Both the position numbers and the translations under genes were made by a program. From Sulfurospirillaceae bacterium (lineage in GTDB: Bacteria > Campylobacterota > Campylobacteria > Campylobacterales > Sulfurospirillaceae), in assembly GCA_033723415.1 (NCBI GenBank), contig JAWVXD010000003.1, positions 96,001 through 160,000 on the forward strand: a stretch of 64,000 nt of DNA. Direction: 5' to 3'. Below the pieces are notes generated by a model. It saw only the letters and a program-made list of their open reading frames with translations, was not told the DNA's origin and searched no databases. Position 1 is the stretch's first letter; every line of letters begins with the position of its first letter. This document shows, in pieces, positions 1 to 64,000 of the stretch.

Positions 1-64
1 TATACTTTTCAATAAAGAAAAAAAATTGTAAAATTTCTTAGCTAATTGATGCAAGGAGGATACT

Positions 65-757
65 TTGAATAATCTCTTACTCGAAAAACTTAAAACCTTG
101 CGGATACTATATATTGAAGATGAAGAGGGCATAAGAAAAAAAGTCTCGGATGCTTTACGTTATTATAGCAAAGAGGTTATAGAAGCATCAGATGGTAAGA
201 CAGGCTTGAAATTATATATGGAAAAAGATCCTGATATTATCTTTACAGATATTCTCATGCCTGAAATGAATGGAATTGAACTTATAAAAATAATACGGAA
301 AAAAAATAATCAAATTCCAATAGTCATTACAACTGCTCATACCGATATGGAATACTTATTAAGTGCTATTGAACTACATTTAGAACAATACATAATAAAA
401 CCTATCAATTTAAAAGATTTAAAGAATTCTTTGCAAAAATGTATTGAAGTTATATTGAAAAATAGATCATTTATTAAAAAATTACCTAGTGGATTTAGTT
501 ATGATTTTGACCACAAGGTACTTATGTATGATCATAAAGAGATAAAGTTAAGTAAAAAAGAAATTTTATTTTTTGAACTTTTGATACAAAACAGTCATAG
601 AATAGTGACATATCAAGAACTACAAAATTATATATGGAAAGATGATGTTATGAGTGAAGATGCACTGAAATCTCTTGTGCGAAATATCAGACAAAAATTT
701 CCGAAAGGTTATATTAAAAATCTCTCCGGTATAGGATATAGAATTCTCGATGATTAA
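65..757 (+). CDS. OmpR/PhoB-family response regulator
   Basis: Receiver motifs (YIEDE, FTDILMPEMNG, TTAH, IIKP) plus a winged-helix C-terminus (LSKKE...IKNLSGIGY). TTG start preceded by an AAGGAGG RBS. Confidence 0.92.
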   Translation: MNNLLLEKLKTLRILYIEDEEGIRKKVSDALRYYSKEVIEASDGKTGLKLYMEKDPDIIFTDILMPEMNGIELIKIIRKKNNQIPIVITTAHTDMEYLLSAIELHLEQYIIKPINLKDLKNSLQKCIEVILKNRSFIKKLPSGFSYDFDHKVLMYDHKEIKLSKKEILFFELLIQNSHRIVTYQELQNYIWKDDVMSEDALKSLVRNIRQKFPKGYIKNLSGIGYRILDD

Positions 758-2456
758 ATATCTAAGGATAAGATATAAATTTTTGCTTTTAGCGGTACTA
801 GGGGTTGCCGCTATTATTTTGATGTCGCTATTAACACAAAATATCTTGGAAGAAGGACTCAAAAAAGTCAAAGAAGTTTTTGAAAACTCACAAAAAGTAC
901 AGAATATCCAACAAGATTTTATTGCACCTCTTTTTAAGCTTAGAGAAGAAACTTTGTCTTTGATCGTTGTTCCTGATAGTGAATATAAAAGAGAGATTGA
1001 ACTGAATATTACGCCACTTATTGAACATTTGAATTACTCCTTTTCATTGTTAGATGGGCATATAAACAATATCTGGAAGAACTATAGAGATCTTATATTT
1101 GTAGCAGACGGCTATAAAAATTACAAAAAATTTGTATATATATCTGATGGTTATATGAAAGAAGATTACAGAAAAGGTGCATTTATGCATACAAAATATG
1201 TTGAAAGGAAGCAATTTTATATTCTTATTTCAAAGCTCAAAGAATTACAAACTATTCAAATGGAAAATTCATATGACACATTTATGAATGCAAAAAAAAG
1301 TTTTGCCAAAAAACAAATTATTATTATATCAGGAGTTCTAGTTGTCATTATTTTAACACTTTTATTTGGATTTTTGATTGCTAGAAATATAGTGTTTTCT
1401 CTGGAAATCGTTCAAAACGGGCTTAAAAAGTTTTTTGATTTACTGGGTAGAAATATTGATAAAGACAAACAAATCAAAATTCAGTTAGAAAATCGTGATG
1501 AATTTGGAGAAATGGCAAAGGTTATTAATCAAAATGTTGAAATTTTGAGAGAAAAATTAAAAAAAGACATATCTCTTATAGAAGATGCAACAAGCGTTTT
1601 TAGTGATTTGAAAAAAGGTCTATTAGAAAGAAGATTAAAAGAAAATGCCAGTTCGAGTGAGCTAAATATACTTAAAATCGTCATGAATGAAATGCTAGAT
1701 AATTTAGAATATAGAATAGACCATGAGATCAAAGAACGAACTAAGCAAGGACAACTTCTAATACAGCAAAGTAAGCTCGCTTCTATGGGAAGTATGATAG
1801 GTAATATCGCTCATCAATGGAGACAACCATTGAGCGAAATCAATGCAATTTTACTCAATATGCAAGTAAAAAAAGAATATAATGATCTAGATAATGATAC
1901 ATTTAAAGAAAGTATAGAGGAGTGTGATCTTATCTTATCACATATGTCAAATACTATCAACGATTTTCAGAATTTTTTTAAGCCTTCAAAAGAAAAAACT
2001 AAATTTAGTCTACAAGAAGCCTGTAGAAATGCAAGTTTTATTATCGAATCATCACTCAAGTACAATAATATTAAATTTAATATAGATATCAAAAACGATT
2101 ATCAAGTTTTTGGATATCCAAGAGAATTTTCTCAAGCAGTTTTAAATATTTTATCAAATGCAAAAGATGCTCTCTTGGAGAGAGGAATTAAAGATCCATA
2201 TATAACGTTAACATTAAAAAAGGGAAAACAATATGCTCTTGTTAAAATTGAAGATAATGCAGGAGGAATTAATGAAGATGTTATTGAAAGGATATTTGAA
2301 CCGTATTATACGACTAAACATGCCAGACAAGGTACAGGAATAGGACTTTATATGAGTAAGATAATTATAGAAGAAAATATGAACGGATATATATATGCTC
2401 AAAATAAGAATGAAGGAGCTTTATTTATAATAAAATTAGCTATCAATTCTCATTAG
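750..2456 (+). CDS. Membrane sensor histidine kinase
   Basis: Two TM segments, HAMP-like linker, H-box IAHQWRQPL, N-box NILSNAKDA, DNAGGI, FEPYYTTK and GTGIGL. Overlaps the regulator's stop codon. Confidence 0.92.
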   Translation: MIKYLRIRYKFLLLAVLGVAAIILMSLLTQNILEEGLKKVKEVFENSQKVQNIQQDFIAPLFKLREETLSLIVVPDSEYKREIELNITPLIEHLNYSFSLLDGHINNIWKNYRDLIFVADGYKNYKKFVYISDGYMKEDYRKGAFMHTKYVERKQFYILISKLKELQTIQMENSYDTFMNAKKSFAKKQIIIISGVLVVIILTLLFGFLIARNIVFSLEIVQNGLKKFFDLLGRNIDKDKQIKIQLENRDEFGEMAKVINQNVEILREKLKKDISLIEDATSVFSDLKKGLLERRLKENASSSELNILKIVMNEMLDNLEYRIDHEIKERTKQGQLLIQQSKLASMGSMIGNIAHQWRQPLSEINAILLNMQVKKEYNDLDNDTFKESIEECDLILSHMSNTINDFQNFFKPSKEKTKFSLQEACRNASFIIESSLKYNNIKFNIDIKNDYQVFGYPREFSQAVLNILSNAKDALLERGIKDPYITLTLKKGKQYALVKIEDNAGGINEDVIERIFEPYYTTKHARQGTGIGLYMSKIIIEENMNGYIYAQNKNEGALFIIKLAINSH

Positions 2457-2486
2457 ATTATTAATCATACATTTATATAAAAATTG

Positions 2487-2492
2487 TATAAT
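2487..2492 (+). promoter_or_regulatory. Putative sigma70 -10 box for the metK leader
   Basis: TATAAT in an AT-rich intergenic region, about 210 nt upstream of the metK start. Confidence 0.5.
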
Positions 2493-2576
2493 TCAAGCTA
2501 ATTTAGGGAACATAGGTGAGCGTAATGCTCCAAATTCAAACTTTTTAATTTTATTTTTTGGTTTTAAAAACCTCTT

Positions 2577-2715
2577 CAAAGAAATGGAAAACAAAAGGAT
2601 GGAAAACAAGTTTGTAGAGTTGATGAGAGATCGTGTTTTAGCGATATATCATCAAAGTTTTTGTGTAAGCAAAAATGCATCTGTAAACAGGAAAACAAAG
2701 AAATGGAAAACAAAA
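2577..2715 (+). repeat. 20-bp direct repeat CAAAGAAATGGAAAACAAAA (2577-2596, 2696-2715) plus additional GGAAAACAA units
   Basis: Exact 20-mer present twice. GGAAAACAA occurs at 2586, 2601, 2690 and 2705. Confidence 0.85.
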
Positions 2716-3941
2716 TGCAAAACAAAACTCAACATTATTTATTTACCAGTGAAGTTGTCAGTCCAGGACATCCTGATAAGTGTGCGGATATTATAGCTGA
2801 CAGTATTGTCGATAAACTTATTATCGAAGACAAAAATTCTAGAGTTGCCAGTGAAGTATTCTTGGCTGGAAAACATATTATCATAGGTGGAGAAGTTACT
2901 ACTAAAGCAAAGATGACTGCTAAAGATTATCAAAAGATAGTCAAAGAAGCACTTATTAAAATTGGTTATGACGGTAAATCTTCTTTTACAAAAGAGCAAT
3001 GCCTTTACCCTGATGAAGTGGAGGTTCAAGTACTTTTAAACCATCAATCACCTGATATCAATCAAGGAGTCGATCAGACAAGCGGAGAGATAGGAGCAGG
3101 AGATCAGGGCATTATGTTTGGCTTTGCTTCAAATGAAACAGCTGATTTTATGCCATCAGCCATTATGTACGCTAGAATGTTGTGTGACAAAGTGTATAAT
3201 TATGCACTTAAACACAATCATAAACTAGGTGTTGATATCAAAACACAAGTTACTATGGATTATGGTACAAAAGAAAATTTTGAAAATTGTCAGCCTCAGA
3301 AAATTCATACTATAGTGGTTTCTGCACCATCAGTGGAAAATATGCCTATTGAAGAAGTTCGAGCATTGATCAAAGGTCTTATCGACGATACAGGTCTTCC
3401 GACTGATCTTTATGATCCAAATGACACTATTATTCATATAAATCCGACTGGAAGATATGTAAATCACAGTTCTCTTCATGACTCTGGTTTGACAGGTAGA
3501 AAACTTATAGTAGATAGTTTTGGCGGTTATTCTCCTATAGGCGGTGGAGCACAATCTAGCAAAGATTATACAAAAGTAGATAGAAGCGGTCTTTATGCGG
3601 CACGCTGGATAGCAAAACACATAGTAGCCAGTGGACTTGCAAAAAAATGTTCAGTTCAACTTTCATACGCTATTGGTGTTGCAAAACCGGTATCTGTAAG
3701 CGTAGATACATTTGGAACTTATACGCTTGTGAGTGATGATATCCTTTCTAACTTTGTTATGGATACTTTTAGCTTGACTCCAAAATGGATCACAAATAAA
3801 TTTAAATTAGATCATCCAAGTAGTGAAACTTTTCTTTATGCAGATGTAGCAGCACGTGGTCAGGTCGGACAGAGTGATTACCCATGGGAAAAATTAGATT
3901 CATTGGATCTTTTTGAAACTTTAAAGAACATATACAGTTAG
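2703..3941 (+). CDS. metK: S-adenosylmethionine synthetase
   Basis: FTSEVVSPGHPDK, GAGDQG, DSGLTGRK and GGGAQSSKDYTKVDRS motifs. Start is most likely ATG 2703 or 2715 rather than TTG 2661. Confidence 0.96.
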   Translation: MENKMQNKTQHYLFTSEVVSPGHPDKCADIIADSIVDKLIIEDKNSRVASEVFLAGKHIIIGGEVTTKAKMTAKDYQKIVKEALIKIGYDGKSSFTKEQCLYPDEVEVQVLLNHQSPDINQGVDQTSGEIGAGDQGIMFGFASNETADFMPSAIMYARMLCDKVYNYALKHNHKLGVDIKTQVTMDYGTKENFENCQPQKIHTIVVSAPSVENMPIEEVRALIKGLIDDTGLPTDLYDPNDTIIHINPTGRYVNHSSLHDSGLTGRKLIVDSFGGYSPIGGGAQSSKDYTKVDRSGLYAARWIAKHIVASGLAKKCSVQLSYAIGVAKPVSVSVDTFGTYTLVSDDILSNFVMDTFSLTPKWITNKFKLDHPSSETFLYADVAARGQVGQSDYPWEKLDSLDLFETLKNIYS

Positions 3942-3955
3942 TTTATAATTAAGAC

Positions 3956-3987
3956 GTAAAAGTGTGTGAATAATCACACACTTTTAC
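3956..3987. terminator. Probable bidirectional terminator between convergent metK and M20 genes
   Basis: Perfect 14-bp inverted repeat GTAAAAGTGTGTGA-ataa-TCACACACTTTTAC. Confidence 0.8.
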
Positions 3988-3991
3988 TTGA

Positions 3992-5149
3992 TTATTTAAT
4001 CTTTGTTTCAAAAACTCTAAGCAGTGAGACGGTTAAGATTATAAATCTCTCAATAATAGAATCTTTTTCGATAAATTCATTTCTACTGTGATCATCTGCT
4101 CCTATTGGACCAAAACCATCAAGTACCGGAGTATTTACATTTGCTATTGCATTTGCATCAGAAACACCTCCTCGAAATTCTCTCCCGAATTTTACATTAT
4201 ATCCTTCTATGATATTTTTAAGATCTTCGTAAAAGGAGAGATTGAGTGTCGATTCTTCCATGCTCCCTCTACCGCTGGTAATCTCTAACTTACTTGTGAC
4301 ACCGTCAACAAAGTTCATAGAATCAATCTCGGCAAGTTTTTGTTTTATATTTTTTTCATCATCACTATTTGTAAAGCGAATATCTATAGTTGCTTTTGCA
4401 TAGTCACTTATAGTGTTCGGTCCTACTCCTCCTGAAATCTTGCCGACATTAGCAGATATTTGTGTGTTTGTATCATTAATATTTTCGATTTCAATTATCT
4501 TGTGTGCAAGTTCTAAAATCGCACTTTTTTTCCCTGCAATTTTAAAGGCCGCATGTCCGGCTTCTCCAAAACATTCTAGAGAAGCTCCGATTTTGCCTTT
4601 TCTTCCTGTTACTATTTCACCGTTATGTCCAGCTCCCTCTAAAACAAAAGCTGCAGCTGATCTTTTTGCCTCTGTTTCAATATAAGGCTTTGAGAAAGGT
4701 GAACCGATCTCTTCGTCAGAATTAAAGAAAAAAGTTACCGGTATCTTTTTTAGTAGATTTTTATGTTCCAAAAACTTCAAAGTCATAATACCGATAAGAA
4801 GACCGCCCTTCATATCAAATACACCAGGACCCTTTATGATACCATCACTCTCTGTATAATCTAAAAAACCGGCATCTTGAGGAAATACAGTATCCATATG
4901 TCCACATAGCATTATCTGTGTGTTTTTAGTTTTGACAGCAGGAGTACTGGCTCTAAGTAGATTCCCGTACGTATCACTTTCGATAGTCTGATAATCAAAA
5001 GAAGTTCCAAGATAAGACTTTATCGTATCTAGTACTTTGTCTATACCTGCTTTATTGTAACTATAACTGTTGATCTCGATAATCTTTTTAAAGAGCATGA
5101 AGAATTCATCTTCATGCTCACTAAAGTATTGTTTTAGCTCATTTTCCAT
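3992..5149 (-). CDS. M20-family metallopeptidase (glutamate carboxypeptidase G2-like)
   Basis: GHMDTVF, GPGVFDMKGG, SDEEIGS, GVSDAN and DGFGPIG..DH motifs. Confidence 0.9.
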   Translation of the reverse strand: MENELKQYFSEHEDEFFMLFKKIIEINSYSYNKAGIDKVLDTIKSYLGTSFDYQTIESDTYGNLLRASTPAVKTKNTQIMLCGHMDTVFPQDAGFLDYTESDGIIKGPGVFDMKGGLLIGIMTLKFLEHKNLLKKIPVTFFFNSDEEIGSPFSKPYIETEAKRSAAAFVLEGAGHNGEIVTGRKGKIGASLECFGEAGHAAFKIAGKKSAILELAHKIIEIENINDTNTQISANVGKISGGVGPNTISDYAKATIDIRFTNSDDEKNIKQKLAEIDSMNFVDGVTSKLEITSGRGSMEESTLNLSFYEDLKNIIEGYNVKFGREFRGGVSDANAIANVNTPVLDGFGPIGADDHSRNEFIEKDSIIERFIILTVSLLRVFETKIK

Positions 5150-5158
5150 GTATGAGTC

Positions 5159-6742
5159 TTATCTATATTTTTCAAATGCAAATGGTTGATTATACTCTTC
5201 CATCGTCATGTCTGGATAATCTACTTCTTCTCCGCTCCACGGTTTTTTCAGTTTTAGATTTCCATTTTCTGCATGTACTACGTTGTCTCTGTGAAGAGGG
5301 ATCTTACCGCCGGCAGTTGCTAGGTATCTAGGTATCGCATCACCAGAGATATTTCCATACATACTCTCAACTATATCTCTACCGACAGAAACAGGTACTC
5401 TCATGTGTGCAAACTCAGGATTTCTAAAGCTACAGTTGAACAAGTAGTAAGGTCTGATGTAAGACTCTTGCAATGCTTCACATAGTTTCCACATTTTGTT
5501 TCTTGTGTCGTTAATACCTCTAAGGAATACTGCTTGATTTAAGATAGCACTTGTCACTTTGCTAAGCTTTCTAAATGCTTCATGTGATTCAGGTGTCAAC
5601 TCTTGTGCTGAGTTGATCTGCGTTACAAATCTAAGTGGTTTGATATCGTTACTTTTTTCACAGATCTCCAAAAATTTATCATCGATTCTTTGTGGTGTCA
5701 TGATAGGGATTCTGCTTCCCAATCTTTTGATCTTGACATGAGGAATCTTGTCTAATTCATTTAATAAGTATTCGATTTTTTTATTTGATAAAGCCAGTGC
5801 ATCACCGCCTGTAATAAGAACGTCTCTGATATTTTCATCATTTCTTATGTAATTTAGTGCTTCTTCATAAGTATTATTTGAACTAACCCAGTCTTTATCC
5901 GATATATGTGCAATTCTCAAACAGTGTGTACAAAACATAGCACACATATTTGTAGCTTTTATAGTTAAGACTCTTGGATAAAATTGGTCTATCAATCTTG
6001 CAGGTGAGTGATCACTTGCAACAGGTTCAAGTTCTATACCATTGTTATCGACCATATCTCCGGTAGGTACACTTTGGAGTAAAATAGGGTCATTTATTTG
6101 GTTTGGCATTATTAAACTTGCGTAGTATGGAGAGATTCTCATCCTAAAAACTTTAGATACTCTTTGGATATCTTCTATAAGTTTTTGAGGAATATCTATG
6201 ATGCTCGCAAGTTGTTCAGGAGACGTTATAGCATATTTTATTTGTCCTGCATAAGAATCCCAGACTTCATCTGTCATTCCTAGTTTCTTCTGTATTTTTC
6301 TTCTGTTCTCTAACATTTGTTCATGTAAGTCAAAACCGCTTGGTGCGTCATCTTTGTTATTATCCAAGTAATCTTTGACTCTTGCGTTTGCTTTTTCAAC
6401 TATCGGCAGTGCTGAATATACTCTACCTCCAACTGACACGCGGTGTTCATCTGTATTTTTATGTTTCATTGCCATCAAATACAGTTCATCTTTGTCAATA
6501 CCGATGTCTTCAGGAGTCGCACCGAATTTTTCTCTTATAGTTTTTAGTTTATTGAATAGTTGAACCATCGGATTGGTTAATTTTTGTGAAGTTTTACTGA
6601 TTTCCAGCCACTCTTTTACTTCGTCAATATCTTTTTGACTTACTTCTTTTTTATCGTTTGAAGGTTCATATAAAAGCTCGAATAATTTTATATCAAATTT
6701 ATCAAGTTTCTCTAGATCCTCATTGCTAACAGCACATTCCAT
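5159..6742 (-). CDS. KamA-family radical SAM/PLP aminomutase, glutamate 2,3-aminomutase-like, with N-terminal extension
   Basis: CAMFCTHC (CxxxCxxC), DVLITGGD, NQAVFLRGIND, RPYY, and GGKIP with the PLP lysine. Confidence 0.88.
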   Translation of the reverse strand: MECAVSNEDLEKLDKFDIKLFELLYEPSNDKKEVSQKDIDEVKEWLEISKTSQKLTNPMVQLFNKLKTIREKFGATPEDIGIDKDELYLMAMKHKNTDEHRVSVGGRVYSALPIVEKANARVKDYLDNNKDDAPSGFDLHEQMLENRRKIQKKLGMTDEVWDSYAGQIKYAITSPEQLASIIDIPQKLIEDIQRVSKVFRMRISPYYASLIMPNQINDPILLQSVPTGDMVDNNGIELEPVASDHSPARLIDQFYPRVLTIKATNMCAMFCTHCLRIAHISDKDWVSSNNTYEEALNYIRNDENIRDVLITGGDALALSNKKIEYLLNELDKIPHVKIKRLGSRIPIMTPQRIDDKFLEICEKSNDIKPLRFVTQINSAQELTPESHEAFRKLSKVTSAILNQAVFLRGINDTRNKMWKLCEALQESYIRPYYLFNCSFRNPEFAHMRVPVSVGRDIVESMYGNISGDAIPRYLATAGGKIPLHRDNVVHAENGNLKLKKPWSGEEVDYPDMTMEEYNQPFAFEKYR

Positions 6743-6792
6743 CTTATATCCTTTTAAATTTTGTTATTTCGTTATATCTTTAAATATAACAT

Positions 6793-8193
6793 TTAATTAG
6801 GGCAATCTATTGATCTATCAATCGTAGATGAGATCATTTCTTTGCCAATAGCTATACCGTGATTTATATCTTTAAAATTTTTGCCGAGTGCTACGACTCG
6901 TGCTAAAAATGAACCTTTGTTTACAATAAAATTTTGTCCTACGTGTTCTAGTATCATATGCTCCTTATCTATTTGGTTTTCCATTATTTTTTTAAATATT
7001 TCTAATTCATCACTTCTATGTACAAGGCCGCTATTTGTTTTTGATGTAGCTTCAAGTTTATAGTTATATGTTTCCCAAAAAATATCTTGATTGTTAAAAT
7101 CAGGTTCTATCATGTTTGGGGCTTTTTTATTTTGTGTTACGGCATAAAACTCAATCTCCGGCAAATTTGGAGCATTTTCTGGAAGTATGCAGTTTAATGT
7201 GCAGCAAAATTCCATAGTAGTACCTTGTTTCCTGGGATTTGTTTCTATAAAAAACACTTCATCTTTATCTGTTACGATAAAATCGCATCCAAAGATACCT
7301 CTATATCCAAGTTTTGCCATTTTTTTACCTATTTCTCTTGTTTGTCTTATAATTTCTTCTTTCACACTTAAAGAGACACGTGAAGGGAAAGCTGAACCCT
7401 TGAATTTTGTACCGTCTATTGTCTGATCTGCGATTCCTGCAACGTATATATCTTCTTCATTTATCGCTACGCAAAGAGTTGTCGGATCACATACGTGAGG
7501 TATGAATTTAGTTATTAAAAATTGGTCATCTTTATTTTTGCCAAATTTTTGAGTTATACTATCAATATCTTTAGCGATCAAGCTGTTTACTCCGGCTGCG
7601 CTTTTTTCAAGTGAGATAAAAATACCGTTGTTATCTTCAAAAGATTTGAGTAGCAAAGCCGATTTTTTTGTCAATTCTTCAAATCCGTTTGCAATTTCAT
7701 AAGGAGCCATAGGGACTATATTAGAAAAGATTTCATAAAGAGCAATTTTATTGCTTAATAACGATACTATCTTTTCATCCGGACCTATTACTCTGATTCC
7801 ACTTTTTTGATCCAATGTCATATGACGATTGGACTCGAACATATAAATAAAAAGTTCTTTTTGCTTTCTCAAAATTGTGTCTGTTAGATCATTTATGTAT
7901 TCGCTGTTGGAAACATCTCGCATAAAAAGATCATTGCTCTTTCTTTTATTCTCTCTATCTTTGATTTTATTGACGACTATTATGTTTTCGAAATTATAAT
8001 TGTCAAATACATCCGGAACTATCGTTATACACTCTATATTTGCTTTATCTATATGGTAAATCTTTGAAATTGCCTCTTTGGCAAAATTGCCTATTCCAAA
8101 TGCCTTTATCTCTGTTATAAACAAAAAATAATATTTATTTTCATCATATGTAAAATTTGTAAACCTAATATCGCTATGCATTGGTTTGCTCAT
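6793..8193 (-). CDS. ATP-grasp ligase
   Basis: C-terminal ATP-grasp signature GYRGIFGCDF...FIETNPR; also SNKIAL and SAAGVNS loop. Confidence 0.82.
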   Translation of the reverse strand: MSKPMHSDIRFTNFTYDENKYYFLFITEIKAFGIGNFAKEAISKIYHIDKANIECITIVPDVFDNYNFENIIVVNKIKDRENKRKSNDLFMRDVSNSEYINDLTDTILRKQKELFIYMFESNRHMTLDQKSGIRVIGPDEKIVSLLSNKIALYEIFSNIVPMAPYEIANGFEELTKKSALLLKSFEDNNGIFISLEKSAAGVNSLIAKDIDSITQKFGKNKDDQFLITKFIPHVCDPTTLCVAINEEDIYVAGIADQTIDGTKFKGSAFPSRVSLSVKEEIIRQTREIGKKMAKLGYRGIFGCDFIVTDKDEVFFIETNPRKQGTTMEFCCTLNCILPENAPNLPEIEFYAVTQNKKAPNMIEPDFNNQDIFWETYNYKLEATSKTNSGLVHRSDELEIFKKIMENQIDKEHMILEHVGQNFIVNKGSFLARVVALGKNFKDINHGIAIGKEMISSTIDRSIDCPN

Positions 8194-8843
8194 TGTTTTT
8201 CTATCTCCCTTAACAATATGATTTTTGTTCCTGTCTCAAAATAATGCTCTCTAATCACTTCTTCTATCTGTTTCTTATTCCTGGATTTTACTGCATCAAC
8301 AATCTTTTGATGCCTATTTGTGATCTCATCTAAGGTATATAACTTTGTCCAATTTCTAAAAAAAAGTATTTGAGATAATTTGTTTATTCTTTCCAGTGTT
8401 TCAAGAAAGACAAAGTTTTTTGCATATTTGAGATAATGTTTATGAAATAGTTCACCTATTTTTACTACTTTTTTTGAGTCATTTACCGATTTGCTCATTA
8501 GAAAGACATAATGCTGTAAAAGGTCCATATCTTCTTGCGTAGCATAAAGAGCAAAGTTTGATGCAAGAAAACCTTCAACGACACCTTTTGCTTCATATGT
8601 GTCAAAAATATCTTTTGAAGTTATCTCTTTTACAAAAACGCCTTTTCTTTCCACATGTTCTAATATTCCGATTGATACAAGTTGTGCAAGAGCTTCTCTT
8701 ACAGGAGCACGACTTACTTTTAATTTATTGGCTAGATGTGCTTCTCTTATTTGCATTTTCTTTTTATATTCTTCATTTACAATGGCATCATATACATAGT
8801 CTACGATCTTATCTCGAAGTGGTTTTTTGTGTAAATCTGACAT
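8190..8843 (-). CDS. GntR-family (FCD/VanR-type) transcriptional regulator
   Basis: HTH REAHLANKLKVSRAPVREAL, and FCD-domain histidines (FHKHY, RHQKIV, REHY). Confidence 0.92.
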   Translation of the reverse strand: MSDLHKKPLRDKIVDYVYDAIVNEEYKKKMQIREAHLANKLKVSRAPVREALAQLVSIGILEHVERKGVFVKEITSKDIFDTYEAKGVVEGFLASNFALYATQEDMDLLQHYVFLMSKSVNDSKKVVKIGELFHKHYLKYAKNFVFLETLERINKLSQILFFRNWTKLYTLDEITNRHQKIVDAVKSRNKKQIEEVIREHYFETGTKIILLREIEKQ

Positions 8844-8856
8844 CGCTATTTTTCCT

Positions 8857-8897
8857 TATAATTGTCGACAATATTTATTGAATTGTCGACAATTATA
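8857..8897. promoter_or_regulatory. Tandem palindromic operator (2x ATTGTCGACAAT), probable GntR autoregulatory site
   Basis: Palindromes at 8861-8872 and 8882-8893, centres 21 bp apart, immediately upstream of the GntR start. Confidence 0.75.
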
Positions 8898-9054
8898 TAA
8901 GAATTAACTTTATTCTTAACTTAAACTTTATTTTTAAATTATTAGTATTGCTCAATAATTTTTTCTAAAATTTCATATTTTTTAAAAAATAAGCAATAAA
9001 TGTAACAAATTGTAACCAAATATCAAATAACATGTGGTTTTAACTAAAAGTTTA

Positions 9055-9083
9055 TTGACATAAAACAAAAATAATACTTTAAT
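9055..9083 (+). promoter_or_regulatory. Putative sigma70 promoter of the TAXI-TRAP operon
   Basis: TTGACA-N17-TTTAAT. Confidence 0.5.
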
Positions 9084-9125
9084 AAAAACTGAATCTTCGT
9101 ATGATTTAAATAAACCTTAAAGGAG

Positions 9126-10091
9126 TTGAAATTGAGGAAATCTTTACTTATAGCGGCCAGTGTTTTGGTTGCAATACCGGCAGTGGTAAGTGCTACGCAA
9201 TTTATTACGATTGGTACAGGCGGCGTTACAGGTGTTTATTATCCAACTGGGGGTGCAATTTGCCGAATGGTAGACAAATCAAAAGCAAAGACACATATTA
9301 GATGTGCAGTCCAATCTACTGCAGGTTCTGTCTTCAATGTGAATTCTGTTAAATCAGGTGATCTAGATTTTGGTATCGCTCAAAGTGATGTGGTATATCA
9401 AGCTTACCATGGACAGGGAATATTCAAAGGAAAAGCGCATAAAAACTTGAGAACTCTTATGACGATTTATCCTGAATTGCTCACTTTAGTTGTTAGAAAA
9501 GACTCAGGTATTAAAAATATAAAAGATATTGAAGGGAAAAGAATAAATATAGGAAATCCTGGAAGTGGGCAAAGAAATTCAACAGATCTACTTTTTAAAG
9601 AAACATCTCTTAGCAAAAGTGGATTAAAAGAAGCAAAAGAGTTAAAAGCTGCAGAAATGCCTGATGCTCTTAAAGATGGTCATATAGACGGTTATTTCTA
9701 TATGGTAGGTCATCCAACTTCAAATATTAAAGATGCGGCAAATTCAGTTGATATAGATTTAATTAATATTACGTCTAAGACTCTACCTGGATTGACAAAA
9801 TTCTTGAAAAAACATCCTTATTATGCAATGGGAACTATTCCAAAAGATATGTATAAAGGTGTTGATCATGATACAAGAACTTTCGGTGTTAAAGCAACAT
9901 TGGTAACAAATGCTAAAACAAGCGATAAAGTTGTTTTGGCGGTTATGAAAGCTGTACTTGATAATTTTGCAGCATTTAAAAAACTTCACCCAGCATATAA
10001 AAATATAACAAAGAAAAGTTTACTTGAAGGGTTGGGAGCTCCTTTGCATCCAGCAGCTAAAGCATATTTCAAAAAACTTGGTATTTTGTAA
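9126..10091 (+). CDS. TAXI-family TRAP transporter solute-binding protein
   Basis: Signal peptide followed by ITIGTGGVTGVYYPTGG, STAGSVFN, GNPGSG and PLHPAA motifs. Confidence 0.93.
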   Translation: MKLRKSLLIAASVLVAIPAVVSATQFITIGTGGVTGVYYPTGGAICRMVDKSKAKTHIRCAVQSTAGSVFNVNSVKSGDLDFGIAQSDVVYQAYHGQGIFKGKAHKNLRTLMTIYPELLTLVVRKDSGIKNIKDIEGKRINIGNPGSGQRNSTDLLFKETSLSKSGLKEAKELKAAEMPDALKDGHIDGYFYMVGHPTSNIKDAANSVDIDLINITSKTLPGLTKFLKKHPYYAMGTIPKDMYKGVDHDTRTFGVKATLVTNAKTSDKVVLAVMKAVLDNFAAFKKLHPAYKNITKKSLLEGLGAPLHPAAKAYFKKLGIL

Positions 10092-10111
10092 AAATACTTT
10101 TGATTCTTCAA

Positions 10112-10136
10112 ATTGCCCTGCCTTTAGCGGGGCAAT
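10112..10136 (+). terminator. Intercistronic stem-loop / partial terminator
   Basis: ATTGCCCTGC-cttta-GCGGGGCAAT after the TAXI gene; no strong U tract. Confidence 0.55.
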
Positions 10137-10211
10137 AAATTAAGGATATCTCTAAAATACAGGAAGGGAATATTTTATAGATGTCCTAAAGATAATCTAC
10201 AAGGATAAAAC

Positions 10212-12380
10212 TTGAAAGAGAAAATTGATAAGGATGAATATTTAGAAGATATTCAAGATAAAAACAAAAAAGAATTCGATGAACTATCTGAGCTTGATGA
10301 AAGTAGTATCCCAAGTGAAGATCATATGACTGCCGAAGAGAAATTGATAAGTGAGCTTGAGGGACAAAGGGTATTTCAAAAAGGTACATATAAATATAAA
10401 TTTATAACAATAGTTGCATTTACTTGGTCATTGTTTCAGCTATTTATAGTTATGAATCCAATCAATAGTGTATTTTTGCGCTCAATTCACTTGGCTTTTG
10501 CCGTTGTTTTGGCATTTACACTTTATCCGATCATAAAAAAACCACATTTAAGAAATACAATAACTTGGTATGATTTGTTATTTGCAGCTATCGGTGTTGC
10601 TGCTGTATTATATCAATCTTATGAATATAGTGCGTTGGCTATGCGTTCAGGCTCTTGGACACAAACGGATGTAGTCATGGGAATGTTGGCAGTAGTTGTG
10701 GTATTGGAGACTGCAAGAAGAGTTATGGGTTTACCGCTATCTGTTGTTGCCATAGTGTTTTTGGTGTATGATTATTTTGGGCCGTATATGCCTGATATAA
10801 TTGCACATAAAGCCGCGAATTTCTTTCAGCTGGCTGGACAAATGTCTTTAACTTCTGAAGGGATTTATGGTGTACCTCTAGGAGTCAGTGCTTCCTATGT
10901 CTTTTTATTTGTTCTTTTTGGTTCCCTTCTAGATCGTGCAGGAGGGGGCGAATATTTTATAAAGCTTGCATATACTTTATTGGGAAGATATGATGGAGGC
11001 CCTGCAAAAGCTTCTGTTGCAGCCTCAGGTCTTATGGGTATGATCTCAGGTTCTTCTATAGCAAATACTGTTACGGTTGGAACCTTCACTATCCCTCTTA
11101 TGAAAAGATTGGGATTTTCATCAAATAAAGCAGCAGCTGTTGAAGTATCAGCATCTGTTAACGGTCAACTCATGCCTCCTATTATGGGTGCTGCAGCATT
11201 TATTATGGCGGAATTTTTAGGACTTAGCTATAGAGATGTTGTCTTTGCAGCATTTCTTCCTGCTTTTGTTTGTTATTTTTCTCTATTTTATATCGTTCAT
11301 TTAGAAGCAAAAAAAGCCGGTATAAAAGGGGAAGATCCATCCAAACTGGGACGAGCATGGCCTATTTTTATAAAAGGGCTACACTATTTAGTTCCTATAT
11401 TTTTTCTTATGTATACGCTAATAGTACTTAGACAATCGGCTCAAAGTGCTGCATTTAACGCAATCATATTTATGATGCTGATCATGGTTTTACAAAAGCC
11501 ACTAAGAGCAATATTAAATAAAGAAAAAATAACACGTAGTATTTTGATGGAAGGTTTTACAGACATCGGTCAAGGTATGATAAACGGTGCAAAAGGCATG
11601 ATACCTATAGCTGCCGCAACAGCCGTTGCAGGTATTATTGTGGGTTCTGTTACATTGACAGGTATCGGGTTGATCTTGGTTGATGTTATAGATCAGTTAT
11701 CACATGGATATATTATTCTGGTCTTGCTATTGACTGCTATCACTTCGTTGATATTAGGAATGGGGCTTCCAACGACTGCAAACTATATCGTTATGGCTTC
11801 TTTGACGGCTCCTGTTATAATGCAATTATCAGCTCAAAACGGATATGTCATCCCTATGCTTGCCGCTCATATGTTTGTATTTTATTTTGGTATTTTAGCA
11901 GATGATACGCCACCTGTGGGATTAGCGGCATATGCCGCTGCAGGGATAGCAAAGGCAGATCCTGTCAAAACAGGTTTGCAGGGATTCTTTTATGACATAA
12001 GAACAGGACTTTTACCGTTTATGTTCTTTTTTAATAACAAACTTCTGATGATAGATCATGTCGACAAATTAGATCCTGATGATTCTACAAAGTGGGTATG
12101 GATATCAAATCCTTTGGAAATAGGAGCTATTTTTCTTGCCGCCCTTCTTGGAATGTTTGCTTTTACATCAGCAACGCAAGGATGGATGCTTACCAAGATT
12201 AGCACAGTAGAAAGATTACTTCTTATATCTGTCATACCTTTTGCAATGCAGCCTCAACTTATGGTAAATCATCTGGATTTACCAAATGAATATGTCAGTT
12301 ATATTGTCGCTCTATTGATTTTTGTAGCTGTGTATATGATCCAAAAAGTAAAAGTTAAAAAAGAAGTTATTGCAAGTTGA
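10212..12380 (+). CDS. TRAP transporter fused 4TM/12TM permease (TAXI-type)
   Basis: Highly hydrophobic; GGPAKASV, SGSSIANTV, GQLMPPIMGAAAF, GMGLPTTANY and DDTPPV motifs. Confidence 0.93.
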   Translation: MKEKIDKDEYLEDIQDKNKKEFDELSELDESSIPSEDHMTAEEKLISELEGQRVFQKGTYKYKFITIVAFTWSLFQLFIVMNPINSVFLRSIHLAFAVVLAFTLYPIIKKPHLRNTITWYDLLFAAIGVAAVLYQSYEYSALAMRSGSWTQTDVVMGMLAVVVVLETARRVMGLPLSVVAIVFLVYDYFGPYMPDIIAHKAANFFQLAGQMSLTSEGIYGVPLGVSASYVFLFVLFGSLLDRAGGGEYFIKLAYTLLGRYDGGPAKASVAASGLMGMISGSSIANTVTVGTFTIPLMKRLGFSSNKAAAVEVSASVNGQLMPPIMGAAAFIMAEFLGLSYRDVVFAAFLPAFVCYFSLFYIVHLEAKKAGIKGEDPSKLGRAWPIFIKGLHYLVPIFFLMYTLIVLRQSAQSAAFNAIIFMMLIMVLQKPLRAILNKEKITRSILMEGFTDIGQGMINGAKGMIPIAAATAVAGIIVGSVTLTGIGLILVDVIDQLSHGYIILVLLLTAITSLILGMGLPTTANYIVMASLTAPVIMQLSAQNGYVIPMLAAHMFVFYFGILADDTPPVGLAAYAAAGIAKADPVKTGLQGFFYDIRTGLLPFMFFFNNKLLMIDHVDKLDPDDSTKWVWISNPLEIGAIFLAALLGMFAFTSATQGWMLTKISTVERLLLISVIPFAMQPQLMVNHLDLPNEYVSYIVALLIFVAVYMIQKVKVKKEVIAS

Positions 12381-12388
12381 CTAAAACT

Positions 12389-12420
12389 AGAAATGAGTGA
12401 TTGAATCGCTCATTTCTTTT
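12389..12420 (+). terminator. Rho-independent terminator
   Basis: AGAAATGAGTGAT-tga-ATCGCTCATTTCT followed by T residues, between convergent genes. Confidence 0.75.
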
Positions 12421-12441
12421 CTTATATCTAAATATCTGACA

Positions 12442-13713
12442 TTATATACCGATCGCCTCGCTTATTCCTCCGTTTGCACTGTGATATATGATTGTATGAT
12501 ACTTCCTAGAATAAAATTTTAAAAGAAGATTTTGTAAAGTCGGTTCAGTAGAAGGAGTGAACCAGGCATTGTTACTGATCGCGACCATTCGTTTTGGGTT
12601 ATTTTCGAAGAGTTCGTCCGTTGTGGCTTCAAAACATATAGCATTTCTAAATTTTTCCCCTTTGATATTAAAATCATGCGGTTTTTTTGCATTCGCAAAA
12701 TCACTTGAAGAGTTAAAAAATATACGATTGATAAACTTACCTAAGAATGAAGGTAAAGGAATCTCTTCACCAAAAGGGACAAGTACGACTTTGTTCGCTA
12801 TCTCTACATTTCCGTTTTGAAAAAAGTAAGTAGAGTTATATATTTTGTCATCCTTATACGACAACGCACCTGTTATAATGTCTATCCTTTTTGAAAGTGA
12901 TTCAAGTTTTACGAGTTCCTCAGGTGACATATCCAGATATATCGGGAAAGCCGTTTCCGGCAAAATGATCAAATCAAATTGGTTTTTTATAGCTTGTTCT
13001 ATTTGATAATAATTATTTTCCAAAATCTCGTTTTCATACTTGGGATCCCATTTGTCCTTTTGGTTAAGATGCATAGATACGGTTTTTATACGCAGAGTAT
13101 TATTATCAGCTTTGTGTGGCTGATTATATGTTGCTAAAAGTAAAAAAATCAAAGATAAAACTTTGTACCATCGTTTGAGCTTTACAAGCAGTAATATTGC
13201 GATCAAAAATGATATATATGTCATCATCAAGGGATTGAAATAAGAGTTCGACAAAGATAGTTCAAGTTTTAGCCAATTGAAACCAAAAGGATGAATAAAA
13301 CTTATCGCAAAAACTAGAAAAGTTTTGATATAGATATTGTTCTCAAAAGCTCCAACAATCCTAAAAATTATCCCGTATATGAGACCTATGCCTAAGATCA
13401 CAATAGGAATCAGATAAGCTAAATGATAGTAAATAAAACTAAAAGAAATCCAATAAAACCATAAGATCCCAATAAAAAAACCTATCCAAAAAAATTCATA
13501 ACGATTGCTTTTTAGAAGTAGATAAAATCCTAATATCGCGATTAGCGAATAGGCGGGTTTAGACTCGAAATTCAAATATGTTAAAAAAATAAAAATTGAT
13601 AAACAAAAAGCTACGGCAAAGCCTTTTATTATATAAGAAGTGGTAAAATGACCACTTACAAAATTTTTATTAAAGGATTTACATGCAAGGCGGTACAAGT
13701 ATGTTAACTTCAT
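12442..13713 (-). CDS. lnt: Apolipoprotein N-acyltransferase
   Basis: TM N-terminus; nitrilase-fold triad motifs LPETAFP, NKVVLVPFGE and AICFE. Exact start uncertain (ATG 13713 chosen). Confidence 0.9.
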   Translation of the reverse strand: MKLTYLYRLACKSFNKNFVSGHFTTSYIIKGFAVAFCLSIFIFLTYLNFESKPAYSLIAILGFYLLLKSNRYEFFWIGFFIGILWFYWISFSFIYYHLAYLIPIVILGIGLIYGIIFRIVGAFENNIYIKTFLVFAISFIHPFGFNWLKLELSLSNSYFNPLMMTYISFLIAILLLVKLKRWYKVLSLIFLLLATYNQPHKADNNTLRIKTVSMHLNQKDKWDPKYENEILENNYYQIEQAIKNQFDLIILPETAFPIYLDMSPEELVKLESLSKRIDIITGALSYKDDKIYNSTYFFQNGNVEIANKVVLVPFGEEIPLPSFLGKFINRIFFNSSSDFANAKKPHDFNIKGEKFRNAICFEATTDELFENNPKRMVAISNNAWFTPSTEPTLQNLLLKFYSRKYHTIIYHSANGGISEAIGI

Positions 13714-13955
13714 TACTTCCATTAGTCGTTCTTTTTGCGATTTTTTACTTCTTGGTTATAAGACCACAGCAGAAGCAGGCAAAACAACACAAAGAGATGA
13801 TCGAAGGTCTCAAAAAAGGAGACAAAGTCATAACTAGCGGAGGACTTATCTGTGAAGTTGTTAAACCTGAGGAGAATTTTATCAAAGTTTCACTTAATGA
13901 GAGTGTAATCGTTAAAATCTCAAAAGAATATATAGCGAAAAAAATAGATGAATAA
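13683..13955 (+). CDS. yajC: Preprotein translocase subunit YajC
   Basis: FYFLVIRPQQK...LKKGDKVITSGG. Confidence 0.95.
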   Translation: MQGGTSMLTSLLPLVVLFAIFYFLVIRPQQKQAKQHKEMIEGLKKGDKVITSGGLICEVVKPEENFIKVSLNESVIVKISKEYIAKKIDE

Positions 13956-15528
13956 GGGTGGATTAAATTACCGCTTGGTGATTTTTTTCATTGCAATAAT
14001 CTTCGGAGTGGGTTTTACTATGCCTACTCTGTTGCAAACTAAAAGTGGAGCAAAAATTGCCTTAGGATTGGATCTTCAAGGTGGGCTTCATATGCTTTTA
14101 GGCGTAAAAACCGATGAAGCAATTAAATCAAAAATGAAATCAATCGCATCAAGCGTAAAATTCTTTACGGATAATAATGACATAATTATAAATGATTTGA
14201 GAGTAAATAACGATCTAGTCACATTTACTCTTTTAGACGGGGATGAAGAAAAGAACTTAGATACAATGCTTGGCAAGATACAAGGATTGCAAGTCAAAAA
14301 AGACAAATTATCTTATACCCTGAGCCTTAGTGCAAAAGAAAAAATTGCCACTAAGAAATTTGCAGTTTCTCAAGCAGTTGAGACTATTCGTAACAGAATA
14401 GATCAGTTTGGATTGTCTGAACCGAATGTTGCAAAACAAGGTGAAGATAAGATACTTGTTGAGCTTCCAGGGATCAAAACGATAGAGCAAGAACAAAGAG
14501 CCAGAGCGTTGATAGCAAAAGCTGCTCACCTACAGCTAATGGCAGTGGATGAGAAAAAAGCCGATCAAGCTCAAAGTATGAGTGAAGATGAAGCTAGAGC
14601 TTACGGAGATGTTATCTTCCCTGATTCTACAAACCCTCAAAGAAAATATATAGTAAAAAGTGTTCCTATACTTGATGGTAGTATGCTAACTGACGCAAAG
14701 GTCGGCTTTAGTCAAATGAACCAGCCTGTTATCAACTTTACTCTCAACAGTGAAGGTGCCAAGATATTTGGTGATTATACTGCTAAAAATGTTGGAAATC
14801 ACTTAGCTATCGTTTTGGATAACGTTGTTTACTCTGCTCCGGTGATTCGTGAGAGAATAGGCGGCGGCAGCGGACAGATCAGTGGCGGCTTCAGTGTCAA
14901 AGAAGCACATGACGTGGCAATTGCTCTTAGAAGCGGGGCACTTTTGGCTCCTGTTACATTGTTGGAGAAAAGAAGTGTCGGACCAAGCCTAGGGGCTGAT
15001 AGTATCAAAGCAAGCCTTATCTCTTTGGTAGTAGGTTTTGTATTGGTTGTCTTGTTCATGATCATGTATTATGGCATGGCAGGTGTTATCGCTGATATTG
15101 CTTTGATAGTCAATCTATTCCTGGTGGTAGCGATTATGGCACTCTTTGGAGCTACGCTGACGCTTCCTGGTATGGCAGGTATCGTTCTGACGGTTGGTAT
15201 GGCCGTGGATTCAAACGTTATTATAAACGAACGGATTCGTGAGCTGTTTCGTGAAGGTGCCGGAGTTACCAGAGCCGTTGAAAAAGGTTATGAAAACGCT
15301 ATGAGCGCTATTTTGGATTCAAATATTACTACACTGATCGCAGCTGTCGTACTATATGCGTATGGGACTGGACCTATTAAAGGATTTGCAGTTACTATGA
15401 GTATTGGTATTATTGCATCTATGTTGACGGCGATCTTGGGAACTCATGGAATATATCAATATCTTATGCCATATATAGAAAAAAGTAAAAGCCTGCCATT
15501 TTGGTTTGGTGTAAAAAAAGGTAGATAA
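13948..15528 (+). CDS. secD: Protein translocase subunit SecD
   Basis: LGLDLQGG, RIDQFGLSEP, VGPSLG and GMAVDSNVIINERIRE motifs. Confidence 0.97.
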   Translation: MNKGGLNYRLVIFFIAIIFGVGFTMPTLLQTKSGAKIALGLDLQGGLHMLLGVKTDEAIKSKMKSIASSVKFFTDNNDIIINDLRVNNDLVTFTLLDGDEEKNLDTMLGKIQGLQVKKDKLSYTLSLSAKEKIATKKFAVSQAVETIRNRIDQFGLSEPNVAKQGEDKILVELPGIKTIEQEQRARALIAKAAHLQLMAVDEKKADQAQSMSEDEARAYGDVIFPDSTNPQRKYIVKSVPILDGSMLTDAKVGFSQMNQPVINFTLNSEGAKIFGDYTAKNVGNHLAIVLDNVVYSAPVIRERIGGGSGQISGGFSVKEAHDVAIALRSGALLAPVTLLEKRSVGPSLGADSIKASLISLVVGFVLVVLFMIMYYGMAGVIADIALIVNLFLVVAIMALFGATLTLPGMAGIVLTVGMAVDSNVIINERIRELFREGAGVTRAVEKGYENAMSAILDSNITTLIAAVVLYAYGTGPIKGFAVTMSIGIIASMLTAILGTHGIYQYLMPYIEKSKSLPFWFGVKKGR

Positions 15529-16499
15529 TGCAAGTATTTTCAAAAGATAAAATTTATGATTTTATGGGTAAAAGCAATATTTTTATAGGTATATCGATCA
15601 TATTTATGTTATCATCATATTTCTTTTTATATACAAAAGGATTAAATTACGGTATCGACTTTGCAGGAGGTACCGTTGTTCAAGTTAGATATGACAAAAC
15701 AGCTCCGATAGATAAGATGAGAGAAAGTTTATCTAAAGATAAGGCTTTTGCAAATGCATCTATAACACAATTTGGTTCACCAAAAGAAGTAATTATCCGT
15801 TTTTCTACATCTAGCGGCAGTGTTAGTACAGATGCCGGCGATAAAATGAAAAAGATACTCAAAGGTACCGGTAATTTTGAGATAAGACGTGTTGATATAG
15901 TCGGTCCAAAAGTTGGAGGGGAACTCCGGCAAAAGGGTATGATGGCATTAGTTATGTCTATCATTGCCATCTTGGCATATGTTGCATTCAGATTTGATTG
16001 GCGTTTTGCCGTTGCATCTGTTGTGGCTTTGGTTCATGACGTGACTATTGCTATGGGGGCCGTTTCTCTCTTTCACGTGGATGTGAATTTGGATGTTTTG
16101 GCGGCTATCTTGACGCTCATGGGGTATTCTCTAAATGATACGATCATTGTATTTGACCGTATTCGTGAGACGATCGGTGAAACAAAAGATTTAGATCTTT
16201 TTACAGTTATCAATGATGCTGTTTCTAAGACTTTATCTAGAACATTGCTTACTTCGTTGACAGTATTTTTTGTTATATTGACACTTTATGCACTAGGCGG
16301 AGAAATTATCAGTAGTTTTAGTTTTACATTGTTAGTAGGGGTTGTCGTAGGAACTTACAGTTCAGTTTTCGTAGCTTCTCCTTTGCTGAAATGGCTAGGA
16401 TTTAACTTGAAACAATACAAAGAAAAAGAAGCCTTAAAGCTCAAGCAAAAATTAGAACGAGAAAAAACGAGAGCAATGTACGAAAAAGGCATGCTCTAA
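15528..16499 (+). CDS. secF: Protein translocase subunit SecF
   Basis: GIDFAGGT, VGPKVG and GYSLNDTIIVFDRIRE motifs. Confidence 0.97.
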   Translation: MQVFSKDKIYDFMGKSNIFIGISIIFMLSSYFFLYTKGLNYGIDFAGGTVVQVRYDKTAPIDKMRESLSKDKAFANASITQFGSPKEVIIRFSTSSGSVSTDAGDKMKKILKGTGNFEIRRVDIVGPKVGGELRQKGMMALVMSIIAILAYVAFRFDWRFAVASVVALVHDVTIAMGAVSLFHVDVNLDVLAAILTLMGYSLNDTIIVFDRIRETIGETKDLDLFTVINDAVSKTLSRTLLTSLTVFFVILTLYALGGEIISSFSFTLLVGVVVGTYSSVFVASPLLKWLGFNLKQYKEKEALKLKQKLEREKTRAMYEKGML

Positions 16500-16512
16500 C
16501 GAGCAGGCCTTT
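16485..16512 (+). terminator. Stem-loop spanning the secF stop codon
   Basis: AAAGGCaTGCTC-taac-GAGCAgGCCTTT. Confidence 0.5.
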
Positions 16513-16552
16513 AATGCAAAAAATAATTCTAAGTATATAATTTTATGGAGAG

Positions 16553-19006
16553 ATGATGGAATATAATGTTTCGCAGATAGAGAAAAAATGGCAACAATAT
16601 TGGAGTGAGCATAACTCTTTTGAGCCAGAGAATGATTTTGCAAAAGAAAAAAAATATATTTTAAGTATGTTCCCATACCCAAGTGGCAAAATCCATATGG
16701 GTCATGTTCGAAATTACAGTATTGGGGATGCTATTGCGAGGCATCATAGAAAAAACGGGTACAATGTTTTACATCCTATCGGTTGGGATTCATTCGGTAT
16801 GCCTGCTGAGAATGCAGCTATCAAGAACAACACTCATCCAAAAAAATGGACTTATGAAAATATAGATTATATGAGAAAGGAGCTTAGTTCTCTAGGCTTT
16901 TCTTTCTCTCAAAAAAGAGAATTTGCAACCAGTGATCCGCTTTATACAAAACACGAGCAAAAGATATTTATTGAAATGTTCAAGCAAGGTTTGGTTTATC
17001 AAAAAAGTGCCAATTTAAATTGGTGTGATACTTGCCAGACAGTGCTTGCCAATGAGCAGGTCGAAGATGGGAAATGCTGGAGATGCGATAATGATGTAGC
17101 TCAAAAAGAAATGGCAGGTTATTATCTAAAAATAACGCAATATGCACAAGAGCTGCTTGATGATCTACAAGATCTAAAAGACGGATGGCCTCATCAGGTT
17201 TTGACCATGCAAGAAAACTGGATAGGAAGAAGCGAAGGATTGGAATTTGATTTTCATTTGAGTGAAGAATCAATCGCTAAACTTGGTAAAAATTTTGAAA
17301 AATTTAAAGTTTTTACGACTAGACCTGATACGATTTTTGGGATCAGCTATTCTGCTTTGGCACCAGAACATGATATAGTGAAATATTTAGTCCAAAACAG
17401 ACTTTTGGATGATAACAAGATTGAAGCAATAAAAGAGATGCAGTCTTTGAGTTCCAGAGAAAAATCAATGGCAGAGAAAAGAGGGCTGTACTTGGACTTA
17501 GATGTTATACATCCTCTTACAAAGAAAAAAGTGCCTCTTTGGGTAGCAAATTTTGTACTAATCGAATATGGCGGCGGTGCTGTTATGGCAGTTCCGGCAC
17601 ATGACGAGCGAGATTTTGAATTTGCGACAAAATATAACTTGCCTATAAGACAAAGTATCAGAAGTGATAAAGAAGAATATGACGGAAGTCGGGCTACAAC
17701 AGAATACGGTTATCTTGTCGACTCTGAAGATTTTACAGGTCTAAGCTCCGTTGAGGCAAAACAAAAGATCATCGAATATTTTGAAAAAAACTCTTTAGGT
17801 AAGAAAGTTGTAAACTATAAACTTAGAGATTGGGGAATCAGCAGACAGAGATACTGGGGTGCTCCTATCCCGATGGTACACTGTTCAAAATGCGGGTTAG
17901 TGCCTGAATCTGATGAAAATCTACCGATAAAGTTACCTGATGATATTCAAATCACAGGGGAGGGAAATCCTCTTTATCGACATCCGACTTGGAAGCATAC
18001 GACTTGTCCAAAATGCGGAGACGATGCTACACGTGAAACTGATACTATGGATACCTTCTTTCAATCAAGTTGGTATTTTTTAAGATACACTACTGATCCT
18101 TCACTCTGGGAAGATGAAGCATTTGATAAGAAGAGCAGTGATTATTGGATGAATGTAGATCAGTATATCGGAGGTATCGAACACGCAATACTTCATCTTT
18201 TATATTCCAGATTTTTTACAAAAGTTTTAAGAGATATGGGAAAAGTGTCTTGTGATGAGCCTTTTGCAAATCTTTTAACACAAGGTATGGTTTTGAAAGA
18301 CGGTTCAAAGATGAGTAAATCAAAAGGCAATACTGTAGACCCGGATGATATTATACAAAAATATGGAGCAGATACGGCAAGACTTTTCATATTATTTGCT
18401 GCACCTCCTGTAAAAGAATTGGAATGGAATGATAATGCCGTAGAAGGTGCATTTAAATTCATAAAAAGATTTGTATCTAAGACAGAACTTGCACAAAAGT
18501 GTGAATCAATACCTGAAATCGAGCATGCTAAATTATCAAAAGAAGCGAAACTTGCCAGAAAAAAAGTTTATGAAGCTCTCAAAAAATCTAATGAAGTTTT
18601 TAGTAGCGCATATGCTTTCAATACTCTAATAGCTGCTTGTATGGAAGCTTTAAATGCCTTAAATGCGCAGGATGACACGAAAATTTGGACTGAGGGATAT
18701 TTTATACTTTCAAATATATTAGAACCAATTATTCCTCATGTTTGCTGGGAAATAAGCTCACAGTTATTTAATTTGAAAAATTTTGATAAAATAGAGTTGT
18801 TAGAAGAAGTATTTGAAGTTGACAGTATGATTATAGCAATTACGATAAATGGTAAAAAAAGAGCCGAAATAGAGGTTAGTGTCGACATGCAGTCTGATAT
18901 GATTATCAAAGAAGCAAAAATAGTTGCTGAAAAATGGTTGGCAGATAAACAGATAATTAAAGAAATATTAGTTCCAAAAAAATTGGTTAATTTGGTTGTA
19001 AAATAA
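16553..19006 (+). CDS. leuS: Leucine--tRNA ligase
   Basis: [13 protein letters not shown] (HIGH-like) and KMSKS motifs, with a CP1 editing domain. Confidence 0.98.
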
Positions 19007-19007
19007 T

Positions 19008-19505
19008 ATGAGATACTTAAGTGTTTTATTGATTTTTTTATTTCTAGGATGTGGGTATAAGCCTAGTTCGTATTATACAAAAAAAGTATTGGGCGATAAT
19101 ATCCATGTAAATGTGACTATAAGCAGAAAAGATCCAAAAAATAGCGTTCTTGTAAAAGACGCTATAAACGAGGCAGTGGTTGGAAGATTTGGCGGAAGAT
19201 TGTCAAGTAAAGAAAAGGCTGATTCTAATCTTCTTATCGGCATAGAATCCGTAACATTTACTCCAACTGTTTATGACAAAAACGGGTATGTTATAGCGTA
19301 TAAAACAAGTGTTGTTTTGAATACTACATATGAAACCAAGACTCATGGTAAAAAGAGTTTTAGTGCTACGGGAGAGTATGATTTCCCTATAGAAGCAAAC
19401 AGTGTAATATCAGATACTAAAAGATTTGACGCAATTAAATTTGCCTCCCTTGATGCGGTTAATGAGATAATATCCAAAATATCTATAATCGGTAGCATGC
19501 AGTAG
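19008..19505 (+). CDS. lptE: LPS assembly lipoprotein LptE
   Basis: Lipobox FLGC followed by GYKP; conserved position after leuS. Confidence 0.8.
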   Translation: MRYLSVLLIFLFLGCGYKPSSYYTKKVLGDNIHVNVTISRKDPKNSVLVKDAINEAVVGRFGGRLSSKEKADSNLLIGIESVTFTPTVYDKNGYVIAYKTSVVLNTTYETKTHGKKSFSATGEYDFPIEANSVISDTKRFDAIKFASLDAVNEIISKISIIGSMQ

Positions 19506-19521
19506 AGTAAAAAGGTAAATT

Positions 19522-21069
19522 ATGGCTAGTTCGATAAATGATATTATCAAAGAAAGTATTGAACAACTAAGACTTGAAAATTTAAACTTAACACCTGATA
19601 ATTACTATAATGTTTTTTGCAAGGTTGCAAAGAAAAAAGGCTTAATAGTTGAAGATTGTCAAAAAATTGATAAATTTTCAAAAAAACTAGATGAAAAGAA
19701 TCAATCTGATCTTAAGAAATTTAAAGTTTCAACAATAGATGAATTGATGTCTTTTCTTATAGCAAAGATTAATCGAGCAAATGAAAATGATAGTACAAAG
19801 ATAATAAACTCTTTGGTAATACTCTCAAAAAGGGTTCTGCAAGCGACTACTCTCTTACATGACAAAGGTGCTAGAGAATTGGCCAACAGTTCTCTCTCAA
19901 GACTTGATTTTAGCCAAAATTTAAAATCTATTGATGCTATAAAAGATAAGTGGTTTGAATTTATAACAAAATATGATGATAGCTATTTAAAAGAATTGGA
20001 TGCTTTTGGAAGTATTCATAAAGATGATCTCCAAAAAATGGTCACTGATATTAGACATATTCTTCAAAAAGATGACGATAACTCTATCTACAATAATATA
20101 GCTCCACTAATTATTGCCAGCCTTATGCCTTCCATAGCATCAGGTATGAATGATGAACTTGCAGATATATCTTATACACTGAGGAATGATCCATCATCTC
20201 TTGGTACAAATGCCGTACAGCAGGATATAAAACGATTTATTAATAAAAGAATAGAACTTGATAAAGAAGAGATAAAGATTAAAATATCTGCACTTGATAC
20301 ATTATTGGACGAAATCAACAAAAGAATATTAAATCTTATCGACAGCAATGAGATCAGCAATGAGCAAGTAAAGTTAATCAAAAAAAATCTTTTGGGTATA
20401 AATTTTTCCAAAGACAGCTTCGGCTCAATTCAGGAAAAATTAGTAACAATAGCGACCTCTTTAGAGAATGAAACAAAAAATCTAAATGAAAAAATGAAAA
20501 ATAATCAAGAAACGATCAAAAAGCTTCACAGTAAAGTCAAAAATCTGGAAGGAGCCTTGATCGCTGCTAAAAAAGAGATGCAAGAAGATTTTATAACTCA
20601 TACGGCAACCAAAAGAGCCTTGGAAAATGAGCTTAGAAGAGCAGAAGACTCATATGAAAGATACAAGATAGATTATTCTCTTTGTTTTGTAGATATAGAT
20701 CATTTTAAAGTTGTGAACGATACCTATGGTCATGAAGCAGGTGATGTTATTTTGTCAAATATTGGTAGGCTGCTTAAGAAATATATCAGACAGTCTGATT
20801 TTGTAGGTAGATACGGTGGCGAAGAATTCTTGGTTATACTGCCTAGTATTGGATTAGAACAGGCTTTTCATTTTGCAAATAAAATCCGAAATATTATAGA
20901 ATCTTTTAAATTTTTATATAAAAATGAAAGAATCACTATAACAGCCAGCTTCGGCATTGCGCAAAGAAGTAGAAGCAAGACATTAAAAGAAGCTATAGAA
21001 CATGCCGATAGAATGCTTTATGAAGCAAAAAATGCCGGAAGAAATAAAGTTTTACCAAGTTTTTTATGA
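19522..21069 (+). CDS. Cytoplasmic diguanylate cyclase (coiled coil + GGDEF)
   Basis: DIDHFKVVNDTYGH, I-site RQSD, active site GGEEF; no TM segment evident. Confidence 0.9.
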   Translation: MASSINDIIKESIEQLRLENLNLTPDNYYNVFCKVAKKKGLIVEDCQKIDKFSKKLDEKNQSDLKKFKVSTIDELMSFLIAKINRANENDSTKIINSLVILSKRVLQATTLLHDKGARELANSSLSRLDFSQNLKSIDAIKDKWFEFITKYDDSYLKELDAFGSIHKDDLQKMVTDIRHILQKDDDNSIYNNIAPLIIASLMPSIASGMNDELADISYTLRNDPSSLGTNAVQQDIKRFINKRIELDKEEIKIKISALDTLLDEINKRILNLIDSNEISNEQVKLIKKNLLGINFSKDSFGSIQEKLVTIATSLENETKNLNEKMKNNQETIKKLHSKVKNLEGALIAAKKEMQEDFITHTATKRALENELRRAEDSYERYKIDYSLCFVDIDHFKVVNDTYGHEAGDVILSNIGRLLKKYIRQSDFVGRYGGEEFLVILPSIGLEQAFHFANKIRNIIESFKFLYKNERITITASFGIAQRSRSKTLKEAIEHADRMLYEAKNAGRNKVLPSFL

Positions 21070-22220
21070 GATTGATACCTTTTCTGGAGCAAAAACCGCT
21101 CTATTATGATGTTATAGACTATAGTAGAATGCCAAAAGCATATGAGTGCATAAAACAGTATATAAAACTTCCAAAGATCATACATGTTGTAGGAACTAAC
21201 GGTAAAGGTAGTACGGGAAGATTTTTGGCAAATATTTTGTTAAATAAGGGTATTTCGGTAGGGCATTATACTTCACCTCATATTTTCAAATTCAATGAAC
21301 GAATATGGGTAAATGGCAAAAATATAGATGATAAAACTTTAGAAGATGCTCACATTAAACTACAAAAAATCTTGCCTGAAAATTTTATTGAAACATTGTC
21401 TTATTTTGAGTATACGACTTTTTTGGCAATGTTGGTATTTTCCGATGAGTGTGAATATGTAGTCTTAGAAGCAGGACTTGGAGGAGAACATGATGCTACC
21501 AATGTTTTCCCGAAAATACTTAGTATTGTTACTCCCATAGGATATGATCATCAATCTTTTTTAGGTAATAGCATCGAAGAAATAGCTACTACAAAGTTAA
21601 ACAGTATAACTAAAGAAGCGGTAATTTCAAGGCAATATGAAGAAATAGTTTATGATTATGCCAAAAAAATAGCCACTGAAAAATCTGCAAAGTTATACTT
21701 TGTTGAAAATATTTTGTTAGAATACGAGAGCGAGATGATTGCAACATATGTAAAAGACAATAATTTGCCCGGTTTTCAAAAGATCAACCTGCAAACCGCA
21801 TATTGTGCCGCCAAAATATTAGGTTTTGATGATAATATTGATATTGCAAATCTTGGTATGATGGAAGGCAGGTGTCAAAAGGTAGCTAAAAATGTCACTA
21901 TTGACGTAGGACACAATAAGATGGCTGCACTTGCTATGGTAAAGTATTTCAATAATAAAAAAGTAAATTTGGTGTACAATAGCTTTAAAGATAAAGAGTT
22001 TAAAGACATTTTGCACATATTATTTCCTATAGTCAAGAGAGTGGAATTGTTATATATGGAAAATCCTCGCAAAATGGCAACTGAAGAGATCATAAAAATT
22101 TGTAAAGATGCAAATGTTGATATCACTGATTTTAAAAATATTAAAGATGATGAAGAATACTTGGTATTTGGGTCTTTTGTTGTTGTAGAAAAATTTATGA
22201 AAGGATTGCGTGAAAGATAA
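21066..22220 (+). CDS. folC: Dihydrofolate/folylpolyglutamate synthase
   Basis: HVVGTNGKGST, YTSPH, EAGLGGEHDATN and DVGHN motifs. Confidence 0.93.
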   Translation: MRLIPFLEQKPLYYDVIDYSRMPKAYECIKQYIKLPKIIHVVGTNGKGSTGRFLANILLNKGISVGHYTSPHIFKFNERIWVNGKNIDDKTLEDAHIKLQKILPENFIETLSYFEYTTFLAMLVFSDECEYVVLEAGLGGEHDATNVFPKILSIVTPIGYDHQSFLGNSIEEIATTKLNSITKEAVISRQYEEIVYDYAKKIATEKSAKLYFVENILLEYESEMIATYVKDNNLPGFQKINLQTAYCAAKILGFDDNIDIANLGMMEGRCQKVAKNVTIDVGHNKMAALAMVKYFNNKKVNLVYNSFKDKEFKDILHILFPIVKRVELLYMENPRKMATEEIIKICKDANVDITDFKNIKDDEEYLVFGSFVVVEKFMKGLRER

Positions 22221-23127
22221 ATTTACTATAACAATTTCGGACATAAATGGATCCAAACATTATGAATTGCATCAAAAGACAAAAAAAATAATTGTGTATT
22301 TCTTTTTATTTGTAACATTGATGATGATTGCTGGGTCATGCTATATATATTTCCTCTCTCATGAGGTTATCTCTCTTGAGGGTAAAAAACATATTATTGT
22401 TCAGGAATATTCAAAACTTGAACAAAATAATCAAAAGTTGCAAGATGAGATTTCAAAAAAGACACAAGAATATGGTGAAATAAAAGATAAAATAAACGAT
22501 ATAGAAGAGTTAGTGGGTTTGACTCCAAACAAAAAAGAAAAAATCAGCGATAGATTAGATAATTTAACATTTACCACAAAACAGCAACAGATTATTTTTC
22601 AAAATATACCGAGTGGCTATCCAATTCCATTCAAAGGTATCACTGCAAAATTTGGCTGGAGAATTCATCCAATTTTACATACCAAAGAATTCCATAAAGG
22701 AATAGATCTGAAGGCAGCAATGGGTACTCCGATTCATGCGCCTGCTGATGGAGTTGTTGAATATGCAGGTTTTCATAAGAGCAGCGGTTTTGGAAATCTG
22801 GTTATGATAGATCACAATTTTGGTTTTAAGACAATATATGGACATTTACGTAAAAAAATGGTTGTAAAAGCAGGAGAATTTGTAAAAAAAGGGCAGATTA
22901 TTGGATATACTGGAGATAGTGGATTATCGACAGGACCTCACTTGCATTATGAAGTGAGATTTATCTCAAGACCGTTAAACCCTTATAATTTTTTAGTTTG
23001 GAATAACAGTGATTTTAAAAATATATTTAAAAAGGAGGCAAGAGTATCATGGGAATCCTTAATAAACATGATCAACCAGAAGTTTCATCTTCAGAAACTA
23101 CAACTATCTCGAGTGGCGCAAAAGTAG
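22210..23127 (+). CDS. M23 peptidoglycan endopeptidase (Csd1-like cell-shape protein)
   Basis: N-terminal TM and coiled coil, then HKGID and GPHLHYEV motifs. Confidence 0.9.
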   Translation: MKDKFTITISDINGSKHYELHQKTKKIIVYFFLFVTLMMIAGSCYIYFLSHEVISLEGKKHIIVQEYSKLEQNNQKLQDEISKKTQEYGEIKDKINDIEELVGLTPNKKEKISDRLDNLTFTTKQQQIIFQNIPSGYPIPFKGITAKFGWRIHPILHTKEFHKGIDLKAAMGTPIHAPADGVVEYAGFHKSSGFGNLVMIDHNFGFKTIYGHLRKKMVVKAGEFVKKGQIIGYTGDSGLSTGPHLHYEVRFISRPLNPYNFLVWNNSDFKNIFKKEARVSWESLINMINQKFHLQKLQLSRVAQK

Positions 23128-23504
23128 AAGGTACATTCGATTGTAATTCTAGATTGCACATAGACGGAGAGATCAGAGGTGAGGTAATATCAAAAAGTGT
23201 TGTTACCATAGGTAAAACCGGTAAGTTCTTTGGCAAAATGCAAGCCAATAGGCTTATATTAAACGGTTTTTTAAATGGAGATGTTGACTGTGAAAGTGCT
23301 GAATTACTAAGTGGATCTGTTTTTGAGGGAAAAATTACTTCAAGGGAACTAATCATAGAAGCAAAAGTTCATTTCTTCGCTGAAAGTGTTATGAAAAAAG
23401 ATAAAGAAGATAAAGAAGAAAAATTATTAGAATTAGACGAACCATTGCAAATCGATATTTTTGAAGAAAGGAAAGTAGACACTGATACAAGCGACTTGTT
23501 ATGA
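23049..23504 (+). CDS. Bactofilin (CcmA-like polymer-forming cytoskeletal protein)
   Basis: Beta-helix pattern TTISSGAKVEG...LHIDGEIRG; overlaps the M23 gene as in csd1-ccmA loci. Confidence 0.88.
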   Translation: MGILNKHDQPEVSSSETTTISSGAKVEGTFDCNSRLHIDGEIRGEVISKSVVTIGKTGKFFGKMQANRLILNGFLNGDVDCESAELLSGSVFEGKITSRELIIEAKVHFFAESVMKKDKEDKEEKLLELDEPLQIDIFEERKVDTDTSDLL

Positions 23505-26466
23505 ATATTTCATAAACACGAATGACGGAACTTCCCTTCTTTGCGTAAAAGATGATAAAGAGGCTGATCTTGCTGCCCAAGCACTTAGACTAGCTGGCAA
23601 AAAGACATATGTCTTGCCTGATATGAGGATTAGCTTCGGTGATGATCTGCTTCCTTTTTCATCAGAGATCAAAGAATTATTAAATGTACTAAATCATTAC
23701 TATAAAGATAAATCAACAAAAAAAATAATAATAGCTCCTATTAGAACTATCCTGACACCGTTGCCGGATGAGCAGTTGCTTCAAACAAAAGTTATTGAAT
23801 TTGCATCAAAGATAAATATAGAGCAATTCAAAAATGAACTTTTTCATTGGGGATACAGGATTGCCGATGTTGTTGAAGAAGCAGGTGAAGTATCATTTCG
23901 AGGAGATATTATAGATCTATTTCCTCCAAATTTTGAAAAACCTATCAGAATTTCTCTCTTTGATGATGAAGTTGAAAGTATAAGAATATTTGAGTGTGAA
24001 ACTCAAAAAAGTGAAAAAGAAGAACTGGAAAAAATAGAAATATTCCCATCCCTTTTTGCATTAGATGAAGAGAAGTACCAACTGATAAATAAAAAGATAG
24101 AAACTATAGACAGTGACAGTTTTGAAAAAGATATCCACTCTTTAGGTTTTTGGGCAATCGAAGATTATAGTCATGATTATTTGGAGATGTTTAACATAAA
24201 ATTTGCACATGATCTAAAAAGCGAGATCGAAGAGATTTCTCTTTTTGACAAAACTATTGAAGAGAGATTATCCAAAATTCCAACATTGCCTGAGCCAAAA
24301 ATATACAGACCAATAGAGATGTCTTCTGTATCTAATTTCCTAGAGTTTCATAAAAATAAAAAGAAAACAATATTAGCGAGAAGTGAAGTATTATTAAAAC
24401 ATGCAGGACTTGAGCTCTCTAGTGTCAGATTTAAAGAGAGTCCGCTCATAGTCAATATCATGAGTGACGATGAGATAATCATATCTTTAAATAAAAAAAC
24501 AAAAACAAAAAGAGTCCGAAAGACAAATATATTACTTGATGAGCTAAAAATAGGCGATTATATCGTCCATGAAAACTATGGTATCGGTATCTTTAAAGGT
24601 TTGAAAAACCGCACCGTTTTGGGAGCCACCCGAGATTTTGTAGAGATAGCTTATCAGGGAGAAGATAAACTCCTTCTTCCTGTTGAAAATTTAGATACTA
24701 TAGATAGATATATAGCAAGCAGCGGCACCTTGGCAGTAGTAGATAAATTAGGTAAGGGTAGTTTTCAAAAACTAAAAGCCAAAACAAAAGAGAAACTTTT
24801 TGCCATAGCAAAAGAGATAATCGAAACAGCGGCAAAGCGAGAGATGATAGATGCTCTTAGAATAGATACGTCCAAAGTTGAGATCAATAAATTTCAAGAA
24901 GATTCAGGGTTTGTTTACACAAAAGACCAGAAAACCTGTATAGAAGAGATATACGGTGATCTTCAAAGCGGCAAGATCATGGATCGTTTACTTAGCGGTG
25001 ATGTTGGTTTTGGTAAGACTGAAGTAGCAATGAACGCAATGTTTGCAACAGCCATGAGTGGCTTTCAGGCGATTTTAATCGCTCCTACCACACTTCTTTC
25101 TTCTCAGCATTTTGTTAGTCTGAATGAGCGATTTAAAAGATATGGGATTAGAGTTGAAAAATTAGACAGATTTACGCCTACAAATCAAAAAAATGCGATC
25201 ATAAAAGATTTAAAAGAGGGTAAATTATTAATTTGCGTTGGAACACATACTCTTCTTGATAAACAGCTCCATAATCCGGCTCTTATAGTTATAGATGAAG
25301 AACATAAATTTGGTGTTAGTCAAAAAGAAAAACTAAAAAATATGAGAGAAAATATACATATCCTATCCATGAGTGCAACTCCTATACCTAGAAGCCTTAA
25401 TATGGCTCTTAGCTCGATCAAACAATATTCAAAGCTTTTAACACCGCCGGCTGATAGGGAAGATGTGAGGACCTTCGTGAAAGAGTATGAAGGTAAAGTC
25501 ATTAAAGAGGCGATTTTGAGGGAGATAAGACGAGGCGGGCAGATATTTTTTGTTCATAATCGAATCTCATCTATAGAAGAAAAAAAGAAAGAACTATTGA
25601 AGCTTATTCCAAATCTTAAGATTTTGATTTTGCATTCAAAAGTTTCACCTGCCGTAAGTGAAAAAGAGATGTTGCGGTTTCAAGAGGGTGAATATGATCT
25701 TCTACTAAGTACATCTATTATAGAATCAGGTATACATATACCAAATGTCAATACTATCATGATAGATGCAGCGGATAACTTTGGTATGGCAGATCTACAT
25801 CAGCTTAGAGGAAGGGTAGGGAGATCAAAAAGACAAGGATATTGTTATTTCTTAGTAAAAGACAAAGAAAAATTAAGTGATGATTCAAGAAAGAGATTGG
25901 TTTCGCTAGAGTCAAATTCATATCTTGGAAGCGGCTCGGTTTTGGCTTATCATGACCTTGAGATCAGGGGTGGAGGAAACTTGGTAGGAGAGGCACAAAG
26001 CGGACATATAAAAAATATCGGTTATTCTTTGTACCTGAAAATGCTTGAAGATGCGATCAATTCTCTTTTAAATAAAACTACTACGGAAGATAGAGATATA
26101 GATATAAAATTAAGCGTCAATGCTTATATCAACAGCGATTATATTAGTGAAGACAGAGTAAGGTTGGAGCTTTATAGAAGACTTAGTAAATGTGAAAGCA
26201 TCAGTGATATATATGATATCGAAGAAGAAATGGTGGATAGGTTTGGTAAAATCGATATAATAACAAAACAGTTCATCGATGTCATAACTATAAAGATATT
26301 AGCATCAATAAGCGGTATCAAATATATATCAAATTATGATCAAAATATTACTATAAAAGATAAACTTGATCAAAAAATATTGATAAAATCAAGAAGTAAA
26401 GATGATGATGATATCTTGGATACAGTGCTTAAATATTTAAGAAAAGGATTGGTCAAACATGATTGA
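23482..26466 (+). CDS. mfd: Transcription-repair coupling factor (probable CTG start)
   Basis: CarD/TRCF domains with GDVGFGKT, DEEH, MSATPIPR and QLRGRVGR. The frame stays open 44 codons upstream of the tracked TTG, back to CTG 23482. Confidence 0.93.
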   Translation: MIQATCYEYFINTNDGTSLLCVKDDKEADLAAQALRLAGKKTYVLPDMRISFGDDLLPFSSEIKELLNVLNHYYKDKSTKKIIIAPIRTILTPLPDEQLLQTKVIEFASKINIEQFKNELFHWGYRIADVVEEAGEVSFRGDIIDLFPPNFEKPIRISLFDDEVESIRIFECETQKSEKEELEKIEIFPSLFALDEEKYQLINKKIETIDSDSFEKDIHSLGFWAIEDYSHDYLEMFNIKFAHDLKSEIEEISLFDKTIEERLSKIPTLPEPKIYRPIEMSSVSNFLEFHKNKKKTILARSEVLLKHAGLELSSVRFKESPLIVNIMSDDEIIISLNKKTKTKRVRKTNILLDELKIGDYIVHENYGIGIFKGLKNRTVLGATRDFVEIAYQGEDKLLLPVENLDTIDRYIASSGTLAVVDKLGKGSFQKLKAKTKEKLFAIAKEIIETAAKREMIDALRIDTSKVEINKFQEDSGFVYTKDQKTCIEEIYGDLQSGKIMDRLLSGDVGFGKTEVAMNAMFATAMSGFQAILIAPTTLLSSQHFVSLNERFKRYGIRVEKLDRFTPTNQKNAIIKDLKEGKLLICVGTHTLLDKQLHNPALIVIDEEHKFGVSQKEKLKNMRENIHILSMSATPIPRSLNMALSSIKQYSKLLTPPADREDVRTFVKEYEGKVIKEAILREIRRGGQIFFVHNRISSIEEKKKELLKLIPNLKILILHSKVSPAVSEKEMLRFQEGEYDLLLSTSIIESGIHIPNVNTIMIDAADNFGMADLHQLRGRVGRSKRQGYCYFLVKDKEKLSDDSRKRLVSLESNSYLGSGSVLAYHDLEIRGGGNLVGEAQSGHIKNIGYSLYLKMLEDAINSLLNKTTTEDRDIDIKLSVNAYINSDYISEDRVRLELYRRLSKCESISDIYDIEEEMVDRFGKIDIITKQFIDVITIKILASISGIKYISNYDQNITIKDKLDQKILIKSRSKDDDDILDTVLKYLRKGLVKHD

Positions 26467-27220
26467 TTGGACAAATAATTATGCTGCCATTTGGCGCCAT
26501 AGAAAAAATGAGCTTAAAGCCATAGTTGATCTAGACCCCATATCTTTACAAGATCTAGTTGGTATGGACGCACAAAAAGATCAGATCCTAAAAAACACGG
26601 AAGCATTTATTTTGGGTGAACCTGCTAACAATGTCCTACTTTGGGGAGCTAGAGGAACTGGTAAATCTTCATTGGTCAAAGCTGTGTTTAATCATTATAA
26701 AAAAGATGGACTCAGGATTATAGAGTTCTCAAAGGAAGATCTCAAAAGTTTGCCTGAGATCATAGACGACATAAGAGACCTGCCGTATAAATTTATAATA
26801 TTTTGTGATGATCTCTCTTTTGAGAGCGGTGATAACAGTTATACTGGATTGAAACCTATACTGGAAGGCTCTATCGAGCTTCCTCCTAAAAATACACTCA
26901 TTTATGCAACGTCAAACAGAAGGCATCTAATCAAAGAGCTTCATGAAGACAATGAAGGTGTAAAAGTGACACATGACGAGATACATTATGGCGACAGTGT
27001 GGAAGAAAAAATCTCTCTTTCAGATAGATTTGGTTTGTGGATCTCTTTTTATCAAGGCAATTTAGAACAGTATTTGGAGATCGTAGATTCATACTTCAAA
27101 AGCTTTAAAGGGGACAAAGAGGAGTTGCATAAGCAAGCTAAAATATTTGCAACCTACAGAGCTTCAAGAAGCGGCAGAACAGCAAAACAATTTTATAATT
27201 ATTTTTCGAGATTGATATGA
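26459..27220 (+). CDS. DUF815-family AAA+ ATPase
   Basis: LLWGARGTGKSS, FCDDLSF, YATSNRRHL and SLSDRFGL motifs. Confidence 0.88.
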   Translation: MIDWTNNYAAIWRHRKNELKAIVDLDPISLQDLVGMDAQKDQILKNTEAFILGEPANNVLLWGARGTGKSSLVKAVFNHYKKDGLRIIEFSKEDLKSLPEIIDDIRDLPYKFIIFCDDLSFESGDNSYTGLKPILEGSIELPPKNTLIYATSNRRHLIKELHEDNEGVKVTHDEIHYGDSVEEKISLSDRFGLWISFYQGNLEQYLEIVDSYFKSFKGDKEELHKQAKIFATYRASRSGRTAKQFYNYFSRLI

Positions 27221-27882
27221 CAAATAGTTTTGAATTACTGGAGCTTCTAAAAAAAGCAGGATATCTAAAATCTCAAAGAGATAGACTTTGGTGGCCCAAT
27301 AGCGGAACTTTTGAAGTCGTAGTAGGTGCGATTTTGACACAACAGACAAAATGGGAAAAAGTTGAAAAAAGTCTAGAAAATCTGAAAGTTGCTGATGTTT
27401 TAAGTCTGGAAGCTTTGGCAAATATTGATGGGCGTGAATTATCTGTTTTAATCAAACCAAGCGGTTTTTATAATACAAAGGCAAAAAATATTTTAAATCT
27501 GTGTAAAAACATGTATAATGAATATAAGACTTTTGAAGATTTCACTAATAATGTGCAAAGAGATTGGTTGTTGTCTCAAAAAGGCGTAGGAGAGGAGAGT
27601 GCCGATTCTATTCTTTGTTATGGATGTATGAGGGATGAATTTGTAGTAGATAGTTACACGGCAAGATTGCTTGATGCTTTTGGATTTGGGTTTGAGAGTT
27701 ACGGAGATTTAAAAGAGTGGATGATAGAGGGGATAGTGTCAAATATACAAAAAGTATATGAATTATATGCAAGTGAACCTCCTTTGTATGAAATTTATGC
27801 GAGATTTCATGGTAAAATTGTAGAATATTGTAAAGAGAACAGTAAAGGTAAAATAATCCAGATAGAAGGACTAAAAAGTTGA
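27217..27882 (+). CDS. HhH-GPD DNA glycosylase (3-methyladenine glycosylase / endonuclease III-like)
   Basis: WWP..GTFEVVVGAILTQQT, PSGFYNTKA, KGVGEESAD and VVDSY motifs. Confidence 0.85.
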   Translation: MTNSFELLELLKKAGYLKSQRDRLWWPNSGTFEVVVGAILTQQTKWEKVEKSLENLKVADVLSLEALANIDGRELSVLIKPSGFYNTKAKNILNLCKNMYNEYKTFEDFTNNVQRDWLLSQKGVGEESADSILCYGCMRDEFVVDSYTARLLDAFGFGFESYGDLKEWMIEGIVSNIQKVYELYASEPPLYEIYARFHGKIVEYCKENSKGKIIQIEGLKS

Positions 27883-27889
27883 GGATATT

Positions 27890-28888
27890 ATGGATATTTC
27901 AAAAAGTGAAGCACTTAAAAATATAACTGTAAAGCAGAAAAATCCAAAATCTGAAACAAAAAACATTGCTAAACATGTAGCTGAAAAAGCAACTTCTCCA
28001 ACAGAGAAAGAGATAAAAAACTTCTCCGTTAAAACTCTTTTAGATTCTTTATTTAAAGATTTAAGTTCCGGTACAAAATCCAAAAGTGAAGTCTTAAGCA
28101 CTTTAAAACAATTAGACATATCATTAAATATAAAAGATACAGTTGCTGATCTAAAAGCATTGATACAGTTAATAAAATCTGATGAATCAATACTAAAATC
28201 AGATATAAAATTGGATGAAATGTTACTTGATATCAAAAATCTGACTTCTGATAATTTACGAGCACATATAGAAAAATCAGGTGTTTTTTTTGAGTCTAAG
28301 TTAGCAGAGATAAGCTTTCATGAGAAAATAAACAATATTGATCTACCGGCTCTAGTGCGACTAAAAGATGAAGTTTTTAGTGACGTTAAATCCGTACTTT
28401 TAACGATACAAGATAAATTAAATAATACTAATAAGCCAGAGGCAAAAGAGGCTTTGGTTCATGTAGACAAAATTCTTACAAATATATATTATTATCAATT
28501 ACTCTCATTTAGCGCAAATGTAAATATATCATATCTTCCTTTGCTTTGGACAGAATTAGAAGACGGTAGAATCCAGCTCAAAAAATTGAAACAAAGTAAA
28601 TATTTTTGTGAGATAAATCTCAAGCTGAAAAGATATGGCAAAATTGATCTTTTACTTATGTTATCTGATGATAAATATGTAGATATATCATTTTTTGCGG
28701 AAGATGAAAATCTACTACAACTATTAAATCAAAATATTCAGGCGTTACAAAATGGTATATCTAAAATAGGACTTATCTCATTAAACATGTATATCTTTGA
28801 TTATTTGAAAGGTGACAAGGCCAAAAAAGATACAAAAGCATTTGCAGACTCTTTACAGACGGGTGAGGGGATTAACATACATGTCTGA
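27890..28888 (+). CDS. FliK-like (flagellar hook-length control C-terminal domain) protein
   Basis: SGVFFESKL motif and C-terminal YFCEINLKLKRYGKIDL; adjacent to a FlhB-cytoplasmic-domain gene. Confidence 0.55.
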   Translation: MDISKSEALKNITVKQKNPKSETKNIAKHVAEKATSPTEKEIKNFSVKTLLDSLFKDLSSGTKSKSEVLSTLKQLDISLNIKDTVADLKALIQLIKSDESILKSDIKLDEMLLDIKNLTSDNLRAHIEKSGVFFESKLAEISFHEKINNIDLPALVRLKDEVFSDVKSVLLTIQDKLNNTNKPEAKEALVHVDKILTNIYYYQLLSFSANVNISYLPLLWTELEDGRIQLKKLKQSKYFCEINLKLKRYGKIDLLLMLSDDKYVDISFFAEDENLLQLLNQNIQALQNGISKIGLISLNMYIFDYLKGDKAKKDTKAFADSLQTGEGINIHV

Positions 28889-29147
28889 GAAAATCAAAAA
28901 AGCAGTCGTTCTAAAATATAATGAAGGAAAAGAAGCTGCTCCAAAAGTCACGGCAAAAGGAAGAGGAGAAGTTGCTAAAAATATCATCAAGATAGCAGAA
29001 GAGTACAATCTACCTATAAAAAAAGATGAGGATCTGGTAGAGCTTTTAAGCAAGGTGGAGATAGACAAGGAAATCCCGGAGAATCTTTACAAGGCAGTTG
29101 CTGAAGTATTTAGTTTCTTATACAAGATCACAAATAAAAACCAGTAG
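28881..29147 (+). CDS. Stand-alone FlhB C-terminal-domain protein (EscU/YscU/HrcU family)
   Basis: KAVVLKY...APKVTAKGRG...EIPENLYKAVAEV. Start ATG 28881. Confidence 0.88.
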   Translation: MSEKIKKAVVLKYNEGKEAAPKVTAKGRGEVAKNIIKIAEEYNLPIKKDEDLVELLSKVEIDKEIPENLYKAVAEVFSFLYKITNKNQ

Positions 29148-29152
29148 AGTTT

Positions 29153-30793
29153 TTATCCTTCCCAAGCCTCATTTGCGATCTTTTTGGTTTCTTTTTGTAT
29201 CTCTTTCAAATGCTCTTCATCAATAAAACTTTCTGCATATATCTTATATATAGGCTCAGTACCTGAGGGGCGGATAGCAAACCAGCCATTATCCGTTACA
29301 ACCTTAAGACCTCCGATTGAAGCATTATTTCCTGGTGCTTTTGTAAGAATTGAGACAATCGGCTCACCTGCAAGAACTTTTGTTTTGATATCTTCAGGTA
29401 GAAGATTTTTGAGTATTTTTCTCTGTTTTTCATCTGCAGGGGCATCGATTCTATTGTATAGAGGATCTCCAAATTTTTCTGTAAGTTCTATATAATGCTC
29501 ACCAGGATCTTTTTGGGTGACTGCTAGGATTTCAGCTGCTAAAAGTGTCATGATGATGCCGTCTTTATCGGTTGTCCATACCGTACCGTCTTTCCTTAAA
29601 AAACTTGCTCCCGCACTCTCTTCACCACCAAAATAGATTTTGCCGCTCGTGAGTCCATCAACAAACCATTTGAAACCGACCGGTACTTCGATGACTTTTT
29701 TATCCAAGCTTTCTGCCACGCGGTCGATCATGGAACTGCTGACCAATGTTTTACCGATACCCAGATTTGCATCCCAAAGCGGTCGATTTTGCGCGAGGTA
29801 ATTGATAGCTACGCTGAGGTAATGATTGGGATTCATCAGCCCCATACTTTTGGTGACGATACCGTGGCGATCAAAATCCGTGTCATTTCCAAAAGCGATG
29901 TCAAATTTGTCTTTCATATCAATGAGTCCTGCCATCGCATAAGGTGACGAGCAATCCATGCGAATCTTGCCGTCTTTATCACAATGCATAAAAGAAAAAG
30001 TAGAATCAAGATGATCGTTAAAGATTTCCATATTGAGTCCATAATGTTCTTTGATCGCTTGATAGTATGCCATGCCGGCACCGCCCATAGCATCGGCTCC
30101 TATCAAAATACCAGATTGTGAGATTGCTTCCATATCTATTATATTTTCCAGATTTTGGACATAAGGCGTGATATAATCATATTGTGTGATACGGTTGCTT
30201 TTCAGAGCAACTTCAAATTCGACTTTCAAAACTTCACTTAGACCATGTTCTAAAATTTCATTGGCCCTTTTTTCAATCCAGTCCGTCACATCCGTGTCAG
30301 CCGGTCCGCCATGAGGAGGATTATATTTAAAACCACCATCACTTGGGGGATTGTGTGATGGTGTGATGACTATACCGTCACATTGTTGCTTCGTATTTTG
30401 GTTGTGTGTGAGAATGGCATGTGAGATCACGGGTGTGGGCGTGTAGCCAAAATCTTTTGCCATATAAACCGTGACTTTGTTTGCCGTAAGTACTTCTAGT
30501 GCCGTGATTTGAGCAGGATACGAGAGGGCGTGGGTATCCATACCGATAAATAAAATCCCTTCTATCCCTTTATGTTTTCGGTAATCACACACTGCTTGCG
30601 TGACGGCTAAGATGTGCGCCTCGTTAAAGCTGCTCGCAAGCGAAGAGCCTCGATGCCCTGAAGTCCCAAAACTGATCCTTTGTGCTTCAATCTTCGGATC
30701 AGGAGTCTTAGTGTAGTACTCACTGATCAGTTTTGGAATATTACAGAGCGATGATTTCGGTGCCAATTTCCCGGCATTTGGATGAAGACTCAT
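29153..30793 (-). CDS. pgm: Phosphoglucomutase (glucose-1,6-bisphosphate dependent)
   Basis: FGTSGHRG, ITPSHNPP, DTDFDRHG, GGEESAG and RPSGTE motifs. Confidence 0.95.
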   Translation of the reverse strand: MSLHPNAGKLAPKSSLCNIPKLISEYYTKTPDPKIEAQRISFGTSGHRGSSLASSFNEAHILAVTQAVCDYRKHKGIEGILFIGMDTHALSYPAQITALEVLTANKVTVYMAKDFGYTPTPVISHAILTHNQNTKQQCDGIVITPSHNPPSDGGFKYNPPHGGPADTDVTDWIEKRANEILEHGLSEVLKVEFEVALKSNRITQYDYITPYVQNLENIIDMEAISQSGILIGADAMGGAGMAYYQAIKEHYGLNMEIFNDHLDSTFSFMHCDKDGKIRMDCSSPYAMAGLIDMKDKFDIAFGNDTDFDRHGIVTKSMGLMNPNHYLSVAINYLAQNRPLWDANLGIGKTLVSSSMIDRVAESLDKKVIEVPVGFKWFVDGLTSGKIYFGGEESAGASFLRKDGTVWTTDKDGIIMTLLAAEILAVTQKDPGEHYIELTEKFGDPLYNRIDAPADEKQRKILKNLLPEDIKTKVLAGEPIVSILTKAPGNNASIGGLKVVTDNGWFAIRPSGTEPIYKIYAESFIDEEHLKEIQKETKKIANEAWEG

Positions 30794-30802
30794 AGCATTT
30801 AC

Positions 30803-32446
30803 CTAATAATTAAACATTTTGTCATAATATTCCGTTGCTTGTCTGCGTGAATCAAACTCAACTTCGATCTCCGTCATCGCACTTTTCATGATCTCAAGCC
30901 ATGTGTTTGGCTCTTTATAATAAGTCGGGATGATCTTATCTTCCAATATATCCATCATATGTTTATTGTCAAGTTTATCTTGCTCTTCAATCGGCAATTT
31001 ATAATCAACCGCAGGTATCGTAAACGCATTTTTGCCGTCTCTTGCAAATTCAGGATGCCAGCCGTCATCGATCGAGAAGTGGATCGATCCGTTCATACTC
31101 GCAGCCATACCGCTTGTACCGCTTGCTTCTCTGGTGATCCTTGGCGTATTGAGCCAAACATCGCTTCCTTGTTTTAGCATTTTTGAAAGGGTGAGTTCAT
31201 ACCCTACTAAAACCGCCATATTTTTATAGTGATGACTGATATTGACCAGTTCGTTAAAGATGTCGATCGCGCCGTAGTCGGTTGGATAAGGCTTGCCAGC
31301 CCAGATGATTTGTACCGGCATATCCACGCGTTTCATCAATTTTACAAAGCGTTCAAAATCGTACTTCAAAAGTCCCGGTCTTTTGTACTCTGCAAAGCGT
31401 CTTGCCCAGACGATGGTGAGGATCTCAGGGTCAAACATCTTTCCGGTTTGATCGGCTACGACATCAAAAAGTATCTTCTTGAGGTGTTTTTTTCTCGCAA
31501 TGATCTCATAATCTTCGTGTTCATCCAGATTTCGCGTGAGCGTCTTGTCGCTCCAGTATTTTTTGTTTTGTGAGTTGGTGATGGAGATGATCTCGCATCT
31601 GCCTTCCACATGCGACCACATCTCGTTTGAGACTTTCGCGTGGATCTTGGATACGGCATTGGCGATCTTGGCACTTCTTAGCGCGCCTACGGTCAAGCTA
31701 AAATTATCATCATGTTCGTAGCCGCTGATTTTGCGTACAGTCTCTAAATCCAAACCGTTAAAAAATCCCATCTCATGTAAAAAGTTGATATTGTGCTCTT
31801 CATTACCTGCTTTTTCAGGCGTATGGGTGGTAAAAACGACTTGTTTTTTGATCGCTTCTACGTCTGGATTTTGATTGTAGAGTTCGTAAACCAAAGGCAG
31901 GGCATGTCCTTCATTCATATGATAGATGTCGATATTTTGTTTTAGGGCATCTAAAACTTTTACGCCTCCGATTCCCAAGACAATCTCTTGTGCGACTCTT
32001 GTGCGCTCATTGCCGTCATAAAGTTTATGTGTTATGGTTCGAGCCAGATAGTCGTTTTCATCCGTATCGGTTGAAAGCAAGATGAGAGGTGCCGCGCCAA
32101 AGACTTCAGGTTTGACAAGAAATGCTTTGATAACGACATCTTCACCGTGGATCTTAACGGTAACTTTGACATCTAATTCTTGCAAAAAGTAGTAAAATTT
32201 TCGCGTATAGACAGGGCGAAGCGTGCGGTCTTCGTTTCGTGCTTGATCATAATACCCAAAGCTCCAAAGAAGCCCGACTCCAACGATATTTTGTCTGAGA
32301 TCATAAGCACTTCTCATGTGAGAACCGGCTAAAAATCCAAGTCCTCCAGAGTAAATTTTGAGTGCTTGATCGATGGCAAATTCCATAGAAAAGTATGCTA
32401 CGGCTTTATCATATTTTTTATTGATGTCGTATGAAAAAAGATTCAT
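30803..32446 (-). CDS. glgP: Short GT35 alpha-glucan phosphorylase-like protein (PLP Lys replaced by Ala)
   Basis: YFSMEF, YSGGLGFLAG, HMNEGH, FTTHTP, ARRFAEYKR and EASGTSGMAASMNG motifs. Confidence 0.82.
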   Translation of the reverse strand: MNLFSYDINKKYDKAVAYFSMEFAIDQALKIYSGGLGFLAGSHMRSAYDLRQNIVGVGLLWSFGYYDQARNEDRTLRPVYTRKFYYFLQELDVKVTVKIHGEDVVIKAFLVKPEVFGAAPLILLSTDTDENDYLARTITHKLYDGNERTRVAQEIVLGIGGVKVLDALKQNIDIYHMNEGHALPLVYELYNQNPDVEAIKKQVVFTTHTPEKAGNEEHNINFLHEMGFFNGLDLETVRKISGYEHDDNFSLTVGALRSAKIANAVSKIHAKVSNEMWSHVEGRCEIISITNSQNKKYWSDKTLTRNLDEHEDYEIIARKKHLKKILFDVVADQTGKMFDPEILTIVWARRFAEYKRPGLLKYDFERFVKLMKRVDMPVQIIWAGKPYPTDYGAIDIFNELVNISHHYKNMAVLVGYELTLSKMLKQGSDVWLNTPRITREASGTSGMAASMNGSIHFSIDDGWHPEFARDGKNAFTIPAVDYKLPIEEQDKLDNKHMMDILEDKIIPTYYKEPNTWLEIMKSAMTEIEVEFDSRRQATEYYDKMFNY

Positions 32447-33696
32447 TTTATTCCTTGATTTTTTTGTAAATTTTTATAGAGTATTTGTTTTCCAAGCTCG
32501 ACTCCTGGTTGATCGTAAGTGTTGATATCAAGTAAGACGCCGACTGCTGAAGTTAAAATCTCATAGTACATGACAAGGGCACCTATATTTTCAGCTGTTA
32601 TGCTATCAAATGTGATGATGTCGGTGTCGATTTTCATATCGCTTAAGCTTTGCATAGTAGCATCGCATTGTGCATTGATGAGTTGGTTGAATTTTTTTGT
32701 ATTTATAAAATTAGTCTTTTCGATACCTTGAAGCGTGATATCAGGTACGCTTATATCATCTTGAAAATCCTCGATTTTGATAAATGTTACAAATTTATCC
32801 CTCGGTCCTTCTATGATGAGTTGCAAAAAAGAGTGTTGATCCACCGCTCCTATGAGCCCGATTGGAGTGAGCCCTACGTGGTTTCCTTTTTTATCTACTT
32901 TACCTAAGGATTCAGCCCATAATTGGACAAACCATTTTGTAAAATTCTCTAATCTGTCGGCATAGGAAAACAGAACATTGATCGGTGTTTTTTTAGAGTT
33001 CTCGACTAAGTACATAGCTTTTTCAATGACATGATCTTCGCTCCCTTCAAAAAAACTTTTTACAAAATCTCCTGCCCCGTTCAAAACGCTTGTCATGTCA
33101 TATCCACTAACATAAAGAGGTACTACTCCAACAGCACTTAGAACTGAAAATCTACCACCTACGTTTAAAGGGATATTGAATTCCAAAATTTTATTTTCTT
33201 TGGCAAAAGAAGAAAGCGCGGAATCTGCATCGGTTATTGCAAATATTCTTTTATTATCTTTGCCTTTTAAGTCTATATCGCAGAACTTTATCAGCGTTTT
33301 AAATATGGAAGTCGTCTCTATAGTCGATCCTGATTTTGAAATCACAAAGAAACATGCCTCTTCTTTCTTTATTTTGTGAAGATTTTGGCTGATACTTAAG
33401 GGGTCTGAGTTTTCTAAAAAGATCATCTCTTTAACATTCTTTGTATAAGCTCTGAGTATCTGGTCAATTGCTTTGATGCCTAGAGATGAACCACCGATGC
33501 CGATTACGACTACTTGTGAGATATTGTCAAGATCAAGTTTGTCTATCATTTCTATATATTTGAGTGAACTTTGAGGCAGTTTATAGTATCCAACTTCATC
33601 ATTATCCATTTCAGCTTTTAGAGTTTGTATTGTATCTTTTATAGTTTTTTCTGCAATTAAACTATCGTGCGTAAATCGTTTATTGAATTTTAACAT
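32443..33696 (-). CDS. pgi: Glucose-6-phosphate isomerase
   Basis: GIGGSSLG, SKSGSTIET, VGGRFSVLS, QLWAESLGK and DQPGVELGK motifs. Confidence 0.95.
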   Translation of the reverse strand: MLKFNKRFTHDSLIAEKTIKDTIQTLKAEMDNDEVGYYKLPQSSLKYIEMIDKLDLDNISQVVVIGIGGSSLGIKAIDQILRAYTKNVKEMIFLENSDPLSISQNLHKIKKEEACFFVISKSGSTIETTSIFKTLIKFCDIDLKGKDNKRIFAITDADSALSSFAKENKILEFNIPLNVGGRFSVLSAVGVVPLYVSGYDMTSVLNGAGDFVKSFFEGSEDHVIEKAMYLVENSKKTPINVLFSYADRLENFTKWFVQLWAESLGKVDKKGNHVGLTPIGLIGAVDQHSFLQLIIEGPRDKFVTFIKIEDFQDDISVPDITLQGIEKTNFINTKKFNQLINAQCDATMQSLSDMKIDTDIITFDSITAENIGALVMYYEILTSAVGVLLDINTYDQPGVELGKQILYKNLQKNQGIK

Positions 33697-33792
33697 ATCA
33701 ATCTCCTGTTGAACTCTTTGGCTAATTACCTATTATACTAAAAAACTAGTATAGCGTAAGAGATTTTGTGATTAAAATAGAGCATATTTTGC

Positions 33793-35712
33793 TCAAACTT
33801 TTTTGAAAAACATCACACTAAGTGCCGGAATCGTAACTTTAGTCATAAAATCTCTGCCATGATGTGATTTTTTCATTGATTTTATCTTCTTTCTTTTGTT
33901 TGTATTCCAACCGCAAAACTCATCAGATTGCGAATTAAAGATCTCTATATATTCTCCATCCTTTGGAAGTCCTAGAATATAGTTTTCATGTGTTTTATCT
34001 GAAAAATTACAAATGACTATGATCAAAGAGTTTGATTTTATATCTTTTCTTATAAATGATATGACATTTGCGCTGTAATCATTTTCATCAATCCACTCAA
34101 AACCATTGTGTGAAGTATCATATGTATGAAGGGCTGATTCTCTTTGATATAAATCATTTAAGTTTTTTATCAAATTTTGTATTCCCTTATGTTCTCTTTG
34201 TGCTAATAAATGCCAATCCAAACTTTTCTCATAATTCCACTCTGCAAATTGAGCAAATTCATCTCCCATAAATAGAAGTTTTTTACCAGGATGTGCGAAC
34301 ATAAGCGCATACATAGCTCTAAGATTTGCAAATTTTTGATTGTTGTCTCCGGGCATCTTGTTGATGAGAGAGCCTTTCATGTGTACAACTTCATCATGAC
34401 TAAGAGGCAAGATATAATTTTCATTGAACATATATACGAAACTAAAGGTAAGATCTTTGTGGTGAAACTGTCTGTAGATCGGGTCATTTTTCATATATTT
34501 GAGTATATCGTGCATCCATCCCATGTTCCATTTGTAGTCAAACCCGAGTCCTCCTTTGATAAGATCACCTGTGACCAAAGGAAAGTTTGTGGATTCTTCA
34601 GCAAAGATAATAGCATCGCTATAAAATTCATTGACTGTTGTATTTAATTGTTTTAGGAATTTTATTGCACCGAGGTTTTCATTGCCTCCAAATTCATTTG
34701 GACTCCATTCTCCTTCTTCTCTGGCATAATCCAAATATAGCATAGAAGCAACAGCATCTACTCTGATACCGTCTATATGGTACATCTCAAGCCAAAACAT
34801 AGCAGAACTTATAAGAAATTCTCTAACTTCGTTTCTATCATAATTAAATATAGCACTTCCCCATTGAGGGTGATATCCTTTTTGTGGATCTTTGTGTTCA
34901 TAAAGACAAGTTCCATCAAAATTCATCAGACCGTGACCGTCAGTAACAAAGTGGGAAGGAACCCAATCTAGGATAACTCCGATGCCGTTTTGATGCATAA
35001 TATCTACAAATTTCATAAATTCCTGCGGTGTTCCGTATCTGGATGTCGGCGCAAAATATCCACTGACTTGATAACCCCAAGATCCTACAAAAGGGTATTC
35101 TGTAATAGGCATTAATTCAACGTGAGTAAATTTCATCTCCTTCAGATATATAGCCAATTCGATTGCAGATTCTTCATAGGTTAGAAATCTGTTATTTTCT
35201 TCAACCTTTCTTTTCCATGAACCAAGATGCACTTCATACACTGAAATAGGAGCAGTTTGTGCATTGTTTTTGTTTCTTGTGCGCATCCATAGTTTATCAT
35301 TCCAGTTAAATTTTTCAATTTCGCATACTTTTGAAGCAGAATTTGGCGCCACTTCTGCGTAAAAGGCATAAGGATCTGCTTTGTCTGGATTTGCATTTTG
35401 AGTATCTGTAAAGATATGGTATTTATAGCTGCATCCTTCACTTACATCGCTGATAAATCCTTCCCAGATACCGGAATTATCGCTTCTACATTTTAGTTTG
35501 TGAGAGTTTGGATTATAATCGTTAAAATCTCCTCTAACGCTTACTTCTTTGGCATTTGGTGCCCAAAGTGCAAAATATACACCATTTTCATTGTTCCTTG
35601 ATACTAAGTGGGAGCCAAAATGTTTATAAAGCTGTGAATGAGTTCCTTCTTTGAAAAGATATATATCTAACTCACCAAAAAGGCTCACATCATGGTACAT
35701 TTTATATTTCAT
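33793..35712 (-). CDS. glgB: 1,4-alpha-glucan branching enzyme (GH13)
   Basis: YEVHLGSW, WGYQ, DWVPSHF, GIRVDAVASM, AEEST and LSHDEVVH motifs. Confidence 0.96.
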   Translation of the reverse strand: MKYKMYHDVSLFGELDIYLFKEGTHSQLYKHFGSHLVSRNNENGVYFALWAPNAKEVSVRGDFNDYNPNSHKLKCRSDNSGIWEGFISDVSEGCSYKYHIFTDTQNANPDKADPYAFYAEVAPNSASKVCEIEKFNWNDKLWMRTRNKNNAQTAPISVYEVHLGSWKRKVEENNRFLTYEESAIELAIYLKEMKFTHVELMPITEYPFVGSWGYQVSGYFAPTSRYGTPQEFMKFVDIMHQNGIGVILDWVPSHFVTDGHGLMNFDGTCLYEHKDPQKGYHPQWGSAIFNYDRNEVREFLISSAMFWLEMYHIDGIRVDAVASMLYLDYAREEGEWSPNEFGGNENLGAIKFLKQLNTTVNEFYSDAIIFAEESTNFPLVTGDLIKGGLGFDYKWNMGWMHDILKYMKNDPIYRQFHHKDLTFSFVYMFNENYILPLSHDEVVHMKGSLINKMPGDNNQKFANLRAMYALMFAHPGKKLLFMGDEFAQFAEWNYEKSLDWHLLAQREHKGIQNLIKNLNDLYQRESALHTYDTSHNGFEWIDENDYSANVISFIRKDIKSNSLIIVICNFSDKTHENYILGLPKDGEYIEIFNSQSDEFCGWNTNKRKKIKSMKKSHHGRDFMTKVTIPALSVMFFKKV

Positions 35713-35720
35713 TTTAATTC

Positions 35721-37190
35721 CTAATTTCTATGTTTGTCGAGTGCAAATCTATAGACTTCTTCATATGATTGTGCAGCTTTATCCCAGTTAAAGCGCATTT
35801 GCATCGCTCTCTCCCGCATTTCTAGAAAGTCTGATTTATTATTGTTGTATATCTCTATAGCCCATTTGATAGTATTATATAAAGCTCCGGCACTTGCCTC
35901 GTAAAATTTAAATCCATTGCTTTTTGGATTAGAACTTTCAAAATTTACTATAGTATCATCAAGTCCTCCTGTTGCACGCACGATCGGCAGCGTTCCGTAT
36001 CTTAGGGAGTAAATCTGATTTAAGCCGCATGGTTCAAACAAGGAAGGCATCAAAAACATATCGCTTCCTGCTTCAATTTTGTGTGCAAGAGCATCATTAT
36101 ATCCAACATGAAGTCCAAATTTGTCTTGATGTTTGGCAGCAGTTTCTCCAAAATAGAATTCAGCCCATCTCTCCCCTGTTCCCAGCATAACTATTTGCAT
36201 ATCCAGTGCCAAAAGACCTTTGATGATCTCTGCTATTAGAGATATTCCTTTTTGTTCTGCAAATCTTCCGACAAAGCCCAAAAGAGGGACAGATGAATCA
36301 ACTTTTAATCCAAATTGTTTTTGAAGATCTGCTTTACAAACTGTTTTTCCGTCTATGTCATCAATATCAAATTTTTCAGCGATTTTCTCATCTGTGGCAG
36401 GATTCCATTCTTCATAATCAACACCGTTTAGTATCCCAAATAGTTTACTCCTGTGTGCTCTGATATGCTCTTCTAATCCAAAGCCAAACTCCGGTGTTTG
36501 TATCTCATAAGCATATTTTTTAGAGACCGTGGTTATTGCATCGGCATGCGCAATACCGCCTCTTAAAAAGTTGACATGACCGTATTTTTCAAATTCCATA
36601 GGATTGAAATGTTCCCAGCCGACTTCCATAACATCCATAACACCTTTGAAAAAATCCCCTTGATGTTGAAGATTGTGTATAGTTAAAACAGATGCGCAGG
36701 AAGCAAAATCTGTATGAAAGCGTGTTTGACATAGTATAGGCAGCATCGCAGTATGCCAGTCATTTGCATGGACTATGTCGGGGTTAAAAGAGATTTTTTT
36801 GCTTAACTGCAGGGCGGCTTTAGATAAAAATATAAAGCGATTGTCATTGTCCGTGTATGCTATCCCTTCTTCATCATACAAGCCGCTTCGCCCAAAGAAA
36901 TTTTCATAATCTATAAAATATATAGGTACATCGCTTTTGGGCAAGGTCGTCATGAATACTTCGCACCAAAGCTCACCCATTGGACCCATAGGAACCCCAA
37001 GAGCTCCAGTAAGAGGGGTGAGAGAACTTTTGTCGATGCTGTAATACCTAGGCATTACTACGATGATGTCATGACCTAGTTTTTTTATTGCCTTGGGAAG
37101 TGCTCCTGCCACATCTGCTAATCCACCTGTTTTGGCAAACGGTACGACCTCGGATGCAACAAATAAGATATTTAGCTTTTCACTAGACAT
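35721..37190 (-). CDS. glgA: Glycogen synthase (GT5), copy 1
   Basis: KTGGLADV, HANDWH, TIHNL and PSLFEPCGLNQ motifs. Confidence 0.94.
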   Translation of the reverse strand: MSSEKLNILFVASEVVPFAKTGGLADVAGALPKAIKKLGHDIIVVMPRYYSIDKSSLTPLTGALGVPMGPMGELWCEVFMTTLPKSDVPIYFIDYENFFGRSGLYDEEGIAYTDNDNRFIFLSKAALQLSKKISFNPDIVHANDWHTAMLPILCQTRFHTDFASCASVLTIHNLQHQGDFFKGVMDVMEVGWEHFNPMEFEKYGHVNFLRGGIAHADAITTVSKKYAYEIQTPEFGFGLEEHIRAHRSKLFGILNGVDYEEWNPATDEKIAEKFDIDDIDGKTVCKADLQKQFGLKVDSSVPLLGFVGRFAEQKGISLIAEIIKGLLALDMQIVMLGTGERWAEFYFGETAAKHQDKFGLHVGYNDALAHKIEAGSDMFLMPSLFEPCGLNQIYSLRYGTLPIVRATGGLDDTIVNFESSNPKSNGFKFYEASAGALYNTIKWAIEIYNNNKSDFLEMRERAMQMRFNWDKAAQSYEEVYRFALDKHRN

Positions 37191-38025
37191 ATGAATCCTT
37201 TAATAAAAGTGCACCAAGGAGTGGTGCTTCTCCAAGATTGCTCTGGATGATCTTAGCGCTTTTTAGTGAAGTTTTCAGCGCGTATTGATTGATATTTTCT
37301 TGAACCAAACCTAGTAGATAAGGATTTGATTCGATGATACCTCCGCCCAATACCAAAATTTCAGGATTAAAGAGAGTGATCACACAGCCTGTTGCATAAA
37401 GCAAGGCTCGCTCAAATTGATCTAAAATCTTCTGTGCATCGGGGTCTGTCTCATTCTTCAATGCTTCTAAGCTCAAATTGCAATTTAAATTATAGTATTT
37501 TATCCATTTTTCAAGTCCTGAACCTGATACAAAAAGTTCCAAGCAGTTTTCTCTGCCGCATCCGCATTTAAAAGGAGCATCCAAGAAAGGAATATGCCCG
37601 ATCTCTGTGGCAAAATTTTCACTTCCTTTTATAAGTTTGTTATTTTCTACGACACCAAGTCCTATGCCGGTTCCTATATATAAAGCACAGATATTTTTGC
37701 TTTTGTGCTCTTTTGATTCAGCAAGTACCGCACATTTTAGGTCATTTTCAATGAAGAGTTTGATCTTATAGTTTTGCTCAAAGTACTCTTTGATATCAGG
37801 TTTGTCTACTTTGATATTCGGCGAATCAATGATCCTGGAATTGCTGACTTGTCCTGCATATGAGATGCATACCGTTTTAACTTTTGGATTGTTTTTGAGA
37901 ATATCTTCTATCCAAGTTACAAGATTGTTTTCTTTACTTTTTGAGTTGTATGATCTGATCTCTTTTGTATTTTGGTAAATTTTCGCTCTTAGATTTGTAC
38001 CTCCGGCATCAATCGCTAAGATCAT
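37183..38025 (-). CDS. ROK-family sugar kinase (probable glucokinase)
   Basis: DAGGT, ENDL, GTGIGLG and EIGH...CGCGRENCLE motifs. Confidence 0.88.
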   Translation of the reverse strand: MILAIDAGGTNLRAKIYQNTKEIRSYNSKSKENNLVTWIEDILKNNPKVKTVCISYAGQVSNSRIIDSPNIKVDKPDIKEYFEQNYKIKLFIENDLKCAVLAESKEHKSKNICALYIGTGIGLGVVENNKLIKGSENFATEIGHIPFLDAPFKCGCGRENCLELFVSGSGLEKWIKYYNLNCNLSLEALKNETDPDAQKILDQFERALLYATGCVITLFNPEILVLGGGIIESNPYLLGLVQENINQYALKTSLKSAKIIQSNLGEAPLLGALLLKDSYV

Positions 38026-39416
38026 GACAACAGCTTCTTATATAGTTCTAGATACTTTAATGCACTTTGATCAAATGAAAAATCACATTTCATGTTAAAT
38101 ATTTGCATCTCTTTGATCTTCTTTTTATCTTCATATAACTTTAGAGCTCTTTTGATAGCTTGTTTAAATGCAGTGTTCGTAGGTTTTTTAAAACTGATAC
38201 CTCTACCGCATTTCAATGTTTTTTCATGTACGCTGTCATGTAAGCCGCCGGTGTCATGAACGATCGGGATGCTCGCGTATCTAAAAGCTATCATTTGTGC
38301 TAAACCGCAAGGCTCAAACAGTGATGGCATCAAGAAAAAGTCGGCTCCTGCATAGATCTGATGAGACAACTCTTCGTTAAAACCAAAATATAATTTAAAA
38401 TTTTTGTGTGATTCAGATATCTCTAAAAGAGCTTTCTTATAATGACTCTCACCATCTACCAAGAGTATAACGTTCAGCTTGTTTTCTAATATTTTTTCCA
38501 AAGATGCCAGTAGTATATCAAAGCCCTTTTGTTCGGTGAGTCTGCTTATCATGACAAAAAGAGGAAAATTTTCATTCTTTAAATCGCTTTTTTTGAGTAT
38601 AAATCTTTTGTTCTCTGCTTTTGATCCAAGGGTATTTTGATCGAATGTTTTAGCTAGTGTTTTATCATTTTGCGGATCGAAGATCGTGATATCTATGCCA
38701 TTGATGATCCCGGATAATTTGGATTTGAATTGGCATAAAAAACCGTCTAATCCGCAGCCGAAAGACGGTGTTAGTATCTCTTTTGCATAATTTGGACTAA
38801 CCGTCGTGATAGCATCACTATATTTTATACCTGCTTTCATAAAGTTGCATTTCCCGTAAAATTCCAAGGTTTGCATATTAAAATATTTTTTGTCAATTCC
38901 AAGCCTTTGAAGTGATTTCTCTTCAAAGATTCCTTGATATGCGAGATTATGAATCGTAAAAATCGTTTTTATTTGTTTATTCTCTTCTTTATTCCAAAGT
39001 GCTGCAAGCGCACTGTGCCAATCATTGAGATGGATGATATCGACTTTCAGAAGAGACGCTAATTTTACGATTGCTTTACTAAATATGCCAAAACGAATGT
39101 CGTTATTTGCATAAGCCTCACTGTCTCCATATAGCTTTTGTGTATCGCTTAGAAGAGGGGCTTTTATGAGATAAGTGCTCAGATTTTGGTTTTGAGTTTT
39201 GTAAATGATTATGTCGTAATTGATGCCGCCAAGATCAAGAGAAAAAGAGATGTCGCTTTTCTCAAAATTGTTTTCATTCATAAAGCCATAAAAAGGCATG
39301 ACAGAGATGATTCGCGCATGTTTGCTTAGAGCTAAAGGAAGTGCTCCTGCTACATCTGCCAATCCTCCGCTTTTGGCATAAGGAAAGATTTCGCTTGAGG
39401 CAAACAAAACTTTCAT
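38022..39416 (-). CDS. glgA: Glycogen synthase (GT5), copy 2
   Basis: KSGGLADV, HLNDWH and PSLFEPCGLAQ motifs. Start ATG 39416 after a GGAGG RBS. Confidence 0.88.
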   Translation of the reverse strand: MKVLFASSEIFPYAKSGGLADVAGALPLALSKHARIISVMPFYGFMNENNFEKSDISFSLDLGGINYDIIIYKTQNQNLSTYLIKAPLLSDTQKLYGDSEAYANNDIRFGIFSKAIVKLASLLKVDIIHLNDWHSALAALWNKEENKQIKTIFTIHNLAYQGIFEEKSLQRLGIDKKYFNMQTLEFYGKCNFMKAGIKYSDAITTVSPNYAKEILTPSFGCGLDGFLCQFKSKLSGIINGIDITIFDPQNDKTLAKTFDQNTLGSKAENKRFILKKSDLKNENFPLFVMISRLTEQKGFDILLASLEKILENKLNVILLVDGESHYKKALLEISESHKNFKLYFGFNEELSHQIYAGADFFLMPSLFEPCGLAQMIAFRYASIPIVHDTGGLHDSVHEKTLKCGRGISFKKPTNTAFKQAIKRALKLYEDKKKIKEMQIFNMKCDFSFDQSALKYLELYKKLLS

Positions 39417-40441
39417 ACGATTTCCTCCGAATTGAGAAGATTTGCACACTCTTCAGGAGACATCGGATTGATAGCCATATTTGTGGAAAGCTCAAAACCT
39501 CCAAGTTTATAAATTCTTGGAATGATACTGAGGGAGAAGCGAAAACTTTTGTGAATATATGGCAGATACTCTTCATTTTGGAAGTTGCTATTTAGCGGGG
39601 ACAATTTAAAGTATAAGTTATAGTCAAATTCTCCCAACTGTTTTTTTAACTTAAAAAATACATGTTTGATAATCAAAGAGAGGTTTTTTACATCATCATG
39701 ATCACACTCGTCTAAATTGCCGATATTTTTTGTCGGAGCTATCATTACTTCAAAAGGGAAACTACTGGCAAATGGACAAAAAGCAACAAAATCTCCGATT
39801 TCGCCGATTACTCTGTTGTCTTTAAAAAATCTTTCATTCTCTACTATGTCTTGAAGTTTTCCTCTGCCGTGTTTACGATAATATTCCAAATTCTGTTTTA
39901 AAAAATCAAGTTCATTTTTTGGCATAATAGGCAGTGCTAAAAGCTGTGTGTGTGGATGCTCTTGCGTTGCACCGCTATTTGAGCCGTGATTTTTAAAAAC
40001 GCTGAGGTGAACCAATCGCATATCGTTTCTTAGATCTACAATACGCCTGATGATGCTTTTGAGCCAATTTTCTATTTTATACTCTTCCAAGTCATCCAAA
40101 TCATTTTTATGTTCCGGGGAATCAATCAGTACTTCATGAGCACCGACTCCAGGGATGCTTTCAAACAAACCTTTTCGTCTGGATCTGTCTTCAAGCTCGA
40201 TTTGTACGGCTTTGAAAAGATTCGGCACGACTCTTGTCTGCCAGCCTGCAGTATTGGCTTCATTGTCTCTTAGTGCAAAGATCTCAGGAGGGGTTAGGTA
40301 TTCGTTTCCATAGCAAAACGGACACGTTGTATTGTTTGTATCCGGCTTATTTTTGCATTGATAAAAATCAGGTCTATGTAGTCTCTCAGGAGCAATTAAA
40401 ATATACTGATTTCTGAGTAAATCAAATCTTATCTCAGACAT
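39413..40441 (-). CDS. GalT-like hexose-1-phosphate nucleotidyltransferase (HIT superfamily)
   Basis: APERLHRP, CPFC, GAHEV and GATQEHPHTQ motifs. Confidence 0.85.
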   Translation of the reverse strand: MSEIRFDLLRNQYILIAPERLHRPDFYQCKNKPDTNNTTCPFCYGNEYLTPPEIFALRDNEANTAGWQTRVVPNLFKAVQIELEDRSRRKGLFESIPGVGAHEVLIDSPEHKNDLDDLEEYKIENWLKSIIRRIVDLRNDMRLVHLSVFKNHGSNSGATQEHPHTQLLALPIMPKNELDFLKQNLEYYRKHGRGKLQDIVENERFFKDNRVIGEIGDFVAFCPFASSFPFEVMIAPTKNIGNLDECDHDDVKNLSLIIKHVFFKLKKQLGEFDYNLYFKLSPLNSNFQNEEYLPYIHKSFRFSLSIIPRIYKLGGFELSTNMAINPMSPEECANLLNSEEIV

Positions 40442-42464
40442 CATCAACTCCTAGTGTTAGTTTTAAATGCATCTTTAAATGAATTTCCGTAAATAATATA
40501 AATGAGATCTGCTGGGCAACCATATCAAATCCGTTTTCACTTTGAGATACCGTATTTAATATAAAAGCATTTAGGTCGCAATTTTGATTCAAAGAGAGAT
40601 GTATTTTTTTATTTGTAAACGTATCTATGATCGCAAGATCTTTTATATCTTCTAAAACCAAACCTTCTTGGATCAATTCACCGTTAAAGGTTACAAGATG
40701 CGGATGTGCAAAGTGCAGATTAAACTCTACACCATAATACATATTTTCTTGATATTCTGTTTTAAAATCGAGTTTCACGCTTAGCTCTTTGTCTAAGAAA
40801 GAAAACTGTTTGGTCATGATGGCAGGATAATGTTCTTCGAGATAAATTCCGCCTTCACGGCTAAATATCAGTGTTTTTTCATCGAGTTCATATGGTTGAT
40901 TTGCAAAATCTCCGATTTCTCTAAAGTTTGTCTGCCTAAAATTTTCCAGGTTAAACGAGGTATCTGAGAAGTGATCAACAAAAGAATATTTTAAATACCA
41001 ATCAAATATCAAATTTTCTTTTAATTTTTCATCTATGTTTTCTTGGCTGTTATGAATAGTGGCGATTTCATCTTCATTTTGTTCATGTATTTCGATTTTT
41101 TGTGGGAAAAGTATCTTGTCATGATAAGCTTCTTTCCTTCTCATCAGAGTATTTTGCCAGTTAAATTCAGCATCTAAAGATCCAAACTCTACCATTTGGG
41201 CACCGTTTTTGGATGAAAATACACAAGAGAGTGAGCGGCTTAGCACTTTTAATTCATCAAACCCGTCCATATCCAAATCCAATACTTCATAGTCTAGTTC
41301 TTTTTTTGCAAACTCTTTTTCTAAATGCATCAAGTATGTATATGCATTATCTCGCAAAACAGGGAGGTATAAGCCTCCAAAAACACCATGCCAAAACACA
41401 TCATTGGTCTGAAGTTTATATAGATAGTCTTTTGCCTTGGCACTAAAACTATCTTGCTTTTTGCTCATATAAAGCATTCTTTTATGCAGATAATTGCTCT
41501 CTTCATATTTTACAAAAAAATTCTTCCAAATTCCACCTTTGATGAAAGAGATTCCAAGATTGTCGAAGTACTCGCTTCCCACTTCTTGTTTTAATTTCTC
41601 TAGACCAAGTGTCTGTTCGCTTCTTAGACTCCACTCTCCCATCTCAAAATATGAGGTATTGTTTAGATAAGCGATACCTTTAGATCTATTGTTGTTTAGA
41701 TAATCACAAAAGTGTTCTGTTTTTATTCTTTTTTCGCTTAAAACAGCTTCTATAAAATTTTCTAACCATTTTTTTTCATATACCCACTCATGAGTTTTTG
41801 GCCAAAGTCCAAACTTTTCCCCATCATCAAATATAATAGCAGCCGAATTTTCACTTTTACGGCAATTTAATATCGCTTCGATCGAGCGTTCGACACTAAA
41901 AAACGGTAACGCGTAACGAAGCGCTCCTGAGATCGGAAATAAGGCAAGTTTCTCACCGCTTTCTTCGCTCTCATAATAACCATCCATCTTTGCGGCATCA
42001 AAACCGCTGCTTAGAAAGTGATAATCATCGATGAGGGCAAAGTCAATGTTTGCTTTTTTTAAATCAGGAACTATAGAAGATTCCCAAACCCTCTCCGTCA
42101 GCCAGAGTCCGTTTGAATCAACTTTGAAGTGTTTTTTTATATATTTACTAAGCAGGTTTATTTGCGAGACTCGATCATTTGAAGGGATAACGCTTAAAAT
42201 CGGCTCATAAAATCCGGCACTGATCCACTCTATGGAGTTAGATTTTGTTAGAATCTGCATATTTTTAAAAATATCAGGATGTTTTACTCGTATCTGATCC
42301 AACAGCCAACCGCTGCAATGAAGAGAAAATTTAAACTCAGGATACTTGATCATCGTCTCGAAAAAAGGTTTGTAGCATCGTTCAATTGCTTCATCTACTG
42401 CAATGCCTAGATTATCTACAGGCTGATGCATATGTACTCCAAAGAGTAAACTAACTTCTTTCAT
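40434..42464 (-). CDS. GH57 4-alpha-glucanotransferase / alpha-amylase
   Basis: HMHQP, WLTERVW, DDGEKFG and QTNDVFWHG motifs. Start ATG 42464 after GGGAG. Confidence 0.88.
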   Translation of the reverse strand: MKEVSLLFGVHMHQPVDNLGIAVDEAIERCYKPFFETMIKYPEFKFSLHCSGWLLDQIRVKHPDIFKNMQILTKSNSIEWISAGFYEPILSVIPSNDRVSQINLLSKYIKKHFKVDSNGLWLTERVWESSIVPDLKKANIDFALIDDYHFLSSGFDAAKMDGYYESEESGEKLALFPISGALRYALPFFSVERSIEAILNCRKSENSAAIIFDDGEKFGLWPKTHEWVYEKKWLENFIEAVLSEKRIKTEHFCDYLNNNRSKGIAYLNNTSYFEMGEWSLRSEQTLGLEKLKQEVGSEYFDNLGISFIKGGIWKNFFVKYEESNYLHKRMLYMSKKQDSFSAKAKDYLYKLQTNDVFWHGVFGGLYLPVLRDNAYTYLMHLEKEFAKKELDYEVLDLDMDGFDELKVLSRSLSCVFSSKNGAQMVEFGSLDAEFNWQNTLMRRKEAYHDKILFPQKIEIHEQNEDEIATIHNSQENIDEKLKENLIFDWYLKYSFVDHFSDTSFNLENFRQTNFREIGDFANQPYELDEKTLIFSREGGIYLEEHYPAIMTKQFSFLDKELSVKLDFKTEYQENMYYGVEFNLHFAHPHLVTFNGELIQEGLVLEDIKDLAIIDTFTNKKIHLSLNQNCDLNAFILNTVSQSENGFDMVAQQISFILFTEIHLKMHLKLTLGVDDV

Positions 42465-42478
42465 ATTTTCTCCCAAAA

Positions 42479-44515
42479 TCATATAAACCAATTTTCACTA
42501 TAATCATTTGCTATATCCATATCAAGTTCTCCAAATCCTGGTAAAGTCTGTATAATTTTATTGCCGATACAAAGTTCAAATCTACATTTTATTGATTTTT
42601 CATTTATAGGTTTTTTATCTATTCTCATATCAAGCCATTTTCCGATTGTAAAATCGATGTCCAAAACACCAAGATGCTTGCATTTTCCACTATTTTTGCA
42701 ACTTTGCAGCGAAATATGTTCATTGATGTCAAGTGGATCGATGATGATATTTATTTTATCATATGTATTCAATTCTTCGTCGTTTGCCAAAAATGCAAAG
42801 TAGAGATAATTCTCATCTTGCCCATAGAGTATTTTCTTGATCGGTCCTCGAGCTTTGTCCATAGTAGAAAAAAGTTTTGTTTCATCTATGATGCCACAGC
42901 CAATCCACTCAAAAAATGAATTGTGATTGCCATCAAGGCTTGGTGTAATGTTTGATTGAGGCGGCAATAAAAAGTGTTTTGAGCTTTTGTGTTTTGTTAT
43001 GGGCTCAAACAAATCAGAAGGAGGGGATACTCCCATCAAAAGATATATGCTGATAAGATGAGCTCTAAAGAGATCGTCAAATTCAATTCCAAATTCGGTA
43101 TAGTGATCATCTCCATACCACCAGAACCAATCAGAGCATTCAGCCAATAAAAATTCATCGGTTATCTTATTTTTGATCTCATCGCTCAAATTTTCTTTGT
43201 GATGTTCAAAGTCTCTTTTTGTAAGATATATAAGATCCCAGGCTCTTGTTTTTTCATTGTGACCTACCCAGGTATTAAATTCTCCGTTGATCCAACTTCC
43301 CGGGCTCAAACAATCCAAGGTTTTCTTTTCTAACTTTAATACTTCATCCATGTGAACAGTTTGACACCAGCTTGTCTCATTCAAGTCATGATAGAGTGTG
43401 TCAAAAAAATCAAATCCGTTATTTTTATAGAATTCCCAGGCATTTTCACCATCAAGTATCACGAAAACAGTGCCGTTGGGATTTTCATTTTCTATATGCT
43501 GCAATGCATTGATAAAATGTTTGCCTGCTTTTGACGCATCCCAAAATCTATATGTGAAACCTATCAGGTCGCTAAGTCCATGATCTCTAAAACCAATGCA
43601 CATATTGTCGTAAATATAGGGTGAGTATAAATTTTTTCTGTCATTGTTTTGAAGAGATTTAAATAATATGGCCTCATCGGTAGCGATCCATTTGATACCG
43701 CAATCTTGCAAAAGTTGCACACTTTTAGTATCCACTGCACCTTCTGCCGGCCAAAAACCACTCACTTCAAATCCAAAAGTTTCAGAAAATAATTTTTGTG
43801 CTCGCTCAACCTGAGCTTTGGCATCTTCGCTAAGAGAGATGCTTTGTCTTGGAATATTGGTGCTTTTATTTGCAGTAATTGCATTGTTCATATCTATCAA
43901 AAGAGGAAGTATCGGGTGGTTTAGCGGTGTAGTAGATATGGATATTCTGCCTTGTTGTGCCAAGGAAGTGTAATACTCAAATATACTTTGGATGAATTTT
44001 GACAACTCTTTAAGTAGTTTAATCTTGTCGTTTATGTCAAAACCTCTACCTTTGGCCATCAAGTGTTTTACGCTCTCATTGTGAGTTCTCAAATACATGC
44101 CACACCATGAAAGGATAAACAGTACTTGCATATCAAAAAGTTCATAATCTTCATATGCGGTGTAAGAATATAAAGTCTTAAAATGAGGCAATGATGAAAT
44201 CATAGTGTCGTATTGCGCACTTTTGCAGATCTTGATCATCCATTGACGCTCACTCTCGTTTAGTTCATTGATCTCTTTTAGCCATAGATTTAGAAAATAG
44301 TCATGAGATTGCGGCTTTTCATAGTAAAGTTTTAATTGTTCTATCAATGGGCAAGTGATGTTGAATGTAGCTTTAATATTGTCATGACGAGATAACATCC
44401 ATGGCATATCAAAATAATCCTTGATGGCATGCAAAAAAACCCAAGGCATCTTCATAATACCTGCATTATCTCTATAATCGGGTTGGTGCATATGCCAAAT
44501 AAAGCTTAAATTCAA
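42479..44515 (-). CDS. GH57 glycoside hydrolase (amylopullulanase-like)
   Basis: WHMHQP, HPILPLL, GFWPAEG, LDGENAWE and AECSDWFWW motifs. Probable TTG start at 44515. Confidence 0.87.
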   Translation of the reverse strand: MNLSFIWHMHQPDYRDNAGIMKMPWVFLHAIKDYFDMPWMLSRHDNIKATFNITCPLIEQLKLYYEKPQSHDYFLNLWLKEINELNESERQWMIKICKSAQYDTMISSLPHFKTLYSYTAYEDYELFDMQVLFILSWCGMYLRTHNESVKHLMAKGRGFDINDKIKLLKELSKFIQSIFEYYTSLAQQGRISISTTPLNHPILPLLIDMNNAITANKSTNIPRQSISLSEDAKAQVERAQKLFSETFGFEVSGFWPAEGAVDTKSVQLLQDCGIKWIATDEAILFKSLQNNDRKNLYSPYIYDNMCIGFRDHGLSDLIGFTYRFWDASKAGKHFINALQHIENENPNGTVFVILDGENAWEFYKNNGFDFFDTLYHDLNETSWCQTVHMDEVLKLEKKTLDCLSPGSWINGEFNTWVGHNEKTRAWDLIYLTKRDFEHHKENLSDEIKNKITDEFLLAECSDWFWWYGDDHYTEFGIEFDDLFRAHLISIYLLMGVSPPSDLFEPITKHKSSKHFLLPPQSNITPSLDGNHNSFFEWIGCGIIDETKLFSTMDKARGPIKKILYGQDENYLYFAFLANDEELNTYDKINIIIDPLDINEHISLQSCKNSGKCKHLGVLDIDFTIGKWLDMRIDKKPINEKSIKCRFELCIGNKIIQTLPGFGELDMDIANDYSENWFI

Positions 44516-44525
44516 TGTTTTGTTC

Positions 44526-47027
44526 TCATTGTTTTGACCATAGGTCAATCTTTTTGCTATATTTATCGTATATTGCATTTCCTTTGGCTTCATCGGTTGC
44601 CTGAATATAGATGTTAAGATGATCGCTATACTGATCAGGTATCATCAGTATCCAATCTGTTTCATTTTCCCAGATTTTTACACCGTCTATTGAAGATGAT
44701 TTTTTACCGACAGAGGCTTCTAGGAATTTGCGCATCATTTTTCCCTTCAAAGATTGTGAACACGCGATCTTTTTGGAAGTATAGAAAAACTCATCTACCA
44801 GTTTTGAGACTTCTGAGAGTTTAATCTCATGACAGTTTAACATCTCCATAATTTTTAGACTTGCATACATAGCGTCACGTGTCAGCCCAAACTCCGTAAA
44901 TGTGAAGTTACCGTCCATAGTCGCGACCAAATCATACTCTTTGAGTTTTTCTGCTTTGAAGTTTGAGTAATTTCCTCTCTCTATTTCTAAATTCTCAAAA
45001 TAGATCATGTCCGTTGACCAGGTAGGAAGAAATACTCTTTTTTTCTTTTTACCATTGTTCATGTTAAGTAGGTACATGACAGCCAATAAGCCTTTTACTT
45101 TATTTAAAACTTCGCCTTCATCGGTTATCAATAAAAGTCTTTGCGCATTAGGATATATTATGATACCCATATCGTATTTTAGGCTTGTTACTATATTTGC
45201 AATATTTGATTTGGCTCTTTTTTCAAGATTCTCGATATTTGAGAGTTTTTTGCTGTCATAATAGGCATCAAGAACGATATTTTCAACACCAAGATCATTT
45301 AAAAGTAGAGGAAAAATCTCTGACGTACTACCGTGCATTACATCAAGCGCAACTTTAAAGCCTCCGCATTTGATGATGTTATGATCGATCTTGCCTTCAA
45401 TATCATTGATATATGCTTCACACTCTTTCCCATATAGGGATTCTTCTATTTCACCGATTTTAGAGTAATCCACTCTCCTGAACTTTTCTGTAAAAAAAGC
45501 TTTTTCAACTCCTTTTATAGAATTTGAATCAATTCTCAGAGCCTCTTCGTTAAATAGTGTGATCTGAGAACATGTCGTATCGACTATATCTCTTCTAAAA
45601 TGAGCCCCGGCTATAATAGAGTCATCTTTTGAAATAGAATATCTTAAAATAGAAGAGGCTATATTTTTCATATCTACTACATTTATACCGGCGGATAAAA
45701 GACCACCCAAGAATGCACGCTTTAACATCCTTGAGCTTTTGTCATTGTCTCTTCCTACTGCTACTTTTGATCCTATTGGCAGTTGTGAAGCAAAGGCTTC
45801 GGCTAGTTTTGTTGCCATATCGCATGAAAGCTCTATATTGCTTTTACCTGAAACGCTGCCACCTTCAAATATAGTATTTTTGTATCTGCTCCCAAGAACT
45901 AGATTGTGACTAACTATAGAGGCTGCTTCTATCTTCTTGTCAGGCCAGATAGTGACATCTCTTTCAAATGTTGCAAGCTCTTCTACTTCGCAGTTTTGAG
46001 CCAATATTAATCCTGCTTTCGCAGTGACATTTTTACCTATTACATTGTCATAGCAAATAATGCATCCATCAAATTTTGCATTTTTCCCAACCTTGATATT
46101 ATCCCAAAAGACGCTATTTCTTATATTGCTGTCGCTTCCTATTTTGACATTGTTTCCTATGACCACATTGTTTAATCTTACATTTTTCTCGATGACAACA
46201 TCTTTGCCCAGTACTACATTGCCTATTATCTCTATACTTTTGTCAAGCTCATAGATAGTGTCGCTGTATAGGATTCCATCAGGATATGATGTTTGTACGC
46301 CGGGGATCGTAAAGTTAAAACGATTTGACAATATGTCTTGATAAACTTCTCTGTAGCTTTCAGGGTTTCCTACATCGCGCCAATATCCTTTTAAATTATA
46401 TCCCATAAGTTTGATTTCACTTTTCATTAAGTTTGGAAAAAGATCTTTTCCAAAATCAAAATTTTCACCTTTTGGTATATAATCTAAAATTTCAGGTTCT
46501 ATTATATATATGCCTGTATTGATCGTATCGCTAAATACTTCTCCCCAACTTGGTTTCTCTAAGAATTTTTCAATCTCACCATTTTGATTTGCAATGACTA
46601 CTCCAAATTGCAGAGGATTTTCAACAGAAGTCAGTCCTATTGAGAGTTTGGCTTTCTTTTTTGTATGAAAATCAAATAATTTTTGAAAGTCAAAATCAGT
46701 GACTAAATCACCGCTTATGATGATAAAATTTTCATCTTTGATCAGATCTTGTGCAAGTTTCACCGCACCCGCAGTTCCATAATCATCATCAGGCGTTATA
46801 TAATCGATCTTTATGCCAAAATCGCTGCCGTCTTTGAAATAATTTTTTATGATTTCCGGTTTATAGTATAAAAGGACTATGAACTCTTTGATACCTAAAT
46901 TTTTTAACATCATCATGGTGTGTTCCATCATAGGTCTATTTACGATAGGAAGCATTGGTTTGGGTATTGAGTGAGTGAGGGGCTGTATTCTAGTGCCGAA
47001 TCCGCCTGCCATTACAACAGCTTTCAT
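44526..47027 (-). CDS. Sugar-phosphate nucleotidyltransferase + left-handed beta-helix + phosphomannomutase-like fusion
   Basis: MAGGFGTRIQPLT..PKP, GTAGAV, FLEKP and YWRDVG motifs, hexapeptide repeats, then a PMM-like C-terminal half. Confidence 0.88.
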   Translation of the reverse strand: MKAVVMAGGFGTRIQPLTHSIPKPMLPIVNRPMMEHTMMMLKNLGIKEFIVLLYYKPEIIKNYFKDGSDFGIKIDYITPDDDYGTAGAVKLAQDLIKDENFIIISGDLVTDFDFQKLFDFHTKKKAKLSIGLTSVENPLQFGVVIANQNGEIEKFLEKPSWGEVFSDTINTGIYIIEPEILDYIPKGENFDFGKDLFPNLMKSEIKLMGYNLKGYWRDVGNPESYREVYQDILSNRFNFTIPGVQTSYPDGILYSDTIYELDKSIEIIGNVVLGKDVVIEKNVRLNNVVIGNNVKIGSDSNIRNSVFWDNIKVGKNAKFDGCIICYDNVIGKNVTAKAGLILAQNCEVEELATFERDVTIWPDKKIEAASIVSHNLVLGSRYKNTIFEGGSVSGKSNIELSCDMATKLAEAFASQLPIGSKVAVGRDNDKSSRMLKRAFLGGLLSAGINVVDMKNIASSILRYSISKDDSIIAGAHFRRDIVDTTCSQITLFNEEALRIDSNSIKGVEKAFFTEKFRRVDYSKIGEIEESLYGKECEAYINDIEGKIDHNIIKCGGFKVALDVMHGSTSEIFPLLLNDLGVENIVLDAYYDSKKLSNIENLEKRAKSNIANIVTSLKYDMGIIIYPNAQRLLLITDEGEVLNKVKGLLAVMYLLNMNNGKKKKRVFLPTWSTDMIYFENLEIERGNYSNFKAEKLKEYDLVATMDGNFTFTEFGLTRDAMYASLKIMEMLNCHEIKLSEVSKLVDEFFYTSKKIACSQSLKGKMMRKFLEASVGKKSSSIDGVKIWENETDWILMIPDQYSDHLNIYIQATDEAKGNAIYDKYSKKIDLWSKQ

Positions 47028-47107
47028 ATTGTTACCTCTTCTTTACTAGGCTTAACAGAGTAAAAAGTCCTCTTATTGAAGTGTACGTCTTGCGTAGTAT
47101 ATTTCAT
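47024..47107 (-). CDS. Unannotated 27-aa small ORF (MKYTTQDVHFNKRTFYSVKPSKEEVTI)
   Basis: AAGGAG RBS 7 nt before the ATG; the stop overlaps the next start codon (ATGA). Confidence 0.55.
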   Translation of the reverse strand: MKYTTQDVHFNKRTFYSVKPSKEEVTI

Positions 47108-47169
47108 ATTTATGCTCCTTCATTAGAGAAAATCAGCACGATCTCTTTGATTAAGAGAAGAAGCTGTTG

Positions 47170-47448
47170 TTATATTTTTAAAAGTGAGTTTTTAGAGTTA
47201 AATGGTGTATCTATTGTTTCACTGTGTTCATCACATATCCAATTGTTGCCATCTAATTTATATCCAAATTGATGAGTGTTGTCAGATTTTAGAATTTTTG
47301 TAATATAAAATTCTCCATTTTTTTTGATTTTCATCGGCTCATTTTGCCAATCATTCCAATCACCACAAATATCCACGCTATTTGCATGTTCAGGCGATAA
47401 AGTAAATGTAACCCAAGATTTGTTTCCTTTTTTTGTAACCTTTACCAT
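47170..47448 (-). CDS. Stand-alone glycogen-binding domain protein (isoamylase early-set / CBM48-like)
   Basis: VTFTL...VDICGDWNDW...PMK...FGYKLDG..W. Start ATG 47448 after AAGGAG. Confidence 0.82.
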   Translation of the reverse strand: MVKVTKKGNKSWVTFTLSPEHANSVDICGDWNDWQNEPMKIKKNGEFYITKILKSDNTHQFGYKLDGNNWICDEHSETIDTPFNSKNSLLKI

Positions 47449-47606
47449 ATTGATCTCCTTAAATTGTGTAAGTGCCTTAATCAAGGACTTGTTGGTTACA
47501 TTATATCTAACATTTATAAATAAATGGAATCAAGGTTGTTTATGAAATAAGCAGATTTTTAATTTTTGGAAGTTTTTTGGAGATACTAAAGTATCCCCTG
47601 AAATTT

Positions 47607-47834
47607 TTATAAGCTGTTTTCTTTCTTATAATCTAAGATCATAGCATATGCTTCATCTTTAAGTTTTAATTTTTCTTTTTTTAATATATCAAGTTCCGAT
47701 GCTTCTATATGTTCTCTACCGCCTTCTGCATCATTGATCTTTTTATCAAGTTCATTGTGTCTTTCGAAAATTTTTGCAAAGTGTGCATTTTGTACTTTAA
47801 TATTAGAAATTATATCTCTATATTCGTTTAACAT
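47607..47834 (-). CDS. YdcH/DUF465-family small protein
   Basis: EYRDII...NAHFAKIFERHNELD...LKKEKLKLKD. Confidence 0.8.
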   Translation of the reverse strand: MLNEYRDIISNIKVQNAHFAKIFERHNELDKKINDAEGGREHIEASELDILKKEKLKLKDEAYAMILDYKKENSL

Positions 47835-47886
47835 TCTTTCTCCTTTTTGATTTTATTATAATTGATGATTCTAGCAAATGTATGCT

Positions 47887-49071
47887 TCAAGTTCTATAAT
47901 CTGCATTGATTTTTACATATTCGTAACTGAGATCACATCCATAAGCCGTATAGGAAAAATTTCCCATAAATAAATTGCATTTTATTTTAAAAGAGTCTTG
48001 CTTCATCACGGCGTTTGCTCTTGCTTCAGTTTCCGTATCTAAAGTCGGTTGGTTGATCGAGTGAACCAAAACCTGGTCGTAGTAAATCTCAAGTTTTTCT
48101 TCATCACACGCTATGTTTGCAGCTCCGATCGTAGATGCGATTCTCCCCCAGTTTGGATCTTCTCCAAAGAGTGCGGTTTTTACCAAAAGTGAATTGCTCA
48201 ATGCCTTGGCTGCTTTTATGGCATCATCTTGCGATGCAGCTCCGTTGACTTCAAAAGCGACGACCTTATTGGCGCCTTCTCCGTCTTTTAAGATCATCAT
48301 AGCGAGGTTTTTGGTGATAAAATCCAAAGAGGCTGCAAAAGCGGTTTTATCGTAACATTTTTTTGTTTTATTACTTAGTAAAAAGATACTGTCATTGGTA
48401 GAAGTATCGCCATCGACGCTGATGGTATTAAAAGATTTCTCAGTGCTCGCAAGTAATAGTTCATCCATGTCGGCTTTTGGTATGTTTGCATCAGTCACTA
48501 AAAAGCACAGCATAGTGGCCATTGCAGGATTGATCATGCCAGCGCCCTTGCAAATGCCTGCGATATGAAAAAATTCACCGTTATCAAGTTCCACTTTGAC
48601 GCACAACTCTTTTTTAAAACTATCGGTTGTCATGATAGCGGTCGCCGCGGCATTTGAATTTTTTTCGTTAAAATCAAACTTTTGTATCGCTTCTTGTATC
48701 TTTTTCGTATCAAGACGGTAACCTATAACGCCGGTTGAACTCATAATAGGATTTTGTAGTTTTAGATTGGTTAGATTATTAAATATCGTGTTAATATCTT
48801 CAATGCCCCGTTCCCCCGTAATAGCGTTGGCATTTTTTGAGTTCATGAGTATAAAGTTTGTTTTGAAGTTTTTCGGATAGCGTTTAAAGTGTTTTATAGG
48901 AGCTGCTTGAAATTTATTTGTCGTAAAAAGTGCAGATACGTCGCACTCTAAATCACTTCTGATAAATGCTACATCTAAACCTGCATCCTTCTTAAATCCT
49001 GCACTTACCCCACTTGAATAAAAACCTTCGACATTGTCAAGACCGCCTTGCAGCGAAATAATATTGAACAT
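47887..49071 (-). CDS. argJ: Bifunctional ornithine acetyltransferase / N-acetylglutamate synthase
   Basis: NSKNANA, SSTGVIG, KGAGMINPAMATML, DGDTSTND and YVKINADYRT motifs. Confidence 0.96.
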   Translation of the reverse strand: MFNIISLQGGLDNVEGFYSSGVSAGFKKDAGLDVAFIRSDLECDVSALFTTNKFQAAPIKHFKRYPKNFKTNFILMNSKNANAITGERGIEDINTIFNNLTNLKLQNPIMSSTGVIGYRLDTKKIQEAIQKFDFNEKNSNAAATAIMTTDSFKKELCVKVELDNGEFFHIAGICKGAGMINPAMATMLCFLVTDANIPKADMDELLLASTEKSFNTISVDGDTSTNDSIFLLSNKTKKCYDKTAFAASLDFITKNLAMMILKDGEGANKVVAFEVNGAASQDDAIKAAKALSNSLLVKTALFGEDPNWGRIASTIGAANIACDEEKLEIYYDQVLVHSINQPTLDTETEARANAVMKQDSFKIKCNLFMGNFSYTAYGCDLSYEYVKINADYRT

Positions 49072-49116
49072 ATTGAAACTCTTTTTTCTGAATTTGTGAT
49101 GAATCGGGTCTAAATA

Positions 49117-49152
49117 TTTTTGGAATTAAGTAAGCTTACCTAATTCCAAAAA
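49117..49152. terminator. Long stem-loop downstream of rpmB
   Basis: TTTTTGGAATTA...TAATTCCAAAAA enclosing GTAAGCTTAC. Confidence 0.6.
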
Positions 49153-49162
49153 GCTAAAAGTT

Positions 49163-49351
49163 TTAAGCGTTTTTTTTCATAGTCCTAAGAGTTGAAGCAG
49201 CAACTTTGATTTTCATAGTTGTGCCATCTTCTAATGTTACTCTGACGCTTCTAAGATTCGGAAGAAATCTTCTTTTTGTTTTATTGTGAGCGTGGCTTAC
49301 GTTATTTCCAACCATTGGCCCTTTGCCTGTTATTGCGCATCTTCTTGCCAT
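49163..49351 (-). CDS. rpmB: 50S ribosomal protein L28
   Basis: [33 protein letters not shown]. Confidence 0.98.
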
Positions 49352-49451
49352 TTTGAATCCCTTGAATTTTTATAAGGCTGATATTATACCAAAAATTTAT
49401 AAAGGTTTTATGAAATTAACGATAAAATCTTGAAAATTTAAAAAAAAGATG

Positions 49452-49580
49452 CAATTAGATTCCTCTTTTACTCTTACTTTGAGGACAAAAGTAGCAAATG
49501 CAGTCGCGTAAGCAAACTTTCTGTGAAATCCTCTTGTGGCTTACGAGCTTCACACTTAGAGTAAAAGAGTAATCTAATTG
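49452..49580. repeat. 129-bp element with 23-bp terminal inverted repeats (MITE-like or structured ncRNA)
   Basis: CAATTAGATTcCTCTTTTACTCT at 49452-49474 matches the reverse complement of 49558-49580 at 22/23 positions; inner stem CGTAAGC/GCTTACG. Confidence 0.7.
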
Positions 49581-49607
49581 ATTAAATATTATTATGGAGA
49601 ATTAAAT

Positions 49608-50246
49608 ATGAAAATCGCACCAAGTATATTGTCGGCAGATTTTGGTAGATTGGATGAAGAGATTAAAAAAATCTGTGATAGCGGTTGTGATTTTGTTCAT
49701 GTAGATGTGATGGATGGGCATTTCGTTCCCAATCTGACAATAGGACCTGTTGTTGTAAATGCAGTAGCAAAAGCTGCTACAAAACCATTGGATATTCATT
49801 TAATGGTTGAAAACAATACTTTTTTTGTTGAGCTTTTTGCTCCTATTAAACCAGAATTTATCTCTTTTCATATTGAAGAAGAGAAGCATCCTCACAGGTT
49901 GATCCAAAAAATCAGAAGTTATGGTATCAGACCTGCTATCGTGCTAAATCCACATACTCCCATAAGCGCTATAGAGTATCTTTTAGAAGATTTGGATATG
50001 GTGCTTTTGATGAGCGTTAATCCAGGATTTGGCGGACAAAAATTTATTCCGTCTGTTTTGAAAAAAGCAAAAGAGTTGAGAAATATGATCAAAGAAAAAA
50101 ATCTTGATGTGTTGATCGAGGTTGACGGCGGAGTAAATGATAAGAATGTTAAAGATCTAGAAAATGCCGGAGTGGACATTGTAGTTGCCGGTAATTATGT
50201 GTTTAGTGCTGAAGATTATGAGCAAGCAATTAAAAGTTTGAGATGA
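49608..50246 (+). CDS. rpe: Ribulose-phosphate 3-epimerase
   Basis: IAPSILSADF, HVDVMDGHFVPN, MSVNPGFGGQ and EVDGG motifs. Start ATG 49608. Confidence 0.97.
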   Translation: MKIAPSILSADFGRLDEEIKKICDSGCDFVHVDVMDGHFVPNLTIGPVVVNAVAKAATKPLDIHLMVENNTFFVELFAPIKPEFISFHIEEEKHPHRLIQKIRSYGIRPAIVLNPHTPISAIEYLLEDLDMVLLMSVNPGFGGQKFIPSVLKKAKELRNMIKEKNLDVLIEVDGGVNDKNVKDLENAGVDIVVAGNYVFSAEDYEQAIKSLR

Positions 50247-50839
50247 TAAATACCAAAGTAAAGATCTGTGGCATAACGAATCTTGAAGATGCACTGAGTG
50301 CTATAAAACACGGAGCCGATGCTCTGGGTTTTGTATTTTATGAAAAATCACCAAGATACATAAAACCTGAAATAGCAGGTGAAATAATCAAAAAGCTTCC
50401 TCCTTTTGTCGAAAAAGTAGGTCTTTTTGTCAATGTCTCGGCTCAAACAGTCAATGAGTACGCAAAGATCGCTCGTCTTACTTTGGCTCAGATTCATTTT
50501 CATGCGGATGTTACGTTTTATCGTAGCTTGGATGTACCGCATCTTAAAGTCGTTCGTGCAAATTGCAGGGAAGATATTTTAAAGTATAATGATGAATATC
50601 GATTGGTTGATTCATTTGTCGAGGGCTTTGGAGGCGAGGGCAAAAGTGTGGATATGTCTTGGTTTGAGGGTGTTGATTGCTCAAAGATCATCTTAGCCGG
50701 TGGTTTAAATGTGTCAAATATAGATAGTTTTAAAAAATATAACTTTTATGGTTTTGATGTCAGTAGTGCCGTAGAGAGAGAAAAAGGCTTAAAAGATGAG
50801 CAAAAAGTAGAAAAGTTTATAGAAAAAGCGAAAAATTAA
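50243..50839 (+). CDS. trpF: Phosphoribosylanthranilate isomerase
   Basis: KVKICGIT, SPRY, ILAGGL and DVSSAVE motifs. Confidence 0.94.
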   Translation: MINTKVKICGITNLEDALSAIKHGADALGFVFYEKSPRYIKPEIAGEIIKKLPPFVEKVGLFVNVSAQTVNEYAKIARLTLAQIHFHADVTFYRSLDVPHLKVVRANCREDILKYNDEYRLVDSFVEGFGGEGKSVDMSWFEGVDCSKIILAGGLNVSNIDSFKKYNFYGFDVSSAVEREKGLKDEQKVEKFIEKAKN

Positions 50840-50854
50840 AGGCTGGTCAAAATA

Positions 50855-51643
50855 TTGCAGAATATTGATATATTGGTTCAAAAAATTATAAAAGATAATC
50901 TAAGCAAAGAAGAATTTATACGAGAACTAAAAACAAAAAAACCGCTTGTAGATATTGATGTTGACGATTTTGAAAACTTAAGACTATTGGGCTTTCCGGT
51001 TCAAGAAATAGACAATCAAATCATAATAGAAACTGCAAATACAAAGCTTGAAGAACAAACTTTTTGTGTTGTAGACATAGAAGCAAACGGAAGTGATCCT
51101 CAAGTTAATCAAATCATAGAGATAGGTGCCGTGATGGTGAGAAACGGTGAAGAGATAGATAAATTTGAATCATTTGTGGAAACAGATGTTTTACCGGATT
51201 CAATTACCATGCTGACTGGTATTACTCTTGATGATCTAAAGGGTGCGCCTCCTCTTAATTTTGTGTTGGAAAAATTTAGACTTTTTTTAAAAGATGCTGT
51301 TTTTGTGGCACATAATGTAAATTTTGATTATAATTTTATATCAGCATCTTTGCAAAAAGCCGGATTTGGACCACTCTTGAATAGAAAGCTTTGTACAATT
51401 GATCTCTCCAGAAAATGTTTTCAGGCAGAAAAGTACGGTTTGAGCTTTTTGATGGAGCATTTTGATATATCTTTCGGAGCTCAGCATAGAGCTTTAGTTG
51501 ATGCCAAGATGGCTGATTTCGTACTTAGGCATTGTTTGCAAAATCTTCCGGTCAAAGTTTCAACAACTGAAGATCTAATTCAATTGTCAAAACCTATCAA
51601 GAAAAAAAAGAAAAAAACTAAAGATAAAAATTCTTATAACTAA
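50855..51643 (+). CDS. DEDDh 3'-5' exonuclease (DNA polymerase III epsilon-like)
   Basis: VVDIE, AHNVNFD and HRALVDA motifs. Confidence 0.88.
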   Translation: MQNIDILVQKIIKDNLSKEEFIRELKTKKPLVDIDVDDFENLRLLGFPVQEIDNQIIIETANTKLEEQTFCVVDIEANGSDPQVNQIIEIGAVMVRNGEEIDKFESFVETDVLPDSITMLTGITLDDLKGAPPLNFVLEKFRLFLKDAVFVAHNVNFDYNFISASLQKAGFGPLLNRKLCTIDLSRKCFQAEKYGLSFLMEHFDISFGAQHRALVDAKMADFVLRHCLQNLPVKVSTTEDLIQLSKPIKKKKKKTKDKNSYN

Positions 51644-52142
51644 TGTAATTTTTGGCAGATTCGTATATAGAAGCAACTTCTTCTTCTCTCAATTCTCTAA
51701 CAACTACGGCAGGAGATCCCATTATTAGTGATCTGGGAGGAAATATTTTATTTTTAGTTACAAGAGATCCTGCGCCTACTATAGATTCTTTTCCTATTAC
51801 AGCACCATCCATAATAGTTGTGCTCATGCCTATAAGGCAGGCATTTCCTATAGTACAGCCATGGAGCATCACTTTATGCCCTATTGTAACATCATCACCG
51901 ATGTAGGTAGGATGTCCGTCACTTTTGTCCTCTTTTGTATAATGGTCCACATGGATCATGCTAAGATCTTGTATATTTGTATTTGAGCCTATGTATATAG
52001 AATGGATATCAGCTCTTATCACGCATCCAAACCAGATTGAGCTTTCATCTCCTATTCGAAGATCACCTATCAAATCTGCGCTTGGCGCCACAAAAACGTT
52101 TTTTCCGATATCTGGTTTTGTTCCCCTGTATTCTAAAATCAT
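51618..52142 (-). CDS. Gamma carbonic anhydrase family protein
   Basis: Hexapeptide repeats; NIQD..MIH and TIGHKVMLHG motifs. Confidence 0.92.
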   Translation of the reverse strand: MILEYRGTKPDIGKNVFVAPSADLIGDLRIGDESSIWFGCVIRADIHSIYIGSNTNIQDLSMIHVDHYTKEDKSDGHPTYIGDDVTIGHKVMLHGCTIGNACLIGMSTTIMDGAVIGKESIVGAGSLVTKNKIFPPRSLIMGSPAVVVRELREEEVASIYESAKNYISYKNFYL

Positions 52143-52143
52143 C

Positions 52144-54243
52144 CTAGCTTTCCTTAAACAGTTTTTTGGCTAATCTCTCAGCTTTATTAGATGTCGAGTC
52201 TTTTCTCAGCGTCTTATAAATTTTATTGATGTAATCTTCTAAGATCTTTTGACTATTTATGATTTTGGAGCCGTCGTTTTCTATTTTTTCATATTCTTGC
52301 GTATTTTTGAGTTCCCATGCCAGAGAGTTATCATTGAGCTGGAGCTGCAATATTTCAAGTAATTTTTGCTGCAACTGTTTTTCTGTTATTGGAGTCATAA
52401 GTTCCAATCTTCTCTCTAAATTCCTAGGCATCCAGTCTGCACTTGATATGAACATACAAGGGTCTGAATTTTTAAAATAAAATATTCTTGAGTGTTCCAA
52501 GAATCTACCAACGATAGAAACAACTCTTATATTTTCGCTTAAACCTTTAACACCAGGCAGTAAGCAGCAGATACCTCTTATGATAAGATCTATCTTGACA
52601 CCTTTAGATGATGCATTATATAAAGCTTTTATAATGTCCGAATCAACAAGAGAGTTCATCTTGGCAATGATCTGTCCCTCTTCTCCAAGTTTTGCTTCAT
52701 TATTGATCATACCTAATAATTTGGATTTTATTTGGGTCGGCGACATACTTAGATGATTTAGTCTTTGATTTTTTGAAAAGCCTGAAAGTATATGGAAAAA
52801 TGTTGTTACATCTTCCCCAATTTCAGCATTGCAAGTAAAATAACTGACATCAGTATAGATTTTTGCCGTAGCTCCATTGTAATTTCCAGTACCAAGATGC
52901 ATATAAAATTTTAAATTACCATCTTCTTGGCGTATAATTTGAGCGACTTTTGCATGCACCTTAAATCCTGTGATCCCATATATAACATGAGCTCCGGCTT
53001 GCTCCAATGCTTTTGCCCAGTGCAGGTTGTTTTCCTCATCAAATCTAGCTTTAAGCTCAACCATCGCAGTAACTTGTTTTCCATCACTTGCAGCATCTAT
53101 AAGTGCTTGAACTATCTGAGAATTCTTTTCTACTCTGTAAAGTGTGCATCTTATAGAGATGACTTTCGGGTCTTTAGAAGCTTCTTTTATAAGACGATAT
53201 ACCGGTTCAAAACTCTCATATGGGTGATATAATAAAACATCCCCTTTAGTGATAGTCTTAAATATCGATTCATTTTTATCAAGCGGCGGTAATACTTTTG
53301 GATGTAAAGGATTTAAACAAAGGTGAGAGAAGTCTTTGTCGCCAACAATCTGCCATAATGCTCCAAGGTTCAGCGGTAGATTGTATTCATAAATATCTTT
53401 GAAGAAAATTTGCATGTGGGTATTTAAAAACTCCAGGATATCAGGATCTGCGCCTGATTGTATAGTTAGTCTTACAAAAGCACCTTTTCTTCTAAGTTTT
53501 ATTCCTTGTTCCATGATCATCATAAAGTCATCGGCTTCTTCTTCTTCTATGACAATATCCGCATTTCTTGTAACTCTGAATGCCGCAGACGAGATCAGCT
53601 TATAGCCGGGAAATATCGTCTCCACGTGTTCGTGAACAATTGATTCTATAGGGACATAGTGATTATCATCTGCTTGAAAAAAACGAGGTAATACTCTGGT
53701 TATTCTGATCATCCCGTATTTAAATTTTGAGTCTTCAGTACTGTCACTCAGTTTGACAGCCAGTGAAAAGCTTAAATTGTTTAGATGAGGGAAAGGATGC
53801 GTAGAGTTTACGGCAATAGGTATAATTATAGGCAGTATATTTGATACGAAATACTCATCGGCTTTCTTTTTTAGTTCATCACTTAGATATTCATAACTTT
53901 TTATAAAAAGATTCTCACCCTCTAACCCATTTACAATTTCATGATAAGTGTCTTGTACGATCTCTTTTTCTGCCGAGATGTAGCTTCTTATCCCCCTGAG
54001 CTGATCAAGCGGAGTCATCTGATCAGGCCCTGTTACTATGACACCAGCGTTAAAAAGTTGTTTTAATCCGGCAACTCTTATCATGTAAAATTCGTCTAGA
54101 TTTGTAGTATAAATAGCCAAAAATTTTAATCTCTCTAAAAGAGGAAGTTCTTTTTTCCTTGCCTGTTCCAAGACTCTAGTATTAAATCTTAGCCAAGATA
54201 ATTCTCTATTTATATATGCGCTAGAATCATTTAAATTTGGCAT
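52144..54243 (-). CDS. ppk1: Polyphosphate kinase 1
   Basis: [30 protein letters not shown] and SADWMPRNL motifs. Confidence 0.97.
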
Positions 54244-54304
54244 TATGCCTCCTTTGAGAGTATTTATAAAATGCTTATTATATCAAAAATATAGCGCCTC
54301 GTAG

Positions 54305-56281
54305 TCATAGTTTTCTAAGTTTTGCTATCTCATCCCTAAGTTTTGCGGCTTTTTCAAATTCTAGATCTTTTGCAGCTTTGTGCATTTGAATGCTGAGTGA
54401 TTTGATGATCTCTTTTTTCTGGCTTGGCGGGATCTTGTCCTTTTTGTCATAGGTATTGTATATATCACCTAATTCTTCGACTTTTAAATTTTCATCCATC
54501 CCTCTGGTCGTTGTCGTCGGAGTTATATTGTGCTTTTTGTTGTATGCTTCTTGTATCTTTCTTCTCTTTTCAGTTATTTCGATAGCTTTTCTCATAGATT
54601 CTGTTATCTTCTTTGCAAACAAGATGACTTTACCGTGAGTATTTCTTGCGGCTCTCCCCATAGTTTGAATCAAGCTGGTTTCACTTCTTAAAAATCCTTC
54701 TTTATCGGCATCAAGTATAGCCACGAGTGAGACTTCCGGGAGGTCTAAACCTTCTCTTAAAAGGTTGATACCTACTAAGATATCAAATTCTCCGTTTCTA
54801 AGAGCTCTAATAATCTGATTTCGCTCGATCGCATCGATTTCAGAGTGCATATATTTTACTTTGAGCCCTAGTTCATTATAATATCTACTAAGTTCTTCTG
54901 CCATCTTTTTGGTTAATACAGTGACTAAAACACGCTCATCCTTGGCAACTACATTTTTTATCTCATCAAACAACCACTCTACTTGATTTTCACTATCTAT
55001 TATCTCAATTTGCGGCTCCATAAGTCCAGTCGGTCTGATCACCTGTTCAGCTACATTTTCACCGGACAATTCTAGCTCTAACTCTTTTGGTGTAGCTGAA
55101 ACAAAAAGGTAATGCGGTGCTTTATTTATAAATTCATCAAACATCAAAGGACGGTTATCAAGGGCACTTGGAAGCCTAAAACCGTATTCTACCAAAACTT
55201 CTTTTCTGCTGCGATCTCCTGCAAACATACCGCGAAATTGAGGAAGACTGACATGTGATTCATCTACTATGACAAGATAATCTTTCCCCATAGTTTCAAA
55301 ATAATCAAATAAAGAATAAGGAGTCTCTCCTTCCTTGATTCCTGTTAGATATCTAGCGTAATTCTCAACTCCCTTGCAGGCACCTGTTGCTTGAAGCATT
55401 TCTAGATCAAACTCAACTCTACTTTTTAGACGTTGATACTCTACCAATTTATCTGCATCTTTTAGCTCTTGTAGCCTCTGTGCCAACTCCTCTTCTATTT
55501 GTTTAATCGCAATTTTCAGTCTTTCATGACCTACTATAAATTGATTGGCTGCGTAGATGATGACTTTGTCGACATTTTTTATTTTTTGATTGCTCAAAAC
55601 TTCAAAGTAATAGATACTTTCTATCTCATCTCCGAAGAATTCGATCCTTATGGCTTCATCCTCATTGTAGGCCGGATGTATATCTACAACATCACCATTT
55701 ACTCTAAAACATCCTCTGTCAAAAAAAGTATCATTTCTTTTATATCCCATGTCTACAAGTTGTAATAAAAGTTTTTTCTGGTTTATGCTTTGCCCAACAT
55801 CAAGAGCTTGGACCATACTCTTGTACTCATTTGGATTTCCCAAACCGTAATTTGCAGAAACTGAAGCTACACATATGACATCATCAAAACTTAAAAGTGA
55901 TGCAGTCGCACTTAGTCGCAACCTCTCCAGTTCTTCATTAATGGAGCTGTCTTTTTCTATGAACAGATCTGCTCTAGGGATATAAGCTTCAGGTTGGTAG
56001 TAGTCATAATAAGAGATAAAATATTCTACATGATTTTTTGGGAAAAAACCTTTGAATTCACTATAAAGCTGAGCTGCAAGAGTTTTATTATGCGTCATGA
56101 TAAGTGTAGGCATCTGAAGTTCGTTTATGATGTTAGCCATAGTAAAAGTTTTACCGCTTCCGGTTACTCCTACCAAAGTTTGGTACCTATTGTTTTTTTT
56201 TATTGAATCTGATAGTTTTTTAATTGCATCAGGCTGGTCACCTGTTGGAGAAAATTTACTATTTAGTTGAAACTTTGTCAT
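54305..56281 (-). CDS. uvrB: Excinuclease ABC subunit B
   Basis: [22 protein letters not shown] and [10 protein letters not shown] motifs, with a C-terminal UVR domain. Confidence 0.98.
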
Positions 56282-56303
56282 CTTTTTACTTTTTTTTGTT
56301 ACA

Positions 56304-56312
56304 ATTATAGCA
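56304..56312 (-). promoter_or_regulatory. Extended -10 promoter for uvrB
   Basis: TGCTATAAT on the minus strand, about 23 nt upstream of the start. Confidence 0.6.
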
Positions 56313-56339
56313 AAGTTATTACTCTACTGGCTAAATACA

Positions 56340-56366
56340 TCAATACCGGATATACTTAGCCGATAA
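56340..56366 (+). promoter_or_regulatory. Sigma28 (FliA)-like promoter
   Basis: TCAA-N15-GCCGATAA, 29 nt before the zapB-like start. Confidence 0.55.
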
Positions 56367-56395
56367 AGTAATTAAATTATCAATTAGGAATAAGC

Positions 56396-56629
56396 ATGTT
56401 TAGTGAAGAATTAACCGTAAGTAAACTTAGTGAAAAGATAAATAACTTATTGACTAGGTTTGAAGATCTGAAGGCTCAGAACGAATCACTTATGCAACAA
56501 GTGATGACGCTGAAAGCTGAAAATGAGGCTAAAAGTGCTCAGATAGAAAAACTTGAAGAAGATGTGATGAACAAAGATATGGAAGCAGATGATATACTTG
56601 GTAAGATCGAGGAAGTCTTGCGAAGATGA
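56396..56629 (+). CDS. Small coiled-coil protein, ZapB-like
   Basis: Continuous heptad pattern; paired with a downstream ZapA-like gene. Confidence 0.55.
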   Translation: MFSEELTVSKLSEKINNLLTRFEDLKAQNESLMQQVMTLKAENEAKSAQIEKLEEDVMNKDMEADDILGKIEEVLRR

Positions 56630-56853
56630 GTAAAATTTCTCTTCAAATAGGCGCAAAAGATTTTGATATCAAGCTTGATGGAGATTTTTCTGAATTTTTT
56701 GAAAAAGATTTTAAAAAGACATTTAAAGACCAACGTAATATCGATATCAAAGATCTCCTTTGGAGTTATGTCCAAAAAGTTTATAATGAATATGAAACAG
56801 AACAGCAAATAAAAGAGATTTTGTCAAAAGTGGCAAAGATCGATGAAGCTTAA
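56626..56853 (+). CDS. Small protein, ZapA-like
   Basis: N-terminal beta strands (KISLQIGAKDFDI) followed by helices; ATGA-coupled to the upstream gene. Confidence 0.5.
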   Translation: MSKISLQIGAKDFDIKLDGDFSEFFEKDFKKTFKDQRNIDIKDLLWSYVQKVYNEYETEQQIKEILSKVAKIDEA

Positions 56854-56885
56854 AAGCCTGGATATAGGCTGATTCTCTATTACAA

Positions 56886-56912
56886 TAAAAAATTATCCAA
56901 CTAAGCCGATAT
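56886..56912 (+). promoter_or_regulatory. Sigma28 (FliA)-like promoter upstream of the pilin genes
   Basis: TAAA-N15-GCCGATAT. Confidence 0.55.
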
Positions 56913-57002
56913 TGTTTAAGTGTATATTTAAGTTTATTTAAATATCATATCAGTTAGGTTGATAAGTGTATCAATCAAAAAATTTACAAAAAGGAGTAAA
57001 CC

Positions 57003-57530
57003 ATGAAAAAGGGTTTTACTATGATCGAGTTGATCTTCGTGATCGTAATTTTAGGAATTTTAGCAGCGGTTGCGATTCCAAGACTAGCAGCAACAAGAGA
57101 TGATGCAAAGCTTGCAGCTGTTAAAACAGATATAGGTACTTTTATGAATGCGATTCCTGCATGGTATCAAGGACAAAAAGATGCTAGAATTGCTCAGGCA
57201 ACTAGTATAGATACAAACCAATGGGTCCAAAATACTGGAGTTGGAGCTGAATATACACTAACTTTAGATAATCAAGCTTGTGTTACTATAGCTGTATGGG
57301 ACGTGAATGGTACCACAGCAGCAGATGCTCACGTAGCTACTACAGCTGAGATAAATGCTACAAATGGTGCTTGGCAACCAACACTTACTGATGGTGTACC
57401 TGTATTTAGAGTTATTAATGCACCAAAGCTTGCCGGAAATTCTCCAACAGGTATCTGTGGAACTCTATGGAATGACATGGGTGTACAAGAAGCAAATATT
57501 ACTATGGCCGGTCAAAAAGTTAAGTGGTAA
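57003..57530 (+). CDS. Type IV pilin / pseudopilin (probable major subunit)
   Basis: Class III signal MKKG|FTMIEL, hydrophobic helix, two Cys residues; strong AAGGAG RBS. Confidence 0.9.
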   Translation: MKKGFTMIELIFVIVILGILAAVAIPRLAATRDDAKLAAVKTDIGTFMNAIPAWYQGQKDARIAQATSIDTNQWVQNTGVGAEYTLTLDNQACVTIAVWDVNGTTAADAHVATTAEINATNGAWQPTLTDGVPVFRVINAPKLAGNSPTGICGTLWNDMGVQEANITMAGQKVKW

Positions 57531-57543
57531 TTGTTTGAAACAA

Positions 57544-58023
57544 ATGATAGATAAAAAGGCAGGTACTAGACCTGCCTTTACAATGATCGAGCTTATCTTT
57601 GTCATCGTGGTGATAGGTATACTCTCAGCTATTGCTATACCACGACTTGCTGCAAGTAGAGATGATGCCGTACTGGTAAAAGCAAAATCTCAAGTATCAG
57701 CCATAAGAAGCGGTATTGCTATGCAGAAAAATAAAAGATTACTAGAGGGAACAACTCCTGCTCTTCTACCTTCTCTTGATAGTGTAACTAATTATAATTT
57801 AGCTAATCAAAGACTTTTCAACTATGCCGATGGCAACAGTAGCAATGTTTTAGAATATCCAATATATTCAAAAATAAACAGTGATGGAGCATGGGTAAAA
57901 ACTGCGGCAAATAAATACTCTATTTATCTTCGTAATACTACAGTATCTTTTGATTACAATTCAACTAGCGGTATATTTGATTGTTCTCATACAGACCAAA
58001 ACTGCAAAGATCTAACACAATAA
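57544..58023 (+). CDS. Type IV pilin / pseudopilin (second subunit)
   Basis: MIDKKAGTRPA|FTMIEL and a C-terminal Cys pair. Start ATG 57544 rather than 57355. Confidence 0.85.
   Translation: MIDKKAGTRPAFTMIELIFVIVVIGILSAIAIPRLAASRDDAVLVKAKSQVSAIRSGIAMQKNKRLLEGTTPALLPSLDSVTNYNLANQRLFNYADGNSSNVLEYPIYSKINSDGAWVKTAANKYSIYLRNTTVSFDYNSTSGIFDCSHTDQNCKDLTQ
57555..57579 (+). terminator. Terminator-like hairpin inside the leader peptide of pilin 2
   Basis: Perfect AAAGGCAGGT-actag-ACCTGCCTTT. Confidence 0.6.
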
Positions 58024-58024
58024 G

Positions 58025-59869
58025 TTGAAACACTACTTTTTAGTTTCTCTTCTTTCGTCTCCTCTTGGTCCTTTAACTTATGAATGCGAATATGAACTTA
58101 AAATCGGCAATATCGTAGAAGTTACGTTAAATAAAAAATCTAGGATTGGTGTTGTAATATCAAAAACAGTTAAACCTGATTTTGAGTGTGAAGAGATAAT
58201 AAGTGTAAAAGAAGAGTTTTATGAAGAAAAAACTCTTATGCTCGCAAAATTTATAAGCGATTATTATGTATGTTCTCTTGGTGATGCTATTAAATTATTT
58301 GTACCGTACAAAAAGGTACAAATACAATATAAAAATAGTGAAAAGGCGATCTCTCCATTTATCCTTTCCAAAAAACAAGAATCAGCATTTGAATTTATAA
58401 ATCATCATGACAGGTCACTACTTTTTGGAGATACGGGAAGCGGTAAAACAGAAATCTATATGAAGTGTATAACAGAAGTTATAAATAGCGGTAAAAAAGC
58501 GATTTTCCTAATGCCCGAAATAGGGTTGACCCCACAAATGAAAAAAAGGCTTGTAAGTGTTTTTGGAGAACGTGTGGCAATATGGCATTCAAAGATAACA
58601 AAAAAGAAAAAAGAAGAGATTATAAACGACTTGTGCAGCGACAAAATATCTTTGATAGCAGGCACTAGGTCAGCACTTTTTTTACCGGTGTCAAATTTGG
58701 GTTTGATAATTGTAGATGAAGAGCATGATGATAGCTATAAATCAAGTCAAAGACCAAGATATAACGCAAAGGATCTAGCGCTTTTATTTGCGAAGAGAGA
58801 AAATGCAAAAGTTGTATTAGGTAGTGCAACACCAAGTTTAGGCAGTTATAAAAATCTTCCTAGATTTAGATTGAGCGGGACTTATTTTGATACCAAAAAA
58901 AGTTATTTCTTTGAGAATTATATCAGTGAATTAACACCTCTTTTAATAGACAAGATTAAAGAACATTTAGATAAAAAAGAGAAGATTATAGTCTTTTTAC
59001 CGACTCGTGCCAATTTTAAATATATGACTTGTTTTGATTGTGGAGCAAACATAACGTGTCCGCATTGTAGTGTAGGGATGAGTCTACACAGCGACAAAAA
59101 CGCCCTTGTTTGTCATTATTGCAATTTTACGCAGAGGATCCCAAATACATGCCCTAAATGCGAGAGTGAAAATCTTCATACAAATAGAATAGGTACGGCA
59201 CAAATCGTTGCTTACCTGAAAGAAGTGTTCAAAGATAAGGTCATAGGAAAATTCGATAGAGATGAAGTTAAAACAATTAAAAAATTAAATAGTGTTCTGA
59301 AAGATTTTAATGACGGTTTGATAGATATTTTGGTCGGAACTCAAATGCTCTCTAAAGGTCATGATTATCACTCTATTGGACTTAGTGTCATCATGGGAAT
59401 CGATGCCGTGTTGAACATGCCAGATTTTAGAGCTAGGGAAAAAGCTATATCTTTGGTACATCAGATAGCCGGACGAGCAGGACGAGCAGGTGAGGGCGAA
59501 GTTTATATACAAACACAAAATGTAGATATAATAAAAGAATTTATGAGTGATTATGAGAGTTTCTTAAAAGATGAATTAAGGTATAGAAAAGAGATCTATC
59601 CTCCATTTATAAAGCTTTTAAAGATATTGGTCTCTCACAAAAGTGATGAAAAAGCAAGCCTGCTGCTCGCAGAAGTCGTGAGATTGGCACGCACCTTTTC
59701 AAAACTTGAAATAGTAGGTGAGGGTAGAGCAAATATAGAAAAAATCGCCGGAAAATATAGATATAACTTACTTTTAAGAAGTCATGACCCAAAAGAGTTG
59801 TTGAATTTTGCTCATACCTGTAATAAACTTCAAGTAGAGATAGATATGGACCCGTTATCTTTTTCTTAA
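58025..59869 (+). CDS. priA: Primosomal protein N'
   Basis: GDTGSGKT, DEEH, four CxxC motifs and QIAGRAGR. Confidence 0.96.
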   Translation: MKHYFLVSLLSSPLGPLTYECEYELKIGNIVEVTLNKKSRIGVVISKTVKPDFECEEIISVKEEFYEEKTLMLAKFISDYYVCSLGDAIKLFVPYKKVQIQYKNSEKAISPFILSKKQESAFEFINHHDRSLLFGDTGSGKTEIYMKCITEVINSGKKAIFLMPEIGLTPQMKKRLVSVFGERVAIWHSKITKKKKEEIINDLCSDKISLIAGTRSALFLPVSNLGLIIVDEEHDDSYKSSQRPRYNAKDLALLFAKRENAKVVLGSATPSLGSYKNLPRFRLSGTYFDTKKSYFFENYISELTPLLIDKIKEHLDKKEKIIVFLPTRANFKYMTCFDCGANITCPHCSVGMSLHSDKNALVCHYCNFTQRIPNTCPKCESENLHTNRIGTAQIVAYLKEVFKDKVIGKFDRDEVKTIKKLNSVLKDFNDGLIDILVGTQMLSKGHDYHSIGLSVIMGIDAVLNMPDFRAREKAISLVHQIAGRAGRAGEGEVYIQTQNVDIIKEFMSDYESFLKDELRYRKEIYPPFIKLLKILVSHKSDEKASLLLAEVVRLARTFSKLEIVGEGRANIEKIAGKYRYNLLLRSHDPKELLNFAHTCNKLQVEIDMDPLSFS

Positions 59870-59971
59870 CCTAATTTTTGTATAATCATTTTATAAAATA
59901 TTATTTGTATCAAAAGTAAAATTTGAACAATATTGAATAATGCGGTTTTTTATAAGAAAGGCAATAACTAA

Positions 59972-61033
59972 ATGATAAATAGATATAAAACTAAAAAAAT
60001 ATACGTAGGTGACATTGCCGTAGGGGGAGATGCTCCAATTCCCGTGCAGTCTATGACATATTCAAAAACCAGAGATGTGGATGCTACGGTTGAGCAGATA
60101 AGACGTCTTAGCTTTGCAGGTTGTGACATAGTTCGTGTTGCCGTTCCTGATTATGAAGATGCCAGAGCGTTAAAATCTATAAAAGAACAAATCAATCTGC
60201 CGCTTGTCGCAGATATTCACTTTAACTATAGATTAGCTTTGATCGCTGCAGAAGTAGTTGACTGTATTCGTATTAATCCTGGAAATATAGGTGAAAAAAG
60301 CAGGGTAAAAGAGGTTGTCAAAGCTTGTCAAGAACGAAATATTCCTATACGAATAGGTGTCAATAGCGGCTCTTTAGAAGAGATGTTTGACGTAAAATAC
60401 GGTGCCACACCGAAAGGAATGGTAGAATCTGCACTTTATAATATCAAATATCTTGAAGATTTAGGCTTTACTAATCTAAAAGTTTCTCTAAAAGCAAGTG
60501 ATGTCCAAAGGACGGTTGAGGCGTATAGAATGCTTCGTCCATTAGTGGATTATCCATTTCATATAGGTGTTACAGAAGCAGGAACACGTTTTCATTCTAC
60601 AGTAAAATCTTCTATAGCTCTTGGTTCTTTGCTATTAGAAGGCATCGGTGATACTATGAGAGTTTCAATAACCGGGGAATTAGAAGAAGAGATAAAAGTA
60701 GGAAAAGCGATTCTCAAAGACAGCGGTATTTCAAAAAGTGGATTAAACATAATATCATGTCCTACATGTGGACGAATAGAGGCCAATCTTGTGAAAGCGG
60801 TAGCAGAAGTAGAGGAGCGAACCAAACACATAAATGCACCTTTAAATGTTTCTGTCATGGGTTGTGTAGTCAATGCCATAGGTGAAGCAAAAGGTGCTGA
60901 TGTTGCTATAGCCTATGGAAAAGGACAGGGTTTGATCATGCGAAAAGGCGAAATCGTAGCAAAATTAAAAGAAAATGAGCTGGTAGATAGATTTTTACAA
61001 GAAGTCGAACTTGCGGCTAAGGAATTAGAATAG
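59972..61033 (+). CDS. ispG: 4-hydroxy-3-methylbut-2-en-1-yl diphosphate synthase
   Basis: [25 protein letters not shown] and MGCVVN motifs. Confidence 0.97.
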
Positions 61034-62455
61034 ATGCAAAATTTACATAATATAAATATAGAAAGATCGGTTCTCAGTTCTATACTGTTTGATCCAGGTA
61101 TCTTTGAAGATATAGCGGCACTTCTTAAGCCAAAAGATTTTTATCTTCCTAGTCACAAATATATTTATGAAGCTATGCTTGAGTGTGAAAAAGAAGATCT
61201 GCCTATTGACGAAGAGTTTATCAAAAAGAAATTAAGTCAAGACAATCGTTTTGATGAAGATGCTATGTTGGAGATCATATCCACCAATCCACTTCCTGCG
61301 ACTAAAGCGTATATTGATGAGATACGAGAAAAATCAATCAAGAGAGAATTGATAGAGCTTACAACACAGATAAAAGATGTAGCCGTTGAGCAAGATCTTC
61401 CATCACATGACGTAGTTGATCTGGTTCAGCAAAAGTTATATCAGATCACACAAGATACAGGGGCTAAAGAGTTTAGGATTGCGAGTGAGATGTCAAAAGC
61501 TACGATCCAACATATTTTGGAGATGAAAAAACGCGGAAATATGGGCGTTGTAGGGCTAGATACAGGATTTAGCAAACTAAATCAGCTCACAACAGGATTT
61601 GGTGACGGTGATCTTATCATTGTAGCAGCACGTCCTGCTATGGGTAAAACTGCTTTTTGTCTAAATTTGGCTCAAAATGCACTTGATGACAATAAAGGCG
61701 TAGCGATATTTTCATTGGAGATGCCTGCAGAACAGCTTATGCTTAGGATGTTTAGTGCAAAGACTTCTATACCATTGCAAAAGATCAAAGTTGGAGATTT
61801 GAATGATGATGAATGGTCGAGGCTTTCAAGCGCTGCCGATGAAATATCCAAAAAAGAATTTTTTGTAGATGACAACGGTAATGTTGACATACATAAAGTT
61901 AGAGCAAAACTAAGAAAACTTAAAACCCAGCATCCTGAGATCTCTTTGGCTATTATTGATTATTTGCAGCTTATGAGCGGTGGAGGAAACAAGGATAGAC
62001 ACCTAGAAGTCAGTGATATCAGTAGAGGACTTAAGCTCTTGGCCAGAGAGTTAGGCATGCCTATAATAGCCCTATCTCAGTTAAATAGAGGATTAGAGAG
62101 CAGAGGCGATAAAAGACCGATGCTGAGCGACTTAAGAGAATCCGGAGCGATTGAACAAGATGCAGATATCATTCTTTTTGTTTATAGAGATGATGTTTAT
62201 AGAGTAAGAGAAGAAAAAGAAAAAGAGCAAAAAGCAAGACTGGAAGGAAAAGAATACAAAAGCAACTTTTTTGAAAAACCGGAAGAAAGTGCAGAAGTTA
62301 TCATAGGTAAGAACAGAAATGGTCCTATAGGAGTTGCCAATCTAGTATTTCAGAAAAACTGTACAAGATTTGTAGATGATGGCGGGGTGCCTATAGAAAT
62401 AGTATATAAAAATACAGATAAAAACGAAGCAAAAATTTCTATGCCTACACTTTAA
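61034..62455 (+). CDS. dnaB: Replicative DNA helicase
   Basis: AARPAMGKT, DYLQLM, SQLNR and LRESGAIEQDAD motifs. Confidence 0.97.
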   Translation: MQNLHNINIERSVLSSILFDPGIFEDIAALLKPKDFYLPSHKYIYEAMLECEKEDLPIDEEFIKKKLSQDNRFDEDAMLEIISTNPLPATKAYIDEIREKSIKRELIELTTQIKDVAVEQDLPSHDVVDLVQQKLYQITQDTGAKEFRIASEMSKATIQHILEMKKRGNMGVVGLDTGFSKLNQLTTGFGDGDLIIVAARPAMGKTAFCLNLAQNALDDNKGVAIFSLEMPAEQLMLRMFSAKTSIPLQKIKVGDLNDDEWSRLSSAADEISKKEFFVDDNGNVDIHKVRAKLRKLKTQHPEISLAIIDYLQLMSGGGNKDRHLEVSDISRGLKLLARELGMPIIALSQLNRGLESRGDKRPMLSDLRESGAIEQDADIILFVYRDDVYRVREEKEKEQKARLEGKEYKSNFFEKPEESAEVIIGKNRNGPIGVANLVFQKNCTRFVDDGGVPIEIVYKNTDKNEAKISMPTL

Positions 62456-62472
62456 GATAGGCTTCATATAAA

Positions 62473-63723
62473 ATGGAGTCTGTACCGCTTTTTACAAATA
62501 AGAAAGAGATATTTGTAACATTTATGGTACTTCTTATACTATTTTGCTTTTCTTTAGGATTTGAGTATATAAAATATAAAGATCTAGTAAGAAAGCCTTT
62601 TTATACAACTCAAGCCAAAGTACTAAATCATTATCAAAAGAGTAGTAAAAAGAGTAAACCTTATGATGTTTTCAAACTTAGAAGTGAAGAAGGATTTACA
62701 TTTTATACTATAAGTTGGAAACATCGAAATATTTCTACAGGTGATAGTGTTACTATCAAATTCAGAACAAAACATATAAAATTCGTTGAATATATGAAGA
62801 GTTTTTTTACTCGATATATCTTTTTAAGTAAAGCGACAAAACAACACGATTCATATTTAGATCGTATAAAATCTTATGTTAGAAATCAGCATAAAACTTT
62901 TGAAACAAAAGAGATATTTTCAGCACTATTCTTTTCCTCTGCTATAAGTAAAAAAAGTAGAGAGAAAATTCAAAAACTAGGGATTTCTCATTTAATCGCT
63001 ATAAGCGGTTTCCATCTAGGTTTGCTTAGCTTGATCTTGTTTTTTTTATTTACCCCTGTTTATAGGCTTTTTCAAGATAGATATTTCCCATATAGAAATA
63101 TAAAAGCAGATTTATCTGTGATAGTATTCTTCTTTTTATTTTTATATATGTACGTGATAGATTTTTCTCCATCATTTTTACGTTCGTTTGTTATGGCTGT
63201 TTTTGGTTTTTTCTTATTTAGCAGACATATTAAGATAGTATCATTTTTGACTCTTCTTTTGAGCATTTGTTTTATACTGGTTTTATTCCCCAAACTGATT
63301 TTTTCTATATCTTTTTGGTTCTCTGTAAGCGGTGTTTTTTATATATTTTTATTTCTAAAACATTTTTCAAATTTCAATAAAATACTAATTTTTATATTAT
63401 TGAATTTTTGGGTATATCTCGCAATGTTGCCCATAGTACATTTTGTTTTTCCGGTTTTTACTCCATTGCAACTTGCTTCTCCTCTCTTGAGTATGTTATT
63501 TACCGTTTTTTATCCTGTAGAACTTTTTGCACATTTGATGAATTTTGGAGGTTTGTTCGATAGTGGAATTGAGTATTTACTTAATTTAAAAACAAATTTT
63601 TATGAGATAATGACACCAATATGGTTTTTGATACCCTACTTATTGTTGTCTCTCCTGGGTATCTTTTATAGATGGCTGGCTGTCTTGAGTATCTCCCTTT
63701 CCTTTGGTATATTCCTCATTTAA
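62473..63723 (+). CDS. comEC: ComEC/Rec2 competence protein (OB-like + membrane domain only)
   Basis: GISHLIAISGFHL and SFLRS motifs; polytopic membrane protein. Confidence 0.85.
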   Translation: MESVPLFTNKKEIFVTFMVLLILFCFSLGFEYIKYKDLVRKPFYTTQAKVLNHYQKSSKKSKPYDVFKLRSEEGFTFYTISWKHRNISTGDSVTIKFRTKHIKFVEYMKSFFTRYIFLSKATKQHDSYLDRIKSYVRNQHKTFETKEIFSALFFSSAISKKSREKIQKLGISHLIAISGFHLGLLSLILFFLFTPVYRLFQDRYFPYRNIKADLSVIVFFFLFLYMYVIDFSPSFLRSFVMAVFGFFLFSRHIKIVSFLTLLLSICFILVLFPKLIFSISFWFSVSGVFYIFLFLKHFSNFNKILIFILLNFWVYLAMLPIVHFVFPVFTPLQLASPLLSMLFTVFYPVELFAHLMNFGGLFDSGIEYLLNLKTNFYEIMTPIWFLIPYLLLSLLGIFYRWLAVLSISLSFGIFLI

Positions 63724-64000
63724 AACACAATATAATTTCATTCCATATAGATAAATTAGCCATGAAAAGTATATCCATAAAAAGAAGAACATGACGATAC
63801 TAAACGATCCGTAAATACTCAGATAAGTTTTGTTATAAGTAACATAAAAAACAAATAAGTTTTTTGATATGTACCATGTCAACGAAGCGATAAAAGAGGC
63901 GATCAAAACCATTTTTTTATTTACTTTGACATTTGATGAGATAATGTACATGATAAAGAATAGAAGCCAGATGATGAAATACGGGAAAAATAGATAGATA
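63640..64000 (-). CDS. YihY/BrkB-family inner membrane protein (5' end outside the window)
   Basis: Y.SIYGSFS...FFLWIYFSWLIYLYG signature; the frame continues past the window end. Confidence 0.85.
   Translation of the reverse strand, partial: IYLFFPYFIIWLLFFIMYIISSNVKVNKKMVLIASFIASLTWYISKNLFVFYVTYNKTYLSIYGSFSIVMFFFLWIYFSWLIYLYGMKLYCVLNEEYTKGKGDTQDSQPSIKDTQERQQ

Follow-up and report, generated by a model that had tools for sequence, protein, structure and literature searches.

A transferred ligase, aminomutase and hydrolase module as a possible one-way valve between beta-glutamate and glutamate

To our knowledge, the substrates of all KamA-family enzymes characterised so far are the free amino acids lysine, glutamate or arginine. 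Why, then, should a radical SAM aminomutase of this family be encoded between an ATP-grasp ligase and an M20 metallo-amidohydrolase, in a compact gene run that faces a TRAP importer? The run lies in a 64-kb stretch of DNA from a Sulfurospirillaceae bacterium, here called the window. Its preliminary description proposed that the ligase makes a glutamyl conjugate, the mutase moves the amino group of this conjugate and the hydrolase then releases the product. The general three-step logic of conjugation, isomerisation and release appears probable to us (about 0.6), and the glutamyl conjugate has gained ground as the intermediate that best fits the importer, the kinship of the M20 protein and the enzymes that replace it. 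Direct evidence covers gene content, conservation, island structure, the operator, the domain and fold assignments and the loss of the lysine-binding residues.

A single inserted island with its own operator

The four tightly packed minus-strand genes are confirmed by open reading frame positions and domain matches (Table 1). The stop of the regulator gene and the start of the ligase gene overlap by 4 nt, and the remaining gaps in the run are 50 nt and 9 nt. Gene and family matches also bear out its position between metK and a divergent TAXI-TRAP importer. In three of three same-genus genomes metK directly adjoins lnt; here the island sits between them, and DNA homology to those genomes stops near 3934 and picks up again near 12459. 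The importer and the four genes are one single insertion between metK and lnt. The link to metK is therefore an accident of the insertion site: the gene merely borders the island and was found in none of 80 related loci, so that the role once suggested for it, as supplier of SAM to the mutase, fails.

Table 1. Features of the island and its metK border (positions in the window)
Feature	Position	Strand	Remarks
metK	2661-3941	+	Flanks the M20 end of the gene run
Accessory island, ~8.5 kb	3935-12458		M20, mutase, ligase, regulator, TAXI, TRAP permease
Bidirectional terminator-like hairpin	3956-3987		14-bp stem, T-run on either strand; separates metK from the M20 gene
M20 metallo-amidohydrolase, 385 aa	3992-5149	-	Peptidase_M20 and M20_dimer; proposed release step
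KamA-family radical SAM/PLP 2,3-aminomutase, 527 aa	5159-6742	-	TIGR00238; distinct 525-aa subfamily
ATP-grasp ligase, 466 aa (alternative start: 462 aa)	6793-8193	-	ATP-grasp_3; proposed conjugate-forming step
GntR/FCD transcription regulator, 217 aa	8190-8843	-	GntR HTH and FCD domains
Two ATTGTCGACAAT palindromes, putative GntR operators	8861-8872 and 8882-8893		Exact copies, 21 bp apart
TAXI-family TRAP solute-binding protein, glutamate-type	9126-10091	+	TIGR02122; divergent from the gene run
Fused TRAP permease, 722 aa	10212-12380	+	TIGR02123, 650.5 bits

The regulator has an N-terminal GntR HTH domain (PF00392, 50.3 bits) and a C-terminal FCD domain (PF07729, 57.1 bits), both above cut-off, which places it in the FadR-like (FCD) subfamily of the GntR family. 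Directly upstream of its start lies the ATTGTCGACAAT pair, which overlaps a promoter-like site on the minus strand (-35 at 8919 to -10 at 8892). With up to one mismatch allowed, these are the sole two matches in the window (expected 0.25), and two or more matches arose in 3 of 100 shuffles. Homologues of the regulator head the module in 18 of the 80 related loci, and 14 of these 18 loci, from three phyla, carry the core TTGTCGACAA in their regulatory region. The claim that the run has its own operator is thus real in the form of paired exact palindromes upstream of the GntR gene, and the GntR/FCD protein is likely an autorepressor of the operon.

Three phyla are represented among the related loci: Campylobacterota, Deferribacterota and Thermodesulfobacteriota. 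Where there is room, the ligase gene lies directly upstream of the mutase gene in 65 of 68 loci and an M20 gene, the commonest third gene, directly downstream in 53 of 69; both hold in 45 of 57. The preliminary description had staked its pathway on the three genes keeping company in other genomes; they form a colinear unit across three phyla, and the proposal therefore escapes the refutation by non-co-occurrence that it had set for itself. The module has a patchy distribution (present in 3 of 301 sampled Campylobacterales genomes and in none of three other genomes of the same genus), and a horizontally mobile, self-regulated module is the best explanation. According to locus records and protein names, cultured carriers are Deferribacter abyssi, D. 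thermophilus, D. autotrophicus, Desulfopila aestuarii DSM 18488, Desulfoprunum benzoelyticum DSM 28570, Desulfosediminicola species and Sulfurospirillum sp. 1307.

The ligase, the aminomutase and a changing third enzyme

The ligase belongs to the ATP-grasp superfamily by its domain (PF02655, 40.6 bits, cut-off 23.2) and by the three-domain fold of its model (pLDDT 91.8). Its structural neighbours at Z 23-25.5 over ~350 residues are PurK and PurT, which rank highest, peptide ligase 8YND, BesA, BacD/L-amino-acid ligases and PylC; these values are tied within 2, and the fold alone cannot separate an amino-acid ligase from the PurK/PurT type. RimK-type structures are found lower (Z 16-17). The best sequence matches, weak at 29-35 bits, are the amino-acid ligases LdmS (35.2 bits, equivalog cut-off 475) and BesA (29.2 bits, cut-off 750), the latter being the best solved one. 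The family has 432 database matches, none with a functional name. The lead of PurK and PurT by Z would suit a reading in which the genes share a neighbourhood but no pathway, or in which the ligase is a PurK/PurT-like carboxylase or formyl-transferase type in unrelated chemistry. We regard this as very improbable: the genes are colinear in 45 of 57 loci from three phyla, their reading frames overlap or nearly abut, they moved together as a single island, the ligase family occurs almost exclusively in the module context (432 matches; 65 of 68 loci linked), and the source genome already has a separate purT elsewhere.

The mutase passes the KamA family model TIGR00238 (243.6 bits, cut-off 199.2) and falls below every curated equivalog. 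The best-scoring of these is glutamate 2,3-aminomutase (TIGR04368, 337.1 bits, cut-off 650), a cut-off that none of six KamA paralogues scanned, nor the short KamA of locus L032, reached either. Lysine 2,3-aminomutase (TIGR03820, 271.4 bits, cut-off 525.4) and EpmB (192.8 bits, cut-off 369.3) score lower; the arginine aminomutase score is also under its cut-off. Aligned to the lysine enzyme 2A5H, the protein keeps C267, C271 and C274 of the CxxxCxxC motif, R276 and K480, which are, by the 2A5H literature, the cluster cysteines, the carboxylate arginine and the PLP lysine. Ser438 and Thr476 stand at the positions of the lysine-binding Asp293 and Asp330. Ser/Thr at these two specificity positions is shared by eight of eight subfamily members tabulated, and Asp/Asp is retained in five lysine-type paralogues from other genomes. 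Glutamate 2,3-aminomutase is said, in work of Ruzicka and Frey from 2007, to have Lys and Asn there. By the curated cut-offs, the protein matches neither the lysine nor the glutamate 2,3-aminomutase, and both lysine-binding aspartates are absent.

Five charged residues (R257, K262, R440, R472 and D468) are invariant across the subfamily and different in the lysine-type paralogues, an N-terminal extension of ~115 aa is conserved family-wide, and a domain search found no LAM_C domain. Because Ser438 and Thr476 replace both aspartates and these five residues are invariant, the mutase does not look built for free lysine or glutamate. Our literature search found no paper on this subfamily. The expected partners of known KamA loci, kamDE, ablB and epmA, are absent here, as had been noticed at the outset, and the source genome has just one KamA-family gene. 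EpmA and efp families were not found among the neighbours scanned.

The third enzyme of the window is a family M20 peptidase (Peptidase_M20, PF01546, 76.7 bits; M20_dimer, PF07687, 55 bits) that falls short of PRK07338 (219 bits, cut-off 357) and of the glutamate carboxypeptidase model PRK06133 (173.9 bits, cut-off 349). Among solved structures it comes closest to carboxypeptidase G2 (E 1.5e-15), and its HxD, D, EE, E and H residues, presumably the metal ligands, align with that enzyme. By curated families and solved structures it is nearest to glutamate carboxypeptidases; DapE, ArgE and LysW-lysine hydrolase families are among its weak matches.

In Campylobacterota relatives a protein of the gamma-glutamylcyclotransferase (GGCT) fold replaces the M20 enzyme, and in 13 of the 27 metagenome loci that have room its gene comes after that of the mutase. 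All 16 Foldseek matches of its model (pLDDT 94.5) at E <= 0.001 are GGCT/ChaC/AIG2 proteins, the best being human GGCT (2I5T/3CRY/2RBH, TM 0.67), ChaC2 and YkqA. The protein, encoded in relatives outside the window, has an N-terminal YGSL motif, with G8, S9, L10 and E85 invariant in 23 sequences. Fold, motif and conserved Glu thus mark a GGCT/ChaC/AIG2 protein; Pfam AIG2_2 matches it weakly (three of five members, best E 0.0011). In a 100%-complete relative with ligase, mutase and GGCT-like genes, no M20 homologue was found at E <= 1e-10, and the GGCT-like protein was the only candidate third enzyme found. The GGCT-like gene also forms a stand-alone clade adjoining prs, and in one type of genome (L001) the module sits exactly between prs and this gene; part of the adjacency of GGCT and mutase could be historical. 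Further variants, each from a single lineage, are an N-formylglutamate-amidohydrolase (FGase)-family protein in the M20 place (once), a gamma-glutamyltranspeptidase (GGT) in place of the ligase (one locus), and a glutamine synthetase with a second, short KamA gene inside the operon (four loci). No third gene stands beside the mutase at 6 of the 69 loci with room or in one further genome (G203), so the release step may be dispensable or supplied in trans.

This occasional absence would also suit a pathway with no transient conjugate, in which glutamine, glutamate or some other free amino acid is converted to its beta isomer, the ligase makes a dipeptide end product and the hydrolase serves turnover, as in cyanophycin, poly-gamma-glutamate or carnosine systems. 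The product, a beta-amino-acid dipeptide or a gamma-glutamyl-beta-amino acid, might be a solute, buffer or signal. Maker and breaker of one product do share single loci (cphA/cphB, pgs/pgdS), and Ser/Thr in the pocket would suit a glutamine amide. We find this doubtful, as it leaves the five invariant charged residues special to the subfamily unexplained, co-expression of maker and breaker from one autoregulated operon would be wasteful, and domain and curated-family searches found no export or storage function within the island.

The same pocket could be read as one for a protected diamino acid. The ligase would gamma-glutamylate lysine, ornithine, diaminobutyrate or diaminopimelate at the side-chain amine, the mutase would shift the free amino group from alpha to beta, and the handle would be removed by the M20 enzyme (LysK/DapE-like) or a gamma-glutamylamine-cyclotransferase-like enzyme to give a beta-diamino acid. 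Every third-enzyme variant, the GGCT-like one included, is compatible with this scheme. An acylated amine would go well with neutral Ser/Thr where the lysine enzyme meets the epsilon-ammonium group, the extra Arg/Lys residues and Asp468 could hold the glutamyl head group, the weak DapE, ArgE and LysW-lysine hydrolase matches would fall into place, and butirosin BtrJ/BtrG provides a protecting-group precedent. We nevertheless judge it improbable: elsewhere aminomutases already work well on free lysine, the glutamate-type importer would have no obvious role, the best curated model of the mutase is glutamate, not lysine, and no user of a beta-diamino acid (acetyltransferase, EpmA or NRPS) was found among the recurrent neighbours.

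Glutamate and the direction of the pathway

The TAXI protein scores 341.7 bits against TIGR02122 (cut-off 84.35) and matches the VcGluP structure 8S4J at E 6e-87. The VcGluP study (PMC11574862) defines the ligand-site residues by mutagenesis, with Y45 and Q93 as the critical two. By that account, 9 of 11 ligand-site residues are identical in the window's TAXI protein, Y45 and Q93 included, and all 22 TAXIs examined retain these two (20 from the related loci, that of the window and its C7 paralogue). The changes are VcGluP S40 to Gly and H123 to Tyr; the M201 position is Thr or Val in most module-linked TAXIs. By score and ligand-site residues the protein is predicted to be of the glutamate-specific VcGluP type. 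A TAXI or permease gene lies beside the module in 32 of the 80 related loci. Together, the TAXI residues, the best mutase model, the kinship of the M20 protein, the GGCT and FGase replacements and the one GGT locus argue for a glutamate theme.

An operon that sets a ligase and a hydrolase around a modifying enzyme follows the pattern of a transient conjugate, known from Puu, Bes, butirosin BtrJ/BtrG and LysX/LysK. We infer that the mutase acts on a conjugate, which acid and amine are joined and in which direction the pathway runs. The VcGluP-like importer would bring in L-glutamate or a close C5 amino-dicarboxylate, and the GntR/FCD protein would repress its own operon at the two palindromes until an effector appears. 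The ATP-grasp enzyme would spend ATP to join a glutamate-type acid and an amine in an amide, and the KamA-family enzyme, with its [4Fe-4S] cluster, SAM and PLP, would shift the free amino group of this conjugate, rather than of a free amino acid, between the alpha and beta carbons. The conjugate would then be split by the M20 enzyme here, by the GGCT-fold protein in the closest relatives and once by the FGase-family protein. If ligase and hydrolase each take one isomer only, a freely reversible isomerisation would thereby become an ATP-driven one-way valve. That an aminomutase on a glutamyl amide, flanked by an isomer-specific ligase and hydrolase, forms such a valve between beta- and alpha-glutamate is a tentative proposal.

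GGCT-type enzymes split only conjugates with the amino group on the alpha carbon, that is, gamma-glutamyl amides, and release in the closest relatives would therefore act on the alpha form. This goes against the alpha-to-beta order of the preliminary description and fits the direction from beta to alpha, or a different modified moiety. In the beta-to-alpha version, which is the one we favour, beta-glutamate would be ligated, the mutase would turn its conjugate into the gamma-glutamyl form, and release would add glutamate (or 5-oxoproline) to the large cellular pool of glutamate. Such salvage or catabolism of beta-glutamate is possible, and we put it forward with reserve.

The ligand residues of the importer match a binder of L-glutamate, not a known beta-glutamate binder, and therefore favour L-glutamate input and the opposite direction. 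L-glutamate would then be gamma-ligated to an amine and shifted from alpha to beta on the conjugate, and the M20 enzyme would free beta-glutamate, or a beta-glutamyl compound would itself be the product; ATP would drive accumulation above the glutamate-pool equilibrium, for example of an anionic compatible solute. Consistent with this are the M20 gene as commonest third gene (53 of 69 loci), the glutamine synthetase and second short KamA genes inserted in one lineage (four loci), the universal-stress-protein genes that recur beside the module (clusters of 9 and 4 loci, named from one representative each, plus L045), and the marine, hydrothermal and soda-lake sources indicated by record titles of related loci. 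We still think it unlikely. Cyclisation of a beta-glutamyl amide would need a four-membered ring and is therefore closed to the GGCT-fold enzyme, the usual partner in Campylobacterota; the pairing of a GntR/FCD repressor and a TRAP importer is generally the style of catabolic, not osmolyte-synthesis, loci; and a search for a salt-responsive element found none. Support from context for the osmolyte role first suggested is weak.

Significance and comparison with known systems

Beta-glutamate serves methanogens as an osmolyte and ranks among the major free amino acids in marine pore waters. If the beta-to-alpha version is true, the module would be the first defined route for beta-glutamate consumption by anaerobic sediment bacteria, and, should the valve logic hold, it would illustrate a general design principle by which a reversible isomerisation is driven against a large metabolite pool. 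The mutase clade has its own conserved N-terminal domain, its own invariant pocket residues and a private ATP-grasp ligase and amide hydrolase, and it has spread by transfer among Campylobacterota, Deferribacterota and sulfate reducers. These features suggest a new substrate chemistry for aminomutases, and a part of anaerobic glutamate or beta-amino-acid metabolism that has so far gone unrecognised.

With glutamate 2,3-aminomutase (Eam, Clostridioides difficile type, TIGR04368) the mutase shares the radical SAM/PLP KamA fold, the CxxxCxxC motif, the PLP lysine and the carboxylate arginine; it differs by its ~115-aa N-terminal extension, by Ser/Thr at the specificity positions, where Eam is reported to have Lys/Asn, and in that it always comes with a ligase and a hydrolase. 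Lysine 2,3-aminomutase (KamA/AblA, 2A5H) is the sole solved mutase relative (E 2e-62 over 340 residues) and has the same cofactor motifs, whereas the window's enzyme has Ser438/Thr476 for Asp293/Asp330, no LAM_C and no kamDE, ablB or epmA partner. The permease agrees with VcGluP/VcGluQM of Vibrio cholerae (8S4J) in its fused architecture and its DUF3394 tail.

The closest parallels to the proposed logic are BesA/Bes, butirosin BtrJ/BtrG, Puu and LysX/LysK, which follow the same order of ligation, modification and release around a glutamyl amide. The GGCT-fold partner in relatives mirrors BtrG, the gamma-glutamylcyclotransferase that goes with the ATP-grasp enzyme BtrJ in the butirosin pathway. 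Unlike these systems, the module has no LysW or ACP carrier gene, and its BesA and LysW-lysine hydrolase matches are far below the family cut-offs. Neither the small carrier gene nor the RimK-type ligase of LysX/LysK is present in the run, the 9-nt and 50-nt gaps being too small for a carrier gene, and no recurrent small reading frame was found among the neighbour clusters (reading frames of at least 80 aa called). The modifier is here a radical SAM aminomutase, which needs one free amino group.

Organization of the island and its insertion beside metK

Based on ORF calls, the four minus-strand genes lie exactly where the preliminary description had placed them (see table), and the divergent importer it named was confirmed by family assignment as a TAXI binding protein and a fused TRAP permease. 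The stop of the regulator gene overlaps the start of the ligase gene by 4 nt, and the remaining gaps are 50 and 9 nt. The operator ascribed to these genes was likewise found. Its two palindromes are spaced 21 bp apart and overlap a promoter-like site; allowing one mismatch, the 64-kb window holds no further match (2 against 0.25 expected), and 3 of 100 shuffles gave two or more. Of the 18 loci bearing a GntR gene among the best 80 of 229 confirmed genome loci, 14 carry the operator core TTGTCGACAA in their regulatory region, and all three phyla are represented.

Features of the module in the window
Feature	Position (nt)	Strand	Basis or context
GntR HTH and FCD regulator	8190-8843	minus	ORF call, Pfam/NCBIfam
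ATP-grasp ligase (ATP-grasp_3)	6793-8193	minus	ORF call, Pfam/NCBIfam
KamA-family mutase	5159-6742	minus	TIGR00238, 243.6 bits vs cut-off 199.2
M20 hydrolase (Peptidase_M20 and dimerisation domain)	3992-5149	minus	ORF call, Pfam/NCBIfam
Palindromes ATTGTCGACAAT, two exact copies	8861-8872 and 8882-8893		upstream of regulator gene
Bidirectional hairpin, strong	3956-3987		between M20 gene and convergent metK

The mutase gene is the only KamA-family gene in this genome; of 301 Campylobacterales genomes sampled, the mutase was found in three, this one counted, and in none of the three other genomes of the genus. In all three congeners metK adjoins lnt directly, and DNA homology to them ends near position 3934 of the window and restarts near 12459. 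The intervening ~8.5 kb, which carries the M20, mutase, ligase, regulator, TAXI and permease genes, is therefore an insertion, and its being a single one ties the importer to the enzymes. The earlier suggestion that metK supplies SAM to the mutase falls because metK was found at none of the best 80 of 229 related loci; it was rejected as a functional partner and is a bystander at the insertion site. The genes for an OmpR-type response regulator and a HAMP histidine kinase (65-2456) lie outside the island, upstream of metK, and at least one congener (locus L123) shares this synteny.

Conservation of the module and its third gene

The mutase family, of about 525 aa, shares 56-85% identity over its full length, including an N-terminal extension that is kept throughout, and occurs in Sulfurospirillum and other Campylobacterota, Deferribacter and many Thermodesulfobacteriota. 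Among the best 80 of 229 confirmed genome loci, the ligase gene lies directly upstream of the mutase gene on the same strand in 65 of the 68 that offer 1.5 kb or more on the upstream side (the exceptions being L026, L043 and L074), and an M20 gene lies directly downstream in 53 of the 69 that offer 1.3 kb or more on the downstream side. Both flank the mutase gene in 45/57 loci, so the co-occurrence elsewhere that had been proposed as a check on the trio extends over three phyla. A TAXI or TRAP permease gene is found at 32 of these 80 loci and a GntR gene at 18. No further widely recurrent gene family was found beside the module in this set; a minority of the loci share universal stress protein or CBS-ACT genes, and the other neighbours look like lineage synteny. 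At L074, a gamma-glutamyltranspeptidase and a glutathione/dipeptide-type ABC importer stand upstream in place of the ligase. The gene cluster is a real, widely conserved and mobile pathway, and full-text literature searches found no publication describing a cluster of KamA, ATP-grasp and M20 or GGCT genes.

An adjacent M20 gene is missing at 16 of the 69 loci with room, drawn from the same best 80 of 229. Its place is taken by a gene of 165-183 aa at five (L001-L005) and by an FGase-family gene at one (L006). At four loci of one Desulfobacterales MAG lineage (L031, L032, L036 and L038), a glutamine synthetase gene and a short second KamA gene are inserted after the mutase gene; an M20 gene follows the insertion in two, and the contig ends first in the other two. 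The inserted synthetase scores 361 bits with the GlnA model, below the cut-off of 429, and the inserted KamA gene encodes 358 aa, with Glu/Ala at the two positions linked to specificity. The remaining six loci (L045, L054, L057, L059, L061 and L079) have no third gene beside the mutase. At L057 and L059 (Desulfofustis / delta-proteobacterial MAGs), where the mutase is followed by no third enzyme and the ligase matches reach over just 52% and 32% of the query, decay of the module may be under way.

The 165-aa protein that replaces M20 in Campylobacterota was modelled with a pLDDT of 94.5, and Foldseek gave 16 hits at E ≤ 0.001, every one a GGCT, ChaC or AIG2 protein, led by human gamma-glutamylcyclotransferase (TM 0.67). 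Its homologues are named gamma-glutamylcyclotransferase or ChaC in public sources; the family profile, unlike the fold search, gave nothing meaningful against PDB sequences. In a 100%-complete relative (G263), ligase, mutase and GGCT-like genes are consecutive, and no M20 homologue was detected in that genome at E ≤ 1e-10. On metagenome contigs, the 3' end of a mutase gene lies directly upstream in 13 of the 27 GGCT-like loci with upstream room; identity to the reference copy is 57-100% in these 13 and 46-69% in the 14 unlinked loci. The GGCT-like gene accompanies the module regularly. A stand-alone clade of it adjoins prs in congeners, and in L001-type genomes the module has prs as its immediate neighbour on one side and the GGCT-like gene on the other, so the history of this junction is not simple. 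Neighbours at GGCT-type loci comprise prs, ABC transporter, NUDIX, mnmA-like and fliMN genes, with no 5-oxoprolinase or other follow-up gene among them. One stand-alone copy (L118 6313-8103, on contig C25 of genome G203) follows a class-III (omega) aminotransferase gene at a distance of 7 nt; elsewhere among Sulfurospirillum-type genomes, such a copy adjoins prs.

Enzymes and importer

The mutase passes the KamA-family model TIGR00238 and fails those for glutamate 2,3-aminomutase (337 vs 650 bits), lysine 2,3-aminomutase (271 vs 525), arginine aminomutase (244 vs 600) and EpmB (193 vs 369). The parts of the module come from known superfamilies, and the mutase falls outside every curated equivalog. 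In the alignment with its sole solved relative, 2A5H (E = 2e-62), cysteines 267/271/274, R276 and K480 are conserved, which we take to be the cluster cysteines, the carboxylate-binding arginine and the PLP lysine, respectively. Ser438 and Thr476 align with the two 2A5H aspartates that hold the lysine epsilon-ammonium. We tabulated residues for eight family members and, from other genomes, 12 paralogues. In the eight, R257, K262, N265, H279, S438, R440, D468, R472 and T476 are invariant; in five paralogues of the lysine type, both 438 and 476 are Asp, and 257, 262 and 472 are non-basic. The two specificity positions of clostridial glutamate aminomutase are presumably Lys/Asn; none of six paralogues scanned reached the glutamate-aminomutase cut-off, nor did the short KamA protein of L032. 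A Pfam scan found no LAM_C domain in the mutase, and an Atlas search with its N-terminus gave Pfam DUF8427 (score 0.82), a lead and nothing more. The loss of the residues that would hold a free lysine side chain and the gain of invariant charged ones fit a larger, acidic amide substrate; a new class of aminomutase substrate is likely, and herein lies the interest of the module.

A separate KamA-family paralogue of 599-614 aa (L063 4016-5815, minus strand, in Desulfoprunum benzoelyticum; also L088 and L089) has a Lys aligned with residue 438 and an Arg or Lys aligned with 476, and misses all equivalog cut-offs. In Desulfoprunum it lies ~0.7 kb upstream of the module ligase gene, divergently oriented. 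It may represent another unstudied aminomutase subfamily with an acidic substrate.

The best sequence matches of the ligase, both weak, are the amino-acid ligases LdmS and BesA. Its model (pLDDT 91.8) falls in the PurK/PurT/L-amino-acid-ligase group, where PurK, PurT, the peptide ligase 8YND, BesA, BacD and PylC are tied (Z 23-25.5), and the fold therefore leaves the chemistry undecided. An Atlas search matched solely ATP-grasp clusters without names, and none of the 432 database matches in this small family carries a functional name; by sequence, the ligase appears to have no characterised close relative.

The M20 protein comes closest to the glutamate carboxypeptidases, represented by PRK06133 and carboxypeptidase G2 (E = 1.5e-15), and its metal-ligand positions line up with those of carboxypeptidase G2. 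A scheme in which a dipeptide would be the end product and the hydrolase would serve its turnover seems quite unlikely. A second M20 gene in this genome (contig C9, ~45.6-49.1 kb; L085 531-9071) is 32% identical to that of the window. Together with an adjacent ATP-grasp gene it was considered as a second copy of the pair and rejected: the ATP-grasp gene is purT, and the M20 gene sits among a dipeptide ABC transporter, a Peptidase_C26 (gamma-glutamyl-hydrolase-like) and an AstE/AspA-family gene, which looks like a separate locus for uptake and cleavage of peptides or gamma-glutamyl-peptides.

The TAXI protein matches the structure of glutamate-specific VcGluP (8S4J) at E = 6e-87. VcGluP has an affinity of 65 nM for L-Glu and accepts Gln and pyroglutamate too, with Y45 and Q93 as critical residues (PMC11574862). 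Nine of the 11 site residues are kept in the TAXI protein of the window (S40 is replaced by Gly and H123 by Tyr), and Y45 and Q93 are present in all 22 TAXI proteins tabulated, namely this one, a paralogue and 20 from related loci. The importer therefore looks, by sequence, like an L-glutamate binder. The paralogous TAXI-TRAP pair, on contig C7 of the same genome (~9.6-12.8 kb; L086 5545-8847), is 61% and 81% identical to that of the island, and its TAXI protein combines Y45 and Q93 with Ala/Val at the Y200/M201 positions; this genome would thus have two glutamate-type TAXI systems.

Proposed reaction logic and direction

A ligase and a hydrolase around a modifying enzyme in one autoregulated operon are the signature of a transient conjugate, as in Puu, Bes, butirosin and LysX/LysK. 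Taken with the altered mutase residues, this pattern leads us to read the module as conjugation, isomerisation and release on a glutamyl amide, a general logic to which we assign a probability of about 60%. A gamma-glutamyl-protected diamino acid pathway would be compatible with every hydrolase variant, but it explains neither the importer nor what becomes of the product, and we consider it very unlikely.

Under the conjugation-isomerisation-release logic, ATP hydrolysis would turn a freely reversible isomerisation one-way, and the direction is the weak point of the mechanism. In GGCT-type cleavage, the alpha-amino group attacks the gamma-amide and a five-membered ring is formed. Since a beta-glutamyl amide cannot react in this fashion, release in the closest relatives must act on the alpha form, which favours the beta-to-alpha direction. 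Beta-glutamate would then be ligated, its amino group moved from beta to alpha, and glutamate or 5-oxoproline released. Such beta-glutamate salvage or catabolism, which we put forward tentatively, is in keeping with the style of a locus that pairs a repressor with an importer and with the patchy distribution of this island-borne module. However, the likeness of the importer to an L-glutamate binder counts against it and speaks for the alpha-to-beta direction of the preliminary description, as do the stress-protein neighbours and the glutamine synthetase and short KamA genes inserted in one lineage; with GGCT-type release in the closest relatives bound to the alpha form, that direction seems unlikely. 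For conjugation, isomerisation and release in general, the logic of the module would resemble that of the gamma-glutamyl handle pathways Puu, Bes, butirosin and LysX/LysK.

Follow-up and report, generated by a model that had tools for sequence, protein, structure and literature searches.

A conserved KamA-family aminomutase with a divergent substrate pocket, encoded between an ATP-grasp ligase and an M20 hydrolase, that may act on amide-blocked glutamate

The window analysed here, a stretch of 64,000 nucleotides from a Sulfurospirillaceae bacterium, contains a minus-strand unit of four genes. They encode a GntR/FCD transcription regulator (8190-8843; PF00392 and PF07729), an ATP-grasp amide ligase of an uncharacterised family (6793-8193, 466 aa, PF02655), a KamA-family radical-SAM/PLP 2,3-aminomutase of what we call the FNCS clade (5159-6742, 527 aa, TIGR00238) and an M20 metallo-amidohydrolase resembling carboxypeptidase G2 (CPG2; 3992-5149, 385 aa, profile match to 1cg2). 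The regulator gene overlaps the ligase start by 4 nt, the two following gaps measure 50 and 9 nt, and the mutase ATG is preceded by AAGGA, which resembles a ribosome-binding site. The unit ends at a hairpin with a 14-bp stem (3956-3987) between the M20 stop codon and metK, a probable bidirectional terminator predicted by a consensus scan only.

Upstream of the regulator gene, two 12-bp palindromes ATTGTCGACAAT (8861-8872 and 8882-8893, 21 bp apart) are probably the GntR operator. For comparison we examined 99 loci of the mutase family: those from genome contigs (29, less 10 that did not belong to the family, leaving 19) and 80 of 141 confirmed metagenome matches. The regulator gene is present in 18 of the 99, and the core TGTCGACA lies within 400 nt upstream of it in 17 of these 18, while it was found upstream of the ligase in none of 43 loci without the regulator. 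The 2.43-Mb host genome has 11 copies of the core; among the nine outside the pair, the six inspected lie in or beside unrelated genes and reveal no wider GntR regulon. Divergently on the plus strand (9126-12380) lie a TAXI solute-binding protein (9126-10091, TIGR02122) and a fused TRAP permease (10212-12380, TIGR02123), a pair found in 31/99 loci and in 15 of the 34 with long flanks. The nearest structures to the TAXI protein are 9oz4, 8s4j, 9ibo and 1us4, which we take to be glutamate binders. In both same-genus genomes compared, metK and the gene located here at 12442 are only about 0.5 kb apart; the operon, the operator pair and the TAXI-TRAP genes, which are missing from this interval in both, thus make up an inserted block of 8.5 kb. 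Elsewhere, the host genome encodes a second TAXI protein (62% identical), as well as ectoine synthase, GGT and PxpA.

The initial annotation of the mutase had pointed to an intact CxxxCxxC motif, the Arg of a CLR triplet and the PLP lysine, and all of them are present. The cysteines of the [4Fe-4S] motif are C267, C271 and C274, followed by Arg276, equivalent to Arg134 of lysine 2,3-aminomutase (LAM), as indicated by the sequence, the LAM alignment and conservation (5915-5944, minus strand). The segments YLFNCSF and IPRYLATAGGKIP were also recovered, and alignment and conservation place Arg472, Thr476, a shortened loop and the PLP-binding Lys480 (codon 5305-5303) in PRYLATAGGK (5303-5332, minus strand). 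NCBIfam provides models for the lysine, glutamate and arginine mutases and for EpmB, yet the only cut-off that the protein passes is that of the broad KamA model TIGR00238 (243.6 bits against 199.2). It stays below those for glutamate 2,3-aminomutase (EAM; TIGR04368, 337 vs 650 bits, the best-scoring specific family), LAM (TIGR03820, 271 vs 525), arginine 2,3-aminomutase (TIGR04468, 244 vs 600), EpmB (TIGR03821, 193 vs 369) and AblA_like_2 (TIGR03822, 202 vs 396). An alignment-based AlphaFold (AF2) model reached a pLDDT of 93.6 and a pTM of 0.91, and its best Foldseek match was the LAM structure 2a5h (E 6e-30, TM 0.77 by target). Judged by scores and residues, the protein is a member of the KamA family and not a LAM, EAM, arginine mutase or EpmB. 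A second KamA-family gene was not found in the host genome.

The pocket columns were mapped by a HMMER alignment of the mutase to the LAM of C. subterminale (2a5h_A) with residues counted, in which LAM Asp293, Asp330, Arg134 and Lys337 correspond to Ser438, Thr476, Arg276 and Lys480. The Arg276 equivalent presumably holds the alpha-carboxylate and the Lys480 equivalent the PLP, roles that we carry over from the LAM structure. According to alignment, conservation and reference proteins, Ser438, in the FNCS motif (5429-5440, minus strand), occupies the column of LAM Asp293 and the EAM Lys, and Thr476 that of LAM Asp330 and the EAM Asn. The reference residues were read from proxy proteins above the respective cut-offs: P0130 and L026, which reach 693 and 690 bits against the EAM model, have Lys at the first column and Asn at the second, and P0136 and P0139, above the LAM cut-off, have Asp at both. 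The alignment therefore upholds the earlier view that the pocket has neither the LAM Asp/Asp nor the EAM Lys/Asn pair and that the Gly-rich loop before the PLP lysine is shorter, by three residues relative to 2a5h_A. Of the proposed "Ser and Ala/Thr", the Ser was right, and the second position is Thr rather than Ala. Similarly, the reported absence of a C-terminal Zn-Cys cluster holds, as no Cys follows K480 and the two LAM references have several (3-6) there; this absence is, however, common to EAM and the FNCS mutase and hence not distinctive. The Asp330 column is an active-site specificity position, at which, in the available text of PMC9850924, the B. subtilis D331G change leads to alanine mutase activity.

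Among the best 120 of 2144 matches, query included, F435-N-C-S438, P471-R472, T476, K262, R440 and K480 are invariant (120/120). Column comparison places Lys262 (5957-5959, minus strand) where LAM has Leu120 and EAM an Asn, which makes it a candidate substitute for the lost carboxylate-binding Lys of EAM, and the three invariant basic residues K262, R440 and R472 could take over from that Lys. A Lys at the 262 column is also seen in EAM-like and other KamA proteins.

The origin of the clade was addressed with three trees. In a quick tree of 57 rows, the FNCS clade (100% support) branched beside a long-branched row and was not joined to EAM, and a second clade, FNCK (P0121-P0125, L020-L025, L028, L134 and L135), grouped with two EAMs. 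For two more careful trees, 30 and 22 of the 57 rows were kept and long or redundant rows dropped. There, FNCS together with P0126 was sister to the near-EAM FNCK clade (89/95 with LG+G4 and 30 rows; 97/95 with a mixture model and 22 rows), both lying within the EAM radiation and separate from LAM (99/99 and 98/96, respectively). Nesting among EAM-type proteins, which the initial annotation had regarded in advance as speaking against a new substrate if combined with the activity of those enzymes, is thus seen in two of the three trees and absent from the quick one. In the careful trees the FNCS stem is long, at 0.9-1.4 changes per column, and includes many pocket substitutions that are now fixed; for this reason an origin within the EAM lineage is probable rather than established. 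The FNCK proteins reach 597-610 of the 650 bits of the EAM model. They resemble FNCS in the FNC residues, the Thr at the 330 column, the M20 gene downstream and an ATP-grasp gene upstream (of the same family, sometimes fused, or Ddl-like). In contrast to FNCS, they keep the EAM Lys, are about 425 aa long without an N-terminal extension, and are likewise uncharacterised.

The roughly 100 additional N-terminal residues noted before an EAM-like segment are borne out, as the EAM profile match begins at mutase residue 117 (profile position 12), leaving about 105 extra residues. Model helices and profile searches delimit a family-specific helical extension at residues 1-103 (6434-6742, minus strand), with helices at 15-24, 36-51, 57-73 and 84-97 (block pLDDT 92-98 in the AF2 model). 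It is followed by a long helix (104-132), the second half of which corresponds to the start of EAM. The end of the extension bears a near-invariant K-H-x3-D-E-H-x-V-x2-G-G-R motif (residues 93-107; 6422-6466, minus strand), conserved in 113-119 of the best 120 of 2144 matches at each position and in 119 of those 120 for H94, D98, H100 and G105-G-R107. Among the proteins compared outside the first 120 homologs, the extension profile matched only clade fragments, P0126 and P0127. The fold search proposed in the initial annotation, run with a single-sequence AlphaFold model of pLDDT 40, gave only generic helical bundles (best Z 6.6), and an Atlas feature search with residues 10-125 gave one match at 0.75, below threshold. 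A comparison by hhalign with a 5-sequence profile of the KamA family of about 600 aa, to which the methanogen glutamate mutase of Tunckanat 2022 presumably belongs, yielded a probability of 1.0-1.6%. By these profile and model comparisons, the extension is real and specific to the FNCS family. The idea that it only docks the ligase is weakened, as the H-x3-DEH motif is kept in 10/10 loci without an adjacent ligase gene (a distant ligase was sought in L017 only).

The best 120 of 2144 matches are 57-100% identical and about 525 aa long, and the named ones come mostly from Campylobacterota, Desulfobacterota and Deferribacter; the named hosts of the family are largely marine or saline anaerobes. 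The distribution is patchy, with members in 2 of the 401 host-phylum genomes searched and in 4 of 301 from the Desulfoprunum phylum, and cultured carriers include Desulfoprunum benzoelyticum, Deferribacter spp. and Desulfosediminicola. Among 72,556 plasmid records, 22 matches were found, none covering 80% and hence none a family member, and no RNA holder of the mutase family was found. The literature searched, which covered few subscription papers, yielded nothing on the FNCS clade or its operon, as judged by titles and abstract openings. On the strength of its sequence conservation, the FNCS family is real, conserved and uncharacterised.

Of the 88 loci whose flank measures 500 bp or more, 78 have the ligase gene directly upstream of the mutase. 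Among 87 loci, the next gene downstream is M20 in 59, GGCT-like in 10, FGase in one and another gene in 17; one of the three hydrolase types is therefore directly downstream in 70/87 (the GGCT-like and FGase query sequences were drawn from the same loci), and three of the 17 others have M20 a few genes on. After clustering at 90% identity, the ligase is upstream in 51/59 and the hydrolase slot occupied in 47/59. The ligase family is found in 6 of 301 genomes sampled. In four it neighbours an FNCS mutase; in the other two an FNCK mutase is its neighbour or fusion partner, and M20 comes next. The ligase-FNCK fusion forms a 13-member cluster, and a search for longer homologs found five fusions, all in the FNCK clade. 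A 1013-aa ligase-mutase fusion in L015 is a probable frameshift artefact, because the near-identical L016 and L033 have separate genes and the M20 and TRAP genes of L015 are also broken. Of the ten loci without an adjacent ligase, two have short flanks and one is an archaeal MAG; seven carry peptide-ABC or amidohydrolase genes and four a GGT gene after M20. A Micrarchaeota MAG has the mutase and no ligase match in 0.9 Mb of an incomplete genome. In two loci, a glutamine-synthetase-like gene is inserted after the mutase.

All partners score below the cut-offs of named families, and their identities are therefore to be taken as leads. The nearest solved structure to the ligase is the gamma-glutamyl ligase BesA (8yi6, matched along only some 100 residues with E 3.5e-9 and 2.6e-10), with a score far under the cut-off of the BesA model (NF042917, 29 vs 750 bits). 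The M20 protein matches the 1cg2 profile with 202 bits, against 100 for the next non-CPG2 entry, remains under the cut-off of the glutamate carboxypeptidase/CPG2 model (NF004788, 174 vs 349 bits) and keeps the CPG2 Arg of the "RP" motif invariant (R294), which presumably points to a terminal carboxylate on the group released. The GGCT-like alternative (165 aa) has weak AIG2_2 Pfam matches in 6/10 members (best E 0.0011), and the source records of some homologs use the name gamma-glutamylcyclotransferase or ChaC; its assignment as a GGCT depends on these matches and names and on a characteristic motif, while a PDB profile search with the family retrieved no GGCT and nothing relevant. Since M20 members also occur elsewhere in 3/5 GGCT-type genomes, a GGCT-like gene in the slot is no proof of lost M20 activity; PxpA is present in all five GGCT-type genomes tested. 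Overall, the similarity searches support the view that the nearest known relatives of the partners act on glutamyl amides. According to the available part of the source (10.1101/2025.10.10.681649), BesA itself links L-Glu through its gamma-carboxyl to an amino acid, which thereby receives a handle for the tailoring enzyme that acts later.

Among known enzymes, EAM, for which the reference is reportedly Ruzicka and Frey 2007, is the one that the FNCS mutase would work most like, as far as the comparison of residues can tell. Both have the N-terminal helix with its PxG motif, the cofactor motifs and no C-terminal Cys region, whereas the FNCS mutase has Ser/Thr for Lys/Asn, the new K262/R440/R472, a loop three residues shorter, an extra domain of about 105 aa and ties to ligase and hydrolase genes. 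LAM (KamA/AblA, 2a5h) shares the fold, CxxxCxxC and the Arg134 and Lys337 equivalents; in contrast, the FNCS mutase has lost both pocket Asp, has no C-terminal Cys cluster and sits on a separate branch (98/96).

In LAM chemistry, the substrate offers a free alpha-amino group to PLP and its alpha-carboxylate to an Arg. The conservation of this Arg and of the PLP lysine therefore argues for a free alpha-amino acid end in the FNCS substrate, the EAM descent for a glutamyl skeleton and the partner genes for a glutamyl amide. We thus propose, with a probability of roughly one half, that the mutase acts on glutamate whose distal carboxyl is tied up in an amide, interconverting gamma-Glu-X and beta-Glu-X; here we infer the substrate, the identity of X and the direction of flux. 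The ATP-grasp ligase would form the glutamyl amide, the mutase would then shift the free amino group by LAM-type chemistry (gamma-L-glutamyl-X to or from beta-glutamyl-X), and the hydrolase or cyclotransferase would free the product. X would most likely be an amino acid; Ser438 and Thr476 may make the distal pocket neutral and larger, and X may be bound by the new basic residues together with the H/D/E/R motif of the extension. Because only the glutamyl half of gamma-Glu-X has a free alpha-amine, ligation, isomerisation and cleavage make up the simplest linear route. Moreover, a ligase and a hydrolase under one repressor would run a futile cycle unless the mutase alters the compound between them. 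The filling of the hydrolase slot by unrelated folds with relatives that cut glutamyl amides supports such a substrate, and the peptide-ABC, amidohydrolase and GGT genes of ligase-less loci fit the import of a ready-made conjugate. Comparable routes are known: in butirosin biosynthesis (BtrJ/BtrG) and the Puu pathway, a gamma-glutamyl handle is added and later removed by a GGCT or a hydrolase. Like the proposed route, BesA/BesE, Btr and Puu begin with ATP-dependent gamma-glutamylation followed by tailoring, with removal also in Btr and Puu; in these pathways, however, the glutamyl group is passive, whereas here it would itself be isomerised by a radical mutase. The earlier suggestion of a glutamate derivative is therefore supported by the EAM ancestry and by the partners' relatives, and its blocked gamma-carboxyl is the most likely form, to be weighed against K262/R440/R472 and the Lys of FNCK.

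Indeed, the FNCK sister keeps the EAM Lys in the same ligase-mutase-M20 layout, so the loss of this Lys is not required; K262, R440 and R472 could simply relocate the charge, and recruitment to a ligase operon was a single evolutionary event, making the correlation one of n=1. The strongest alternative, which we consider possible but on the unlikely side, is an ordinary glutamate 2,3-aminomutase whose pocket has been rewired, in which Lys262 and/or Arg472 replace the EAM Lys and free L-Glu and beta-Glu are interconverted; the ligase would then build an amide of beta-Glu, such as gamma-Glu-beta-Glu as a storage form or osmolyte, and the hydrolase would recycle it. All four hydrolase types suit this compound equally well, EAM is both the best-scoring specific family and the ancestral state, K262 is invariant among those best 120 matches, and the host has a single KamA-family gene. 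The FNCK sister, with its retained Lys and shared partners, also speaks for this alternative. The marine or saline habit of most named hosts fits as well; beta-glutamate is an osmolyte and eam genes are tied to Na+ riboswitches according to the available parts of PMC1224877 and PMC9337991. Against this stand the long stem with its many fixed pocket changes, the 337 of 650 bits on the EAM model and the futile cycling of a co-expressed ligase and hydrolase. Furthermore, the repressor, operator and importer resemble a utilisation module, in a host that already has ectoine synthase, and two Dethiobacteria EAM loci have neither ligase nor M20 as neighbour.

Two other readings appear improbable. If X were ammonia, the ligase would amidate beta-Glu or Glu and the mutase would interconvert L-Gln and beta-Gln, a neutral osmolyte; Ser, Thr and Asn would suit a neutral carboxamide and two loci have the glutamine-synthetase-like gene, whereas the invariant M20 R294 presumably reads a carboxylate at the end of X, some ligase-less loci contain peptide ABC importers, and so small an amide has no obvious need for a new domain and three basic residues. 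Alternatively, and with equally poor prospects, the glutamyl group could serve purely as a handle, with the mutase shifting the amino group of the diamino acid that carries it (for example lysine, ornithine or diaminobutyrate gamma-glutamylated on the side chain). An acylated side-chain amine would dispense with Asp293/Asp330, and GGCT-fold enzymes such as BtrG and GGACT strip handles of this kind; an ancestry in EAM rather than LAM and the TAXI-type importer, whose nearest solved relatives are presumably glutamate binders, speak against it. For these two readings there are also partial precedents, beta-glutamine being an osmolyte made by glutamine synthetase in Methanohalophilus and the Bes tailoring enzyme working on the non-glutamyl half (available parts of PMC1224877 and 10.1101/2025.10.10.681649, respectively).

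Returning to the amide-blocked glutamate substrate, a more specific and rather doubtful proposal is that the module salvages the osmolyte beta-glutamate, working as a pump driven by ATP. Beta-Glu imported by the TAXI system would be joined by the ligase to an amino acid X that serves as carrier; the mutase would turn beta-Glu-X into gamma-L-Glu-X, and the hydrolase or GGCT would free L-Glu (or 5-oxoproline) and X. The ligase/hydrolase pair would thereby spend one ATP to drive the reaction uphill, and the loss of the carboxylate-binding Lys would keep free glutamate from short-circuiting the pump. With an EAM equilibrium of about 16:1 in favour of beta-Glu, an ordinary EAM would deplete the glutamate pool rather than scavenge. 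Cyclisation requires an alpha-amino group, so the GGCT-like exit gene of ten loci agrees with conversion from beta to alpha. The repressor, the importer, the GGCT option and the 16:1 equilibrium together favour beta-glutamate salvage; synthesis of a beta-glutamyl osmolyte, which would use the same mutase chemistry, is the less favoured direction.

To our knowledge, free lysine, glutamate and arginine are the substrates of the radical-SAM 2,3-aminomutases characterised so far. The altered pocket of the conserved FNCS clade, together with its dedicated ligase and hydrolase, points to a new substrate class and, in marine and saline anaerobes, to a beta-glutamyl metabolite not yet described. Should the salvage proposal be true, the module would represent a radical 2,3-aminomutase working on a peptide-linked substrate and a route of beta-glutamate turnover for which the literature searched held no description, and it would explain how beta-glutamate is recycled against its equilibrium. 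It would also supply the beta-to-alpha glutamate step needed by a designed carbon-fixation cycle, as described in the available part of 10.1101/2025.11.21.689712.

The operon is adjoined at several loci by a second KamA-family gene of about 600 aa (L016:2016-3815 and L020:8574-10370, in positions of each locus; also L022-L024), whose product, which we take to resemble the glutamate mutase type of methanogens, shows the pocket motif FNTK and a Lys at the alignment column of the invariant Lys262 of the FNCS-clade mutase. Such adjacency of the operon enzyme and this ~600-aa KamA protein would suggest that the two mutases have different substrates. At L094:8159-10567 and L095:8895-11348, the mutase and M20 genes are separated by an inserted glutamine-synthetase-like gene and another KamA gene, the latter encoding a 357-aa protein with a pocket that differs again (FYCE / IAT).

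The 165-aa GGCT-like gene is found at L001:7587-8084 and nine similar loci, and its family comprises 237 homologs with marginal Pfam detection. After the TRAP permease, many Desulfobacterota-type loci (L015, L019, L033, L034, and others) contain a gene for a universal stress protein of ~164 aa, whose protein cluster is represented in 22 loci. On our reading, genes that resemble those for an acyl-CoA synthetase and/or an enoyl-CoA hydratase-like protein recur next to the operon, at L135:8834-11862, L069:2568-5498, L082, and L088, hinting at additional breakdown via a CoA ester.

Genes of the FNCS family type also occur in small-genome archaeal MAGs, from Micrarchaeota (L017:5947-7282) and Nanoarchaeota (protein P0126). 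Some genes near the former look like Fe-S assembly genes, as read from ORF starts, and the ligase had no match in this incomplete Micrarchaeota MAG. An atypical homolog, P0127 (512 aa), retains the N-terminal domain and lacks both CxxxCxxC and the PLP Lys at the aligned column; it may be a paralog that has lost activity, or the gene may be broken.

Sister to the FNCS-clade mutase is a clade of near-EAM mutases with the motif FNCK (P0121-P0125, L020-L025, L028, L134, and L135; locus entries L134:1891-4659 and L135:5759-8707), the scored members of which reach 597-610 bits with the EAM model, against a cut-off of 650. Their partners are M20 and an ATP-grasp protein, either of the FNCS-operon ligase family, which is also found fused to the FNCK mutase in proteins of ~925 aa, or Ddl-like. 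The FNCK clade is the natural comparison enzyme for the FNCS-clade mutase.
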